DNA of 62,277 nt, the filler included, from Diploschistes diacapsis (lineage: Eukaryota), in NCBI GenBank assembly GCA_023645945.1. It is 7 parts of 7 records of this genome, joined end to end, with 100 filler letters (N's around TTAATTAATTAA, not from the genome) between each part and the next. Parts side by side here need not be neighbours in the genome. Positions count along the whole stretch, not along the records: positions 28,486 to 56,590 come from JALAIB010000152.1; 6 more parts are not named here. One strand, 5' to 3'. Positions 1 to 62,277 of this stretch are shown here, piece after piece. The notes beneath the pieces were generated by a model. The model ran no database searches and was not told the origin of the DNA. It was given only the letters and a program-made list of their open reading frames with translations. Position numbers and translations under genes: made by a program. The stretch's first letter is position 1; each line of letters begins with the position of its first letter.

Positions 1-728
1 CCACCCAGTTACAGCGCAACTTCTCTCTTTTGCGCAGCTTCATGGTTCTCTCAAATTCCAGTTGTAGCAAGATGCACGATTAGCGCATATACTATACTAG
101 TGTTTTCCAAACCGAAACCTTGAATACATAACTCAGTGACCGAAGCTAAAGTATCCCAAAACAAATCCATTCCCAGGGGTTTCAAGCCTTCCGAATTTAC
201 CAACCTTGAACACCACGCGCCACCAGACGCCTCCCCTTGGCTTCGGGAACATCTCCGACGTCTCCCCGATGCCCAAAGATTCAGCAAATATGTGTGCACC
301 AGGCATACAGGTTATGCAGTTGCAATCCTGTCGCTCCCTTGCACCGCGAGCTCGGTCTGCCCTTCTCCAGCACAGATGAAAACGATGAGAATTCGCCCGT
401 ACCGCCCACAACCTCAAGCACCGCCAGCCTTGTTCTGTTCATATTCGGTCCAAGCACTGTGTCTGCCCCTCTCTCCAGGGGCCAGTATGTCGGCTCCTGT
501 TCAACCTCGTAAGGCAGGGCAGTAGAACATTGTGCATCGGTCTCCCCCCATACTGTTGAGATTCGGTTCTTTTGAAACCAATGTCAACGCACATTCCGGT
601 AGCGTCGTGGTTGATGGAATGAGCCCATTCTCATCTTCTCCATGGTCCGTCGACTCATGGGGATAGAGAAAGCGGCGGTAATGGAGCAAGTAGGCGCCGT
701 GTATTTCGACTGGCGGGTGCTAAAGGCG

Positions 729-1639
729 TCACCAAACTGCTGACAGTAGGGCATCCATGGAGTATGTGTATACCTTCACCATTCGTCAGTCTTTCTCGTT
801 CTTTTCTTCGTTCCTGCTTCCGAGCTCTAAAACAGGCGCATGTTCTCTGCTCCGCTCGCTCTCATACCGTTTGGTTGCTCTCCGCATCCAAGTTGTAGCC
901 CCAAGGAGCACCTCCCACTTCGGTCCGCGGTAGTAAATGGTCTGGAACAAACGTCTCGGTAAAAGACGGCACCGGCATGAGTCTGGGACACGTGCTGGCG
1001 GATTGGAACGGAGAGGCGGAGTTCATGTCATCTCTCATTTTCGCTCCCTTCACCGGCGAACCATCGTCTCCGTCGTGGACACCAATCTTTGCTTCGCGGA
1101 GTAACCGCTCAAAGGCCTCCATGGTCACTTGTAGATTGCGTCCAAATTGCGGCTTGTAGTTTGTAATGCCCGTGGCGATGGTGGTGTCCGCGTAATCTGT
1201 GAAAGCGCGGTTCATCTTCCCAACGACCTGCTCGAGCTCTGCGACTCGGGTTTCAAGCGAGTTGATGGCCGCCTCCTTGCGCTCGCGGTACGCTCTTTGT
1301 GCTAGTCTTATCTGGGTCCGTCGACGCTGCAAAGCATCAGTCAATAAACTGTCCCAATCAATAATCGAGGCAACCCCCGCTCACCTCGGCGGCACTCTGC
1401 TCTCCCCCCTCGACCCGCGGTCTGCCACGAGTTGCGCCGGCCACCTTCTTGGATTGCTTCTCCGTCACGGAGGAATTAGAATCAGCGACGCTCTGGTATG
1501 CCGCAGGTTGAGCCTCGTCTTCCAGGCTTGGGGAGGGTGAGTTTGAGTACATGTAGGCCCCGGCGTGAGGTACCAGCAGTCCAAAGGTAGCATCCGTATC
1601 TGCGAATCTCGTTCCCTGCATCATCGTGTTCGAATTCAT
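729..1639 (-). CDS. bZIP transcription factor (fungal), spliced; 3' end uncertain
   Basis: Exon 1 1639-1385 (ATG...RGRPRVEGGEQSAAE); intron 1384-1327 (GTGAG...GCAG); exon 2 gives the basic region and zipper RRRTQIRLAQRAYRERKEAAINSLETRVAELEQVV. A likely second intron 867-774 (GTATGA...ACTGAC...GAAG) adds VYTYSMDALLSAVW*; without it the ORF stops at 862. Confidence 0.8.
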
Positions 1640-2031
1640 GGCTCCTCGTGAAGATTACGCAGAACTTGGAATGGAGGGGGTGCTAAAGCCAATGTATAAG
1701 GAGGAGAACATCGGCGCAGCCGAAAGGCAGTGTCCAGTCATCGTCATTCCGGACCAATGCACGGTGCCCCGGATGCTCAACGGTCGTAAATAAATACGCT
1801 TTTTATCTGCCAGGAACGCTATCAACCAACGGTTGCGAAACAAGAAACGTGGAAAAGAGCCTCAAGGCCGGGTGAGACAAGGCCAATTTAAAGGCCTGAT
1901 CAGTAATCCCCTCTATCCTTCTACTCTGTACTGATGCTGTGTACCTATGGCCTATGAGGCTATGATCCCTATTCCCTTGTATGCGGGGTCCGTCCGGTAT
2001 CGCACAGATCCCCGATCCCCGACCGCCCCGG

Positions 2032-2032
<1 letters not shown>

Positions 2033-2074
<42 letters not shown>
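2033..2074. repeat. (CAG)14 microsatellite upstream of the bZIP gene
   Basis: Perfect CAG run read directly. Confidence 0.95.
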
Positions 2075-2075
<1 letters not shown>

Positions 2076-3231
2076 GCCCAAACCTACCTACCAAAAGTAC
2101 CCAACGAGGCTTTTGTTCGGTGCACGGTATGTGCCAGAATAATAGATCCTGCGGACTTCAAGACGGCGCTTGGTGGCTTAGTCACGGTCGGCACTGCGGT
2201 CATTCCGTGACCGAAGAACACTGTTTATATTATCCCCCGAGCCAAAGCAAAGAAAAGCTAAGAAAGCTAGGCCAGATCTAGATCATGGTCGATTCCCAAA
2301 GTACAGAGTAAGAGCTCTGTATGTTTTCTGTACCGTCATGTCCCAAAAACTGAACTCTGGCACGTGCCAAGCCACTATGTGGATTTTTAGATCATCGCTG
2401 CTGGGCCAGGGCCTGTGGTCGAATGGTAAAAAGGTCCACTGGCAGCAGACCTTCTAATCTCCTTTTCAAGAGGTCGCTTTTTCTTTAGTCGAGCCTTGAC
2501 AGTCCCTGTGTTTTTCCCGTACCGACAAGACAAGACGTTCTTCCGTGCGAAAACTTGGCAGCCTCTCAAGTAGTCGGTCGACAAAGGTCCTGACTCGAAG
2601 ACTTGGTAAATCTTCTCGACATTAGGTGTAGTATGTATGTACAGCGTATACTTCTATAATTCTGTATATTGGAGGTTAACGTTGCTGAGTTGTGGAGCTA
2701 ACTGTATCTAGCTAGTCCAATTCATTAGTTCAATCAATCGTAATCGTCCCCTAAAAGCTTAGCCCCGTCTCGGGTTCTGTTTCAAGTTCGCTGTCCATAT
2801 ATGTCTCGAATCCACACATTGTTTGGGCAACACTGCGGCAGATCAGGGTACTGTTATATCAGTCAGTCAGTCACCCTACCAACATCAACGTTTTGCATTC
2901 CTCTACCTGAGTCAGTTTCCTCACCCCGCGAACCACGGTCCCAATATTGGTTAGGACGGGCCAACAGAGTTTTCGGGCCACAACTAATAATATATAGAAA
3001 CATGCATCAGGCTGCTGAGCCAACCTGGGAGAGGTCGCTGAGGCTTGGGCCACGAGGCCTGACCGTCTATGTAGCGTGGCACAGCTGGCTGGCGATCGGA
3101 GCCCACGGAAATCCCTTTTTCATCAACAACGCCTTGCTTTCATGGCCGACCTAGCATTGATTCGTAAGCCAGGGCGACGATGAAGCAGCAAAAAGGGCTT
3201 GCGCCTGGTCGATGCATAAGAAAATCCACGG

Positions 3232-4787
3232 TTAGCTTGCAACATCCAGGTCCCTATCTACCGGTTTCGCACTCTCATCGGCCTGTTTGTCCGCTCCCTC
3301 TCCTATGTGCGTTTCTGCTTCGAGATCGAGCGCGATCCAGCCCCTGACTTTCCCCTCCCTACTCAAGATGTCCTTGTCCGAGAACCCTTTCGTGTCAGGC
3401 TTCTCGTCTACATTTTCCTTCGTGCCCTTCCTGGCGCCTGTAATTTCCATGTCCACGTCCGTTGTCCTCGCAACTTCGCTACCAGCTCTCCGCATCACCT
3501 CCGTTATGGCACGAGTATTCAATCGCAAGATTCGCTCAGGATCCTGAGTCTTTAACAACAGACGCGTCACCCACGGAAAGAGAACACCAAAATCCGACTG
3601 CGAGAGATGCGCAGACTGCTCGGCGTAAAAGAGATGCGCAGGCGGGACACCCTTGATCCCTCTGACTGCGGGAGACACGGCCTCTTTCGTTGCAACTAGG
3701 TTCTGCTTCCATTTGAAGAATGCTTCGGAGATAATGACGAGAATCCTATCACCTGAGGGTTCAGCACCGCGATACGATGGCAACGGCTGCTTCGAAAACC
3801 AAAATGTGCTGGGATCGCGGAGAGGAAAAGACCACAGGTCTAATAGGATGACTGGGCTAGCGGGCAGAACTTGTCTGACGATCGACGAGGTGCGGCTGGG
3901 ACTGAAAAGGGCGGTGGAACCCTGTGGTGCTGGAGATGGGACGTTGTAGTAGACAGATTTGAGGAACTGAACGACTGTGGCCGCGCCAAAAGAGTGGCCC
4001 GCCCATGTTACCGCACCGGGTCGGGAGGCATCGATCTTGGCTTTGAACGAGCTGACGATTGTGCTGACCTCTCCGCTATCGTCAAGAGGGGACACGGATT
4101 GGCCAGACTCGAGACTGGTGAGCAGACTGTACAGGGCGCCAAGCTCCCAGAGGCGGATGCATAGCTGCTCGCGTCTTGCAGCATAAGTCTCAGGCGAGGG
4201 TTGATAGGACACGCGTCGAAAGGGAATGGTCGTCTGCTTGCCGTCCTTCCCTGTTGCGAACGAGATGGGTCCACTTCCGTCGCGATGCTCTGGTGCTGCT
4301 ACAATCACACCGTGACTGGCCATGGATCCGCATATCTGGCTGTAAGTGTTTCTCGAGCCGCCCAGGCCGTGTGAGAAGACAAGGACGGGCCATCTGGCGC
4401 TCTTGGCTTGGGGAACCGCAAGTGGTGCATTGTTGTATGCTGGCAAAGTAGTTGAGCGAATGAAGTAGCTTGAGTATCTGCAAATGATTAGGAAATCTAA
4501 CAAAGATCTGGAGTTATCACTCACGCTATGGCCTTGGCGAGCTTGTTGGATGCACCTAGAAAGGCACCGAAAGCATGCAGATACTCCCACTGAGGATCTG
4601 GAACCCAATATACCGGCTTGGGACGCTTTTCTGGATATCTACAAGGGTAGAATAACCTGGTTTTTATGGTCCGAATAGCGAAACCTTCGGGGGCTGGCGC
4701 AGGCAAATCGAGTTGATCCACCGGGACTTCGAGATCGATAGTCCCTACTTGATATTGGCCCGAATAGGCAGGCAACGACGGGAACAT
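3232..4787 (-). CDS. Platelet-activating-factor acetylhydrolase family (PAF-AH type II-like) alpha/beta hydrolase
   Basis: Exon 1 MFPSLPAYSGQYQVGTIDLEVP...; intron 4524-4478 (GTGAGT...CCTAAT...GCAG); motifs WPVLVFSHGLGG, APEHRDGS, nucleophile GHSFGAAT, LLDLW, AHLSQSDF. The start could be further upstream (in-frame ATG at 4907). Confidence 0.88.
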
Positions 4788-5360
4788 TGGGAAACCAGCT
4801 AGTGTTCTATGATCTCTCGAACCCAGTTCTTGAGAAGGAAAGTGATTGTGAAAGATCTCAGCTGAGAAAAATAGGCTTCGCCTCTTGCTCGCGTGTCTTC
4901 TCATCATTTAAGAAGTAGGCGATTCCCATGCCAAGGGTTGCTTTGGCTACGTCAACCATCAGTCAGGACTCAGGAACAATGATCCGTCGTCATAGATGAC
5001 CACGCATGGCTTAACCACAACTTTATGGAACAACAGCTCAGAGGGCTTGCTGCAGCGAGGCATGTTTAATAAGATGGCTAGTTACAGAGTTCTAGGGAGG
5101 AACCCGCATCAAGAAGCATCCCTGATTAGGTTATTTCAAAGAATGACATTAAAGGGAATCCAATATCCAATCCTTGGCGACATGTTTTGAATGATGAAGA
5201 CGATTGCTGGCAGAAGGTTCGACTCCCACTGCTGCCACCAACACTCGATACTCGGCATTCAACGGACAAGATATTCGGTCGAAAACTACGGACAAAGTTT
5301 TCTACGATTGCAACAATGCTTATGTCAGAAAATGCTGGGGTGTGGTGTGGCTTGGCTTAT

Positions 5361-5396
5361 GTGGCTTGACTAGTGTGGCTTGACTAGTGTGGCTTG
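5361..5396. repeat. 14-bp tandem repeat (GTGGCTTGACTAGT, about 2.6 copies)
   Basis: Read directly. Confidence 0.8.
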
Positions 5397-5606
5397 TGTG
5401 GAAATTATCAATACCTGTCGAAAAAGAAAAAAAGGGAATCCTTCCACTAACTTACAGAGCTTCTAAACTAGCAAGTGGCAAGTATCACTCAGAAAAGATA
5501 CGTGCCATCAGTTCTCCTCCGCCAAAGCAACCCGCTCATCGTCTCCCTTCTCGGCCCACCACCTCCCCTCTTCCCCGGGGGAATAAGAAAACACTTCAAG
5601 ACCCCC

Positions 5607-5706
5607 NNNNNNNNNNNNNNNNNNNNNNNNNNNNNNNNNNNNNNNNNNNNTTAATTAATTAANNNNNNNNNNNNNNNNNNNNNNNNNNNNNNNNNNNNNN
5701 NNNNNN
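5607..5706. other. Artificial contig linker (N44-TTAATTAATTAA-N44)
   Basis: 100-bp N spacer with an all-frame stop 12-mer. Confidence 0.99.
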
Positions 5707-5733
5707 ATCTCTCCCTCCTTTTTCCCTTCCCCG

Positions 5734-7105
5734 TCAAACCTTCAACAACTTAGCCGCATACCCCTTGATCAGCCCCTCCGTCGGGAAACTCATCTCCTCC
5801 AACTTCTGCGCATACGGCGTCGGCACCTCCGCGCCTGTGACCCTGACGGCTGGTGCATCCAGATAATCAAAGGCGTACTCCATCGTCAGCGCCAGGATCT
5901 CAGCGCCCACGCCGAAGGCCGGGAAGCCGCTCTCGACGGCCATCAGGTGGCCCGTCTTCTTGACGGACTTGACGATGGCCTCGACGTCGAGGGGCTTGAC
6001 GGTGCGCAGGTTGAGCACCTCGGCCTCAACGCCGTAGTCTTTTCTGAGTTGCTCGGCCGCGGCGAGCGACTGGCCGACGCAGCGGGATAGGGTGACGATG
6101 GTGAGGTCCGAGCCCGGGCGCTCGATCTTGGCTTTGCCGAAGGGGAGGACGAAGTCTGAGGATTGGGCTTCGGGGGACATGGGGAATGATTGGCCGTAGA
6201 GGAGTCTACGGGGAGAATTTGCAGTTAGCTGGCGAATTCTCCCATATTGTTTTGGGTAGAATGGACTTCTTACTCGTTCTCAAGGACGACAGTGGGGTTT
6301 GGATCCCGGATGGCGGCTTTCATGAGGCCCTTTGCGTCTTCGGCGCTCCAGGGACAAGCAACCTTGAGCCCAGGAATGCTCCCGTACCAACTCGAGTAGT
6401 CTTGCGAGTGTTGCGCTGCGACACCGGCGGCGAAGCCATTGGGGCCACGGAACGTAATGTTGCAGGGTTGGGTACCCCCTGACATGTAGTGTGTCTTGGC
6501 TGCCGAGTTGATGACATGGTCGATGGCTTGCATGGCAAAGTTGAAGGTCATGAACTCGCACTGGGTCCAGTTAGCTCGTTATCTGATTTGCGGTATAACT
6601 TGAACGTACGACTGGATGCAGGCCAGCTAATGCAGCGCCGACCGTCAGGCCCGCGAAGCCAGATTCTGTGATTGGGCTGTCGATTACTCGTTTCTCGCCG
6701 AAGCGATCTAGCAAGCCTTTTGTGACCTTGTACCTGTTTCATGGGTTAAGCACGGCCCGTTTTAAACGGTGAAGTGAAGTCGGAGGCCCTCGAATGACCA
6801 TGCAGCTGGAATACGTTGCGCCTAGGGGAAGTATCTCGAGAAAGTAAGTCCACTCACGCGCCATTGTACTGTGCAACTTCCTCTCCGAGAATGAACACCT
6901 TATCATTTGCTTCCAGCTCTTCCGCCAGCGCCTCGTTCAACGCATCCCTAACTGTGTACTCTTTTGATCCGCTCGGCGTGGCATAGCTTCTCCTTGACGA
7001 CTGTACGGACGACAGGGCCGTTGGTCGAAGCGGAATTCTTGAGGCTCCGAGAGGTTTTGTTGAGATGAAGCGTGAAGCGGGCCGGAGTAAGCGTGATGTG
7101 GCCAT
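5734..7105 (-). CDS. PDB1: Pyruvate dehydrogenase E1 beta subunit, mitochondrial (4 exons)
   Basis: Presequence [50 protein letters not shown] (intron 6857-6734), [50 protein letters not shown]. Confidence 0.97.
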
Positions 7106-7671
7106 GGCGTGGAGATGGGATGGGGAAGGAATTGAATCAAGCGTCAACAGATAAACGACACTCTGGTCCTCGCTATCGACAAGCCTCACAACGACAAAGG
7201 CTTGCTGCTGGATTCTCCTTCCGAATGGGTACCCGTTGAGACAAGCAACGGACAGCTCGGACAGCTAAATTTCCTACGGAAAGGATACGATGATCTCGGG
7301 TAAAACCGGGATGAACTTAATTCCGAGCCATCTCCAGGTACTTTAAATTGACTTGATGAGGCAAGAGTTACTAGTTTACTTGCAAAGAAGATGGATAAGG
7401 TTTTTTTGCACAGTCGATGAACGCTTCTCTTTTCTACGTAAAAGATTGAGTCTCATGTACAGCGATGAAAGCTCTTAGCTTACGAATATCCCTCGATCTT
7501 TCGTCATGATCGCCAGCCGTCCGATTCTGCCATATAACCTCCATTAATATGCCCATCCCATAAAAGATCATAAGCTATACAGTACCCATGATGCAAGTTG
7601 ATGCTAGATCTGCCTCCAACGCCACAAATGCTACTTATGCCGCTAAGTTGGAAAAGAGAGTTTCCTTGGGT

Positions 7672-9375
7672 TTAACTCCGGGAGGCTTGTGCCTCTCCTC
7701 CGGTTGTGCGGTTGACGTCTTCAGTGGTGAGCGTGGGTTGATGTTCCGAAAACTGTTCAGGCTGCGGCACCGCATTCGACTCTGAAGGATCAGTTGCAGA
7801 ATTGGTCTCACGGCGGAAGAGTCGAGTCAGTCGCGTGCCGCGGATACGGGGAGGTCGTGTAGGCTCGGAATCGTTTCCGTCAATACCACCCCGGCCTGCA
7901 TCACGAACCTCGCGCAACGCTTGGATGCGCTGCTCTGGAGTTGCATTGCGCATGCGACGGGGATGGAGTAATTTAGCAAGCCGAAGCGGACGATAGACGG
8001 GTATCCCACCCGGTCCCATTTGAGGACCTGGAGCAAATCCTTCGGTTTCTGGAGACTGGCTGCCATTCTCAGGAGGGTTCAGATCGGAGCGGCTGGCTTG
8101 CATCAGCACATGCTACTAGGATTCATGCAAAAAAAGTCTTACCATAATGGACAGGTTCCGGAAACATTTAGCAGCCAGGGATCAATGCATTCGGGATGGA
8201 ATTTGTGGTTGCAAGGCAAAACACGGGTATCCTGGCCCCTGACAAAATCATCCGTACATACGGAACAAGTAAGCCCAACTTCGACAGCATCGTCTGCGGA
8301 ATGAGATTGTTGCTGCGCCGAGGTGGCTTCACTGCCCTCGGAGTTTTGACTTTCGTTGCTTCCCTCCAAGACGTGGGCGTTTCCAGCAGTATCTGCTGTC
8401 CTAGTATGTTGAGCGTCTGGAGATGCTTCGCCTGCTCTGTCATGCAATTCCGTTCCGTGTTCAGGATCTGTCGGCTTGCTAGGTTCCCTTTCCCCAAATT
8501 TGACAATGGGTATGGTGTCGAGCATTGCGCGAGCAATACCTCGTGCGCGACGCTGGTGCGCTCCACCTGGCAGGTTCAGAAGTCCATAGCGATCCGGGTG
8601 CCGATGTGCCCTTACTGCCCCTGTGACGATGACAACGATGAAGCATAGAGTGATGATACCAGTGACGCTGTAGAGGATGATCATGGCTACTGTTGTCGTC
8701 GGTGTCGGGCCTAGATCATCGCTAGCCTGGAAGGGACCGGTGTTGTTCGACGAGCTGGACGCGTTTTGGAGGATCTGACCGCGCAGAACACTTGTGTTTG
8801 GTGCCTTGAGAATATCTTCCAGATGACGGGCCGGTGCCTGCATCGGGAGAATGAACACATTTTTGTAGGTTAAAGAAGCTGGAGGCGTAAAGTTACACCA
8901 CGCGGAGAAGGTAGAGTATAGAACGATGGCTCCAGCATTATTTCCTCCCGATTGGCCGCCATTTATTTTTGGGTACGCAAGGTTGAATAACCCATCGGCT
9001 TGTAGATTCCCGGTGTAATTACTTGGTTCGCAACTCATATACACAATGTCGCCTGCTGTAAGATTTTGAACCGAAGAAGTGTTGCTGAGGCAGATGTTGC
9101 CGCTGATCATGGTGCCCTGCCGAAAAGTGAGTCCAACATCCATCTGAGCGGAATGCATCAATTACCTCGGAGGTATCCGAGTTTGAGGGCCACGGGTTTA
9201 GAGCATCATCAACCCCAAATGTCATCAAAGCACCTTCTTGCTTGAAAGACAGAAAAAGCCCCGTGTTGCTCCATTCGGAGGCATTGGCACTGACATTAGA
9301 CGGCCGGATGATCGACTGTGCGGCGACGGCGGAGACCCAAAGCAGACATGCTGCGATGAGGTCCTGGAATTGCAT
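7672..9375 (-). CDS. Type I membrane RING-H2 E3 ligase (signal peptide, luminal domain, TM, RING-H2; PA-TM-RING-like)
   Basis: Signal peptide MQFQDLIAACLLWVSAVAAQ; introns 9165-9117 and 8142-8093; TM VAMIILYSVTGIITLCFIVVIVTGAV; RING-H2 CSVCTDDF...LPCNHKFHPECIDPWLLNVSGTCPL|CR. Confidence 0.9.
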
Positions 9376-10252
9376 TGTCTCGCAGCTCCCAGAATGCTCA
9401 ATGCGACGCCGACCTTTTGATGGGTTTTTAACAGTGGGCGAGCGCTAACAACAGCCAGTCATCATGATATAGAATATCCTCCTTTTTCTCCGAGTCACAG
9501 ACTCTCGAAGGAAATGGAAAGAGAAAGAGTGAATTCAAGAGAGGGCAACAAGTAACGGAGATCTGAAGTAACTCTTTGCGTAAGATGATAAGGTTGGAAC
9601 AGCGAGCGAGCAGGGAGGGGGATGACAAAACAGAAGTGGATAGACGAGTGACAGTGACGAGCATGATCAACCTCGGGAATCGGGGGTTTCATGCAACAGA
9701 CAACAGAACAAGGAGGGTAAGCATTGAAGCGCCGTTTCGACATGCGCCCAAGGCCCGACTCCTGAGGCATTATATTATATTATATTATATTATATTCCCC
9801 CCCTGACCCCGTACAAGTACAGCGCAACATCTACATTCTACACACATTCAAGCCTTCGAGTCTTGATACGGGGGATAGTACTACCTTGACTGGATGATGA
9901 GGAGACCGGTGTGTGTGCATACGTACCACTACAGGTAGAATACATTTTTGGGGGGGTTTTCTGTCTTCAGCCGATCTATACCTAGAGCTGTTCATATAAA
10001 TAAATCTCATTTCAATTTTCATCAATGATCATCCGATGAAGAAAAGCTTTTCTTGCTTTGGAACATGCGGGATGTGGCTCAAGCCGTTGTGGCGCTCTGA
10101 GGTTTCAATATCCCTATTCTTGGCCATAACCAGCTCCCTGGGCGGGTAGCTGCATGAACGCCATCTATCAAAAAACAATTCAATCTCGTAATTGGGGCCT
10201 TTATGATAACACGGACATCTGGAGAGCCTCGTAGCTGCGTTACAAGGCCGAC

Positions 10253-11309
10253 ATGGCCACAGACAGCGCCCAGGAAGACGAAATGAAAATAGATCCCTCC
10301 CGCGCTGCCGACCTCGCAGCCAATCTCGCCCACACCCTCCAGAAAATCAAAGCCGCAAACCCCACCAGCCGTCCCGTATGAAGCATCCCTTGCCTTTCCC
10401 TTCCCTTGACCCCAACCTACCCCAACTAATTCATCTTTCCCACCCCACAGATCCGCCTTGTTGCCGTGTCCAAGCTCAAGCCCGCCTCCGACATCCTCTC
10501 CCTCGTCTCCCCTCCGCCCTCTTCCCGCCAACCATCCAACCCGAGATGCCAAAGCTCCCCTCATCCCCCCTCCAGCACAAGCTCCTCCTCCAGCTCCTTC
10601 CCGTTGCACCTCCACTTCGGCGAAAACTACACGCAGGAACTCACCCACAAAGCCGCCCTCCTCCCACGCAGCATAAAATGGCACTTCATCGGCGCCCTGC
10701 AGACAAACAAGTGCCGGCCGCTCGCCGAGTCGGTGCCGAACCTCTGGGCCGTGGAGAGCGTCGACAGCGCGAAGAAGGCGGATGCGCTGGAGCGCGGGCG
10801 GGCCCATCTGTCCGAGCGGCTTCGATGCGAGCAAGGGCAAGAAGATGGGAGGCAGGGGAAAGGGTCGTCCGAGGAAGGGGCAGGTGGCCAGGCCGAGGCG
10901 GGCGTGCAGGGAGACGCGGACCCGAAGACTGAAGAGGAGAACAGTGGCGCAGGTCGGGAAGGGCACGAAGGCGAAGGGCACTCGAAGCTCCGCGTCTCCG
11001 TCCAGATCAACACCTCATCCGAGCCCTCCAAATCCGGCGTCGCACCAGGAGACCCCGCCGTGTCCCTCGTCCAGCACATCGTATCCCGCTGCCCGCACCT
11101 GTACGTGCAAGGCGTGATGACGATCGGCGCTATCGCGCGCTCGGCGGCCGCGGGCCAGGGGGAGCGGAACGAGGATTTTGTCACGCTGAAGAGGGAGCGA
11201 GATGGTATTTGCCAGGCGATGGGTTGGGAGAAGGAGAGGCTGGAGCTGAGTATGGGGATGAGCGCGGATTTCGAGGAGGCGGTCAGGGAGGGGAGCGACG
11301 AGGTTAGGG
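10253..11309 (+). CDS. Pyridoxal-phosphate homeostasis protein (YggS/PROSC/PLPBP family), 3'-truncated by the gap
   Basis: Exon 1 10253-10375; intron 10376-10450 (GTATG...ACTAAT...CAG); RLVAVSKLKP (PLP lysine), HFGENYTQEL, WHFIGALQTNK, VQINTSSEPSKSG, LSMGMSADFEEAV...SDEVR. Confidence 0.93.
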
Positions 11310-11409
11310 NNNNNNNNNNNNNNNNNNNNNNNNNNNNNNNNNNNNNNNNNNNNTTAATTAATTAANNNNNNNNNNNNNNNNNNNNNNNNNNNNNNNNNNN
11401 NNNNNNNNN
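11310..11409. other. Artificial contig linker
   Basis: N44-TTAATTAATTAA-N44. Confidence 0.99.
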
Positions 11410-13129
11410 ACCACCGCCGGCCGCGCCCCTCCAGCACAAGCACGACCCCGCCCGCCAGCGCGGCCGCCAGCAGCAGCACGTGCGCGGCCCACCACCAGTG
11501 CTGCACGCCGGCGCCGCACGCATCCACGTCGAACACCCACCGCTGCTCCGCCGCGTCGAACCAGGCGGAGATCAGATGCGCGAAGCCGCCGTGCGAGCCC
11601 ATCATGCTGCGCAGCGTGAGCTCGCGGATGCCGGGAATCCGGCGGCCGTTTGCGGCGCGAACGGCGTCCTGCGCCGCGGCCCAGCGGCGGGCGGTCCAGG
11701 TCCGGGATCGGGATTCCCGGTTGTTGTTGTTGTTGTTGTTGTTTTTTTCCCCTTCGGCCTCTGGCTCGGTCGTGGCTTCTGCCGCTCCGCCTTCGCCTTC
11801 GCCTTCGCCTTCGCCTTCGGCGGGCTTGGGCAGATAGTGGAAAACATCGCATCCCGCGTGGTCGTGCCCGTTCACCACCAGCCCCGCCCGCCCCAGCCCG
11901 CGCCCCGGCGCGTCCGGGTCGCCGCTGAACCCGAACACGCCCTCCAGCAGCTGCTTGCTCACGTGCGCCGACAGGTGGTTCTGCTCCTTCACGCCCGCTC
12001 CCTTTGCGTCGGCGTGGAACGAGAAGTACGGCCCGTCCGCGCACACGCCCTCGTCTTTGTGCAAGGGGATGTGCGTGAGCAGGATGGTGCCGACCGAGGC
12101 GTTCTCGACCGGCTCGGAGCGCGCTATGACGTCGTTGATGAAGGCGTAGGTTTCGGCCTGCAGCTCCGGGTGCAGGGCCGGCGTGTCGAGGTTCATGGAG
12201 TTGAGGATGATGAGGCGCAGGAAGGCCGGCGTCGAGGGCCGGGGCTCGGCTTCAATTTTTTCTCTTTCCCTTTCCCCTTCGCCCTCTCCTTCTCCCGTGC
12301 CCGCATCGCTCGCTTTGCCGCCACCAGCATCGTTCGCCACGGACGATATCGGCCCCACCTGGAACACTATCTCCCAGTTCACGCGGCCGAACGCGTCTTC
12401 GAAGCGCCGCACGCGCTCCGGCGTCAGATCGCCCGCGTACCCGATGTCGTGGTTGCCGGCGATGTTTATCACCCGGCTGCTCCAGCTCCTGTCTTCGCCC
12501 AGCATCTCGATGGTCGGGTCGGCGGTGACGGAGGCGGGCACGGCCGACGAGCCGCGGAAGATGCGGCTCCAGTAGCGGTGCGCGCGCCGCTCGAATTCGT
12601 CCGAGGATATCCATTGGCTGCCGAGCAGATCGCCCAGCACGGCGACGTGGGTGGGGGATGTGCTGCGGTGGACGGTGCGGTAGATGTGCGCGAGATAGTG
12701 GTCGTTGCCGAGGAGGTCAAGGCGTTTGCGGTACGCTTGCAGGGCGGTATAGGGTGGGGAGAGGACGGTGGCGCAGACGGTGCGGAGGAGGAGGGATGCT
12801 TTTGCGAGGAGGGAGGGAGTGGAGGAGAGGTTGCTGAGGAGCTGGGACAGGGAGGGTGGCGGCTGGTGGGCTATGTCGTGGATGGAGGTGTCGCCTTCGA
12901 GCTGGGGATCGCCGAGGGCGAGGAGGCGGAAGGGGGCGAGGGGTTGGGGGGCTGCATGGCCGGTGAACGAGTTATAGAGCTTTCGAGAGAGGCTGGTGGG
13001 TGGAGAGCTTCTGTGGCGTGGCGGAGTAGGGAAGTGGCAGCTTTTGAGTGTCGGGTAGTTGTGTAGATAGAAGTTCGAAATGAACGAGAGAACGAGAAGT
13101 ACTAGGAATACATTACGCGAACGGGACAT
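11410..13129 (-). CDS. TED1: Ted1-like ER metallophosphoesterase (GPI remodelling; Cdc1/Ted1/PGAP5 family), 3'-truncated by the gap
   Basis: N-terminal TM; LALGDPQLEGD, RLDLLGNDHYLAHIY, VLGDLLGSQWI, NIAGNHDIGY, LLTHIPLHK, NGHDHAGC; C-terminal TM HWWWAAHVLLLAAAL. Confidence 0.85.
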
Positions 13130-13221
13130 GGAGCACAAGATGATGCTACCGGAACCAAATGAAATAAATTGACAACAGGTATCTTCAAAGATGCGAGTTT
13201 TCAGGGGCTGAAATGTCCCGG

Positions 13222-13299
13222 TGTCACGTCAGTCATGTCACGCCAGTCATGTCACGCCAGTCATGTCACGTCACATCATATCATATCATATCATATCAC
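13222..13299. repeat. 14-bp tandem repeat TGTCACG(T/C)CAGTCA (about 3.7 copies) followed by an (ATATC)n pentamer run, in the TED1/GH49 divergent intergenic region
   Basis: Units at 13222, 13236, 13250 and 13264. Confidence 0.9.
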
Positions 13300-14331
13300 A
13301 CCGGGATTATGGAGTCAGACAAAAAGGTCGGTGCTACTTCCCCTGCTTGTTTTCTTGCTCGCACAAAAACGTTTTTTCTTATCTTCTTCCCATGGAAAAC
13401 ATTCGGGAGAGAACCCGTTTCTCTTAACATGTGGTCATCCGTGGGTGGTCAAACAATAGCCAGTCAAACGAGGTGCAAGGAACCCACAAGCATCTCTACT
13501 ACGACAACAACCTCCATCGTCGTCCAACTGTTGGACGTCCCGTAAAGCCGCTGCCACTCCACAAAGGTCGAAATCTTCAGGTTTTTCAGATTATTCAAGT
13601 AGCGTTTTCATCACATCTACCTTCAAGGGCCTTCGAGAAACGCTTCACGTTTCTTCTAAACCAACTTTTGAGCAATTGCCACTGATGCCGTCGTGGCCTT
13701 AAGATTTGGCACTGGAAAACAGCGTTTAGTTGAGAGCGCTGTATCACCCTGTTAGCGTAACGTGCCGTCTTACTACTAACAACTGGGCGACGATAGAGGC
13801 TGTATAGCGGCAACATGCTACTGGCGCTTGGCCGTTTGTTGAGTGCCGAGGTGGGTCTACGCAAAGAACGCTGCTCTGGCGTGTCTGACAATCTTCCCTT
13901 GATCCCAAGTGGCTTTGGTCATATTCGCAGAAAGTGATGCGACTGACAAGGAAAGGGAAGCAAAGAGAAATTTCCTGGAAGCACAAATAAAATGGAGAAG
14001 TCTGTTCTTTAATCTACCCGCCATACGCTTGTTTTATATTGCTCTAGCGTTTGTTTGTTTGTTTCACAGCCTTCCTTAAGCCACGACCAGACTTGGTGTT
14101 CCTATCAAGATAGGCGGTTAATCTCTGCCGTGATATAAGGGTTAACAGCTGACCCGCCGGATCAGAGTAATCTAATCTACGTCCAAGTAGATACAAGAAG
14201 AATGTGTTTTTGGGGTTGGACTTTGGTCAGTACGAATATCTTCATAAGAGGTGTCGGCTGAGGTTTCACCTCCACTCACAAACCTGCACCTTCCCAACAT
14301 ACCAGCCAAGACAGCACGCTCTTTACCAGTC

Positions 14332-16158
14332 ATGGCTTGGTCTACATTCGTTCTCATATCCTTTTTGCTGTGGTTGAGTGTTGCTGCCACCAACACTACC
14401 ATCAACGACACTTTCCTTCAAACGTGGTGGCACAACACAGGGGAGATCAACACTCAGACCCCGGTGCAGGCTGGCAATGTTCGCCAGTCACATCTGTACT
14501 CGGTCCAAGTTGGCAGCAGCGCGAACGGGCCCTTTTACGATTCCTTCGCATACGAAACGATCCCTCGGAATGGTCAAGGAAATATCCTCATACCGGGCGA
14601 TCCATACTCGACCACGGACAATGATGATGGAATCACCATCGAGCCCGACGTCAACATTACCATGGCTTGGTCTTCGTTCCTCTATTCGAGCGACGCATGG
14701 GTCAAGGTCAGCCGAACGGATGGGTCTCCGGCCAATTCGAGCAGCGTGGTCATCCGCCCTACGAATCTGGATTACGATGTCGCCGACTCTAACGGTGACA
14801 TCGTAGTGCATGTGCCCTATACCAGCTTCGGTTCAAGGTTCTCCATCGAGTTCCAGGAAGACCTTTACACCTATGTCGATAGCTGCTCAACAGATTCGTC
14901 CACGGAATGCGGCTATGTTCAGAACGAAAATCCGCACGGCTTCTCCTACGTGTTCAACTACACCGAGTCCATGCCGATCATGGGCGTCGAGCCTCGCAAT
15001 GCTCTTCTGATCTTTGCTGGGCCTTTTCCCGAGTCACAATATGTACCTGTTGTCAGCGCGGAGAGTTCTTGCGTAGTCGATCCCGGCTTCGTGGGCACTC
15101 TCAGCGAGACGACCGCGAGTACGGTTGTCTTCAACCCCGGGGTCTACTACTTTGGCGCTACCAACCACGCTATCCTGAGCCCAAGCGTCAACTGGGTCTA
15201 TTTTGCGCCGGGCGCCTTCGTCAAAGGTGCTATACAATTCACCAGCAACGCTTCCCTCATTCTCGCAACCGGCTCCGGCGTTCTTTCGGGAGAGCAATAC
15301 GTCTACCAAGCCGACCCCTCCCAAGGCTACACCAACTCGGAAAACAACGACGATTGCCTCCGCATGTGGAGTGGTCATTCTACATCAGACGTCAACCAAA
15401 CCTTCCTCGTCGCCGGGCCCACCGTGAACTCCCCTCCCTTCAACAGCATGGACTTCACCGGCGACGTCTCCACGATGACGGTGCAGGCATGGGAATACAA
15501 GCAAGTCGGCGCCTACTTCGGCCAAACCGACGGCATGGAGAATTACCCCGGGTCGCACGTCCACGACGTATTCTACCACTCCAACGACGACACGCTCAAG
15601 ACCTACTACAGTGACGTCCTGATCGAGCGTGTCGTAGTCTGGAAAGCCACCACCGCGCCAACCATCCAGTTCGGCTGGTGCTCGCGCAATCTGACCAACG
15701 TGACCGTCGACAACGTCGACATCATCCACTCGCGCTACAGCTCCAACGGCTCGCACCCGAGCCTCATCGGCGCCAACCAGGTCTACGGCACCAGCGAGAC
15801 GGACATCTCGACCGCCGACTTGTCCAACACCATCTCCAACATCACCCTCTCCAATCTGCGGTCCGAGGGCATCTCGGGAGACCTGTTCCGCATCGTGCCC
15901 CTGTCGAACATCCAGAACCTGCGCATAGAAAACGTTTCCATTGACGCCTTCTCCGCCGTTACTAATGGCATCCACGAGAGCCAGATCCCCGTCTTCACCG
16001 ACGCTGCGGGCGTTCCGGTTCAGATTAGTAACTTTGTGGTTAGCGGATACTACGTCAACGGCACGGCTGTCACGGAGAATAACATGGGCGCCGGCAGCTT
16101 GGGGAGCTTGAACATCCCCGAGGATTTCGCCAGGGAAGGGGGCGTGACGATCGTGTAG
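14332..16158 (+). CDS. Secreted glycoside hydrolase family 49 (dextranase/isopullulanase-like), intronless
   Basis: Signal peptide MAWSTFVLISFLLWLSVAA; TWWHNTGEINTQTPVQAGNVRQSHLYSVQV; YFAPGAFVKGAI; GVLSGEQYVYQA; catalytic-region QTDG and HSNDD; APTIQFGW. Confidence 0.93.
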   Translation: MAWSTFVLISFLLWLSVAATNTTINDTFLQTWWHNTGEINTQTPVQAGNVRQSHLYSVQVGSSANGPFYDSFAYETIPRNGQGNILIPGDPYSTTDNDDGITIEPDVNITMAWSSFLYSSDAWVKVSRTDGSPANSSSVVIRPTNLDYDVADSNGDIVVHVPYTSFGSRFSIEFQEDLYTYVDSCSTDSSTECGYVQNENPHGFSYVFNYTESMPIMGVEPRNALLIFAGPFPESQYVPVVSAESSCVVDPGFVGTLSETTASTVVFNPGVYYFGATNHAILSPSVNWVYFAPGAFVKGAIQFTSNASLILATGSGVLSGEQYVYQADPSQGYTNSENNDDCLRMWSGHSTSDVNQTFLVAGPTVNSPPFNSMDFTGDVSTMTVQAWEYKQVGAYFGQTDGMENYPGSHVHDVFYHSNDDTLKTYYSDVLIERVVVWKATTAPTIQFGWCSRNLTNVTVDNVDIIHSRYSSNGSHPSLIGANQVYGTSETDISTADLSNTISNITLSNLRSEGISGDLFRIVPLSNIQNLRIENVSIDAFSAVTNGIHESQIPVFTDAAGVPVQISNFVVSGYYVNGTAVTENNMGAGSLGSLNIPEDFAREGGVTIV

Positions 16159-17009
16159 GACTTGCCTTTTTGTCTCGCTGACTGCTTTCTTCACAACAGC
16201 GCACGGGGCCTGCTTCTTCCCTTCCTGAACGACCTTGACAGCTGGCAGCCCGTCTGCTTTTGATGTACCCGCTACTATTGCTCCTGGGATGGTTTTACTG
16301 ACCTTTGACCATGCAGTGCTGCAACGCCTCCTTCGACGACGGCAACTCTATCCGCATCACTACCGCCTTCGACATCAACAACGTTGACTCCGTCCTTCGA
16401 CGACTCCTTCGACCACGCCTTCGACGACGCCTTCTTCTGCAGCGTGGACGCCTGATCCTTATTCTATGTTTCTTTCGATACCCCTCCCGAGTTTGAAGGT
16501 GCCAGCGGCCAGCGTTCCTGCTTGACGGCGGTGTTTGCGTTTGAAGGGATTTCGTCGGGATTTCGTCGTTGATGGAAAGGAAATAGATGACATGTTTGTT
16601 AAACGATAGACGTGTGGGATGGGAGCACAAGGCTCAGGCTGTCGGAAAGATCTTTATGTTTGGAGATAGATGTGTGGCCGCGAGTTTGAGATCATAGATA
16701 TACACACACATCATAACTTGCTCAAACTTTAGTATCCGCAATGCTATTGCTATTATCAATGTTTTTGCGGAAGAGCCCGCGGCAGTGTGCTCTGTTCTGC
16801 TGCTCCGTTCCATTCGCCATCCCTAGTAATGCTAAGCTCAAGATGCTGCAGCGCACAAAGTGGAGACACACTTGCTTGAAGGAGGCACCGTAGCGCCAAA
16901 AGCAAGTCCGGTCCAATCCGGCTAAAAACAGGGTCAAGTCACAGCCAGAGCCGCAAGTAGTCTTTACTACCTCCTCCACTTCTTCCCCGCCTCTCTTCCT
17001 CTTCCTCTC

Positions 17010-17109
17010 NNNNNNNNNNNNNNNNNNNNNNNNNNNNNNNNNNNNNNNNNNNNTTAATTAATTAANNNNNNNNNNNNNNNNNNNNNNNNNNNNNNNNNNN
17101 NNNNNNNNN
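17010..17109. other. Artificial contig linker
   Basis: N44-TTAATTAATTAA-N44. Confidence 0.99.
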
Positions 17110-17539
17110 GGCGTGGGGTGTGCTTGGTGGGAGAGGTTGCTCTCGTTGGCTGGGGCAGAGGGGTTTTGAGGGAAATGGAGAAATTGGTTCCGGGATCTGG
17201 ATTCAGGCGCAGAGGAGGGAAGAAGGGGGGGGGAGGGTGTTGGCTTGTGCGATGGGCTGCGAAGGTTCTAGGGGGATCGTATATCCTGTATCCCGCATGC
17301 TGAAGGGGGCTGGCGTGATGAGGGCACCGTCAGCACGGCCAGAGCCAGGATCTAGGGAAATCAAAGAAGAGACGATAGAGCGACCGCAAGGCGGTTGGAA
17401 GATAACTAAGACTATCAATCGATGATTGAGTGATGGCAAGTCACGGCTGCGGTTAACAAAACGGGGGGTATCAATGTCGAGTATCCTGCCCTATCCTTCC
17501 CATCCTTTCTTAACCATGTACCGTCCGGCAGAACGCCCC

Positions 17540-18682
17540 TCACCGTCCCATATTCATCGCCTGCGTAAGCGCCAAGCGCTTGCTATACGGGCTCAAGCTG
17601 CGCTCCTTCCTCTCCTGCTGCTGCTGCTGCTGCGGCATCATCCCCCTCTGCCTCTCAAACCCCCTGGGCCGTTCCCGCCGATCATCAACATCACCATCTC
17701 GCTCACGGCGCGATCTCCCACCCTCTGCATCCCGCCCGTATCCATCCCTCCTTCTCCCCCGCTCCCCACGCTCCCTGGACCTTGCCTTCCCCTTATCCCG
17801 CCCCCCATCACCATCACCGTTCTCACGCTCTCTAAACGGATTCCCATTCCTATTTCCATCCTCGGCTCCCTCTCTTGCACGCCCGTCCGCGCCGCGCGAC
17901 CCCAGCGTATACCGGTCCCGGGCTATGCGGCTGTGATCCATGCTGCTGGTCCGGCTGCGCGAGAACTGCGGCTTGAAGCCCCCCTCCACATCCCTGTCCC
18001 GGCCGCGGCGCGACGGACTGACCGACGAGTGGCGCCGGCGCGTGTTGCGGTCGGCGGGGCGGAAAGAGGAGTGTCGGCGCGGCGGGTGGGAGCTGGAGGT
18101 AGAGTAGGAATTGGTGGAGGAGGACATTGAGGGGCTGCGGCGACGCTTCCGGGGGTGGATGCTGAGCTTGCTGCGGCGCGGCGAGGGGGAGGAGTGTCCC
18201 GTGTGTGTGCGTCGCGGCGGGGATCGCTCGCGGGATAGGTTCGTGGATATGGTGGAGATGGAACTGGATGAGATGGACCGTGAACGGGGGTAGTCGGCTT
18301 CGAGGAGGCGCTGGCGGCCGCGCGAGGCGCTGAGGTTTGAGAGGTATTCGTCTGCGATACCTGTCCTGATTTGAAGTGGTTAGTTATGTTGTAGAAGAAG
18401 GGTTGCGGGTTTGTTGCTGCTTACTTTCGCATGAGGTCGTTGGGCGCATCGCTGGTTAGCTTGGGTACGAGTTTGGGATTGGCGAGCTGCTGGGTTCTCG
18501 AAGGTCTGGGAACGTAGGGTCTTTCCTGCACAGTTGCTTTGCATTCATAGCTGTAGTGTCGTGGGATGAGTCAGTATGCTGCCTGTGAGGTTGGGAGAGG
18601 CGTGGGACTTATCTCGCTGCAGGCACTTCTGGCATAGAGTTTGCAGGGAGGCCCTCGAGGGCGCAGGCCGGTTTCGGAGCAT
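17540..18682 (-). CDS. CCHC zinc-knuckle, Arg/Ser-rich protein (SREK1IP1/ZCCHC10-like); 3 exons, largely missed by the ORF track
   Basis: Exon 1 18682-18613 (MLRNRPAPSRASLQTLCQKCLQRG-); AT-AC intron 18612-18561; exon 2 18560-18425 (HYSYECKATVQERPYVPRPSRTQQLANPKL); GT-AG intron 18424-18366; exon 3 (TGIADEYL...) in frame with ORF 17540..18127, ending RSLSPYSKRLALTQAMNMGR*. Confidence 0.85.
18561..18612 (-). other. Non-canonical AT-AC intron (52 nt) with U2-type signals
   Basis: 5' ATAAGT, branch point TACTGAC (18576-18570), 3' CCCAC; removal restores the frame and C-x2-C-x4-H-x4-C. Confidence 0.8.
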
Positions 18683-19477
18683 GTGAAGAGGAAGTGATCT
18701 GGTATTGGGGGAGGATGAAGAGTTTGGAGGCTTGTCTATTACTGCCGTCAGGCTTAAGTCTTGGAGGCAGGTACCCTTATGTCAAAGTAAATGATAGTCG
18801 CACAAGACTAGATATGGTGCCTTAAGCTTTGCTGATAGCCCCCATAGCCATAGTGTAGGTCTCTATACTTAAACTGTTGAGCAGCCTTGTGAGAAATGAA
18901 TATGCTTAGTAGAAGGGGGAGTCAACAAGCTGTCAGCTTGAGTGCATTATAGCAACCTTGTTCGGGCAATCAGGCAGGCACGGCGCTAGGACGAATCCGT
19001 GCTCGGCTGTTCAGCCCTACCTGTGCTTTTTCCGGTCCAGCATGAACCTGGTCTCCTTCCAAGTTCTAACCACATACACTTCCTCAAACCCACCTTGCTG
19101 CCAGTGAGCCTCATCTAGAGGCTGGCCAGCTTCTTTCAGCAGCAGGAGTGCTCTACTCATTAACTCTATATCTCAACCCCCCAAAACCCATGCGGACCGA
19201 CGAGCTTTGAAATCTAGTCGTAAGGCCAGAGTATCATGAACGGTGCGGTGCGGGCGTCCTAGCCAGCAACAAGGCAACTTTCAGTCCCGGCCTGATTCAA
19301 ATCGCCCGTCTTAATGGCGAGCTGTCGCAATGTCCAACACTCCTATCTTCCCACCTTTGGACTTGTTTGAGATTTGTTCTTCTTGATTTCTTTTGCTTTT
19401 CTGATTCACTCCTTTGAAACAGCTTGCGGGGTTCAGGCTCGGCACATTAAACAGGCGTTGTGATACAAGTCCCTCCG

Positions 19478-21986
19478 ATGGCAGAAAGAAGTGCGGTAAC
19501 AAGCCCGACCGTCGGGGTGCAAAAACCCTCCTCGGCTAGTATATCGAGAATGTCTTTTGCAACAGTGAGTAGATTGTAAGTAGACAGCGTTCTTGAATAC
19601 TTACAAATATCAGGTCGCGGCTTTGCCTCCAAAACGCATCATCAATCAGAATGCGGGCAGTGCCTCAGGCAAAGCAGCCGCATCTCTTATATCCACATCT
19701 GACTCTGAGAAACTCGCATTGTCTTCTCCATCTGCTAAATCACATAGCGAGCAGGACTTAAGCCAGTCGCTCTCTAAACTGGACATGAAAAGCCAGCCTG
19801 ACCCCGCAAGCGACCCTGCTGAGCACGGCCCTCTTGAGGTCTTACGACAGAGGGCGAACCTAGAGGATGAAAAAACTCATCTGTCTGTCTCATCGACGAA
19901 GGCGCCAAGCCTAGACGGTAAGAGTATAGCTTCAATCACTACCTTCGCGATGGATGAGAAGGAGTCGATCCGACCGGACGATAGTGCAAGCGTCCAGGCG
20001 GCGGAAGACGAGGATTCCAACTCTGGTCCTGGTTCCGGTGCCCAGAACTCTCGCTTCGGCTCCGAGGCTGGGGCCAAAGCGTTCCACTCACAGCTGCAAG
20101 AAATCTCGCAGCAGAGGGGCATACCTCTGCCTAGAAAGATCGGTGACGCTGTGACTGCAGCACCGCTTGTCAACTGCCTCCAACAGCCTCTTACCATCAG
20201 CGCTAGCCCTCCCAACCTAGGCCCGCAAGGGGCACCGATGATTCCTCAGTATCAGTTTTGCGCGCCGGATCAGAAACTTTTGGAAGCTCTCGAGAGTGCG
20301 AAAGACAGGCTGTTTTTGCTTCAGCTGGAGCAACAGTTTATTGCGTTCATACAGGATCTGCAAGTGAATTCGCTGGATCTTCCGCCGTACAACTCCTTCT
20401 TTCGGCTGTTGGCGCACAGGCTTGGCGACTATTATAGGCTTTCGCACTGGGTTGACGGTAGCACGAATGCCGTGCGACTATACAAAACCAACGAAACTCA
20501 TTGCGCGCAACTTCCGACACCCCTGAGTGCTTTCAGCCGGAAGTCTTCATCCGATGACGCACCATCAGCAGCGCCGTCGATGAAAATAATGAGACGGGCA
20601 GGAGCAGCTCCATCGGAGACTGCAGCTACGCAATCCGGTGGAAATACGAATGTCAATTCCATGGCTCCTTCGAAGGCGGGCTCCGAGACTGGGGACGAAA
20701 GCCCAAAAGTCTCCGGTTTGGCTTCACCTGCAGAATCATCCACTGCAAAGGATAAGGCCACGCAAACAAGAGAAGAACGAGAGGCCAAGTATAAAGAAGC
20801 ACGCGAACGCATTTTTGGGGACTGGAAGGAAAGCGATAGTGGGGAGGCAAATCCAAGTAACGAGGCTTCAACTCAGGCTTCGAGGGCAAGCTCCGTTAAC
20901 GGGCGGAAGAAAAAGAAGAGCCACAAGAACAATGATGATGGCTTCGAAGTTCGCTCGGCGTACAACGTCTATTATCCCAATCGCCAAGGACCTGGCTTCG
21001 ATCAAATTGGAAGCCCAGTGGGTTATTATAATCCTTATATGCAGCAGAACGGTGCTCAAACGATGCAGCCGAATCTTGCTCCCACTTTTGAACAACAGTA
21101 TCCTCCCATGCAAACTACGCAGGTTTTCGCAGGACAAATGGTTGCCCAAGGCCAAATGCCTGCCAGTAACGGCATTTTAGTTCCTCCAGGAGCGCAACAG
21201 CAACTAATGGACACAATGGGCTATCAAGTGCAGCCACAGCCGATGATTAATCAATTTTATCCCCAAATGCAGCAGCCTCAGAACCAAATGCCGTTCCAGC
21301 CTCCGATGGTGCCTTCACCCAACTCTTACAATCCTCAGCTGTCCCGGCCTGTCTCGCAGATATCCGACCAAAGCTGGAGTCAGAGTAGTCTCCAAGGCCC
21401 TTACCGGCTGTGTTCTACAATACCGAACGGCTATCCACCGCAACAACCACCGAGCATGCAGCAGTTTACTATGAACAGCCCAAACAACATGCCAATGCCT
21501 TACCCTTATGGCCAACTGCCCTATCAACACCATGCCCCAGGCAATATGAACGCTCATCCCGTCCCTGGGAGCTACAATCGCCAAACCTTCAATGCACAGT
21601 CGCAAGTGTTTGTTCCGGGAGCTTCTGGATACCTTACTGCGGGGACTGACCATAGCAACAGGCAAAACAATAACATGACTTCACCGCAGGGGGGTTCCCA
21701 AGGTGGGATGAGTTTCAGCTACCCAATGCCTCAGATGCCGCAGAACCACCTCGTATCCCCTCTGGTAGCTTCGAGCTCCAGTTCGCCGCGCAAAGTCTCG
21801 AACCAGAGCTCACAGTCCCAATCACCAGGGGCATCTAGTACCATTTCAAAGTGGGGCACACCATCTACTTTACCACCAAAGCCGCCGCCACCTGCAAACC
21901 AGCTCATGCCCAGCAGTATGCCTACATTCCAGAATGGCACGTACTCTCAGCCCGTTGGTGCATCCGGGGATACCCTGACCCACTAA
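19478..21986 (+). CDS. R3H-SUZ domain RNA-binding protein with a Q/P-rich tail (Rbs1/R3HDM-like)
   Basis: Exon 1 19478-19564 (...RMSFAT); intron 19565-19613; TFAMDEKESIRPDDSASV; R3H NSFFRLLAHRLGDYYRLSH; SUZ MKIMRR...TREEREAKYKEARERIF; tail KWGTPSTLPPKPPP. Confidence 0.9.
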
Positions 21987-22447
21987 TTTGGGGCGTTCGG
22001 TGGAAATTCGATGGATTAGTCTTGTTTACAATCGTGAGTGTGCGCGAAAATAGCATCGGGCGTCGATTTACAGGAAGTATCAAAGATATCCCGAGTGCGA
22101 GTATCTTATATCGCGTTTGAATGATGGGCATTTAAGGTGTTTGGGGATGCAGAAAAACCATGGACCTTTATCCTCGGACATGGCTAGATAGAAATGAGAA
22201 ACGGCATGTTACGATCTTGCCGTTGTCCATATTCGTGATTTTTCGTAGCCCACAGAAAGCGCAACCACAAAATCCAATTCTGCATATGTACATTCTCCAG
22301 ACCCATGACACCACTCATCATCATCATCATGTTAAACGGGTATCATAACAACCTGTCCCAAACCCGCCTCCCTTCACCCCCTCCCCTTTCCCCAGGGTCC
22401 AATCTGCTCAAACCCACCTCCTCCACCCTCCCTCTTCCCTCCCTCCT

Positions 22448-22697
22448 CTACCTTCCCCCCTCAACCCTCCGCCAAACATCCTCCCATCGAACCCCTTGCA
22501 CCCACCTCACCGCTCCCTCCACCTCTCCGTTCCACCGGTCCTTCCACCTCTCGCTCCAGCTCTCTCTAGTTACCGCAAATCGCGGCGCGTCCTCGACCGG
22601 CACGATGCCCGGCTCGAAAACGGAGTTGAGGAGCAGCGCCTGTTGCGATAGGAGGGTGGATTGCTGGAGCCGGTTGCGCTGGTGCATGGTGAGGAAG
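22448..22697 (-). CDS. MIC12: MICOS subunit Mic12-like, 5'-truncated by the gap
   Basis: FLTMHQRNRLQQSTLLSQQALLL...ERWKDRWNGEVEGAVRWVQGVRWEDV resembles the fungal Mic12/Aim5 pattern; the N-terminal TM lies in the gap. Confidence 0.7.
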
Positions 22698-22797
22698 NNN
22701 NNNNNNNNNNNNNNNNNNNNNNNNNNNNNNNNNNNNNNNNNTTAATTAATTAANNNNNNNNNNNNNNNNNNNNNNNNNNNNNNNNNNNNNNNNNNNN
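22698..22797. other. Artificial contig linker
   Basis: N44-TTAATTAATTAA-N44. Confidence 0.99.
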
Positions 22798-23369
22798 GGG
22801 GTCGAGAGTGCGAGGAACTAGGTAGATTGAACTGTAGGCATAGTGCATAAGACGCAGCGGGGCATAATAACTACCACGTACCCTTGTACATTTTCCTGTG
22901 ACCATGATCTGTAAGCCACCAGGCTATAACAACCATAACTGTTTCTACATCTCTGCCCCTCAAGAGCTCTGGGTAGTTATGTATTACGTATTTGTTTTAC
23001 ATCTGATGGCGAGAAGCTGACGCCTAGTTTCGTTCGGGCCGACTGAAACCGAAACCGAAACTGAAACTGAAAGAAAAATAGGGGTCCCGGAAGTGAATAC
23101 GAGGGGCTCGGGGGGGCTCGTGTTCCCCGTATGCTATTATTATTATCATTATGGTTGCCTCTGGAAAATGGTGCCTTTCGCTTCGCTTTGCTCGCTAAGG
23201 CGGCCACTTAGAGGTGCCGTTATTCTGACGTGAAGTAAGTTAAATTACCGGAGTTTGACACCTTCGTAAACATTACTGGAAGGACCCGCAAACAGGGGCG
23301 CACAGGCTAATGGTGAAATATATATTTATTTCGGTCACAATAATTGCTTGGAACTGGGCGCTGGCTGCT

Positions 23370-23412
23370 GTAAGTACACGAGCTTTTGGCTGTTGATACT
23401 GACAAACTTCAG
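23370..23412 (+). other. Probable 5'-UTR intron of the GH17 gene
   Basis: GTAAGT...TACTGAC...TTCAG, 43 nt, about 250 bp upstream of the ATG at 23663. Confidence 0.6.
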
Positions 23413-23662
23413 CCTTGCAATCATTGACCGTTCGTTATACTATCTATCTTCGTGTTTTCAATCCACCAGCCTCAAATACCATCACACTCGTTCTTTCACT
23501 TTCGGTCTTACGTGCCCGTTCTACTACGACTCTGAGATTGCATAGTTTCCTGGACCTTTCTACTTGTTGAACACATGCGTTGAGAACGCTGCTCAGCCGT
23601 TGTTGACCTTGAGACCGTTATTTTTAATCATCCCTTCGTTGTGTCACATCAGACCGCACACG

Positions 23663-25694
23663 ATGCAGCAGGACAAAAGGGGTGACTTCTTCCCTCCAAC
23701 AGGAGCGTCCTCGGGCTCGTTCGCCCCACCTCCTGTCCCAGCCCATTTGACTCTCAGCATGCAGCAGAGATCAGAATCGGCGTCCTACGAAGATCAGCAG
23801 TTCCGTGCGCCTCCTCGAAATCCCTTCAACGACTCCAACCTCGCTCTATCACATGTCTCTACAAGAAACTCAGCCGCATCCGTACCAGCGGCATCTGGCG
23901 ATATACATCGTGGACCGGTCGGAGGAGAAGCAGCAGGAGCAGCGCTGGCGGGAACGCCTGCAAGAACGGGAAATGGACGCAGACCGTCCTTTCAGACACC
24001 GGACAGGAACTCAAGCTACAGCGGCTACAGTATGGCCGAGAGCCCCGTCGGAGCAGATCCACTGGCTTGGAACCCTGCTCTCCAAAGAGGTCCATACGCC
24101 GCGAACAGCTCATACGCTGGTACAGCCCACGCTGGCCCTCCGGCTTTCCGCCTCAGTCAGCAAGGCATGCCACTGGCCGAATATCCCAGTCCGGCATTCG
24201 ACGACAGTCCTTACACGAGATATTCTTCGCCGTGGGACTCGCGCTTGGACCAGGGCGGCTTCAACCCGGACGAGATTGCGGACGACGGCGACGATGGTCT
24301 CAATCGAGGCACGCCAGCGAGAAGGAAGTCGCTGATGAGCTTTGGAAGATCGAAGAGCAGTCTAGCCGCAGGGGCCGCTGCGGGCGCTGCGACCGGAGGG
24401 GTTGTCGATGCGATACGCAACGTGAGCGGGTCGAACCCGGGCGGAGACTACGGACCGGTTCCGGCAACGGAGACGAACCTGGCATACGAGAAGAGCCGCG
24501 ATCTGGCGGAAGAGGCGAGATCGAGGAAGAAGAAACGGCTGGGTTTCGTTGTTCTTGCAGTTGTTGTTCTTCTGGCCCTGGTCGCTGCGGCCGTTGTTGG
24601 TGGGGTAATCGGAGCGAGGAACAGTGCGAACTCCCAAAATCCAGGCTCCGGTTCCGGGGGCTCTTCGCAACAACCCTCCGACGATCTCACCCTCAATTCG
24701 CCCCAGATCCAGCAGCTGCTGAACGACAAGAACCTCCATCGCGTCTTTCCTGGCATCGACTACACTCCGATGAACGCCCAGTATCCCGCCTGCCTGACTG
24801 CCCCGCCCAGCCAAGACAACATTACTATGGATATCGCCATTCTTTCCCAGCTCACCAAGACGATCCGTCTCTACGGCACCGACTGCAACCAGACGGACAT
24901 GATTCTCGACGCCCTCGACAAGCTCCAGGTGACGGACGTGAAGCTGTGGCTGGGCGTCTGGCTGGACAATAATCAGACGACAAACGACCGAGGCATGAGC
25001 GCCATGTGGGACATTCTAGGCCGAAAGGGGGCCGATCCATTTGCCGGCGTGATCATAGGGAACGAAGTCCTCTACCGCAAAGACATGAGCGAGCAGCAGC
25101 TCGGCAGCATTGTACAGGGCGTGCGTCAGAACTTCACGGCCAAGAAATTCGACCTGCCCATCGCGGTGGCCGACCTGGGCGACAACTGGAACTCGGCCCT
25201 GGTCGAGGATGTGGACGTCGTCATGTCGAACGTGCATCCCTTTTTCGGAGGCGTCGAGGCCTCTGCCGCCGCCGAGTGGACGTGGAACTTTTGGGAGCAG
25301 CACGACGTCACGCTCACCCAGGGCACCAGCAAGAAGAACGTCATTTCGGAGACGGGCTGGCCGTCCGCGGGAGGCAACGACTGCGGAACGGCCGCGTGCA
25401 CGAGCGACACGCAAGGATCCGTTGCTGGCATTGATGGGATGAATACGTTCATGAATGGCTTTGTCTGCCAGAGTCTGGCGAATTCGACAGACTACTTTTG
25501 GTCAGTTTTGTTGCATCGACTTCCAGAGGTGATTGGAGCTTACAGGTGATAGGTTTGAAGCCTTTGACGAGCCATGGAAGGTTATTTTCAACACGCAGAG
25601 CGACCAATGGGAGACGAAATGGGGCCTCATGGACGAGAATCGGAATTTGAAGCAGGGAGTGACCATTCCGGACTGTGGAGGGCAGACTGTTTGA
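23663..25694 (+). CDS. btgC: Membrane-anchored GH17 endo-beta-1,3-glucanase (BtgC-like)
   Basis: Cytosolic N-terminus with [15 protein letters not shown] after [31 protein letters not shown] (acid/base), ISETGWPS (nucleophile); intron 25501-25552 joins [12 protein letters not shown]...IPDCGGQTV*. Confidence 0.92.
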
Positions 25695-28345
25695 GGGGCC
25701 GGATAGATAGAAGATTGTTGGCGTATGGTTGTGGGGGATGTCAACATCGCATGCGAATCGACTCGCATCTTGCAACGTATTAGGGCTCGCTCATTACTTG
25801 CAAGGGTTATCGTCGGGCCAGCCGTTCTTCGAGCACAACCACACACAAGTGGCTTTAGCCCCAGCATCGGCATATGGGGAATATCGTTGCTCACCGGCGT
25901 TTTGGGAATATTGTTGCACTCTAGCGGCAGACACCTCCTTGCGTAGGTGCCGCGGACACCGTGATTCGTGCGAGACAGCAGAGCTTAACAGGGACTGGGT
26001 GAGTCTTTGAGGACCGAGAGGATACTGTTGGTGTTTGGAGCCATGGTCCAGGGGAAAATAGGGGCTTGGGACGGCTCTTTTGGCACATTTACGGAGGAAC
26101 AAAGATCGCGAAATTGAAAGGGAACATGAAGCACGGTTGCATTGGCTTTGCATAGCGTGGCATCGGGCATGGGATACGAGCAATGGCAACGGCATCGAAG
26201 CATGTGCTGCATAGCTGGGGTAAGGGTAGGACAGGCGCGTGGGCAGTATAGTGGCACGACTGTCTTCGCTGCACTGATATAAATGGCTCATGGATATGGT
26301 TATAGTTAGTGGCTTTTGCGATGGGAGAGCGCAGCACGCAAGCTTGCTTGGGGCGATTTTTGGTATCAAGGAACACAGATATGGAGTGCATGGATGTCTA
26401 GATAGAGATATTGTAGCGGTATTCTGGCAAGTAATGCGAAGGAAGGAAACGAACGTACCTGAGTCTGAATCTAACGCGAGAACGGTGCAGAGATGCGTTT
26501 CGATATCCATCACTTCCCGGGTAGAGAGAGCTATCATAAATAGTTGTCTATTACCTCTGAGGCCTGTGGAATAGCATGGCGATTTCTTCCTGCAACATGC
26601 CCTTAGTCGCTGTACTGTCTTTTTTTTTTATAAAAAAAAACTCATGGTTACGTGTGTATATCGATATTCAGATTCATAATGGGCACCTCTTTTCTTTGGA
26701 TATACTAGCTTACATGCCTCAATTTTCAGTTCTCAACTGAGGATGGTCGTGTGGTCTCGCGTATCTATGTATCAGTTTAATTCAATATCCACACAATCCA
26801 ATATTATTATTGATCTTTTAGATATCGCAGTTGAAAATAGAGCCTAAAATTAATACCCTACCACATATAACTACTTCTACTATATATTATTCCGTATACT
26901 TCCTGCTTACACCCACGATAGTGTTGTGATCGTCATTATTCTTATGCGTTAGTGAGTAAAGTATCCTTTACCCGCATGGGCGTAGAGTGTTCATCCCCCA
27001 TGGAGGTACTGCACATGTGGTACGGAGGAATGGAGCTGGCTTGAGGATCGGGGATTCTTCGACCGCAAGCGTACGTACGATATAGAGGAGAAGGTATCGG
27101 TAAGTGTGGTATCGGTAGGCCCCTTCTACATATATCAAAGGCTCTGTGTAGGAGGTTTCCGTCTCCATGCAACAACACTCGATCTAGAAATACCCGTTGT
27201 TATACGGATAGAGCTTCCTATGCTCCTCTCTTCCCCTTTTTCCCCTTGCTGATTACTTCTCTTGCCCCTTCTGTGCCTTCCTTATCTTCGTACCTACTAC
27301 CCCTCCTACGTCTTCCATCACCGTCACTGTCACACGTACCGTCTCTCAGTTGAATCTCGACTACCTATAACCCCGCTCCACTCCCGTGCCAACTCCGTGT
27401 GCTTCTCGCTGCTGTCTTGCTTGCTTGCCTGCTTTTAGCTATCATCCGTATCGCTTATCGAGCCTCCGCCCCGTAATCAAATATCCGATATCCAGCATCA
27501 TGCAGGGTTCCAGGGTGATAGCAAGGTCGATGGAGGCTACAGACTCGAACGTGACACGGACTCGAACGTGGAGGTGGAAAGAAGGGGGGGATGGAACGGG
27601 GGCTGTCCGAGGCCATACACAAATACATATACCTACCCTACTCCCATCTCACGAAGCACATGTATTCCACCTACCCTATACCGTGTTTGTCCCCAACAAC
27701 CAAAATCGATTTTCAGGTCCGGAGGAATTTCGCAACCACAATCCCAGCGCTCCCGCCGCGCCTGCCAACCCGCCAACCATGGGGGACGGAACAGAACAGA
27801 ATCGAGGAGCGGCAAAGACGGCAAGCGAATCAAAACAGAGGGGACAGAAACGGAAAAAGCTCGCAGACGGAGCGGCAAAAGACCCTGCGTACCGCGATGC
27901 CAAACGCACCGCATCTCTCCCCCCCCTCTCCTTCTCCGCATCGGGGGGCCTCTCTCTCCTCTCAACAACACCCACCTCGATCTCCTCCGCCTCTCAGGCG
28001 CCCGTCGCACTGCTACTACTACTCCGGTACCGCGGCGAGAGCCCTGCGTGACTCGCGAGCCGCGTGAGCTGCTATATACTTCGGCCGGCTGGCTTTGCTG
28101 CCCGCCTTTGCACCTTCGGCGCTAGGCACAAGGGCTACTACGCGTACAGTTACTGAGCACGGAGGGGACTGGGGGGCATGTGGAGATTGGATGCGGCACG
28201 GCTGCTTCTCTTTTCTTCTTCTTCTTCTTCTTTTTACTGTGCTTGCCTGCGAGGCTGGGATGGGGTCGAAGGAGGGACGGAGGGCTGGGCTGGAGCGAGG
28301 CTTGTATCGACCTACGTTGTTGTTGTTGTTGTGGGTACGAGGGAG

Positions 28346-28385
28346 AGAGGAGAGGAGAGGAGAGGAGAGGAGAGGAGAGGAGAGG
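28346..28385. repeat. (AGAGG)8 microsatellite at the contig end
   Basis: Read directly; likely cause of the assembly break. Confidence 0.9.
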
Positions 28386-28485
28386 NNNNNNNNNNNNNNN
28401 NNNNNNNNNNNNNNNNNNNNNNNNNNNNNTTAATTAATTAANNNNNNNNNNNNNNNNNNNNNNNNNNNNNNNNNNNNNNNNNNNN
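28386..28485. other. Artificial contig linker
   Basis: N44-TTAATTAATTAA-N44. Confidence 0.99.
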
Positions 28486-29562
28486 ATATTATTCCGTTTT
28501 ATCTACAATAGATATAATAGATTTTCGATTCCGAGAACGTTTCTAGGCTACGTTCGCCGTAGGCCTAAAAGATTCTATTTATGGACGGTTACGAGAGCTA
28601 TTTCTCGCTGTCGTTCCTAAATTAGATAACGGATAGGAGGATTCTGGCGATATATTTGCCAGCGTATACTTCTCACGTCCTTTAACTTCTAGATATTGGC
28701 TTATTTAGTTTATTTACGTATATTTATAAGGAGCGAATCGGGACGCTATTATAATATAACATTATTTATATTAATAAATACTTTTTTTTTAAGATTCTTA
28801 TTAACGCTCGAATAAATATTTATATTATTAAAAACGCTCGCGTCGCGTAAAAGAACGTCGGTATCAAGTTCTTCGATTTTTTTAAACCGATTTTTAAGAT
28901 TCTCGGCGCCGTCGACGACCTTTCTAACGCTTTTAAAGCTCGTTATATTTTACTTACGATACCTCGAATTCTTCGAAAGATAGATCTTTTAAAGAATTCG
29001 ATTTTAAACTTTCGGTAGAAGCTTAAAATGCCCCGAAACTTCCTTAAGATAACCAAAACGGCTAAGGAAGTTCTTATAGAAATTACGTTTCTGGCGATAA
29101 AAAATAAAAAGTTTAAAAAGGTCTCGATATATCGTTAGAAACGTAAACGTATTATTATAATTATAAGAAATAAATTTTTAATTTTTATAAAAATTATTAA
29201 CGCGCGTTAAACGAAAGAATAAATACTTTACGAGATTAATAAACAGGAGAAATAGAAGTAAATTAAAAAAAAAAGGTTGACAGTGCTTTAAACTACTGGA
29301 ATATACAAGAATAAAAAGATAATTCCGAAAAAAAGATTAATTATCTTAAAAAGGCTTCCTATCGTTAACGTCGTCGACGCTGACGATTAAATATAATGAA
29401 ATAAATTTATAAAATTAACTATAACTATTATTCGATTTATAAGACTTTAAATTAATCACTTTAAGAGATATTTTATTTTAAATATTTATTATTGTAGTTT
29501 TGTTATTATATCACGTGCTCGATAACTAGGGTCTGCTCGGGTACTAGGGTCACGACTCTACA
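28486..29562 (+). mobile_element. RIP-degraded pogo/Fot1-type (Tc1/mariner superfamily, DDE_1) DNA transposon, 3' part
   Basis: Very AT-rich. From about 28570 it translates KILFMDGYESYFS...IYLPAYTSHVL*LLDIGLFS, a C>T/G>A-mutated form of ILxxDGHxSH...LPxHTSHxLQPLDVGxF. It ends in a GC-richer terminal segment followed by TA. Confidence 0.85.
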
Positions 29563-29564
29563 TA
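29511..29564. repeat. Putative right terminal inverted repeat with internal 18-bp direct repeats, plus a TA target site
   Basis: TGCTCGATAACTAGGGTC (29516-29533) and TGCTCGGGTACTAGGGTC (29534-29551), then ACGACTCTACA-TA; the partner TIR is beyond the gap. Confidence 0.6.
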
Positions 29565-29636
29565 TTAGAGTTTTATAGATCCCACCTGCCCCACTTCGAA
29601 AGCACCTGAAGCGAGTAAGACAAACACGGCACCAAA

Positions 29637-32600
29637 ATGGTAACGGCTTCTGCCCAACTTGGTTGGATTATCCTTCTTCTTGGTATCCTTTTGCCATTGG
29701 CAGTGTTCTATGACCAGTTGACGAAGCGGATTCCATCACGTTTGCATAAACACGAGGCACCTCGCAGCGAATTTGGAGTCGTGCGAGCTGATCCTTTTGG
29801 CTCTAACACGACAGCGCAAGGGGTAGAGTACGCCAAAGCTCAATGATTACTGCGAGAAATATGTTAATGCTTCGTCTCAAGTATTGTTTTCGTGCACGGT
29901 CTCGGATCTAATCCTGATACGACATGGGGTGTAACGAACACTTCGCCTCAGCCCTCGGACACAGCAACAGACGGGCGTTGGGTTGATCAGTTTTTGCCAA
30001 AGGATATCCCGAAGCAGTTCCACAAGCATGTTCGCATATTCTTCTTCAACTACGATACTTACTGGAAGAGAGACGCAGTGCAGACACGGCTCACGAACGT
30101 TGGTAACACCTTACTTGCCAGAATAAACTCCACCCTACGAGCGACAGACAAGGTGAGTCTGCTTCCCTTTTCGGGTAGTTTGAGTCGCTGATAAAGGTTC
30201 GTTGTCAGGAGCGGACGCGGAAATTGATATTCGTTGGACATAGCTATGGAGGGCTTGTCATCAAAAATGTACGGTTAATCGCCATCTGCCTGCTTATGAA
30301 AAATACTACAATTATATAGCTGATTTAGTGCTTGCTATACTTCCTTGCTGACAGTGTTAGGCACTCGCACAGGCCAGCGCAAATTCACCGTTTGTCAACA
30401 TCGCAGAGCATACCAGTGCGATCTTCTTTCTGGGTACGCCACATCGTGGGTCGACCTTTAGCGCATGGGGTAGCATCGCTGCCCAGGCCCTACGACCGTT
30501 AGGATCGAATCCATCGATCCTCGACGAAGTAGCCTACGATTCGCCATATCTACAAGACTTACACAGCAACTTTGTGCATAGTATAAACAGTGAAATGCAA
30601 ATCATCAATTTCTTTGAAGAGCGCAAGACCAGATTGCTGAAACTCTGGTTCTTACGGTGGGAAGAGTTTGTAAGTGAAAAATCGAAATGTCGAAGCGAGC
30701 TCTAATGTTTAAGGACAGTGTGTTCAAGAGCAATCAGCAAAATATGAAGAAAGAGGAATGAAAGTCCAGAATATCCCGCTTCCCGTAGACCACTACGGTC
30801 TAAACAAGTTTGGGTCTAAAAACGATGCCAATTACAAGATCATTCTCCAGAAGCTCCTCGAGGTCATATCACCCCAAATTTCGCAAAGACAGGTGCTGTA
30901 TTCTGTACCTTTCACAACAATCAATAGCTATACAGAGAGGCCCACATTGTCTCGAGAGATCGAAGAGAAGCTTAACAGAAGCCAGAGCCGTGCCCAGGTT
31001 CCACATGCGCTCGTTGTTTACGGTCTCGGCGGCACTGGCAAGTCACAATTAGCACTGAAGTATGCTGAAACCCACCGAAAAGACTTCAGCCCCATCCTTT
31101 GGATCGACGCAAAGGATGAGGAATCAGTACGATCAAGTTTCGGGCGATGTGCGAGCGAACTTGGATTGCAAATCGAACAGACAAATAAACAATCATTTAA
31201 GCTAACAGATTTGCCAGTAATAATGGCTGTGCGGCGGTGGCTTCAAGAGCGAAGAGTCTCAGATGACGAATGGCTCTTTATTGTCGACAATGCTGATGAT
31301 CCATCATGGGGTATCAAGTGGGTGCTTCCAGACGGTCCTCGTGGAAGGATTCTCATCACTAGTCAAGATACAACGGCCCCAAACCTGATAAAGGGGTCGT
31401 GCGAGGAAATAACCATTGGAATGATGGATCCATTACAAACAAGGACGCTTCTTCTCACGCATCTAAGGTTAGACTTAGGCTCAGACTCGGTGCCGCAGGA
31501 TGTTCTCGAGGATTGTGATAAGGTGTCAGATCAGCTTGGATATCTTCCTCTGGCTGTGGATCTTGCTGGCGCGTATATGGCCAATGATACAGATCGACAA
31601 GCGGCCTTGCGGAATTACTTGGTTAACTACAAGAAACACCAAGACTACTTACTGCGCAGCGAGCATTATCGAGGACTATCTCCGAACGAGAAAACAGTAT
31701 GGACAGTATGGGATACTACACTTTCTAGAATCAAGGCCAGCCATCCTGAATCAAGCATGTTTTTGGGGCTAATTGCACGTTTTCGTGGAGGCGTCGTTCA
31801 GGAAGAGCTATTTCGCCTCGCGAGTCATGGCATCGCGCTGATCAAAGATGAGTTTCTTAACGATAAAGAGCTTCCGCTATGGTTTGTCGAGCTATTGGCG
31901 ATCCAGGGTCGGGAATGGGAGGGCTTCTACTACCGGAATTTTTGCACCATTTTCTTTCGATACAACTTACTGCAAAGGGTAGATGGAGAATGGCCTGGGC
32001 TTATAATGCATAGTTTGGTGCGGTGGCGAGCGATCAAAGACAATCCAGCCTGGCCTTGGCATTTCTGGTGTCTGTTCTTTATGATGGCTGCGGGTGCAGA
32101 ACTCGCGGCTCAGAATGCACGGCCTCATTTCAGAAGACATTTTATGACGCATGTACCGGAGCTTGAGATAGAATCTCTAAATCGAGCAGAAGTCTCACCT
32201 AAACAAATACCACTAGTACTGAGGATGTTTGCAGTAATTTATTATCAAGAAAGAAGATTGAAGGAAGCCGAAGAGCTGGGGGCGCAGGTGATGGAGACGA
32301 GAAAGAAGATATTGGGCGACGAGCATCCAGACACGCTGATAAGCATGAAAGATCTTGCGGTGACGTATGGAAATCAAGGGCGGTGAAAGGAAACCGAAGA
32401 ACTAAAAGCGCAGATAATAGAAACGAGAAAGAAGGTATTAGGCGACGAGCATCCAGACACGCTAAAAAACATAAATAACCTTACGGTGACGTATAGGAAT
32501 CAAAGGCGGTAAAAAGAAGCTAAAAAACTAAAGACGTAGATAATAAAAACGAAAAAAAAGTTATTAAACGACGAGCATTTAAACACGTTAAAAAGCATAA

Positions 32601-33904
32601 ATAACCTTACGGTAACGTATTGGGATCAAGGGCGGTAAAAAGAAGCCGAAAAGCTACACGCGCAGATAATAAAAACGAGAAAAAAGATATTAAACGATAA
32701 GCATCCAGACACGTTAATAAGCATAAATAACCTTGCCTCGACGTATAAGGATCAGGGGCGGTGGAAGGAAGCCGAAGAGCTGGAGGCGCAGGTAATGGAG
32801 ACGAGAAAGAAGATATTGGGCGACGAGCATCTAGACACGTTGAGAAGCATGAACAACCTTGCGGTGACGTATTGGGATCTAGGGCGGTGGAAGGAAGCCG
32901 AAAAGCTAGACGCGCAGATAATAAAGACGAGAAAGAAGGTATTGGGCGACGAGCATCCAGACACGTTAATAAACATAAATAACCTTACCTCGACGTATAG
33001 AGATCAGAGGCGGTAAAAGGAAGCCGAAGAACTGAAGGCGCAGATAATAGAAACGAGAAAGAAGATATTAGGCGATAAGCATCCAGACACGTTAATAAAC
33101 ATAAATAACCTTATCTCGACGTATAAGAATCAAGGGCCGTAAAAGGAAACCGAAGAATTAGAAACGTAGATAATAAAAACGGGAAAGAAGGTATTAAACG
33201 ACGAGCATCCAGACACGTTAAAAAATATAAATAATTTTATAATAACGTATTGGAATCAAGGGCGATAAAAGGAAGCCGAAGAATTAAAAACATAGATAAT
33301 AAAAACGAAAAAGAAGATATTAAACGACGAGCATCCAGACACGTTAAACAACATAAATAACCTTACAATAATATATTAGGATTAAGGGCGGCGGAAGGAA
33401 GCCGAAAAATTAAAAATATAAATATTAAAAACGAAAAAGAAGGTGCTTAATAACGAACATCCAAATACATTAATTAATATAAATAACCTTGTCTCGGCGT
33501 ATAGGGATCAAAGGCGATGGAAAGAAACCGAAAAGCTACACGCGCAGGTAATGAAGACGAGAAAGAAGGTATTAAACGACGAGCATCCAGACATTCTAAA
33601 AAGCATAAATAACCTTGCGGTAATATATAGGGATCAAAGGCGGTGGAAGGAAGCCGAAAAACTAGAAATGCAGATACTGAAAACGAGAAAGAAGGTGCTT
33701 GGCAACAAACATCCAGATACATTAACCAGCATGAGCAATCTAGCGCATACTTACAAAGCGCAGGACCTTAATATTGAAGCTATACAGCTGATGGACACGG
33801 TGATCCATTTTCAGAAAGAAACAATCGGCCCTAGCCATCCACACACAAAGCTCTCCATTTCTACTTTGGCCTCATGGAAACAATCTTTAATGCGGTTGTT
33901 TTAA
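29637..33904 (+). pseudogene. Fungal NLR: N-terminal TM, SesB-like alpha/beta hydrolase, NB-ARC, 12 TPR (42-aa) repeats; TPR region interrupted by RIP-type stops
   Basis: Introns 29828-29881, 30153-30208, 30269-30360, 30670-30718; DIVFVHGLGS, IFVGHSYGGLVIK, FLGTPHRGS, DHYGLNKF; P-loop GLGGTGKS, Walker B WLFIVDNADD, GYLPLAV, MHSLV; first stop TGA at 32384, with the same frame continuing to the natural stop at 33904. Confidence 0.92.
32255..33766 (+). repeat. Tandem array of 12 x 126-bp TPR-coding repeats
   Basis: Unit starts at 32255, 32381, 32507, 32633, 32759, 32885, 33011, 33137, 33263, 33389, 33515, 33641 (RWKEAEEL.AQVMETRKKVLGDEHPDTL.SMNNLA.TY.DQG). Confidence 0.95.
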
Positions 33905-35320
33905 AGAAGCGAGGCAAGGCGGTTCTGAAACGTTAGCTACGGGCGAATCAAAGTAATGTACAATAAACCCATGGGTACTTTAAATGAAAATCAACATGAT
34001 AACTAACTATTTTATTTAAATATAGGGGCTAAAACAAGTATCTCGTGAGTACATTCGAAGGGACCATATGAAGCCACCATATTATTTATGCGTTAGTGAA
34101 GTAGCCGCCCCTTCAGCCTGTTCGCTTCATTAACGCGTTAGCAGGCCATGTTTTTCGCGTCCATGAATAATATGCTGTGAACTATAGCAGCGTTGGCTTT
34201 ATAAAAAAAATGCATGCTTGAAAACAAAAGACGCACTGAGGATCTGAATTGAGGACATGACGAATCGCAGCATGTTAACGCGAGGGGGGGGAGGGGGCTG
34301 CTGTACGTCGCATAGCATGTACACACACCTGTACTTGTTTGTACCAACAACCGTGGGATATTTTTTTTGTGGGTGACCGACGCCCAAACTACCAAGTACA
34401 TTTACATTCGGGAACGTCCCCACCGGAGGAGGTACCTCTGAGATATTGTATATATGGACGGAATACCTTAAAACGAAAATGCGTTGACGCTAACCCACCT
34501 CGCTATACCCCTGCCCATGCTCCCTCCTATCTCCTATATATTCGGGGGTTATGCTACCGGTGGCACCACCATCTCTGTATGTACTGATCCACCAGCACCA
34601 GCACCGGAACAGCAGAACACTCCAACGAATTCAGCTCGCCAAGCGCTTCTCCCTCCCTTCGTTGCTGGGGATGTACCTGCCGTGCCTTGTTGGGAACATA
34701 CATATAGCCACCATCACGGTGCAAGACCCGCTTGTGGGGACAGGGAGGAACTTCCTCTCAACTCTGGCCAGACCATCCATTCGCTCTTCCTCTATCTCTT
34801 GCTCCTCCGGTCCGTCCCCTCTCCGCCTCCCTCCTTGTCCCCCATCTCCCAATTGCCCTCTCCAATGCGAGACATGGGTAACATATCAAAGTCGTGAGCT
34901 CCCTATCCACTCATCTCTCCATCCTGCCACGCTCCTTCCATCCTTCCATCCTTCCCTCCTCTCGTGCTCTGCTCTAGAAGAAATGGTATCCGTATGATAA
35001 AGAGTAACCACTGCACTGATCCCCCACATTGTTGTGCCGCGCCATGCGCCGTGCTTCGAATGCTGAACAAAGATTTCGTGACTTGCGCCTGCTGAATGAT
35101 AATGTTGCTGCTTTGCGAAAATGAAAACAAAACTCGCGGGGAACACAAAACCCAGTAACCGCAAACCAAGTCACTGGTAGGTGTGTATCGTACAGCGCCG
35201 CTCATGCCGTCAAATCCTTCACCATGAGCAGATCCCTCACCTGCTCAAGCTCAACGTGAAGAGGACACCACGCCATCGACCCTCCTCTCCCCCGATCAAC
35301 GGGCATCTACTGCTCAAGGC

Positions 35321-38300
35321 CTAAAACGCCTGGCCCTCCTCATCTTCGCCACCATCCTCATCGTCGTCCTCGTTGTCATCCCCTCCGCCCTGCCCCAGCG
35401 TCCGCAATAAACTCTTCGGCATTGGCCGATCCCTCAAAAACTTATGCGGCACGCTCGGATCCGTCAGCTGGAGAATGATATGCCCTAGATCCCTGAAGTT
35501 GACCGGTTTGCCGCAGTAATGGCTGAACCCGGCTTCCGCAGCTTGCGCCCAACCCTCGCTGATAGTGTTTGCGCTCAGCGAAACAATGGGAACGGGGGCC
35601 CATTGCCGCTGTGTTTCCTCGCGCCGGATGAGCCGACACATTTCGAGGCCGTTGAGAACAGGCATCTCTGTGTCGGTCTGCAACAACCAAGAAGTCAGTC
35701 AATCGGTTCGGTACGGTTGCAAGATACACGATAATGATGGTTGATGGGGAAGACTTACGATGATGACAGCAAAGTGCTTCGGCCCGTGCTTAAGGTAAAG
35801 GTTCAGACACTCCTGGCCGTTCCATGCTTTAGTGACGTCGAGCTCACATATCTTGGCAAGGAAGCTGTGAAGGATCTGGATATCGTGAGCAACAACAGCG
35901 TAATAGAACGACAAGGAACACTAACATTCATCTGCAGCTTGTTGTCCTCTACAGCTATCACACGAATGCCCTTCCCACCTAGCATCCTCTTAAAAAGCGT
36001 ATACGACTCCTTCTGCAAACGCTTCTCCTCCTTCCGCTTCGCTTCCTTCACGTCCTCGATCTTTTCAGCATTCTCGCTAAATGGGTCGAATATCTTGCCC
36101 AATTTGTGAGCGTGGGCCGGCTTGAGCAGCATTTTGACACGGTCAGACTTGTTAAGCGCGTCAAAATCCAGCTCGGGGTTGATAATCTTCAGCGCGCTTT
36201 CCTGGCCTTGGTCCGTGACAACAACGATGCATATCTGGGCGTGCCGTGGAGAAGCAAGAATCTGCTGTAGAAAGCGCGCTACAACGTCGTCCTCGGTTAT
36301 GCGGATGACGACGTGGGTAAAGAAGATAGGCTCTTCGCCGAGCAGCAGGCTCAGGGCTGCCTCGATGGATGCTTCGGATGTAATGTTGCACGGTGTTGAT
36401 CTCGGTGCGACGTACTGTATGCGGTTGCAAGTAATCCGCCTCGTTCCTTCGGTTGGACAGACGACAAGCACCGAGAGCATCGGCGGACGGAAACTCGATC
36501 TCTCGGGATCACTGTCAGCTTCGGACTCCTTTTGAACACGGGCCTTCGTTGCAGGTGGACCCGTCCTCTGCGGTGCGCTTTTCGAGGTCGTCGATGCCTC
36601 CACCGATATGGTGGCGGTTTTGGGAGACAACGGTCCTGTCTTTGGCAGCGATAGATTCGCACTGGTATGCTTGCTTGGCGGGTCTCCCCCGGCTGTAGTT
36701 GGAGATGACGGGCTGCGTGCGCCTCCGGACTCGGACCTGGAAATTAATGCATTTGGCGGGAGTGTCAATTTCATCGCAACATCCGCTGCGTTGCTGTCCA
36801 ACGTTGACGCCGAAGACCTTATCGACGACTGGAACATGACAGAATGGAATGAAGGAGCCGAGGAGCTGTCTGAGAGGAGGGCGGGAGAGCTTTGGGTAGA
36901 GGGGGCCACAGGCATCTGTGCGGGGGAATCTGTTCGTCGGCCAGGAGACAGCGCTGCAGCAGTGGATGCTCGCGGACCTTCTCCAACAGCAGGAGTGCCA
37001 AGAGCTGATACAGTCTGGCTGTGCAGAAGCGATTCCTTGCGAACTCTGAAGCGGGCAAAGAAAGAGAACGCCGAGCCCTTGCCTGGCCCCGAACTCGTTG
37101 CATCGATTTCACCACCGTGCAGATTCACCAGCGTCTTGCATATGAGCAGTCCCAGGCCCGTGCCACTGATGTCTCTCGTATTCTTGCTCTTGACCTGACT
37201 GTAAGCTTTGAAAAGAAGCTTCCTGTCCTCTTCGGAAAACCCGATCCCCGTATCGTGGATGGTCCACCGAATGAATAATTCGTTGTCGTGCAGCTTGGGC
37301 AGCTCGAAGCCAGAAGGAATGTCGTCGAGAACTTCGCAGTTGACAATGACTTCCCCTACCTTGGTAAACTTGATTGCATTGCCGGCTAGGTTCAGTAGAA
37401 CTTGCTTGATGCGCCCCTGATCGCCACGAATCGTTTTTGGGACGTTTGGTGCGCATTCATGGCAAAGCTCGATCTTCTTTTCGGCTGCTTTCGAGTTCAA
37501 TAGATCCATGACATCTTCCATTACGCATCTCGGATTGAACCAATGCGTATCAAGCTTGAGCATCTTCGCCTCCGCTTTGGAAAGATCCAAAATATTGTTG
37601 ATGAGCTCGTGCATACTCTTGGCTGCATCTTGTGCTCCGTGTGCCCATTCGCCTGCGGACTCGCCAAGCCCGCTGTTTATCAGGAACTGAAGATTGCCGA
37701 GGATTCCATTGAGCGGTGTTCTTATCTCGTGAGACATTGAAGAGAGATAGCCCATCTTTCGCTGCATTTCAGCCTCGAGAGCGCTGTTCATATGCTCTAG
37801 GGCTGAGTTTGTGCTCTGAATTTTAGCTTCATTCTGCTTCTGAACGCTAATGTCCGTGCAAGCTATGAACCACTGCGCCTCTCCCTGGCCGAAATCGACC
37901 GATTCGATATAAGAGCCCTGGACTAGGTGCCACCGATACTTGCCATCCTTTGACTTCAGACGCATCTCGGTAGTGATTGACAGGTTTCCTTGTCCGTCTT
38001 TGGCGCACAAGATGATGCCATCGTGCGCCAGACCTCGGAGTAACTTGCTGGGGATCTGAAGCTCCTCCAAAGGTGAAGATGAACGGATAGAGTGGGAGCT
38101 TGACGCAGTCTCGGGTACGGCGGTATCTTCCGACTCTCCGGCCGAAGAAGTAGCCGAGTCGAGGCGGATAAGGCGGGCCGGATGCCTGCCAAACGCGCCT
38201 CTGGCCTTCGGTGAAGGCACCCCCGGATCGCCGAGTCCGGGGAACCTGCATTTGGTAAGATCCTCTGGGTGGACATGGTCCAGAAAGCCGAAGCCCAGGG

Positions 38301-41193
38301 CCTCTTCGAGGCTCTGCCCAGAGTACGAAAGCCACTGCGTATTTGCAAAAGTCATGCCGGTCGGCACCGAAGCAGCGAATACAATGACTGGGAGAGAATT
38401 GGCAATTGCCCTGTACTTTGCCTCTGATGCTGCTCTTTCTTTCGACTTGGCTGCCTTGACCTCCGCCTCGTGAAGGTCATGGATGTCCATGGCCTGACCG
38501 TGCCAGTGCTTGATCAGGCTAAACTTGTCCTTGAGAGGATGAAATTTGATGTGGAACCACCGAAATTGTCCGTCGAACCTTTCCAGGCGCACCTGTTGTG
38601 AGAGTTGTTCGCCTGTCGCAAGAGCATTCGTCCATTCCCTGCGGAAAGTCTTACGGTCTTTGTGGTAGATCTTATCCCAGAGCTGATCGTCCAGCCGCTG
38701 CGCCGGAGAGGTACTGCGGTACGCCTGAAACTTCGAGTTCACCCACAGAAGCTTCCCAGAGTCAGGCTCGGCAAGAAATTGCTGGGTGGCACCGATATCG
38801 ATCATGCTTCGGAGCAGAGACATGCTTGGTTCCTTGAAAGGATGACCTTGCTTATCGTCTACTCCTGAATCCTCGTCCTCCGACTGCGGCAATGCGGTGG
38901 CCGTTGGGAGCGACGGATGTGTGCTGTGGAATGTGGCGCCTTGAGAATGCAAAACCTGGCCTTTCTTGTGCGGGTCGGGGCGGGATACATGCGATACACC
39001 CTTGGCTAAAGGTTGAGGCTTCGCCGGCGATTGCTCTTGAGAGACCTTATGCGATAGCATGCCCGGGAAGTAGCCTTCGGGTCTATCGACAGGGCTTGGT
39101 TTAGAAATCCGATCTCGATCGCTTTCCGAGGACGGCTCATGTTCAGAGTAACTGGACCTGCTGTCGCGTGCATTGCCTGAAGGGATCCTGGGACTTTGAA
39201 CTGTCGTAAAGAAATACTCGCTTCCGCTAGCGAAACTGCTCCCGCTCGTAGGGGAGAAACTCTCCTCCTGTACCTGTTTCACCAGGCTGAACCCCGGTAA
39301 GGATCGGAGACCTGCGTAATCAGACACTTTCTCGTCGCGAACATACGGTCGACCGCCAGAGCGTGCTCTAATCTGAGCCAGGCCAAAAACTTCGGTTTGC
39401 AGGTTAGTGTGCTGCTTCGCAGCATAGAACGAAGTCGCGAAGATTGGGGACAACTGGTTCAAGGCTTCGACAAGCTCTGCAGGATATGGAATGCTAGGAG
39501 TCAAGATCGACAGCACGGCCAGAGGGACTTTCCTTTTCCGCTCCGAAGAAGCATGGCGCCTGGAGCTAGTTTTGAAAGCCTTGGTATCTCTGGAATTTCT
39601 GTCCTCGCGCAAACGATGTGCGCGTTGAGGCTGAGAAAGCTTTGCGCTCGGATGGACCAAGGGTACGTGCAGGACTGATCTGGACCGGTCGAGACCGATG
39701 GCCGTGATCTGCCCGGATCTCCCATACCGATGAGTCGGAGGGTGCTTCATAAAAGCTTCTTTGACCGCAGAGGTATCGGCAAAGAACGGGTTCTCCTCCG
39801 GGTCCGGTGCCGCTGCCGGCGACGGCGCTGGGCTCTGCGCCCATGGAGTTCCTGGAACCTGTTCAAAATCTTCGTAAGGTCGTATCTCGCCTACTTTGCT
39901 TTGAGCTGTGGAGCCTCCAGTATTGGAAGCTGCATTGCTTCTCTGGCGTGCAGGATGCTTGGGTTTCGACAACGCATCGGACGAGTGCTGCTGAGACAGG
40001 CTGGATTTTTTGACATGCGAGGTTGCACCCGACGCGGCTGCCGAGGGCTTTGCGTCTGCCCGGGGATCCAAATACTTCCTTGTGAGAACCGTAGCTCTGC
40101 TGTTATTGAGGACCCTGACGATACCGGCTGGCGTGATCAAGGGATCGACCTCGGAATCCAGTGGTTGCATGACATCCAATATCCTCCCGTGGAGGCCGCT
40201 GTTTGATAGGCTCGTGTCATCACTCACAGGGCTGCCACGACCATGTGTGCTATCGTAGTGCTTCGATTGTTCCGGAGTGAGCTCGCCGGTACCACGGATC
40301 CTGCTTGTGCCCACCGAAGCCTGACTTGTGGTCCGTGACGGCCCTGGTCGTTTGGTTATTGCTGGGCTGCTTGTCGTCTCAGGCCGAATAGCGTGGTATT
40401 TTGGTGAGTAGCCGGCATAAGAATGCCGCGATTCCAATTTTGGACGAGAGGCCAATGCAGCAGGCCCAACATAGGGGGAGGGCCAAAGATTCCCGATTGT
40501 CTCTCTCTCTTTACGGTTTTCCCCCGTTGAACTATCCTGCCACAGGACCTCGCTCAGGCTACTTGGGGTGCTGACGGAATCCAAGGCGATCTGCGAATAC
40601 ATTTCGTCGTCCTCGTTATTGAAGGAGGCTAGCTGTGCCCATGGCAGGTTCTCAATCTCGGTGCGATCCGATGGCACCGAAAGGGTCGCTCTCTGGGCTT
40701 GGAATGTTCCTCGTAGCACCTGTACCGTCTGTTTCCACCAGCCAGCCAGACCCGGCTCGGATTGTATCTGCACCGCGATCTCAAAGAGATTTGGCTTTCC
40801 ATCCGAGAACGGTTCAGACGGCTGACCACCAGGTGGCGACTGATGCATTCTGCCTGACGCCATGACCTCTTTCGGCATGTCACCCTTCGCTGATTTTTTA
40901 GTCGACGCCATGGGAGGAATAGTAGGCGAGAGGGCCGTGAAAGGCAGATGCGTTCCAGGAGTACCAGCGGGCGTCCCCATGTCACCAGCTGTCAACGGGA
41001 AAGGGTAGGATGGAGTCCGCAGAGGCTCCCCAGGGCTTCTGGGGTGTTCTGCTCCTCTGAGGGTGTGCGTAGACTCTGACGATTCCGTTACCGTTCTCGA
41101 CAAGGGACTCGTTGTTGGCACTTCGAGTATGGATGCTGGTTGTGATTGCGGAAGCTGAAAAGCCTCTTCGATAACAGATCCAGTGTCTTCCAT
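35321..41193 (-). CDS. Hybrid histidine kinase with PAS/PAC domains, HisKA, HATPase and receiver (probably fungal group V)
   Basis: PAC RLERFDGQFRWFH and MRLKSKDGKYRWHL; H-box MSHEIRTPLNG; N-box NLAGNAIKFT; DTGIGF; GTGLGLLIC; introns 35925-35876 and 35758-35678 complete the receiver (VEDN...VIITDTEMP...SLSAN...KPV). Confidence 0.93.
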
Positions 41194-41580
41194 ATTGGAC
41201 AGACAAGGCTGCCATTTATCCTATGACTGTGTCTTCCATCCTTTTCAAGATTGATGCTTTCTGCATAGGCCAGGCTGATAGCCACGGAATTCGAAGAGTA
41301 ACCGCCACGCTATGACATCAGCAGCATGGGGATGGAGCGAAGGAATCCAGCAGGACGGTAGCGATGGACGAAAGCGAACAGATGGAGTATCTAGTGAAAT
41401 TCACACGAATGCAAGAATGGGATGGTGGGTATATTGTGTAGACAAGGGACAAGGGAAAGTGGGTGGAAGTCTGCGCAAAAGACAAGAAGGTGGATCCTCC
41501 CGCATAACTCGCAGGCTCAGGCTCTGACTGTCACGGTCGGTCTCAAATAGGAAAGGATGCAAGATGCGCCCTTGTAAGCG

Positions 41581-41837
41581 AGTAATGGGTAGTAGGAGTA
41601 GTAGTAGTAGGAGTAGTAGTAGTAAGTAGTAGTAGTAGGGGGGGGACACACACACACCAGTAGTCACACACACCAATCACACACACACACACAGATCTCT
41701 CAGGCTATAGGGGCAGCCCACCAAGGTCTCACCTCCACCCGGGGTGGGGGTGATAGCAAGTGAGCATGATGTCCACCGGGGACAACTCGCCGGACATAGA
41801 CGGACATGGCTATGGCTATGGCTATGGCTATGGCTGT
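41581..41837. repeat. Microsatellite cluster ((AGT)n, (CA)n, (ATGGCT)n) upstream of the histidine kinase
   Basis: Read directly. Confidence 0.8.
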
Positions 41838-42567
41838 GGATATGACGTATCTCTAAGCCCACCCCGGCACGTGGCTTTCCCCCGCTGACTGCGCGCGCGC
41901 CACAGCCACACGGGACTTTGAGCCGCATATAAAAAGTATCTAGTTGTAATTTATAAACCCTAAATCGCACGACAAATCAGATCTTGCGCAATGCCTTATA
42001 ACGAAACAGAATTTGGTTAGAGTTGTACGTTGCCGCCAGATATAGCATTGGGAATGGTAACCCTTGAATCCTTTCCATGTTCTTATGCTGACCGCGAAGG
42101 ATTCACATCTTATAACGGAAATATTTGCATTACTATTAGAGTTTTTACTGGTTGCATTACGCTTTGTTGTCGTTGTTATTGCTGTTGAGAGAATCAACTG
42201 GACAACCGAGAGAGTGATGATATGGAGGAGCATAATCACTAATGGAATGGGATGGAATGGGATGCGGTAGTGAACAAGCTTCAAGCTTCGTTGTTCCTTG
42301 CATGAAAACGTCTGGAAGTACCGTCCGCTTTGGATGCTGCTGGTAAGACTTCTTCTACTGATCCAGAATAACACCCGAGCTATTCTCGGTCATGACTGTT
42401 TCTGTGCGCATGTATTTTCCCAGCCCATCATCATTAGAAGCTTTATGTCCTCGCCTGTGTATAATCCATTGGCCTACCTGGTGACGCCCTCGCTATGCAC
42501 CGGGTTTAGTCTCCCCCAAATCTCTCTTCTCATCCTCACTTCCATGCATTTTTTAAATCGTAACCCC

Positions 42568-43863
42568 TTAGGCAGGCTCGACTGGAGTCGGGGGCATATT
42601 CCTGATCTGATGGATCAAGAAGCTCTTCTCGTCGCCGAACTGCTCATCATCCGTGCGTTCCAGTAGGAAGTTTGGCAGGAAGCCTAGCAGCTTGTCCCTG
42701 TTGTTGATGAGAATCTTCTGCACCGGCACGGACTTGTTCGGATTGGCGACGAAAACCTTTGGATGGGTAAGCACAGTTTCAAAACACTGTCAAGCCTGCG
42801 TACTTTGAACACGTGGAAGCCCTCGTACTGCACCATCTTACTCTCATTCTTCAGCAGCTTCATGCAGAGCTTGAGGTTGTCGCCCTCGGCAACGTAGGCC
42901 ATCATCACGTTGTAGTTGACGCGGTCCAGAAGGATCTCGCCGAGCAGTTTGATGGACTGTCGCTTCGTCACGTACGAGGGCGACTGGACAAGAGTATTAT
43001 TGTACTGCGAGAAGAAAAGGTCGTAGTTAGCAGCCAGGAAATCTGCTACGAGATTCTTGTGCCGCGTAATTACCTCCTGCATCTCCCATTAGTCGACCAC
43101 GCGCACGGTAGAGGAGGTACACCGACCCGAAAAGTGGTAAAGGCATCAGTGTTGACCTCAAATGAGCCATGATGTATCCAGCCAAAGAAGCGCCAGAAGG
43201 TCCCTTCTCCAGACGTAGGTTCCCTCTCGTCAATCTCATCGACCCTCAATTTAACGCCCGGCTCGTCGTACAGAATGATCTTAGCAATCCCTTCGTTCTT
43301 GATCGCTTCGCGAAGGATCGATCCGCAGGACATTGCGCTTTCCGCGTGTTCGTAGCCATTGCAGAGCTCTATGATGACCTCTGGCTGCTTCGAGACGATA
43401 TACGAAACCGCCGGTGGCTGTACTTGAGTGCCTTCCGGAGGTGCGAACCGTAGGCTGTACGAAAATATCGTCTGGCTGTCCTTTCGAGCCTCGAAGGGAA
43501 GGAGGTGAAGTGCCTTGGCAAGGTACAGCAAAAGATCTTCCTGGATGATTGAGTTTATCAGGGCAGCTACGGCCTCGGGACTACTCTCGGTCTCTGTCCG
43601 ATGAATCAGAACTTGTCATGTGTCACGCAGCACAGAGACGAGACCTTGTGTTCCTTGCAAAGTTAGCTTCACTTGGGCCAGAACCTTGCTGAGTTCCTCT
43701 TCTACCTCGAGAACTTTCAGCCAGGCGTAAAGTAGCCAACGGCGGGACATGAGTTATATACCTTTATTCCATTATTCGGTTCGAGAAGTCGAGCAAGGAG
43801 GTCCTTTGCAGTTCTGGCCATCTCATCGTTCCGGGACTTCGTTCTACCGAATAGAAAGGCCAT
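42568..43863 (-). CDS. hymA: MO25/Hym1 family RAM/MOR-network protein (conidiophore development protein HymA)
   Basis: MAFLFGRTKSR...; LHLLPFEARKDSQTIFS; FEVNTDAFTTFR; SYVTKRQSIKLLGEILLDR; VQYEGFHVFK|VFVANPNKS; DDEQFGDEKSFLI; several GT-AG introns. Confidence 0.95.
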
Positions 43864-44405
43864 TGCGGCCAAGGTGGACCAGATATAGGGGGGCTTTGGA
43901 GCGAGAAATGCAATTAACTAGAGAGCCAGTCCCTCAGCGTCCTAGCCGCCATGGGATCATGAACAGGTATGGAAAGGTAAGAGCAAATCTTTCCAGCATA
44001 CACCGTTGGACGTTGGACGTTTTGGAAGATCACATCCGGTTCATAGGTTTAAAGCAGTTGGGTTAAGGTTCAAGGGGCGATCATCTCTCCCCACTGATAG
44101 TCTATTGTGATTGGCGGGCTTAGCGATAACGGCAGCGGTTAAAAGTATCCTTGCAGCGGTTGATGAAGGTTCTTTCTTTAAGGGATGATGAACGCGTATG
44201 ATGCACCTCGTGAGTACTTCTAATAAGGGATAGGTGATTTGAAAGGTCCAACAATATCACAGAATTAGGAGATTATATTAGTTGCTGACTGTAGCAGGAA
44301 GAAGATGGTTTGTATCTGGTACCAGGCCTGTAGACCCGGATATAAAACAATCATTCCCAGCATATCTCGATGATTGGATAGCCTATCCTAGTATATTTCA
44401 TCATG

Positions 44406-46725
44406 TCAAAGGTGCGGAATCCTCAAGCTAGCCAACGCTAAATTTAGAATACTCACGACCCCCTCTCCTAGTATGAGCCCGCTCGCCAGAACCACCACCG
44501 TCTCCTCTTCCCGCTTCTTCCAACCGATCCAATACGCCGAAATAATGCCTCCAATTGCCCGGGCAACCGTGAAACTAGGCACGTTATACATGCCTACTGC
44601 CACTGCTATACCGCCCGGGATGAACTTCTGCCACCACGTGTCCTTACCGTATATCCTCAGAGCAGTCAGAAGGATCCAGATAATGCCGGCTCCGACGGCA
44701 TATTGCCACGCCATCGGTGGCAAGCCGTGACCAGTAACGAGTCGCGCGGTGAAGATCCAGACGTACCCTGTTGGCACCTGAAAAAGGCCTCCTGGAATGA
44801 TGTATACGCTTGTGTATAGTTTGTAGACGAGGGCCGAAGCGACCGCGCCGACGAACGAGCCGATGAGCTGGCCCCAGAACTGTGCTGCTGGCGATGCGCC
44901 AAGCAAGTGGCCTGCTTTGAGGTCTTGCATCAAGTCACCGGCTTGCAATGCGGCAGACTCTGATATTGCGCCAGCGATGAGGTTAATGACAATGGCGTTG
45001 GGAGAGCTGCGAGGGATAAAGGCTGCAAAGGCAAGCTGAGTGAGCTTTGAGATGCCCTAATCTCACCTTTAGTCCAATTTCCAGTAAGCAGGGTGGTAAT
45101 ATACATACCGATACCGGGTTGAGATCGGTTTCGCCTAACGCCCGAACACCCATCAACGATAGTACAAGAGAGAAAAGAATGGAAAGAATTGTCGCCCAAA
45201 AAGGCATCATGCCAGGGAAAGCGATGTGGACGCCAGCAATAGTCAGTCCGATAGCAACAACAAAGCCTCCAAAAACTATCCAGTTATTAACAAGATGCTC
45301 CGGAGGAGCATCAGACTCTGGCAAATCCTCTACGGCTGCCTTCAAGGTATCATGATGCAATGCATCAGAGGCCTCCTGGGTGTGATCAGGATTCAGGTGG
45401 CTCATGCTGGTGGAAGTATCCGAGTTTTGTAGACGAGAGTAGATAGTCTTTGGAGTCATGACAGATCGAAGATCTCCATGGTGAGCCGTGTCCCGCACGC
45501 TTGCCATCCACTGCGGCCCATAACGTATCAGCGGTCTCAACGCTAACCATCCTATGTTGACAACCGAGTCTGCCAGCATAATGGCCAAGCTGATCCATAC
45601 GATCCATCCTTTGCTACCATGTTCCCAGTCATCCACCGAACCGGCAGCCCAGCCATTTTTCTTCGCAATAGGGGATAACACACCCCAGCCCAAGACAGCG
45701 CCGAACAGCATGTGGGTCGTTGTTGCACAGCCCATAATAATACCTTGCCCGACGTAAGCTGGAGAAGGGTTGAAGGTCCAAAGCCATTGATTTGCCAGGT
45801 AGAATCCCATGAACGGGATGTCGTGAATTTGAGGGATAAAGAAAGAAACAAGTGTCTGTGTGGATGTTATTACGGCATTACTTTGGGCATGAGCACTGGA
45901 CATTCTTACATATACAGCCGATATAGCAAATGCTATCGTCAGTAGCTTTATCTTACTTCTCCAATCATCCCGATGGTCATTCTCATTGTCCGTGGAGCCC
46001 TCAGGAGGTCGGACGGGATCTCCACTATCCACACGATCAATCTGCGATGACTCCTCACTGAATGCATGCGCATGATCTTTTTGTGCTTTTTCTCCATGCA
46101 AAACACCAATCATGAGAGCTGTTGCAGTTCCGCTTGGGAATCGAAGCTTTTCGCGGATAATGACCTCCTTCCGCAACGGCACAGCCACGAACACTCCCAG
46201 GAAACAAATTCCTACAGACCATACGATAAGCTTCCAGAGACTGAGATCGACTGGACCATTCTCCGATGGCTTGAGGAGAAAATTCAGCGCAGGCAAAACC
46301 CCAACGCAGCCCACGCCCAACGGCATCGTGCCGACGGCACCAGCAACAGTCTGAACCAAGACATTTTCCACGGGCGAGAACGGAACTTCTAGAACATTCC
46401 GAATGCTTCTAAAGAAAGCAAAACCTAGCAGCGAGGCAGGCATGGCCATGCCGCTGACCCATCCCGTCTGGAGTCCGAAGTACGTATTGGAGAAGCATAT
46501 AATAATGCCGATTCCGAGCCCCACGAGCACCCCGCGAACCGTAAAGTTTGTATCTGCCTCCACGCGATCCGCCAGGAGCTGTTTAGCCTGTTGCCTGTGC
46601 TCATCCTCCTCGTTCTCCTCTGCTCCGTCTGTCTGGCTTCGGTTTGGCCGCGACTCCTCGGTAGGACTTATGGCCTGGTAGTTGATGCCTTTCCCCGACG
46701 TCTTAACGCCTCGATCGGGCGCCAT
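44406..46725 (-). CDS. OPT-superfamily oligopeptide/metal-chelate transporter (YSL-like clade)
   Basis: NTYFGLQTGWVS, FSPVENVLVQT, LRFPSGTATA, SPAYVGQGIIMG, RALGETDLNPVS|GISK, QAGDLMQDLKAGHLLGASP, ASGLILGEG; introns 45909-45856 (in-frame) and about 45107-45057. Confidence 0.93.
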
Positions 46726-47215
46726 GATTGTCTACTGCTCTTTAGCTTTTCAAGTGGAGGAATTTGGGGATGGACTTGCTTGCATGCCGTGGTGCCAGAA
46801 CGAAGGTGAGGACTAACGAGCCCTAGCACGTCCCAATCAGTGAATGCCAAGACCTCACGCCATATCACGCAAGCGGTCACGTCTGTATCATTGATCACCT
46901 GCGTTAACCTCCACTTTCCGGCGAGTTCGTCGAGATTGACAAATACCCAATGCCTGAACCATAAAAGAGTTTAGTTCCATCTTTTATGTCTTAGAAGCAG
47001 GAGCTACTTGGCGATGGAGATTGGTTTTGAGGCTTCTAGGAGCCTGCAGAGTACGATGTATCACGTGAGATGTGAAGATGGGTCCGGAACTACGGTGGAC
47101 TGGACACTTTGCTAGCTACCTCCTATGCTGTGGGAGTGCTCCTGCTATACGAGTAACCTAGAAGACCAAACCTAGGAGTATTTCAGCACCATACTCTAGG
47201 CTTACGGCCATTATG

Positions 47216-48625
47216 CTACGTCAGTGCAGCCTTTTTGTCCTCGTAAAAGAGCTCATGGACTCCCGACAACTGAATGTACTGCTGTGTGTTCCAGTAACCA
47301 GCCAACGTGCTCCCGCCTTTCGTAAAGTCACTCCTAGGCTCTTTCGCGAGACCGGTGGCCTCCTTGGTAGGCCGCTTTGCCGATTTCCGCAGGTACCTCC
47401 TGGCAAGTAACACGAATATAATGGCGCTGACTCCAAAAGAGACGAGGCTGCTGATGATGACCATCTTGACGGCGGGATAAGTCGCCTCTGGTTTGGCTGC
47501 AGTGATGTTGGTAGAAGGGCTGTCCAAGGTACTGCGCGGTAGGTTCTTGAGTGCTAGTTCGTTGGGATGCTCGGCCTTGTATCTATCCCAATCCGCCTTC
47601 GCATCCTGATACGATTTTGCAGCATCAAGCTTTGCAGGTTCTAGTTTAGATACTCTTTGGTTCATGGCGTCTATAACAGTAAACAGTCTGGCCTGAGTGA
47701 CGTGGAAATCTGGTATAGGTTCCTTCATAGCCATCGGAGCATCCCTGGCCTGGAGACTTCCGCCTTCTTTCGCTGCTTCACCTGAAGCCACAAAGTCAGA
47801 ATAGCTGTCCCGAAGTTCCTTGGCGAGTTTTTTGGCTTCTTTATCACCGCCTTCGAGTGCATCAAGTTTGTGAGTACAGTCAGTATAAGCATCCCGAACG
47901 TTCTTTGCTGTTTTTATGCTTGGAGAATCCTCCAACTCGGCAGCATCAAGGATAGAGGCAAAGTGGGAAACCGAATCTTCCGCTTCCTTTTGGGGGTCAT
48001 ACCGCTTTTGGACTACATTCACTTTAGTCACAACTAAGACGGTAGATGTCGCTTTCTCTCCCTCCTTCTTCTTTTGCTCTTCCTTTTTCGCCTCTTCCGC
48101 CCTTTCATCCGCCATATGCTTCTCCTTCTCGGCCTCCATATAGCTCTGTTGGTGTTGTTCCCATTCCCTCTGGTGCTTCTCCTTGCGTTCATGCGCAATG
48201 AGAGCAGCCGCGATAGATCCAGTGATAACGCCACCTGCCGTTAGACCAGTAAATGCCCCCAACGCGACTTTACTCATGTACATCCAATCTGATAGACCAA
48301 CTCTCAGCCACCTCCAAATCATGGGTACCCATTTTATTATCCATTCAACAATAACGGCATATCCGTTCCTTTTCTCGACATCCTGTAGAGAAGTTCCGGA
48401 CATGGAGGTGACAGTCTCGGCTGCGGTGGCAGATCGAACGGCTGCCTCCGTAATGTCACGAATAGCCAAGGAATGCTCGCCTTCTACGCTTGACTCCAAC
48501 AAGATTCCATCTTGGGCACTGCTCAACCAGAGCTGCGGGCCTACATTGGTTGCGGCGGCCTGCGCTATTCCATGAATGGCTCCAGTTTCGAGGGCATGTG
48601 GGAAGTCAATACTGGTTGGCGCCAT
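47216..48625 (-). CDS. Hypothetical 469-aa protein with two hydrophobic segments and a charged coiled-coil
   Basis: Long intact ORF; hydrophobic VALGAFTGLTAGGVITGSIAAALIA and MVIISSLVSFGVSAIIFVLLA followed by RRYLRK; no family recognised. Confidence 0.7.
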   Translation of the reverse strand: MAPTSIDFPHALETGAIHGIAQAAATNVGPQLWLSSAQDGILLESSVEGEHSLAIRDITEAAVRSATAAETVTSMSGTSLQDVEKRNGYAVIVEWIIKWVPMIWRWLRVGLSDWMYMSKVALGAFTGLTAGGVITGSIAAALIAHERKEKHQREWEQHQQSYMEAEKEKHMADERAEEAKKEEQKKKEGEKATSTVLVVTKVNVVQKRYDPQKEAEDSVSHFASILDAAELEDSPSIKTAKNVRDAYTDCTHKLDALEGGDKEAKKLAKELRDSYSDFVASGEAAKEGGSLQARDAPMAMKEPIPDFHVTQARLFTVIDAMNQRVSKLEPAKLDAAKSYQDAKADWDRYKAEHPNELALKNLPRSTLDSPSTNITAAKPEATYPAVKMVIISSLVSFGVSAIIFVLLARRYLRKSAKRPTKEATGLAKEPRSDFTKGGSTLAGYWNTQQYIQLSGVHELFYEDKKAALT

Positions 48626-48931
48626 AGCGGTTCCTATTCTTTGGGTGTTGCCTTCAAGCTGCTTCGGAACGATGCAGCCGATATATAAGAGAAGAGTAGA
48701 GAAATATCAAGCAAAACGATCTGCGCAGCGATCCTGTGTACTGTGAGAATAGCTCTATAGGCTTGGCACTGTGAGGGGTGAAGAAAGATCCGAAAGCAGA
48801 CAGGAGAAGCATAGGTGTATATATATAATGCGTAGTGGAGCAACATGGGCTAATGCCAAAGAACTTTCGATACGAAGTCCACATGAGGGTTTGAATGAAG
48901 CCAGCCATGGCTGTATCGACCATTGAGGGTT

Positions 48932-49069
48932 ATGGATTCCATTCAGCTACAAAGTCAGATCCTGAATAGACCATAGCGTCCCTAACTTTATCTCGCCCTG
49001 CATTCCACCCAAAAAAGATTTGGGACGCTATGGTCTATCAGGGGGGACTTTGTAGGTTTAAGGAATCAT
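48932..49069. repeat. Long imperfect inverted repeat (hairpin)
   Basis: Perfect 17-bp arms 48966-48982 / 49022-49038, plus CCTG/CAGG, perfect 10-bp arms 48947-48956 / 49046-49055, and a near-match ATGGATTCC/GGAATCAT outside. Confidence 0.85.
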
Positions 49070-50298
49070 GCAACAACAACAAGAGAAACAATGTAAACGA
49101 GTCCCTCGAAATCATATTGCATGGAGATGGAATGTTTGAGATTCGGTCGCCATGTACATTTCCTCATATTGATCAATGAAGTATTGTTCTGAAAGCTCGA
49201 TAACTTCAAGTGCTTCTGCAACTATCGACTTCCCCACATGATGCAAAGTCCGTTTTATGGATATATGTTAGCTTGGTATGGCGCTTCACGTGTTAAGAAG
49301 GCCATGGGGTAGTACTTGAACCCCATACTTCCCCAGAAATGACCACATTGAAGTGTTAGAACCTCGTTCCCTTATGTACCGTAATAAACTACGCGTGGTA
49401 ACTTCGTATAGTCTGTTTTCACGGTTGATGGATCCGAGCACATTTAGTTTAAGGTCGGGCAAAGGAATCCGCTCTTTCATACTCGCAGTCTTAGGACCTG
49501 AGAGCAAACGTTGGGTGCTTGCCGAGACACAACATGCTCATCTTCAAGTCGTCGAGAGCATCTCCTGGGCTGTCGCTATACTGCTTGTTAAAGAGGGAAC
49601 ATCGACTCTTCCGACCTGCAACCAGTGGCGAGTGCATTTCACTTTCTTTGCTTCCGTATCTGGAGAAGATGGTTCATCAGTGAGTGACGGAGAGTGAAGG
49701 AGTTTTGATAGGGAGTGCGTCCTACGCAGCAACACATGTTCCCTCTGCCAACACCAGTGAAGAACATACTTCTGGTATATTCACCCCTCTGCGCCTAGAT
49801 CTATGCTCCAATGCATAGCATCCACCTGCGGAATTCTTGCCGTCTCTGGACTAGGCCAACCTGTTTTTTTTAAGGCGGCAGTATTAATCTCTAAACCTGC
49901 CCGAAGATGAAAGAGTATTCTAAAGAGTGAGTGTTGTTCAATGAATGAGTTTTTCTGGATTTATTTGTAGGGTGTTCCGGAACAAAGGTTTGCCCGTTAA
50001 CTCATGGAACAACGCTACAACGTCCCAAATTCCCTTACCACGTCCCCTCAACTTCAATGTTGATTATCACGATAGATCAGAACCACTGCCTGGAAGCTGG
50101 ATCTTATGCATGACCCATTTCTATATCTCCATTATACGCTGACATCGGATAGGGTATCTTTACATTCATCTAATCAACCAAACTCCGCATCCGGTAAAAT
50201 ACAAACAGGTCTATGCCCAATGACATCGTTGGTTCGTTATCCCTCAGCCATCCAAGGTTTCTTCAGTCGTGGTCTTCGTATTTCTCGTTACCAAAGCT

Positions 50299-51785
50299 TC
50301 AACCCGACGCACGCCGCTTCAACTTCTTCAAAGTATTCTCGTGGACCGTGTCCTTGAGAGTCGTATTAGCGAGGTGCAGTTGCATGAGCACATATGCGGC
50401 CCTGGTCTCTTTGGTCGATGTAATAGGAGAAGGGTATCTAATGTGATAGGATGACTGGCTTTCTGGGCTATCAGCTCTACTGTTGTTCTTCCGAGCCTCA
50501 TCCTTGACCCTTGTGCCCCCCTTCTTGGGAGTGGTCGTTGTCTTCGGACTGATATTGCCCGAACTGCTTGAACTGCTTGGTGAGTTGGGCGGAACAAAGC
50601 GGCCTCGGTCATTCAGGGACTCGGACGATTCGTTCTGGAAGCGAGGCAGCTTCAATGTACCCGGCCAAGGCTTCGAAATGTTCGTACGATTCCATCCGAC
50701 CGTCGATCTCGGTGATGGAAGGTAGTGCTCGCTGCCTTCCGCATCTGAGCTGTGAGGTGTGTCGCTCTTTTTTTGTTGGAACTTGGACTTCATCTGCTTC
50801 GACCATAAACTGTTTGCGATTGGCGGCTGTGGTTCCGGCGTTGAAGGTGTCGAGGAGCGGCTTGCTTGAAAGTCTTGTCCCGACGGAAGCTCTTTGTAAT
50901 GCTTTGCCTCTTGCGAGCACCTGGCCACAATCTCGGAAGCGATGATCATGTGCCCAAAGCCTTCGGCACCAGGCTTGATGCACATCGACGCGAAACTCGC
51001 ACCGAATACAGGAACGAGAGCGTACCGAATGTTGTAGCAAAAAGTCGCTGCAACTGCTCTTGATGCTTCGAATGGCATCCAGTACCCTGTGTTGTTTCAA
51101 TACTGGTCAAACCCTTAGCAATAGCTGCGATTCTATACCTTGAGCGGCCAAAGCACCTCCGGTGATACTGTGGCAGATATCTCTCAACCCCGGATTACTG
51201 TTCAGCATCTTTGCCGGAACTGTCTAGGCATATCATGAGCATTGTTGTATAGGATCCTAGCCGTCACCACTTACTTTTGCATATTGGCAGCACTTGAAGA
51301 ATGGCGTTATACGCACCAGACCAATGTTATAGTCCCACATGACTGTGTACTGGCGGTCTTCTCCCGGCAACCGAAATGTGTACTGAAATACTGTATACAC
51401 CTGTCAATCATAGTCAGAAGGCTGAGGCTGATGAGCACCAACCTTCGAACGCTCCTCGCCCCGTCTTCTCTAGGAATCCTTTCTTGTCGCTGTTGTATGG
51501 GATATGCCGGCGGTAGTCTGCAATCCTGCCGAGGGGATAAATCGAGAACTTGTGGAGTTCGTTCAGTGTCTGTGAATCGTACTTTTCCCATGGTGGGAAC
51601 CTTATCTGGCCATGAATCTTGCCTCTGGAGAATATGGCTGCGTCTTTTGCCATCTTCTGCTTCTTTGACGGAGGTGGCGAAGAGAATGAGCAGGGCTCAG
51701 GGGTGACCCTGGTGCTCGAAGCGGGACTCAGTAAAGGCCGCGGCTCTTCGAGGACTGGATTAAGCAAAGAGGCCACGGAAACCAT
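50299..51785 (-). CDS. APSES/KilA-N transcription factor (Xbp1-like clade), 4 exons
   Basis: [104 protein letters not shown]-terminal AAYVLMQL. Confidence 0.92.
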
Positions 51786-54700
51786 GCTGTCGGTTAGAGA
51801 AGTTATGGGACCTAGAGCAGCTCTGAATGCTGAGGATACCGAACCAAGGTAGACGCAGTTGCCGGTTCGAGTGAGCTACTTTATAGCATTTGGAAGGCTT
51901 TGTAACCTGAGTTGCTAGTGTCGTCCCTTTTTCCAATGTCTATCGACCTGGAACAAGAAAGCGTTGTCTTAGTACTTCGTTTGAACAAGTCGTCAAAGCC
52001 CTCTGCAGCTCCGGCCTTTTGTCTTAATAGAGCTATCTCCTGGGAGAAACAGATTAATACTGTTCGGAGGGGATGATAATGCCGAACGTGTTGTCCTGCA
52101 GAAGAGTTCTTTGTCTTCTTGACGCAAGTGCGCGACCAAGCTACTGATTCTGTCTCAGTAGGGTATGCGGTGAGGGCCGTCTTGCGTCTTTCTAGTCACA
52201 GAGCAGAGTATCCGTCTTGCACTGCAAATTTTACGAAAGCCTCAACAGTACCTGAATCTAGAATAGGAATGAGAGTCTGGCTAGCTGGCGGTGAAGCATG
52301 CCAGGGTAGTTGAACTGGCTGGGTCATGAGGCGGTCTGGTGTATTTTATATGTCGACTCGTTTTGGCTAATCTGGATTGCATATTCTGTCAAGACCAGAC
52401 ACCTTAAGACTTTAGAGGTTGTCACAAGCAATTGCTACCCAGTTATCGACCTCATGTCCGCCCCGAAAGCTGAGTGGAGTATTGGCAGTGACCGCGATGG
52501 AATATGTCTGCGTTCACTGATTGTATGATTACATGATTACCAGCCGGCTGCCTTCTGCAAAGAAAACACGAAGAAATTGAGTGGTCTATCGAGGAGCCCT
52601 ACACTGGATTGGGTCTTGCCAGCGTGTTCCCGCTTGCGTTGGCTCAAACACCTTTGACTGCCATGTTTACATAAACCATCCAGAGCTACCCCTGCGTTTG
52701 GACCTGGAGAAGTTCGCGGACGATTGGTAAAGATACAGAATACAGAACGGTCGAAGCTATCCATCAACAGTTAGGTTTGCTTTCTCACTGTTCGTCGTCT
52801 TGAAATATTGTCTTTCAGGTTTTCACGGTGGCTTGTTGGTTGTGCCGGCCAGTCTCTGCCTTCGGAAGCTTGCAGGACGCTATACCGGAATCTAGCCATA
52901 TTCAAGACAGAGGGGTGTATGAGAGATTCTGGCTTTAATTTTGTCCCAACCGCCAGACCATACTCGAGGCATATTCTCCCGCACCTGTTTTCCATTATTA
53001 GACATACCAAATGCCCATCCTGCCTGCTATATCGCCCATTCCTGACTCATTGTTGGTTTACAGACTCCAGATCCCTTTTTTCTCTTGCGGCATAACCACT
53101 TTATCGTCATCAGTACCTATCAACGGGTAAGCAACGGCAGACAAGAGCGAGCGTATCTATAACGTGTCTACATAGGATTGTACCTAGGCTCAGCAAGCGG
53201 CTTGCAATTGAGGAAGCCCCATGCCGGGCATTCTTCCCAGATCAAATGGATCGAGTGGCTAGTTCAAGAAGGATGTTGATAGGTTCTAGAATTGTCATGC
53301 CCGAAGGCGAGTTTCCAATTGCACATGGCTTCCAACTGCCTCATGCAATCCGAAAATAGTTGAAGCGCCGCTGTTTGTTCCAAAATAAGCAAATGCGCGA
53401 GCAGTTTTGTTGTTTGATATGTTTCCTCGCCCATATTCTCACCTTTTTTTTTTTGGTAGGTAGCGAGCTTAGCTGCATCTACGCAAGCTTTCTGTGTTTC
53501 TCTACCACATTCATTGTACTTCTACACCCACAGCTGCCTTACGCTACATTCTGCGCCGTGCTTTGCGCCTAACTTGCTTGTTCTGCTCCATCACCAGGGT
53601 ATTTAGATACTCCAGTGCTTTATCAGTACAAACCATCATTTGTTCGCGTCTACAATAACCTTTGTTTACGCAAATTGGACGTCTCTCGGCTCTTTTAACC
53701 AATATACTCCGCTTAATCCCTAACGCTACGTTTCTTCTGGTGACAGATAATTTCTCTTTGTTATTACAGAGATGTACTCAAGCATTGTCACAACGGTTCT
53801 GTACCATCTTTAGTGCTTTCTGCACGATCGTTCCAAGCTTTTTACTTCCGACAGAAGCAATATGCCGATGCGAGCGTCTCCTCCGAGTGGACTGTCAACT
53901 ATCCGCAATATAGGTTGACGGGCCCATGCTTACCAGGAGCTCAAGGAATCGTGCCTATACTGAGCTTCATGTGGATACCGAATCAACCAGACAGTAAGAC
54001 AGGCTACCCCTCATCCGTGGGGAGGTTCCGGTCGACAAGATGGAAAAGTAAAGAAGCGTGGTCTATTTTTCAACTGTGAAACCCGAGCAGGTCTTGATAC
54101 TTGCCCCGTACGACGTCCTGCCCACGTGCACTAATGCATCCCCCGCACCAATGCGTTGGGAGAGCCTCGACATTGCGGCTGTGCTTGAACCATTCACGCA
54201 TCGTTGCTCTGCCGTGACGAATTTCGCATCGTACTTGCAGCACATTACCCACCATCCTTGCGCATCCTTAAAACCACCACATTATGGTCTCGACGGGGCG
54301 TCCGAGCTCTATCCAACCGCTGCATCGAACCCTCTTCCAAGTAAGTCCCGGCCAACAAGTCATCGTTGTGAGATACTGATGGAGATCGACTCTTCTTGGT
54401 CCATCGAAAATCCGGGACGGGCACAAGCTTCGTAGATACAACGCCAACCTAGCTTCGCCTCAGTGTTTTCAGTCTTGAAACTGTTGTTGCATCGTCTACT
54501 TGCCGGCCTGTTCGCCAACGTACTCACCGAACGGATGCTTGCGGCGGCAAGAATAGCTGGTTATACTTCACAGACGCGAGCTGTTGCATCATCCCAGGAC
54601 GGAAGTTTCACCATATCAGAAATGCCTAGTTACCGTCGGTAGGCTTTTTTCGACAATTCCCTTACCGGGATTCACGAAATTTCCTGGTAGTCGCTCTTCG

Positions 54701-56590
54701 TCGCCACCCTTGCCCCTTTGATCTTCCCTCGCGCACCAGTGCATGAGTCAAACCGCGAGCTCGGGAAGCAGGTCCTTGGCCTTGGATTTGTGGCTCGTGC
54801 TCGGAACGGAGCATCGGGTCAAGGGCTTGTTTCCCGAATCGTCCGTAATACAGTGACTGTACCAAAGTATGCAGCGACAACTTGTTCAAGAGTTGTTTCA
54901 TGATGAAAATAGACTTTTGAGAAGTGTGTGTTGCTTACTTACGCATGCAGCGGAGCAAATAGCAGAGCGTGGTGGTCATCAGCAATCACAACTTTAAATC
55001 AAGGACAACTTACTAGACAAACAAATGATGCAAAGCATCTTGGTTTGTAAAAGGATTTGCATACTTCCTGCTCGGACGAAGCGACTGAGAAAGGTCAGGT
55101 GACCTCTTCAAAGAAAAATGGATCTCCAAGCATTTAGCCAGATCAACAGCCTCAACTCTTCCCGAACAAACAAACGCTACACAGGGCGCGAGAATGGGTA
55201 CGTACCCCTCCGTCTCGCCTCGCTTTCTGTACCACCCCATCTGCCCGTCACACGCACGACTACCTGCCCATGTTGCACAAACTATGTGAGTGGCGAACCG
55301 GAACCAACCTGACCATGCTTAGATACCTTCCCATTGCTGTCTTCTTGTGGCAGGAACTTCGATGGCGCGATCTAGCAGCATGAGCATAACCTGCGGCGCT
55401 GCAAGGTGCCTGGTGGTTGATTGAATGAAGCTGGGGATTCAGCGGTTCATTTTGGAGGGTGCATCAGCAACAGCCTCATCTGAAGCCTCGCCCTTTAGGC
55501 TGCTGCAGCTTTGTCCTGGGGCTGCGGAGGCCCTTGGCCCTGATCATCCGCTGCTGCTTGCTCCAGCGAGCATTGGCCAGACTGAGGCCCGGCGCTGGCT
55601 GACAGGCGTGCATGCGCACGGAGCTGCGCGATCGTTATCCGCGGGATGTGCAAGGCTGTTGTTCAGGAGGGACTCGAAATGAGGCTATCTACTGCCAGAA
55701 CTTCCCTCAGCAGCTAACTATCCAAGATTAACCACCTTGTTGCTCGGCCTTTCAGGTTCAATGCAAGCTTCACCGAAAAACAGCACCAAGCCACTTCATG
55801 TTCTGGCTTCCGGTGTGGCAAAACACAGGGCACTCAATGCAGCGAAGTCTCGTTGGTACAGTGCGCGTTCTCGCTCGCCTCATATCCTGCTTTATCCACG
55901 CACGACCAGAGGAGCCCAGGGCCCAGGCTCTGTCCTTCCTTATTAGTATCAATCAACAGTCTCAGCCCCAAGGCACGCATCAGGACCGAGGGGGCCAACA
56001 GATCATCGTTATCCCGTTTCGTCCTCAAAAACGATGCCCATCCGGTCATAACATTATGCTTCCCCGCGCAGCAGCCTCCGCTAACCTCACCAAGCCTTGG
56101 ATTTTCTCCAGGGCAATGATAACAACCAACAAGTTAGTAGCGCACAAGTCCTCGGCCAGGGCTGACATCACCACCGCCCCACCGTCGTGGAATGGGACCC
56201 TCTTCATTCCCTTCCCCAACGAGTCCCATCAGCTCCTCAACGAACAGGCGGCTCAAGCCGCGAGTTCCATGCTCACACCCGTTCTTCTCCCCTTGCACAT
56301 TACCCCGCCCCACTCCGCCGCTCCCCATTCCCCGGCAAGAGGAATGATCACTCTCATCTCGGACAGCTGCGCGTGCAGGTCCGGGATCGAGTTGTGACGG
56401 GGCACGCAAGAAACTCCCGCCCCTAGCTCGAGCCGGGTTTGCGGGACCGTCCCCCCCTCTCTTCACACACACACACACACACACTCTCTCCCTTTCTCTC
56501 CCCTTCTTATTTTTAATAGCTCTATTCTGTCGCTCCCCCTATCCTTTACAAATCAATGGAAGGCACGACAAGCCGGGGGCGGGGGGGGGG

Positions 56591-56690
56591 NNNNNNNNNN
56601 NNNNNNNNNNNNNNNNNNNNNNNNNNNNNNNNNNTTAATTAATTAANNNNNNNNNNNNNNNNNNNNNNNNNNNNNNNNNNNNNNNNNNNN
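56591..56690. other. Artificial contig linker
   Basis: N44-TTAATTAATTAA-N44, flanked by poly-G. Confidence 0.99.
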
Positions 56691-56823
56691 GGGGGGGGAG
56701 ACGAAACTGAATATTACTTGAGGTGCTGTGGTGGCGGCTGGTAAGTCGTTCAACCTTGGTTCTGGCTCCTCGTGAGTTATTCAACTGCAAGAGAGGAGTT
56801 TAGAATCATATTTTGAAGATAAC

Positions 56824-57822
56824 ATGTCGGCCGATCATATATCCTTCGAGCTCCGCCGAATCGGCTCAGGCTTCTGTGGCACTGTCTGGTCCTCGCAAGA
56901 GCTTGGGAAAACCTCTGCTTTCAAGAGGGAAGACGGTGGACCGGGAAGGTCTTTGGCAAACGACTTTGAGATGCACAGACGTGTTCTTAGTGCGGTAGAG
57001 GAGCTGATGACCTTGACGGCTATGTCCAAGAATGCTCATACTTGTCCGATAGTCCAGGTACCGTGCTGTTACCGGTACTTACGCGCCGATGATCCATGGT
57101 GGAACGTGAACATTCGACGCTTTCCCGAGGGCTACTCTCCGAGCAACACCATCGAATCAGAGCGGATCCAGCCACTATGTTTATCAGCCAGAGAGCGTAT
57201 CATCGATAAATACTGCCCGAAAGGTCTGGCGGAGGAGATCAAGAATAGTCATGCTAACAGAGACTGTTTGGTTCGGCCTTACCTGGGTCGCCGGCGACTT
57301 GTACGAACAAGCAATCGACCACAGGGATCTAGATTCTCCGCGTTCTCGCTTCGAAATTACCCTATGCATGTAGATCAACTCGAAGAATTGGGCTTGCCGA
57401 TAGATACATATGCAGAAATCATGGCAGACGCTCTCGCTAGCATGCACTGGATTGCGGAGTTCGATGCGAACGATATCGAATTTGTCCTTGCGCCTGTCCG
57501 GAATCATCAAGATCACCGGCAAGATGACTGTAGCATACAGTCAACAATACTGGGTAACCATACTGTGTGGCTCCTTGACTTCGACTGCTGCCGGAAGATG
57601 TCAATGAACAAGGAAGGCGTTGAGCAAGCTGTTACGGCATTTATTCGCAACGATCCATTTTATCCACGTCCTGGCCTTGAATGCTCGCAAAATCGAAATC
57701 TTTGGGATTTATTCGCCCACAGGTACTTGGAGACGAGTCTGGGTATTCTTGAAGCATCGGATAAGCGAAGCGGCCTTCCCAAATTATTTATCGACAGCGT
57801 CGAAAAAGTGCTTGAAAACTGA
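56824..57822 (+). CDS. Fungal DUF3669-family protein (protein-kinase-like motifs), intronless
   Basis: RIGSGFCGTVW, FKREDGGPGRSL, ANRDCLVRPYLGRRR, FSLRNYPMHVDQL, MADALASMHW...DANDIEFVL, WLLDFDCC, AFIRNDPFYPRP. Confidence 0.8.
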   Translation: MSADHISFELRRIGSGFCGTVWSSQELGKTSAFKREDGGPGRSLANDFEMHRRVLSAVEELMTLTAMSKNAHTCPIVQVPCCYRYLRADDPWWNVNIRRFPEGYSPSNTIESERIQPLCLSARERIIDKYCPKGLAEEIKNSHANRDCLVRPYLGRRRLVRTSNRPQGSRFSAFSLRNYPMHVDQLEELGLPIDTYAEIMADALASMHWIAEFDANDIEFVLAPVRNHQDHRQDDCSIQSTILGNHTVWLLDFDCCRKMSMNKEGVEQAVTAFIRNDPFYPRPGLECSQNRNLWDLFAHRYLETSLGILEASDKRSGLPKLFIDSVEKVLEN

Positions 57823-58640
57823 CACCGCCAACAAGGACTGCCTGCTTCGCCTTTGCCTTGGGCAAAGACGAGTTGGAATCCTCCCGTCCTTGGGGAAGCA
57901 TCTTTGTCAGCCTTCGCAACTACAAACTCCACCTGGATCAGGTCGAAGACCTACAGCTAGATGCTGCTGAGATTGCTACTAGCATAGCAGATGCCATGGC
58001 GGTCCTCCACTGGCACACGATGGTAGACAGTATGGACGTTGAGTTTGTGCTTGGCAGTTCTCCTACCGATGAGGAGAAAAACCGTTGGATGATGTCTATC
58101 GAAGCTATTCAGCAACTGGTCCCAAAAATGAGCACCTTTGAGCATGTCACGAATTCCCGTCCAGACTTTACTAAGAGACTCATCAGCCTCTGGCTGATAG
58201 ATTTCGATGCTTGTGAGGATATCACAATGGATGGCGCCGGCGTAAGAAAAGCTGTTAGGGCCTTCATAGAGAAGGAGCCAGGCCATTGACGAGAGATGGA
58301 AACGACGAGGAGCTGTGGGTAACCTTCCGCAAGAGATACCTAGCCACATCAGCAAGACTGATCAGCAATAACTCGCATGCCACTCTCCCAGAGCAATTCA
58401 TCCAGGGTGTGTACGAAGCCATACGAGCGCGAGCCATGCCATGATCGGGAGTCAGTCGTGGTGGTCAGTCTAGTCATGATTGACGCGGTGGCAGACGTGG
58501 ACAAGGTGGCCCATCAGGATACGGTCAAGGCAAATACGGACAAGCAGGGCGTGATGGACCATCAGGGTACGGTCAAGGCAAATACAGGACAAGCAGGGCG
58601 TGGAAGCCATGGTAAGGGGATGGGGGAAGAGCAAGCTGAG
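57823..58640 (+). pseudogene. Second, divergent DUF3669 paralog: 5'-truncated, frameshifted, with a Gly/Arg-rich tail
   Basis: ANKDCLLRLCLG; frameshift near 57865; FVSLRNYKLHLDQ, IADAMAVLHW...DSMDVEFVLGSSP, LWLIDFDAC, AFIEKEP; frameshift near 58279; RP...ELWVTFRKRYLATS...LPEQFI; stop at 58442, then an RGG/GYGQG tail with further lesions. Confidence 0.8.
58511..58602 (+). repeat. 48-bp-period direct repeat encoding (G)PSGYGQGKYGQAGR twice
   Basis: Copies at 58511-58553 and 58559-58602; the second has a 1-nt insertion. Confidence 0.85.
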
Positions 58641-59087
58641 GAGAGTGAGCAGCACACCAGCAAAAGCCTCAACCTCACCAATCCCCCTTCAGTAATACTA
58701 TTCAATGCTGGAAAAGCATTAGCAGTAACAAAACCATGGGCTTTGCAAGAATAAAAAAACCCATTCGCTTGACAGATCCCAAATCCCCACAGTCTACGGA
58801 GGTACCTTTCCATAAATTGCTGCGGAGTTCACCTGCCTGTAGATTCCAGTAACTGGGAGCGTCTCTCTCAGTTGAAGGGCCACGCCGTTTCATTGGCAGC
58901 AGCCATGGGTTGACTTTCGGTAGAACTATCCAACATCAACAACGTATTTGCGATAGGGGCGCGCAATGGCGCTTCGCAATAGGGCTGAAAAATTGGCACT
59001 AATTAACTCCCTTACTGTACAATAGTTTGCTCAATTCTAAGAATAGTAAATTACAAATATATAACTAGAACTATGAGTTAAGTTATA

Positions 59088-59111
59088 TGTGTGTGTGTGT
59101 GTGTGTGTGTG
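59088..59111. repeat. (TG)n microsatellite in an AT-rich spacer
   Basis: Read directly. Confidence 0.9.
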
Positions 59112-59308
59112 CGTGTGCATATTGGTTTATAGATATAAAGCATTCATAGGTCAAATTTATATCTAAAACGAAAAAAAGTGCTTAGTTATGAGATGGTTCG
59201 TTATGTCTTGACCCTTTCAACCGAACAGAAATGACATGTACACTACGACGCCCTCTATGAGTAGAAGTGTAATAATCAATTCAAATTAGTTCTATACTGT
59301 AGAACTAG

Positions 59309-59469
59309 TCAGTTGATCGCCACCGTCCTCTCCTCGCATCCGGCAAAGAAGCCCGCCATGTTGCGCGCCCAGTCGATGCCGTTGACAAATGCAAATTCGA
59401 GGAGTCCCAGCCGGACGAACCCAGCGTCCTCGCCTGGTTCGCACTCGCAATCTGCGTTGCTAGTGCTAG

Positions 59470-59515
<46 letters not shown>

Positions 59516-61825
59516 CCCGCTCCCGCTCCCGCTCCCGCTCCCGCTCCCCATGCAACTACCTGTGCATCCGCTCTTTGCCGCGCTGCCGTTCGCTCGTCCC
59601 AGCACGATAGCTGCGTGGCATGACACAGGTACGGCCACCACGCGGCGTCGGCGACAGCCGTTGTACGAGACCATGCCGCGTCCGGCGTAGAAAACGAGTT
59701 CACCATCATCACCATCGTCTTCGTCACCATCATCCTTCTCGTCAGTACAAACTTGCGACCTGGGTACCAGCTCTCTGGGGAAGTCTGGTAGCAGCATCGC
59801 AATGTGATGCTCGTTGAAACGCAACGGATCGCCGATAGAGATATCTACCACGGGCACGCAATTCTCAGGCCGGTCGAATATCACTTGGTCGCCATTCCAG
59901 TCAAAGGATCGGACAGACCCACGCAGCATCAACTGGGCACGGATTACTTGCCCGAACGGTGCCTCGTCGTAACGAGGCTTAATGTCGTGTGCTATGACAC
60001 GAGTCTCGGCCAGGAGGAAGGAACTTGCATCTTCTGCAGGCAGCTTCGTTTCGAGATTGGCCCAAAAGACCCCAGACCGCATCGAGGCCCAAGACCAAGT
60101 TCCAGGCTCACGGACAGTTATTATGACAGAGTGTTGTTTATCATCATCCTGTGGCTCTGTTGTATCCGAATGGTCTGCACACCAAGCTAGACAACGCGGC
60201 ATATCACCAAGCCACAGGCCCGCCATGTAGGCTTCGTCGGCACCTAAAATGCGATGGAAAGGACTAGCGATGCCAGCAATGGCAGGTAAGTAGTCTTCCC
60301 AGTAACTCAACTGGCGCTTGACATAGTCCTCCACGATGCTGATCCAGAGATCGTAGACGGAGATGCGATCGCCAAGGGCCTGCCCCTGCGCTGCTATGAA
60401 GATGTCCTGGCTAAGCCGTTCTGGCCTAGGGTGGAAGTAGTCCGTCTTACCGCCGTTAGCAAACACGGCATCTTGGCATGTCCAATACATCTGCCAGGAG
60501 CCGAATGTCAATACCCGTGGCGATAGCAAGCTTTCCTGTAGAGTCCAGCCACGAGTGTTTAACCACTCATGGGACCAATTGTATACCCCCGCAGGCTGGG
60601 CAATCAGAGTTCCAGTGCCACTATCATTTGGGCACGGGAAGGTGATTTCGGCGCAAATGTCAGGCTTCGGCCAATCTGGCGGTCGACTCGGCTGGCGGAA
60701 GCCAGAGTGACAGGTTCGCGATTTGGCGGCGGCGAGGGTGATAAAGGCGAACCTATAGATTGATTCCATGGCTGTGATCTCGCTCATTTTGTCGAGCTCA
60801 TCGTCCTGGATGATGCACAGGGCATCGATCCAAAGGTAGCGCAGGCCGAGTTGGTGGGTCCACCATATTGCATCCTGGATCGTGTTTGGCAAATCATCAT
60901 AGGAGAGCGCTTCCTGCATCTCTTCTAAGGTGGCTTCGGTCAGTGTCGACGGCTGCGCACCACCCCAACAGTAGGACAGGCATGCATATTCGCCCATCTG
61001 GCCATTTGTGACGAATACTCGTGGCTTCGTGCCTCCATGTCCGACGTCGATCACGCGTTTCGGTAGGCAAGGAATCGACTGCGGTGCAGGACAGGATGGA
61101 TGTGACTGCGTGCATCGTCGGATCCAGTCCTGAGCGACTTTTACGCAGGCATCGGTGCCCATCTCAGGATTTATGGGACGAGTCGTGACGAACCTTGCGG
61201 CCGGATCGGCTTCGTTGGGTAGTTAACATCCCTTAAAAGTAAGGCAGGTCATCGAGATATACGGGATTTTGAGAGCGTAAGAGTGACACATACCGGGCGA
61301 GGCAAAGATGTGAAAACTAGTCGAAGTGTTCCATCGCTCATGAGCACCTAGCGGAGAGACCTGCAGCTCCTGAATATCGAACCTGCCGGATACATGGCCT
61401 TGATCCTGCCTAGAACTACTTCCAGGCACTGTGTGCGAGACCGAGCTCGTATCTGCATGGAAGTTCATGATCAACGCCTCGTCCGCGCGGTCGGCGGTGT
61501 CTTCGAGCCGACGGTTTCTATCTCCCAGGCCCAGAGAAGGTGCCTCAAGCCGGTACTTGGAAAACCGATCGTCGACGCTCCAGCGCTCTGTAATATCGCT
61601 CAAAGAGCTGCAAATGGTGCATCCGCTTTGGACGGCATTGCGGAAGGCGGAAAGTTGCACGGGAACATCAAGTCCGGCGTCGCTGAGCAGCTGCTCGAGT
61701 CGCTCAGCGGACGACACCCGACTCGCAGTATCATCTCTGACGCTGACCGCGCCCGGTGGCAAAAGGATCCGAGAGCAGCTATCGCAGGTATTCCTCTGCG
61801 TCTCGGTGTTGCTGTTAAAGTCCAT
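59309..61825 (-). CDS. HET-domain (heterokaryon incompatibility, PF06985-type, TOL-like) protein, 2 exons
   Basis: Exon 1 with CDSC and CTIC; intron 61293-61210 (GTATGT...GTTAAC...AAG); DPAARFVTTRP, LPKRVIDV, YACLSYCWG, TIQDAI...LGLRYLWIDALCIIQDD, MESIY, LNTRGWTLQE, WSWAS. Start tentative (possible acceptor at about 61901). Confidence 0.93.
59459..59548 (-). repeat. Compound in-frame hexamer microsatellite encoding (GS)n(NS)n(TS)n inside the HET gene
   Basis: On + strand: (GCTAGT)2 (GCTGTT)7 (GCTCCC)6. Confidence 0.95.
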
Positions 61826-62277
61826 CGTATCGTTATCGATCGTCGAGTCGCTAGAACTACTGAAAATCGATGTTTTCGCGGGGCAGCGCACGGACCAATT
61901 CTGGAGCAATAGAGCAGAGACAAGATTAGCGCCATTGATGGAGGATGTCTTATCCTGGAGTTGGATTGATCTCTTGCTTTAAGATGGTAGCTTCTGTTTC
62001 CCTCTGTCATTTTTGAGCGAAGACATCTGCCCTCCTCCCTTTCCTTTAAGGGATACATTGAACATGTAGTGTATATCGGAATTCCCGGCCGTTGCGATCA
62101 TAACCTTGCGCTTGCACCGAAAACCTCACATAAACACCATCCTGGGTATATCGCACAGGACGCTCCAATTCAGCACATATACATCCCATCAGCTCCAAAA
62201 CCATAACCTGCCATGCTCCCTTCACTCTCCCCAACCACCACCACCGTCACCTCCTTCCACCACCATCCCCTCCTCCC

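Follow-up and report, generated by a model that had tools for sequence, protein, structure and literature searches.

On the minus strand of a window from Diploschistes diacapsis (the window being the whole 62,277-nt stretch of DNA that was analysed), a 52-nt interval that begins with AT and ends with AC interrupts the coding sequence of a zinc knuckle. With a probability of about 0.88, this interval (18612-18561) is a true spliceosomal intron belonging to the U2-type AT-AC ("AT-AC II") kind, and its removal by the major spliceosome is most likely constitutive. The gene is read as follows.

18613..18682, minus strand: exon 1, with the ATG, 23 codons (MLRNRPAPSRASLQTLCQKCLQR) and the G that opens a Gly codon; CxxC half of the knuckle
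18561..18612, minus strand: intron 1, 52 nt, phase 1, AT-AC ends; read from the sequence and from orthologous introns
18425..18560, minus strand: exon 2, with GA (the remainder of the Gly codon), HYSYECKATVQERPYVPRPSRTQQLANPKLVPKLTSDAPNDLMR and AA; H-x4-C half of the knuckle and a conserved RPSRTQQL segment
18366..18424, minus strand: intron 2, 59 nt, ordinary GT-AG (GTAAGC...CTAAC...CAG)
17540..18365, minus strand: exon 3, Arg/Ser-rich tail ending in ...RSLSPYSKRLALTQAMNMGR and the stop codon (17542-17540)

The start codon ATG lies at 18682-18680 on the minus strand. Exon 1 (18682-18613) ends with TGC CAG AAG TGC CTG CAG CGA G and exon 2 opens at 18560 with GA CAC TAC AGC TAT GAA TGC; the 52 nt between them on this strand, 18612-18561, read ATAAGTCCCACGCCTCTCCCAACCTCACAGGCAGCATACTGACTCATCCCAC. 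In a scripted translation, excision of 18612-18561 joined the exons as CQKCLQRGHYSYEC, starting at residue 17, and a scripted join of 18682-18613, 18560-18425 and 18365-17540 gave 1032 nt, or 343 codons, with a single stop at the end. The alignment of this 343-aa spliced product to orthologues, for example P0087, spans residues 1-343. None of the three exons is disrupted, conservation extends up to the final residues, and the C-terminal motif of exon 3 agrees with the consensus of the orthologue alignment (A1). An earlier note on this DNA, made from the sequence alone, had claimed that removal of the interval is required to build the knuckle and that its retention disrupts the frame. Both claims hold: the intact 343-aa frame and a complete C-x2-C-x4-H-x4-C pattern are obtained in the window protein only when the 52 nt are excised, and the unspliced version runs into a stop after 45 codons.

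The donor of intron 1 is ATAAGT at 18612-18607, with AT at 18612-18611, in the context GAG/ATAAGT (the slash marks the exon border). The 3' end is CAC at 18563-18561, with AC at 18562-18561, and 10 nt separate the branch A of a branch-site-like CTGAC from the intron end. As a phase-1 intron, it interrupts the Gly codon of the C-x2-C-x4-H-x4-C motif. Compared by eye with GTAAGT and GTATGT, using no weight matrix, the donor agrees with the U2-type consensus except at +1.

We surveyed 80 orthologous metagenome loci together with the window and collapsed identical introns to 40 distinct sequences. The earlier note had proposed a check on whether AT...AC is conserved at the G/GH position; 64 of the 80 loci carry an intron with AT...AC or AT...AA ends at the same phase-1 site within this Gly codon. 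The remaining loci comprise 13 that are intronless here, two that are cut off upstream (L048 and L071) and one without the His motif (L054). The 5' end is AT in all 40 distinct sequences, and the 3' end is AC in 37 and AA in three. Plain GT-AG orthologues, which that note had named as evidence against its reading, did not appear at the DNA level at this position (0/40). Position +3 is A or G and position +5 is G throughout (40/40 each), and position +6 is T in 36/40. Lengths among orthologues range from 46 to 59 nt. The branch words were CTGAC in 22 sequences, CTAAC in eight, CTGAT in four and CTGAG in four, with two sequences unmatched by the pattern used; of the 38 introns scored, 36 have the branch A 11-13 nt ahead of the first base of the next exon. 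None of the 40 distinct introns offers an in-frame GT/GC...AG pair that would preserve CX2CX4HX4C. As an internal control, intron 2 had 42 GT donors and one GC donor, AG in 43/43 distinct sequences, lengths of 48-146 nt and branch distances of 8-18. The interior of intron 1 had a median pairwise identity of 0.483, as low as that of shuffled sequence (0.480) and below that of exon 2 (0.689). The 40 distinct introns, that of the window included, bear out a real AT-AC intron with otherwise U2-type signals.

The 13 loci lacking intron 1 form, by our own reading, at least 7 distinct sequence groups. They look like cases of genomic intron loss rather than cDNA, because L003, L004 and L008 retain intron 2 and L021 sits on an 80-kb contig. 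No pair of spliced and unspliced versions was seen among the metagenome contigs, where intronless and intron-bearing contigs were never more than 88% identical. Named species with relatives of the protein belong to the Leotiomycetes, Sordariomycetes, Eurotiomycetes, Dothideomycetes and Lecanoromycetes. Judged from these comparisons, the AT-AC intron is not peculiar to the window genome and is an old feature common to Pezizomycotina; the best reading is a U2-type AT-AC intron common to orthologues from at least five classes of this group.

We then compared the encoded protein with domain profiles and public gene models. The exon 2 peptide matched Pfam family PF13917 (zf-CCHC_3) with 43.1 bits (cut-off 27) and an E value of 3.8e-11 over profile positions 15-41 of 41, and exon 1 gave a weak match to profile positions 3-13 (E 0.17). 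A protein search with exon 2 returned 613 relatives. The protein searches gave no named match outside Pezizomycotina, and all 98 additional sequences from a representative search have Pezizomycotina-like knuckle segments of the HYSYEC type. No structural relative of alignment A1 was found in the PDB. Human ZCCHC10 presumably carries domain PF13917 as well, which is one reason to regard the window protein as probably splicing-related. The other is that spectra of human ZCCHC10 were found only in the spliceosomal C complex (PMC3923134).

The exact spliced knuckle is present in 91 of 218 public proteins or ORFs (57/120 + 34/98), some of them from intronless lineages. Counted over the same 218, the His motif occurs without an in-register CxxC in 120. 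The residue preceding His in these is Arg in 114, Ser in four and Gly in two, where Arg cannot fully tell AC from AA ends since A followed by GA or GG also encodes Arg. ORFs that read through intron 1 in frame have Asp (G/AT) after CxxCxxx in 31 of 32 cases. Neither the 40 DNA sequences nor the 32 in-frame read-through ORFs contained a GT donor for intron 1, and there is one AT-AG variant, P0113, which we infer from the protein. The expectation that GT-AG gene models err at this site was confirmed: an intact knuckle is missing in 25 of 53 protein clusters with an NCBI source (hand count), and the public models P0266 and P0276 splice the nearby GT...AG pair that had been predicted, which results in RD[I/N]YEC.

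Transcript evidence for what is most likely an orthologous intron comes from Fusarium graminearum. The intron of FGSG_10073 was revised by RNA-seq to 738569-738620 (PMC3577648); like intron 1 of the window it is 52 nt long with AT-AC ends, and it was uncovered after a wrong model based on GT-AG. The reverse primer given in PMC3577648, when reverse-complemented, encodes HGGRHQ, and the only one of 236 proteins to contain this peptide, at residue 273, is the F. graminearum PF13917 protein P0137. The orthology is thus drawn from one primer-peptide match and the intron length. In the consulted part of PMC3577648 we found nothing about the gene family of FGSG_10073, about the knuckle, or about the class and conservation of the intron. 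That the Diploschistes diacapsis copy is spliced, we infer.

On the reading that we favour, all signals of intron 1 except the two terminal bases are those of a normal fungal intron: a G at exon position -1, a GTAAGT donor with G1 changed to A, and a CTGAC branch site. The pyrimidine ahead of the terminal AC yields YAC in place of YAG. From established work, the A(+1)/C(-1) pair would be expected to stand in for the G(+1)/G(-1) contact on which the second catalytic step depends. A change of the first intron base from G to A is rescued by a G-to-C change of the last base in yeast (summarised in PMC1557818). Only exact excision gives this PF13917 (ZCCHC10-like) Arg/Ser-rich protein its zinc knuckle. 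The AT-AC state has been preserved while the interior of the intron drifted to a random level, and the simplest reason may be epistasis: a change at a single end should impair splicing, so that the AT-AC pair would be locked in. The remaining signals have stayed near consensus and the distance from the branch to the 3' end narrow. Natural AT-AA introns (3/40, from DNA) and the single AT-AG variant (P0113, deduced from protein) weaken such an epistatic lock. If AT-AG is viable, a one-step path to GT-AG exists, yet GT is absent from the 40 DNA sequences and the 32 read-through ORFs.

The persistence of the unusual ends could also reflect regulation. A(+1)...C(-1) might be selected because it makes the second splicing step slow or dependent on proofreading, so that the output of a spliceosome-associated zinc-knuckle protein tracks the state of the spliceosome in an autoregulatory manner. 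We consider this unlikely, although several observations fit it. Spectra of human ZCCHC10 come only from the catalytic C complex (PMC3923134), A(+1) is invariant in 40/40 despite the AT-AA variants and the one AT-AG, which hints at an unused way back to GT-AG, and the window transcript would meet a stop after 45 codons if the intron were kept in. However, the intron is wholly lost in 13 of the 80 loci (at least 7 sequence groups), which would be surprising for an essential switch. Moreover, many orthologous introns have a length divisible by three and contain no stop, hence retention of intron 1 has no uniform consequence. That the other signals are near consensus points to compensation for efficiency rather than to tuning toward inefficiency. 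In addition, the fungal protein is a putative counterpart of ZCCHC10. An extended form of this idea seems to us slightly less likely again: A(+1) would be held by selection rather than just trapped, and the AT-AC, AT-AA or AT-AG intron would form a second-step bottleneck for a C-complex factor and act in filamentous fungi as a feedback sensor of second-step capacity or fidelity, persisting since the ancestor of Sordariomycetes, Leotiomycetes, Eurotiomycetes, Dothideomycetes and Lecanoromycetes.

We give still less credence to excision of intron 1 by the minor (U12-type) spliceosome, or to its origin as an ancestral U12-type AT-AC relic that switched to the major spliceosome after the minor one was lost. 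U12-type introns have AT-AC, AT-AA and AT-AG ends. The intron family of the window resembles U12-type AT-AC introns in this end set, with AT-AC ends and occasional AT-AA or AT-AG, in not being in phase 0, and in its short, constrained distance between branch site and 3' end (11-13 nt). The phase-1 position of intron 1 is in line with the bias of U12-type introns against phase 0 (PMC7367187). In contrast, the signals that mark U12-type introns were not found, as the earlier note had claimed. The /ATATCCTT donor occurs in 0/40 orthologous introns, no TCCTTRAC branch site is placed 10-15 nt from the 3' end, the donors ATATCC and ATATCT are absent (0/40), and the only CCTTRAY (1/40, in L074) is in mid-intron, far from the 3' end. 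The invariant G at +5 suits U2-type sites. U12-type splicing is reported missing in Ascomycota and in Pezizomycotina, the host group of the window (PMC2846911), which matches the view of the earlier note that Pezizomycotina lack a minor spliceosome. On this literature, the genome of the window would be expected to lack U11, U12, U4atac and U6atac, and splicing of intron 1 to depend on U1, U2, U4 and U6. A further argument comes from two Tuber melanosporum-like ORFs, P0372 ('MPSSG-H') and P0270 ('...LTYQQTG-H'), which imply an AG-ending intron at this site in Pezizomycetes-like fungi. This suggests that AT-AC arose later, from an ordinary intron. As weak evidence in the same direction, Table S6 of PMC11347168, on minor-spliceosome-responsive introns, includes ZCCHC8 and lacks ZCCHC10. 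The name ZCCHC10 was likewise not found in the consulted portions of the supplements of PMC11347168, PMC10639083 and PMC7367187, and our search returned no literature joining ZCCHC10 with minor introns. There was no Rfam match of any kind within the 62-kb window, a result that bears on this stretch only.

It is very improbable that the terminal A and C are sequencing errors, that the locus is a pseudogene, or that the true product uses the GT at 18608 with the AG at 18551 and so loses the His, even though the reading frame is maintained by this GT(+5)...AG(+10 into exon 2) pair in the window and, on our own tally, in 30 of 40 distinct loci, and the public models P0266 and P0276 adopt it. We rejected sequencing error since AT...AC recurs in 37/40 distinct sequences, so that the identical two errors would be needed in 37 independent sequences, and a pseudogene since the three exons are intact and conserved to their final residues. 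The GT-AG alternative was rejected as the main product since it destroys the His that is invariant in alignment A1 and starts from a poor donor, GTCCCA; nor does any of the 40 loci hold a GT/GC-AG pair that preserves the knuckle. Translational bypass of the 52 nt was also rejected, given a length range of 46-59 nt among orthologues and the ordinary splice signals inside the interval.

Intron 1, read as a U2-type AT-AC intron, adds one case to a known rare kind, of which 15 were counted in human and 24 over five species, 0.003% of introns (PMC1557818). Like the AT-AC II introns of human SCN4A and SCN5A, it has AT...AC ends, while the rest of its 5' splice site is of the normal major-spliceosome type, and its borders have likewise been conserved for long, those of the SCN introns being kept from human to pufferfish (PMC1557818). 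It differs from the SCN introns in its occurrence in Pezizomycotina, which are reported to be without a minor spliceosome and hence have no fallback machinery, and in being a short fungal intron (46-59 nt) whose branch site precedes the 3' end by 11-13 nt. Unlike the SCN introns, it splits a 14-residue zinc knuckle, and its excision by U2-type snRNPs is predicted. The fungal AT-AC II introns mentioned in the consulted part of PMC1557818 are only hypothesised ones, in xylanase genes. Fungal GC-AG introns are a further parallel in that the major spliceosome accepts an odd terminal base, offset by a closer donor consensus (PMC1557818). GC-AG requires one change and interchanges freely with GT-AG, whereas AT-AC requires two matched changes, and GT-AG is unseen at this site in the sequences compared. 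We found no literature on a conserved AT-AC intron in the PF13917 gene family; the AT-AC strings in PMC3091305 are polyketide-synthase domain strings, not introns.

Overall, an AT-AC intron fixed across a large group without a minor spliceosome is a genetically tractable system for studying the way in which the major spliceosome deals with a terminal A...C pair and the reasons for the persistence of that pair. Allowing AT-AC at this site would repair mis-modelled public records, which make up 25 of the 53 clusters with an NCBI source. If the protein is the fungal ZCCHC10, the odd intron lies within the gene of a catalytic-spliceosome protein, which would suggest a control loop.

The minus-strand sequence at 18612-18561 and its flanks, read directly, is as the earlier note had described it, with an intron that begins with AT and ends with AC inside the zinc knuckle of a PF13917 protein. 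The gene comprises the following features:

18682, minus strand: ATG, from sequence
18682-18613, minus strand: exon 1, with the 3' end ...TGC CAG AAG TGC CTG CAG CGA G
18612-18561, minus strand: intron 1, 52 nt, ATAAGT...GCATACTGACTCATCCCAC
from 18560, minus strand: exon 2, starting GA CAC TAC AGC TAT GAA TGC
18424-18366, minus strand: intron 2, 59 nt, ordinary, GTAAGC...CTAAC...CAG
through the stop codon 17542-17540, minus strand: exon 3, from sequence

Joining the three exons by script gave 1032 nt, or 343 codons, with the sole stop at the end, and removal of the 52 nt built the knuckle as claimed, with CQKCLQRGHYSYEC at residue 17 onward of the spliced protein. When intron 1 was retained, the frame reached a stop after 45 codons. 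The exon 2 peptide matched Pfam PF13917 (zf-CCHC_3) with 43.1 bits (cut-off 27), and exon 1 covers the first part of the profile. Residues 1-343 align with full-length relatives and the C-terminal residues ...RSLSPYSKRLALTQAMNMGR agree with the family consensus. The clean frame, the PF13917 match, the end-to-end alignment and the C-terminal match indicate at the sequence level that the gene is intact and that exactly this 52-nt excision is required.

An 800-codon open frame (19584-21986, plus strand), Gln/Pro-rich near its end, lies on the opposite strand, ~0.9 kb upstream from the ATG. The window also contains six pairs of N runs of 44 nt each, with 12 bases between the members of a pair (5607-5706, 11310-11409, 17010-17109, 22698-22797, 28386-28485 and 56591-56690). 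The first five pairs are spaced by ~5.69-5.70 kb, and the runs look like masking, not biology. The pair at 17010-17109 is ~430 nt past the stop codon and does not overlap the gene.

We scanned metagenome contigs with the protein family alignment A1, which yielded 197 relatives, and kept the best 80 of these. Among these 80 loci the intron in the Gly codon is present in 64 and missing in 13; two (L048 and L071) are cut off upstream and one (L054) has no His motif. The sequence left at these truncated sites reads ...TACGC (L048) and ...CTACGC (L071); as GC supplies bases 2 and 3 of the Gly codon, their introns are evidently also AC-ended. The intron 1 sequences, window included, were compared with intron 2 of the same genes as control.

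Table. Intron 1 and the control intron 2.
Distinct sequences: intron 1, 40; intron 2, 43
First two bases: intron 1, AT 40/40; intron 2, GT 42, GC 1
Last two bases: intron 1, AC 37, AA 3; intron 2, AG 43/43
Length: intron 1, 46-59 nt; intron 2, 48-146 nt
Branch A to first exon base: intron 1, 11-13 nt in 36/38 scored; intron 2, 8-18 nt

Conservation of AT...AC at the G|GH position in other Pezizomycotina, which the earlier note had raised, was borne out (AT in 40/40 and AC in 37/40 distinct introns). The commoner donor hexamers were ATATGT (13), ATAAGT (12), ATGAGT (5) and ATAGGT (4), the rarer ones ATAGGA (2), ATACGT (2), ATAAGA (1) and ATATGA (1), such that +5 is G in 40/40 and +6 is T in 36/40. 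C or T precedes the terminal AC in 35 of the 37 AC-ended introns, and the branch words were CTGAC (22), CTAAC (8), CTGAT (4) and CTGAG (4), with no pattern match in two. The median identity of the intron 1 interiors was 0.483, compared with 0.480 for shuffled sequence and 0.689 for exon 2 in the same comparison, which argues that both odd ends are held fixed while the rest of the intron is randomised. Ends fixed across randomised interiors exclude sequencing error and pseudogene decay.

The same signal was visible in proteins. The 44-residue exon 2 peptide had 613 relatives, and the named members among the best 120 of these are all Pezizomycotina (Leotiomycetes, Sordariomycetes, Eurotiomycetes, Dothideomycetes and lichen-forming Lecanoromycetes). 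Within these best 120 of 613 the knuckle was intact in 57 and not intact in 63, many of the latter being ORFs or gene models that run into the intron. An Asp, corresponding to G|AT, directly follows C-x2-C-x3 in 31 of 32 in-frame read-through ORFs; in the single exception, P0022, the pattern matched a different Cys pair. In the 63 broken entries the His is preceded by Arg (60), Ser (two) or Gly (one), where Arg corresponds to C|GN, A|GA or A|GG, and one position further upstream stand only residues that have an A-ending codon. A further 98 representatives from a library-wide search showed the same pattern (34 intact, 57 broken and seven otherwise wrongly spliced), the broken ones having Arg (54), Ser (2) or Gly (1) before the His. 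The protein counts by themselves implied AT...AC in many species.

We then listed every in-frame GT/GC...AG pair near this position, locus by locus, and at none of the 40 distinct loci did such a pair keep the knuckle. One in-frame pair, the GT at intron +5/+6 (18608-18607 in the window) with an AG lying 10 nt inside exon 2 (18552-18551), recurs in 30/40 by manual count, a consequence of the conserved +5 G/+6 T and of a Ser codon that is usually AGY. This pair yields RD[N/I/S/D/T]YEC, in which the invariant His is gone. Public models P0266 and P0276 use this pair and P0306 uses a third, wrong one; the knuckle is wrong in 25 of 53 clusters listing an NCBI source (manual count among the matches listed), in line with the expectation that GT-AG gene finders mis-model the gene.

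The assignment to the U2-type class is well supported. None of the 40 distinct introns starts with the U12-type donor ATATCC/ATATCT, and the word CCTTGAC occurs in only one (L074), mid-intron, so the reported absence of U12 signatures stands. Except for A instead of G at +1, the donors correspond to the hexamers usual in fungi, and branch words and branch distance agree with the GT-AG control intron, as the U2-type reading had it. An Rfam search covering the window gave no match. Ascomycota and Pezizomycotina are reported to have no U12 splicing (PMC2846911). U2-type AT-AC, or 'AT-AC II', introns numbered 24 among ~610,000 introns of five species; SCN4A and SCN5A are the proven cases, and such introns were hypothesised for xylanase genes of filamentous fungi (PMC1557818). 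In yeast, a last-base G-to-C change rescues a first-base G-to-A change (PMC1557818), on which basis the second step would rely on A(+1) and C(-1) instead of the G/G contact.

The supplementary tables of a Fusarium graminearum RNA-seq study list two AT-AC introns (PMC3577648). One, in FGSG_10073, spans 738569-738620 (52 nt; original model, 738572-738860). The reverse-complemented reverse primer for this gene translates to HGGRHQ, which among 236 proteins compared is found only in P0137, the F. graminearum family member (residue 273). On this match FGSG_10073 is taken as the orthologue of the window gene, meaning that RNA from one species shows the AT-AC junction. Sanger sequencing confirmed seven genes with non-canonical sites, which may include FGSG_10073 (PMC3577648), and the passages and tables consulted make no comment on this gene, its intron class or its conservation. 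The second listed intron, in FGSG_08743 (768429-768775, 347 nt; supplementary file 4), is upstream of the coding region according to the same tables.

Three metagenome loci (L003, L004 and L008) lack intron 1 and keep intron 2, and ten (L021, L032, L050, L067, L069 and L076-L080) lack both. Because three of the 13 loci without intron 1 keep intron 2 and ten have neither, intron 1 has, by this comparison, been lost repeatedly. Among the fetched metagenome contigs, no intron-less contig paired with an intron-bearing one. The AT-AA ends comprise three distinct sequences (L060; L061 and L070; L072, L073 and L075). P0113, closely related to the L061 type, probably has an AT-AG intron, because its read-through ORF ends ...SLG-H. 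When +1 is A, the final base seems to vary more freely than the first; a GT start was found in none of the 40 distinct introns and 32 in-frame read-through ORFs.

This persistence is most economically read as an epistatic lock: the mixed pairs, whether A(+1) with G(-1) or G(+1) with C(-1), would be expected to splice poorly, which would make it hard for AT-AC to revert. The YAC end, the narrow branch distance and the invariant +5 G look compensatory. The earlier note had proposed that the intron could act as a regulatory switch, which we consider unlikely, as several lineages have no intron 1 at all and the effect of retention is not uniform across orthologues, many of whose introns are in-frame and stop-free. 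That GT is never seen, though AT-AA and AT-AG states are viable, is suggestive of such a role. The fungal protein may be the equivalent of ZCCHC10. Spectra of human ZCCHC10 occur only in the catalytic C complex (PMC3923134), which would also fit a switch if the equivalence holds.

P0372 ('MPSSG-H') and P0270 ('...SLTYQQTG-H') resemble Tuber melanosporum P0373 after the knuckle. In both ORFs the His is preceded by Gly in place of Arg, and what lies upstream is not exon sequence, so that an intron ending in AG is implied for this site in Pezizomycetes-like fungi. If these two protein sequences are from Pezizomycetes, the intron position may be older than the AT-AC state, which would then date to the ancestor of the five crown classes and would speak against a U12-type origin.

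Overall, the AT-AC observation for intron 1 is confirmed, and the kind of element is already known. New relative to the literature found are the extent of mis-annotation of the knuckle gene, the AA and AG end variants, the intron position inside the zinc knuckle and the deep conservation of an AT-AC intron across Pezizomycotina.

Follow-up and report, generated by a model that had tools for sequence, protein, structure and literature searches.

A predicted NLR gene on a 28-kb contig (28486–56590) of a lichen-metagenome fungal assembly carries mutations of the RIP type, and their confinement to the TPR array of the gene is well supported. As a whole, the explanation that we consider quite probable is that RIP acted on the self-similar inner TPR units of this NLR and yielded what is probably a young pseudogene. 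Rapid diversification through repeat shuffling is assumed for fungal NLRs whose sensor repeats are nearly identical, and since 2007 it has been proposed that such repeats attract RIP, without clear sequence proof in the passages cited here (PMC1805685, PMC4986451, PMC13449251). An allele in which only the repeats are hit by RIP is the missing natural example, the known Podospora pseudogenes showing the opposite, and it illustrates a cost of this architecture, namely that a single cross, or a small number of them, may suffice to destroy the sensor. The idea of RIP on NLR repeats is already published; the locus is a clean new instance of it, of a kind seldom observed so clearly, and brings no new principle.

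Gene structure and repeat array

The gene occupies positions 29637–33904 on the forward strand of the window, by which we mean the whole stretch of 62,277 nucleotides analyzed. Its contig is bounded upstream by a joint at 28386–28485 that reads N44, TTAATTAATTAA, N44, a type of joint found six times in the window. Open frames and GT..AG introns define five exons (29637–29827, 29882–30152, 30209–30268, 30361–30669, and 30719–33904). Each of the four introns begins with GT and ends with AG, no stop interrupts the upstream exons, and tblastn alignments of two relatives, P0003 and P0004, track the exon blocks; the hydrolase and NB-ARC exons and the splice sites are thus intact, as the preliminary description of this DNA had claimed. 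The gene comprises 1338 codons if read through and 832 codons up to the first premature stop. P0004 is the best named Podospora relative and is only 47% identical.

Alignment to P0004 places an N-terminal hydrophobic segment and a sesB/PGAP1-like alpha/beta-hydrolase at 29637–30799, with the motifs GHSYG (30236–30250) and VDHYG (30785–30799). The hydrolase exons are 46–56% identical to residues 15–281 of P0004 in tblastn, and residues 53–208 of that protein match Pfam PGAP1 (E 6e-7); single hydrolase exons of the NLR gene searched against Pfam gave no match. The NB-ARC domain (30953–31588; Pfam PF00931, E 2.1e-7, 30.9 bits with a cutoff of 23.5) contains a Walker A motif, GGTGKS, at 31028–31045 and a Walker B motif, LFIVDNADD, at 31274–31300. 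Pfam also identifies TPR_10 in the first repeat unit (E 3.8e-9) and both TPR_10 (E 1.1e-35) and TPR_12 (E 2.2e-28) at 33443–33901. The central NOD with a P-loop and the C-terminal superstructure-forming repeats that characterize fungal NLRs are both present, and based on this domain content we predict that the gene encodes a fungal NLR composed of a sesB/PGAP1-like hydrolase, an NB-ARC domain, and TPR_10 repeats. The best named matches of a neighboring OPT transporter gene are from Trapelia and Xylographa (only 53–55% identical), which places the fungus as far as a lichen-associated member of the Pezizomycotina.

Tandem Repeats Finder reports a 126-bp period with 11.4 copies and 0% indels at 32261–33696. 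Cut from 32255, the array forms twelve 126-bp (42-codon) units that lack indels and are in frame with the upstream exon, the exact length and frame that had been described for them, followed by a 13th, degenerate capping unit at 33767–33892. Tandem Repeats Finder also returned a 378-bp period, which we rejected as a higher-order duplication; there are two unit types, and units 4, 6, 7, and 10 are set apart by transversions at codons 35–36 and a few others. Unit 1 (32255–32380) stands at the edge of the array, has its ortholog in the first unit of the relative P0002, and bears few RIP-type changes (5 G>A and 2 C>T). Units 2–11 (32381–33640), probably once near-identical, form a mutated block of 1.26 kb with 5–34 RIP-type changes per unit at 70 target sites each. 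Unit 12, the capping unit, and the natural stop at 33902 make up the remainder (33641–33904); these two units are older and diverged and are orthologous to the C-terminal end of P0002.

All 12 premature in-frame stops listed in the preliminary description are found where it placed them, inside units 2–11: TGA at 32384; TAA at 32510, 32636, 33014, 33140, 33266, 33383, and 33419; and TAG at 32537, 33167, 33293, and 33377. The natural stop is the only other in-frame stop. Seven units (2, 3, 4, 7, 8, 9, and 10) contain premature stops, six of which fall at Trp codon 2, four at Gln codon 11, one at Trp codon 39, and one at Gln codon 41. No unit other than 1 and 5 is nearly clean. The earlier view that repeats 5 and 6 are nearly untouched therefore holds for unit 5 (32759–32884), which lies within the mutated block with 5 of its 70 targets changed, and fails for unit 6, which has 12 RIP-type changes. 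The longest run of clean target sites, at 32749–32812, comprises 38 targets, whereas the mean under the null is 15 (P<=1e-4). Similarly, the final repeats had been called intact: unit 11 is free of stops yet carries 18 RIP-type changes, and unit 12 is an older, diverged edge unit.

Unit-to-unit identity is 58–88% raw and 88–99% when purines and pyrimidines are collapsed; among units 1–11, the collapsed identity, which ignores transitions, is 94–99%. The identity of the units before mutation is bounded by 88% (units 1 and 5, raw) and the collapsed 94–99%. Variation among the units is concentrated at a few codons (9, 29, 35–36, and 39), and unit 5 has transversion markers at codons 29, 32, 39, and 41.

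Mutation spectrum and extent

We used units 1 and 5 as the reference for the mutation spectrum and counted the other ten units. G>A changes affect 171 of 420 G sites and C>T changes 26 of 170 C sites, whereas changes of any kind are limited to 21/360 A sites and 11/160 T sites (32/520 A/T sites in total). Reverse changes comprise 14 A>G and 8 T>C, and transversions number 31 over all sites. The dense transitions noted in the preliminary description account for 203 of the 248 differences from the majority consensus and for 267 of 326 from unit 5. That description had named substitutions not dominated by C:G>T:A transitions as a result that would speak against RIP; against a polarized ancestor, 376 of 421 differences are transitions. 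The direction of change is fixed independently by the coding sequence, because the stops fall at Trp and Gln codons that are kept elsewhere, namely in units 1, 5, 6, 11, and 12 and in the relatives P0002 and P0003. The ratio of G>A to A>G against the majority consensus, 106:52, lies inside the range of 15 comparator arrays (0.65–2.8) and is no outlier, since the majority state in a mutated array is itself already mutated.

The mutated fraction is highest for TpG (CpA on the opposite strand), at 0.76, followed by GpG (CpC) at 0.42, ApG (CpT) at 0.36, and CpG at 0.17. CpA is mutated at 0.76 on one strand and at 0.20 on the other; a strand bias of RIP in Neurospora crassa was reportedly described by Cambareri et al. 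in 1989. The order of preference in Neurospora is CpA>CpT>CpG>CpC, from which the higher value for CpC than for CpG departs; sequential mutations in TGG may inflate the CpC figure.

The array has a GC content of 0.38, observed/expected ratios of 0.58 for CA/TG, 1.86 for CpG, and 1.30 for TA, and a positive composite RIP index. Its loss of CA/TG with retention of CpG is shared with an adjoining AT-rich, multi-copy repeat relic (28486–29560) that has a strong RIP signature (GC 0.30, CA/TG O/E 0.25, CpG O/E 2.84) and ends 77 bp upstream of the NLR start codon. Elsewhere, the corresponding ratios are 1.10 for CA/TG and 0.87–0.96 for CpG. In sequencing run X1, the depth of the relic is 1525, compared with 92 in the 29500–29660 bin, and several different continuations occur at 29557–29561. 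Only two regions of the entire 62-kb window are flagged by RIP indices, 28251–29500 and 32251–33000, with values near the threshold up to 33500. Indices are normal in the hydrolase/NB-ARC part and in the 3' flank; computed along the gene, as had been suggested, the values are 0.73/1.28 for the gene body (29637–32254) and 0.67/1.75 for the tail (33767–33904), both normal, and the array is flagged. RIP within the array, as first proposed, thus agrees with changes that are directional (C:G>T:A), favor CpA, match the relic, and stop at the array edges. In the NB-ARC region, the window differs at 34 of 224 conserved positions, and window-specific changes comprise 5 of the RIP type and 2 of the reverse type; these are too few for leakage of RIP into this region, which we rejected.

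A degenerate 24-nt pattern for KTVWTVWD recovered 22 metagenome loci, 15 of which have an assessable array; a search of metagenome contigs with the NB-ARC protein as query gave 61 pattern matches, none of which was confirmed. The between-unit transition/transversion ratio is 3.1 here versus 0.6–1.7 in the 15 related arrays, and the lowest unit GC is 0.28 versus at least 0.42. In-frame stops are absent from 14 of the 15 arrays, and none of the 15 has stops in the array only. The collapsed identity of units 1–11 exceeds that of every comparator (maximum mean 0.92), and the array appears to have been homogenized before it was mutated. The comparators say little about arrays in RIP-active genomes, because a clear RIP-type window flanks only one of the 22 loci (L010). 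Public assemblies contain relatives at 77–80% identity whose sequences break off within the first units, probably where a contig ends. Such short-read assemblies would therefore under-represent intact arrays; the present array could be put together from short reads only because its units had been made distinguishable by RIP.

Origin of the mutated array and alternative explanations

We propose that the inner TPR units became near-identical in this lineage, which left a self-similar stretch of 1.26 kb made up of some ten 126-bp units, and that RIP recognized this stretch during one or more sexual cycles. Cytosines would have been deaminated mostly on the non-coding strand, with CpA preferred; the coding strand would thereby have acquired G>A changes (TGG>TGA/TAA, ATG>ATA, GGC>AAC) and a minority of C>T changes (CAG>TAG). 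The outcome would be the 12 premature stops and many missense changes, in units 2–11 only. As single-copy DNA, the hydrolase and NB-ARC regions, the edge units, and the flanks would have stayed clean. The RIP enzymes are the presumed agent; RIP with RID and DIM-2 homologues has been reported in the lichen fungus Cladonia rangiformis (PMC12542154). A recent event is suggested by the lack of indels and by an upstream frame that is still open over 832 codons, and the gene is most probably a young pseudogene today. Selection on a truncated hydrolase–NB-ARC–1xTPR product, here of 832 residues, which the preliminary description raised, is a conjecture.

We lean slightly toward the array's own units as the pairing partners. 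Linked RIP requires more than about 400 bp at more than 80% identity (PMC1805685, PMC13449251), and the homology within the array, about 1.1 kb at a one-unit shift, exceeds the length threshold (PMC1805685). Pairing with a near-identical TPR array of another NLR is in our judgment an unlikely trigger, even though NLR genes of Podospora whose repeats are highly conserved exchange repeats with one another (PMC13449251). Other X1 contigs resemble parts of the stretch (26 of 71 at 95–99% and 15 of 71 at 90–95%), extra X1 depth lies on unit 1 (124 vs 92) and unit 12 (144 vs 94), and the public relatives at 77–80% identity could likewise speak for a paralogous partner. However, the window holds no second array (0 of 23 blastn HSPs fall outside the array), and X1 depth on the mutated units is little raised, unlike what is expected for a mutated partner, in a comparison that misses partners of less than 80% likeness. 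An uneven depth within the array (92, 60, 49, 7, 24, and 94), the absence of 33108–33192 from the X1 pieces listed, the concatenation of short-read contigs in the window, and the breaking of unitigs at k-mers common to several units might instead point to a mosaic of several loci or genotypes assembled from the lichen metagenome. We regard such an artefact as quite improbable: every listed X1 piece matches with no other letters and crosses unit boundaries, no alternative letter reaches 10% in X1, unit 5 lacks the excess depth expected from an abundant intact allele, and the mutations are present in the unitigs regardless of their order. Exact, overlapping X1 unitigs cover 29532–33107 and 33193–34300, and a single one (32298–32824) carries the second part of unit 1 to the first part of unit 5, including the mutated-to-clean junction between units 4 and 5. 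X1 is probably the source sample, so that this match is not independent support. The fall in depth from 92 to 7–24 inside the array tracks GC and may reflect AT bias; heterogeneity among alleles is also possible. The mutated allele was found in one sample only, and no RNA run was listed as containing the stretch. Two further runs, X2 and X3, contain only 0.15 and 0.07 of the sampled words; their contigs accumulate over units 1, 5, and 12 and a part of unit 6, scarcely cover the mutated units, and skip exactly 378 bp, or three units; we rejected them as alleles and take them to be related TPR genes of other fungi.

Decay without RIP after loss of function, through AT-biased mutation or deamination of methylated cytosines in a silenced repeat, is highly improbable. 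A GC>AT mutation bias is general in fungi, and silencing of the locus might have come from the AT-rich relic that lies 77 bp before the ATG; nevertheless, 41% of G sites changed compared with about 6% of A/T sites, no indel arose over 1.5 kb, and the adjacent 2.6 kb of the gene retains normal indices and an open frame. Moreover, CpG is the least mutated context, the opposite of methyl-CpG decay, and the strong asymmetry of CpA between strands (0.76 and 0.20) argues against such decay as well. Finally, A-to-I editing of mRNAs in sexual tissue, known from some Sordariomycetes, might turn TAG and TGA into Trp and allow the stops to be read through, so that the gene would function at one particular stage; stop-correcting editing sites are mentioned for Fusarium RID (PMC12366691), and 7 of the 12 stops are at Trp codons. 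We consider this next to impossible, given that six of the stops have TAA in place of Trp and need two edits each, that five are at Gln codons, which editing does not restore, and that it would leave dozens of missense substitutions (G>N, M>I, E>K) in place.

Under our preferred explanation of RIP on the inner units, unit 5 stands out, as uniform RIP does not predict a clean unit in mid-block. It is possible, though doubtful, that the locus is the first clean natural footprint of a conserved NLR array acting as a self-sufficient trigger of RIP and that unit 5 is a gene-conversion patch from an un-mutated array. If unit 5 is such a patch, one allele would display both RIP and concerted evolution, the proposed engine of receptor diversification.

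Comparison with known NLR genes and RIP systems

Paoletti et al. (2007; PMC1805685) and Dyrka et al. (2014; PMC4986451) argued, in the passages drawn on here, that highly conserved NLR repeats should trigger RIP; within one Podospora gene, such units share about 85% amino-acid identity (PMC4986451). In the part of their account considered here, Paoletti et al. left array-triggered RIP open, clear footprints being blurred. The Pa_2_10340-type NLRs of Podospora anserina (PMC4986451) have the domain order found here, a sesB-like lipase, NB-ARC, and 42-residue TPR, and likewise have highly similar units that vary at few codons and in number. Their alleles are described as intact and polymorphic in repeat number, whereas the present NLR carries 12 stops. 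An unnamed natural NLR allele has two stops in one highly conserved repeat, which the cited passage does not attribute to RIP; the present NLR differs from it in having 12 stops in 7 units and a full RIP spectrum.

Linked or tandem RIP in Neurospora crassa is described as producing only C:G>T:A changes, with a CpA preference, mostly on one strand, and with a sharp edge at the repeat, as observed here. Unlike in Neurospora, the duplication is a protein-coding array of 126-bp units in a single gene, CpC is mutated more than CpG, and one internal unit escaped.

The closest parallels in outcome are NWDp-1 and NWDp-2 of P. anserina (PMC1805685), RIP-inactivated NACHT-WD40 NLR pseudogenes with conserved sensor repeats. 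They share with the present gene a predominance of amber and ochre stops derived from Trp and Gln codons, and in both cases a RIP-mutated repeat adjoins the gene. The two systems differ in their repeats (WD40 vs TPR) and nucleotide-binding domains (NACHT vs NB-ARC), and the host here is a lichen-metagenome fungus. In NWDp-1 and NWDp-2, the NACHT domain and at least 750 bp on each flank are mutated, and the WD40 region has a normal CA/TA ratio and at most one stop. The gene described here is the mirror image, with mutated repeats and clean NOD and effector domains.

Gene organization and genomic setting

The window consists of several separate contigs rather than one molecule, joined by six linkers of the form N44-TTAATTAATTAA-N44 (5607–5706, 11310–11409, 17010–17109, 22698–22797, 28386–28485, and 56591–56690); no feature should be read across a linker. 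The pieces include five of ~5.6 kb and one of 28.1 kb. X1, a run labelled lichen metagenome, contains nearly all of the DNA (0.99 of sampled words) and is its probable source. The NLR gene lies on contig 28486–56590 and its neighbors are ordinary genes, one for a PAS histidine kinase and another for an OPT transporter whose best named relatives come from lichen-forming fungi at only 53–55% identity.

The gene (29637–33904, + strand) has five exons, all matched block by block by the homologues P0003 and P0004 (the latter the best named Podospora relative), and four short introns on the same strand (29828–29881, 30153–30208, 30269–30360, and 30670–30718), each with GT..AG boundaries. The product has a hydrophobic N-terminal segment, an α/β-hydrolase part carrying GHSYG, an NB-ARC domain (Pfam E = 2.1e-7) with the motifs GGTGKS and LFIVDNADD, and C-terminal TPR_10/TPR_12 repeats (Pfam). 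The hydrolase part aligns with the Pfam PGAP1-matching stretch of P0004; searched against Pfam with the window's single exons, it gave no match by itself. The domain order resembles the sesB-like/NB-ARC/TPR architecture that Dyrka et al. (2014, PMC4986451) list among fungal NLRs.

Spectrum and confinement of the array mutations

Tandem Repeats Finder reports a 126-bp period with 0% indels, and twelve units cut from 32255 are all in frame, with a 13th, degenerate unit capping the array; the constant length and frame claimed in the preliminary description therefore hold. The 12 in-frame stops it had placed at 32384, 32510, 32537, 32636, 33014, 33140, 33167, 33266, 33293, 33377, 33383, and 33419 were all recovered, with no further stop before the natural one at 33902. 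Pairwise identity between units is 58–88% raw and rises to 94–99% among units 1–11 when A/G and C/T are merged, so that nearly all unit-to-unit difference consists of transitions, as had been proposed. Transversion-type variation among these units is confined to 16 of 126 columns, clusters at codons 1, 2, 9, 13, 19, 20, 27, 29, 32, 35, 36, 39, and 41, and separates two unit types (units 4, 6, 7, and 10 vs the rest), which explains the 378-bp period also reported by Tandem Repeats Finder. Contigs with an exact 378-bp skip, equal to three units, occur in two runs.

Taking as reference the positions at which the least-mutated units, 1 and 5 (unit 5, 32759–32884), agree and counting the other ten units, 171 of 420 G sites changed to A and 26 of 170 C sites to T; changes of any kind number 21 at 360 A sites and 11 at 160 T sites. 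The stops sit at Trp (TGG) and Gln (CAG) codons kept by the clean units, P0003, and P0002 (the nearest full relative), and every one of the most frequent missense changes (M>I, G>N, E>K, and V>I) results from G>A; the direction of change thus does not depend on the reference alone. The mutated fraction is 0.76 in TpG (CpA on the other strand), 0.42 in GpG (CpC), 0.36 in ApG (CpT), and 0.17 in CpG. These counts bear out the expected G>A/C>T excess and show a CpA preference. CpA on the coding strand is mutated at a fraction of only 0.20, which places most events on the opposite strand. Strand bias of this sort is usual for RIP in the Neurospora literature. For transcription-associated deamination the mutated strand is the wrong one, and methyl-CpG decay is disfavored given that CpG is the least-hit context.

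By the standard RIP indices, just two places in the 62-kb window are flagged, 28251–29500 and 32251–33000, with near-threshold values continuing to 33500. The 2.6 kb of the gene before the array has indices of 0.73/1.28, in keeping with the remainder of the contig, and the final 138 bp and 3′ flank are normal; within the gene, then, the flagged signal is confined to the array and spares the hydrolase/NB-ARC part and the gene end, as the preliminary description had it. When the NB-ARC region was aligned to 59 homologues, 34 of 224 conserved positions differed in the window; ten of these differences are RIP-type, five of them common to P0002, and the window-specific changes comprise five RIP-type vs two reverse-type, so that no RIP leakage is demonstrable at these positions.

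An AT-rich relic (28486–29560, GC 0.30) forms the contig start and stops 77 bp short of the NLR ATG. It is multi-copy in X1, with a depth of 1525 vs 92 and several differing continuations at 29557–29561. An 18-bp tandem unit, present twice (29516–29551), lies at its inner edge, just before the multi-copy/single-copy boundary at ~29560. Observed/expected dinucleotide ratios of the relic (CA/TG 0.25, CpG 2.84, TA 1.11) and of units 2–11 (32381–33640; CA/TG 0.58, CpG 1.86, TA 1.30) are alike in kind, and differ from those of units 1 and 5, the gene body, and the other 22.7 kb of the contig (CA/TG 1.10–1.12, CpG 0.87–1.19, TA 0.64–0.73). The array thus carries the same imprint as genuine repeats in this genome. 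Together with direction, CpA context, and confinement, this profile upholds the proposal of RIP within the NLR's own TPR array, a reading we consider well supported. The proximity of the relic to the start codon may also disturb the promoter. In the lichen fungus Cladonia rangiformis (PMC12542154), RIP occurs with RID and DIM-2 homologues, has sharp boundaries, and leaves genes "practically unaffected."

Related arrays and the integrity of the assembly

P0002 (77% identity) has nine intact units that have diverged from one another; its first unit resembles window unit 1 and its last two resemble units 12–13, which indicates that units 2–11 are an inner part expanded and homogenized in the window's lineage. 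A KTVWTVWD peptide pattern identified 22 loci in metagenome contigs, 15 with an assessable 126-bp array. The window exceeds these 15 in transition/transversion ratio between units (3.1 vs 0.6–1.7), spread of unit GC (SD 0.069 vs ≤0.056), and mean collapsed identity (0.94 vs ≤0.92), and its lowest unit GC is 0.28 vs 0.42–0.60, although a clear RIP-type window lies near just one of the comparator loci (L010). Its majority-consensus G>A:A>G ratio, 106:52, falls inside the comparator range. Fourteen of the 15 arrays contain no in-frame stop, vs 12 in the window. The sole exception, L019, a metagenome relative, carries stops as early as the NB-ARC part together with frame-shifted TPR repeats; it is a case of whole-gene decay, which sets it apart from the window, where only the array is hit. 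Its many NB-ARC stops (L019:1–1239) fall at Trp and Gln positions.

Four further homologues (P0243, P0244, P0247, and P0254; 51–80% identity) are predicted proteins that all stop within the first one or two TPR units, most likely because near-identical arrays interrupt short-read contigs. In that case, intact arrays of the window's type are under-represented, and the window array was assembled solely because RIP diversified its units. In X2, another run, contigs of an organism designated A cover the whole NLR gene (29500–34300) at ~84–86% identity, several per place. Relative to the window they show C>T at 260 places and G>A at 188, compared with 20 for T>C and 63 for A>G, and they look like whole NLR gene copies mutated by RIP in that organism.

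As to a possible assembly artefact, all listed X1 pieces match the window with zero differing letters and chain by overlap (29532–32320, 32298–32824, 32802–32981, 32958–33107, 33193–33348, 33319–33590, and 33561 onward), with 33108–33192 absent among them. A single unitig spans the end of unit 1, units 2–4, and the start of unit 5, and the mutated-to-clean junction is therefore real sequence. Unit 5 also lacks the surplus depth that an abundant intact allele would give. Unitig breaks correspond to k-mers common to units 1 and 5, and the loop between these units must be passed at least once, since its unitigs could not otherwise be placed. On the other side, the assembly was probably built from X1, so agreement with this run is not independent confirmation, and X1 depth across 32298–33590 falls from ~92 in the flank to 60, 49, 7, and 24 before returning to 94. 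This dip tracks GC content and may stem from an AT-biased library or from heterogeneous nuclei or thalli.

Origin of the mutated array and relation to known systems

Roughly ten units, 88–98% alike, would have offered >1 kb of homology at a one-unit shift, above the linked-repeat thresholds of 400 bp and 80% quoted in PMC1805685 and PMC13449251. RIP before meiosis would then have deaminated cytosines in the array, halting at the diverged edge units, and would self-terminate as units diverged below about 80%, consistent with their present 58–88% identity. A near-identical array of another NLR could just as well have triggered RIP. RIP-type changes at 70 target sites number 18, 30, 20, 5, 12, 20, 31, 34, 32, and 18 in units 2–11 in order; the per-unit variance (81.8 vs 10.3 under a column-preserving permutation null) was reached in 0 of 5000 shuffles, and the longest clean run spans 38 targets (32749–32812; null mean 15, P about 1e-4). 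This patchiness reflects either patchy RIP or later restoration of unit 5 from an un-mutated array, a kind of rescue proposed by Paoletti et al. (PMC1805685) for intact WD40 repeats in RIP-killed pseudogenes. The zero indels and the open 832-codon upstream frame suggest a young event, and any transcript, carrying 12 stops and leaving 1.5 kb untranslated at its end, is unlikely to yield a sensor-bearing protein.

Paoletti et al. (2007, PMC1805685) proposed that RIP should be drawn to highly conserved NLR repeats, perhaps speeding diversification, reported only a weak silent-site signal with clear footprints possibly blurred, and held that experiments alone could tell if "WD-repeat triggered RIP" occurs. 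Dyrka et al. (2014, PMC4986451) made the same proposal for TPR and ANK repeats. In the Podospora species complex, a 2026 study (PMC13449251) found a RIP-like polymorphism excess in such NLRs outside the sensor domains, and still treats RIP triggering by long arrays as a hypothesis. Full-text searches of open-access articles turned up no described allele with the full RIP spectrum in the repeats alone. The host is little studied, and the relevance of the locus is moderate, chiefly to fungal NLR evolution and RIP research. It adds a further case to kinds already known and illustrates in nature a process that had been predicted, rather than revealing a new mechanism, and its allele is a clean mirror image of the Podospora NWDp pseudogenes.
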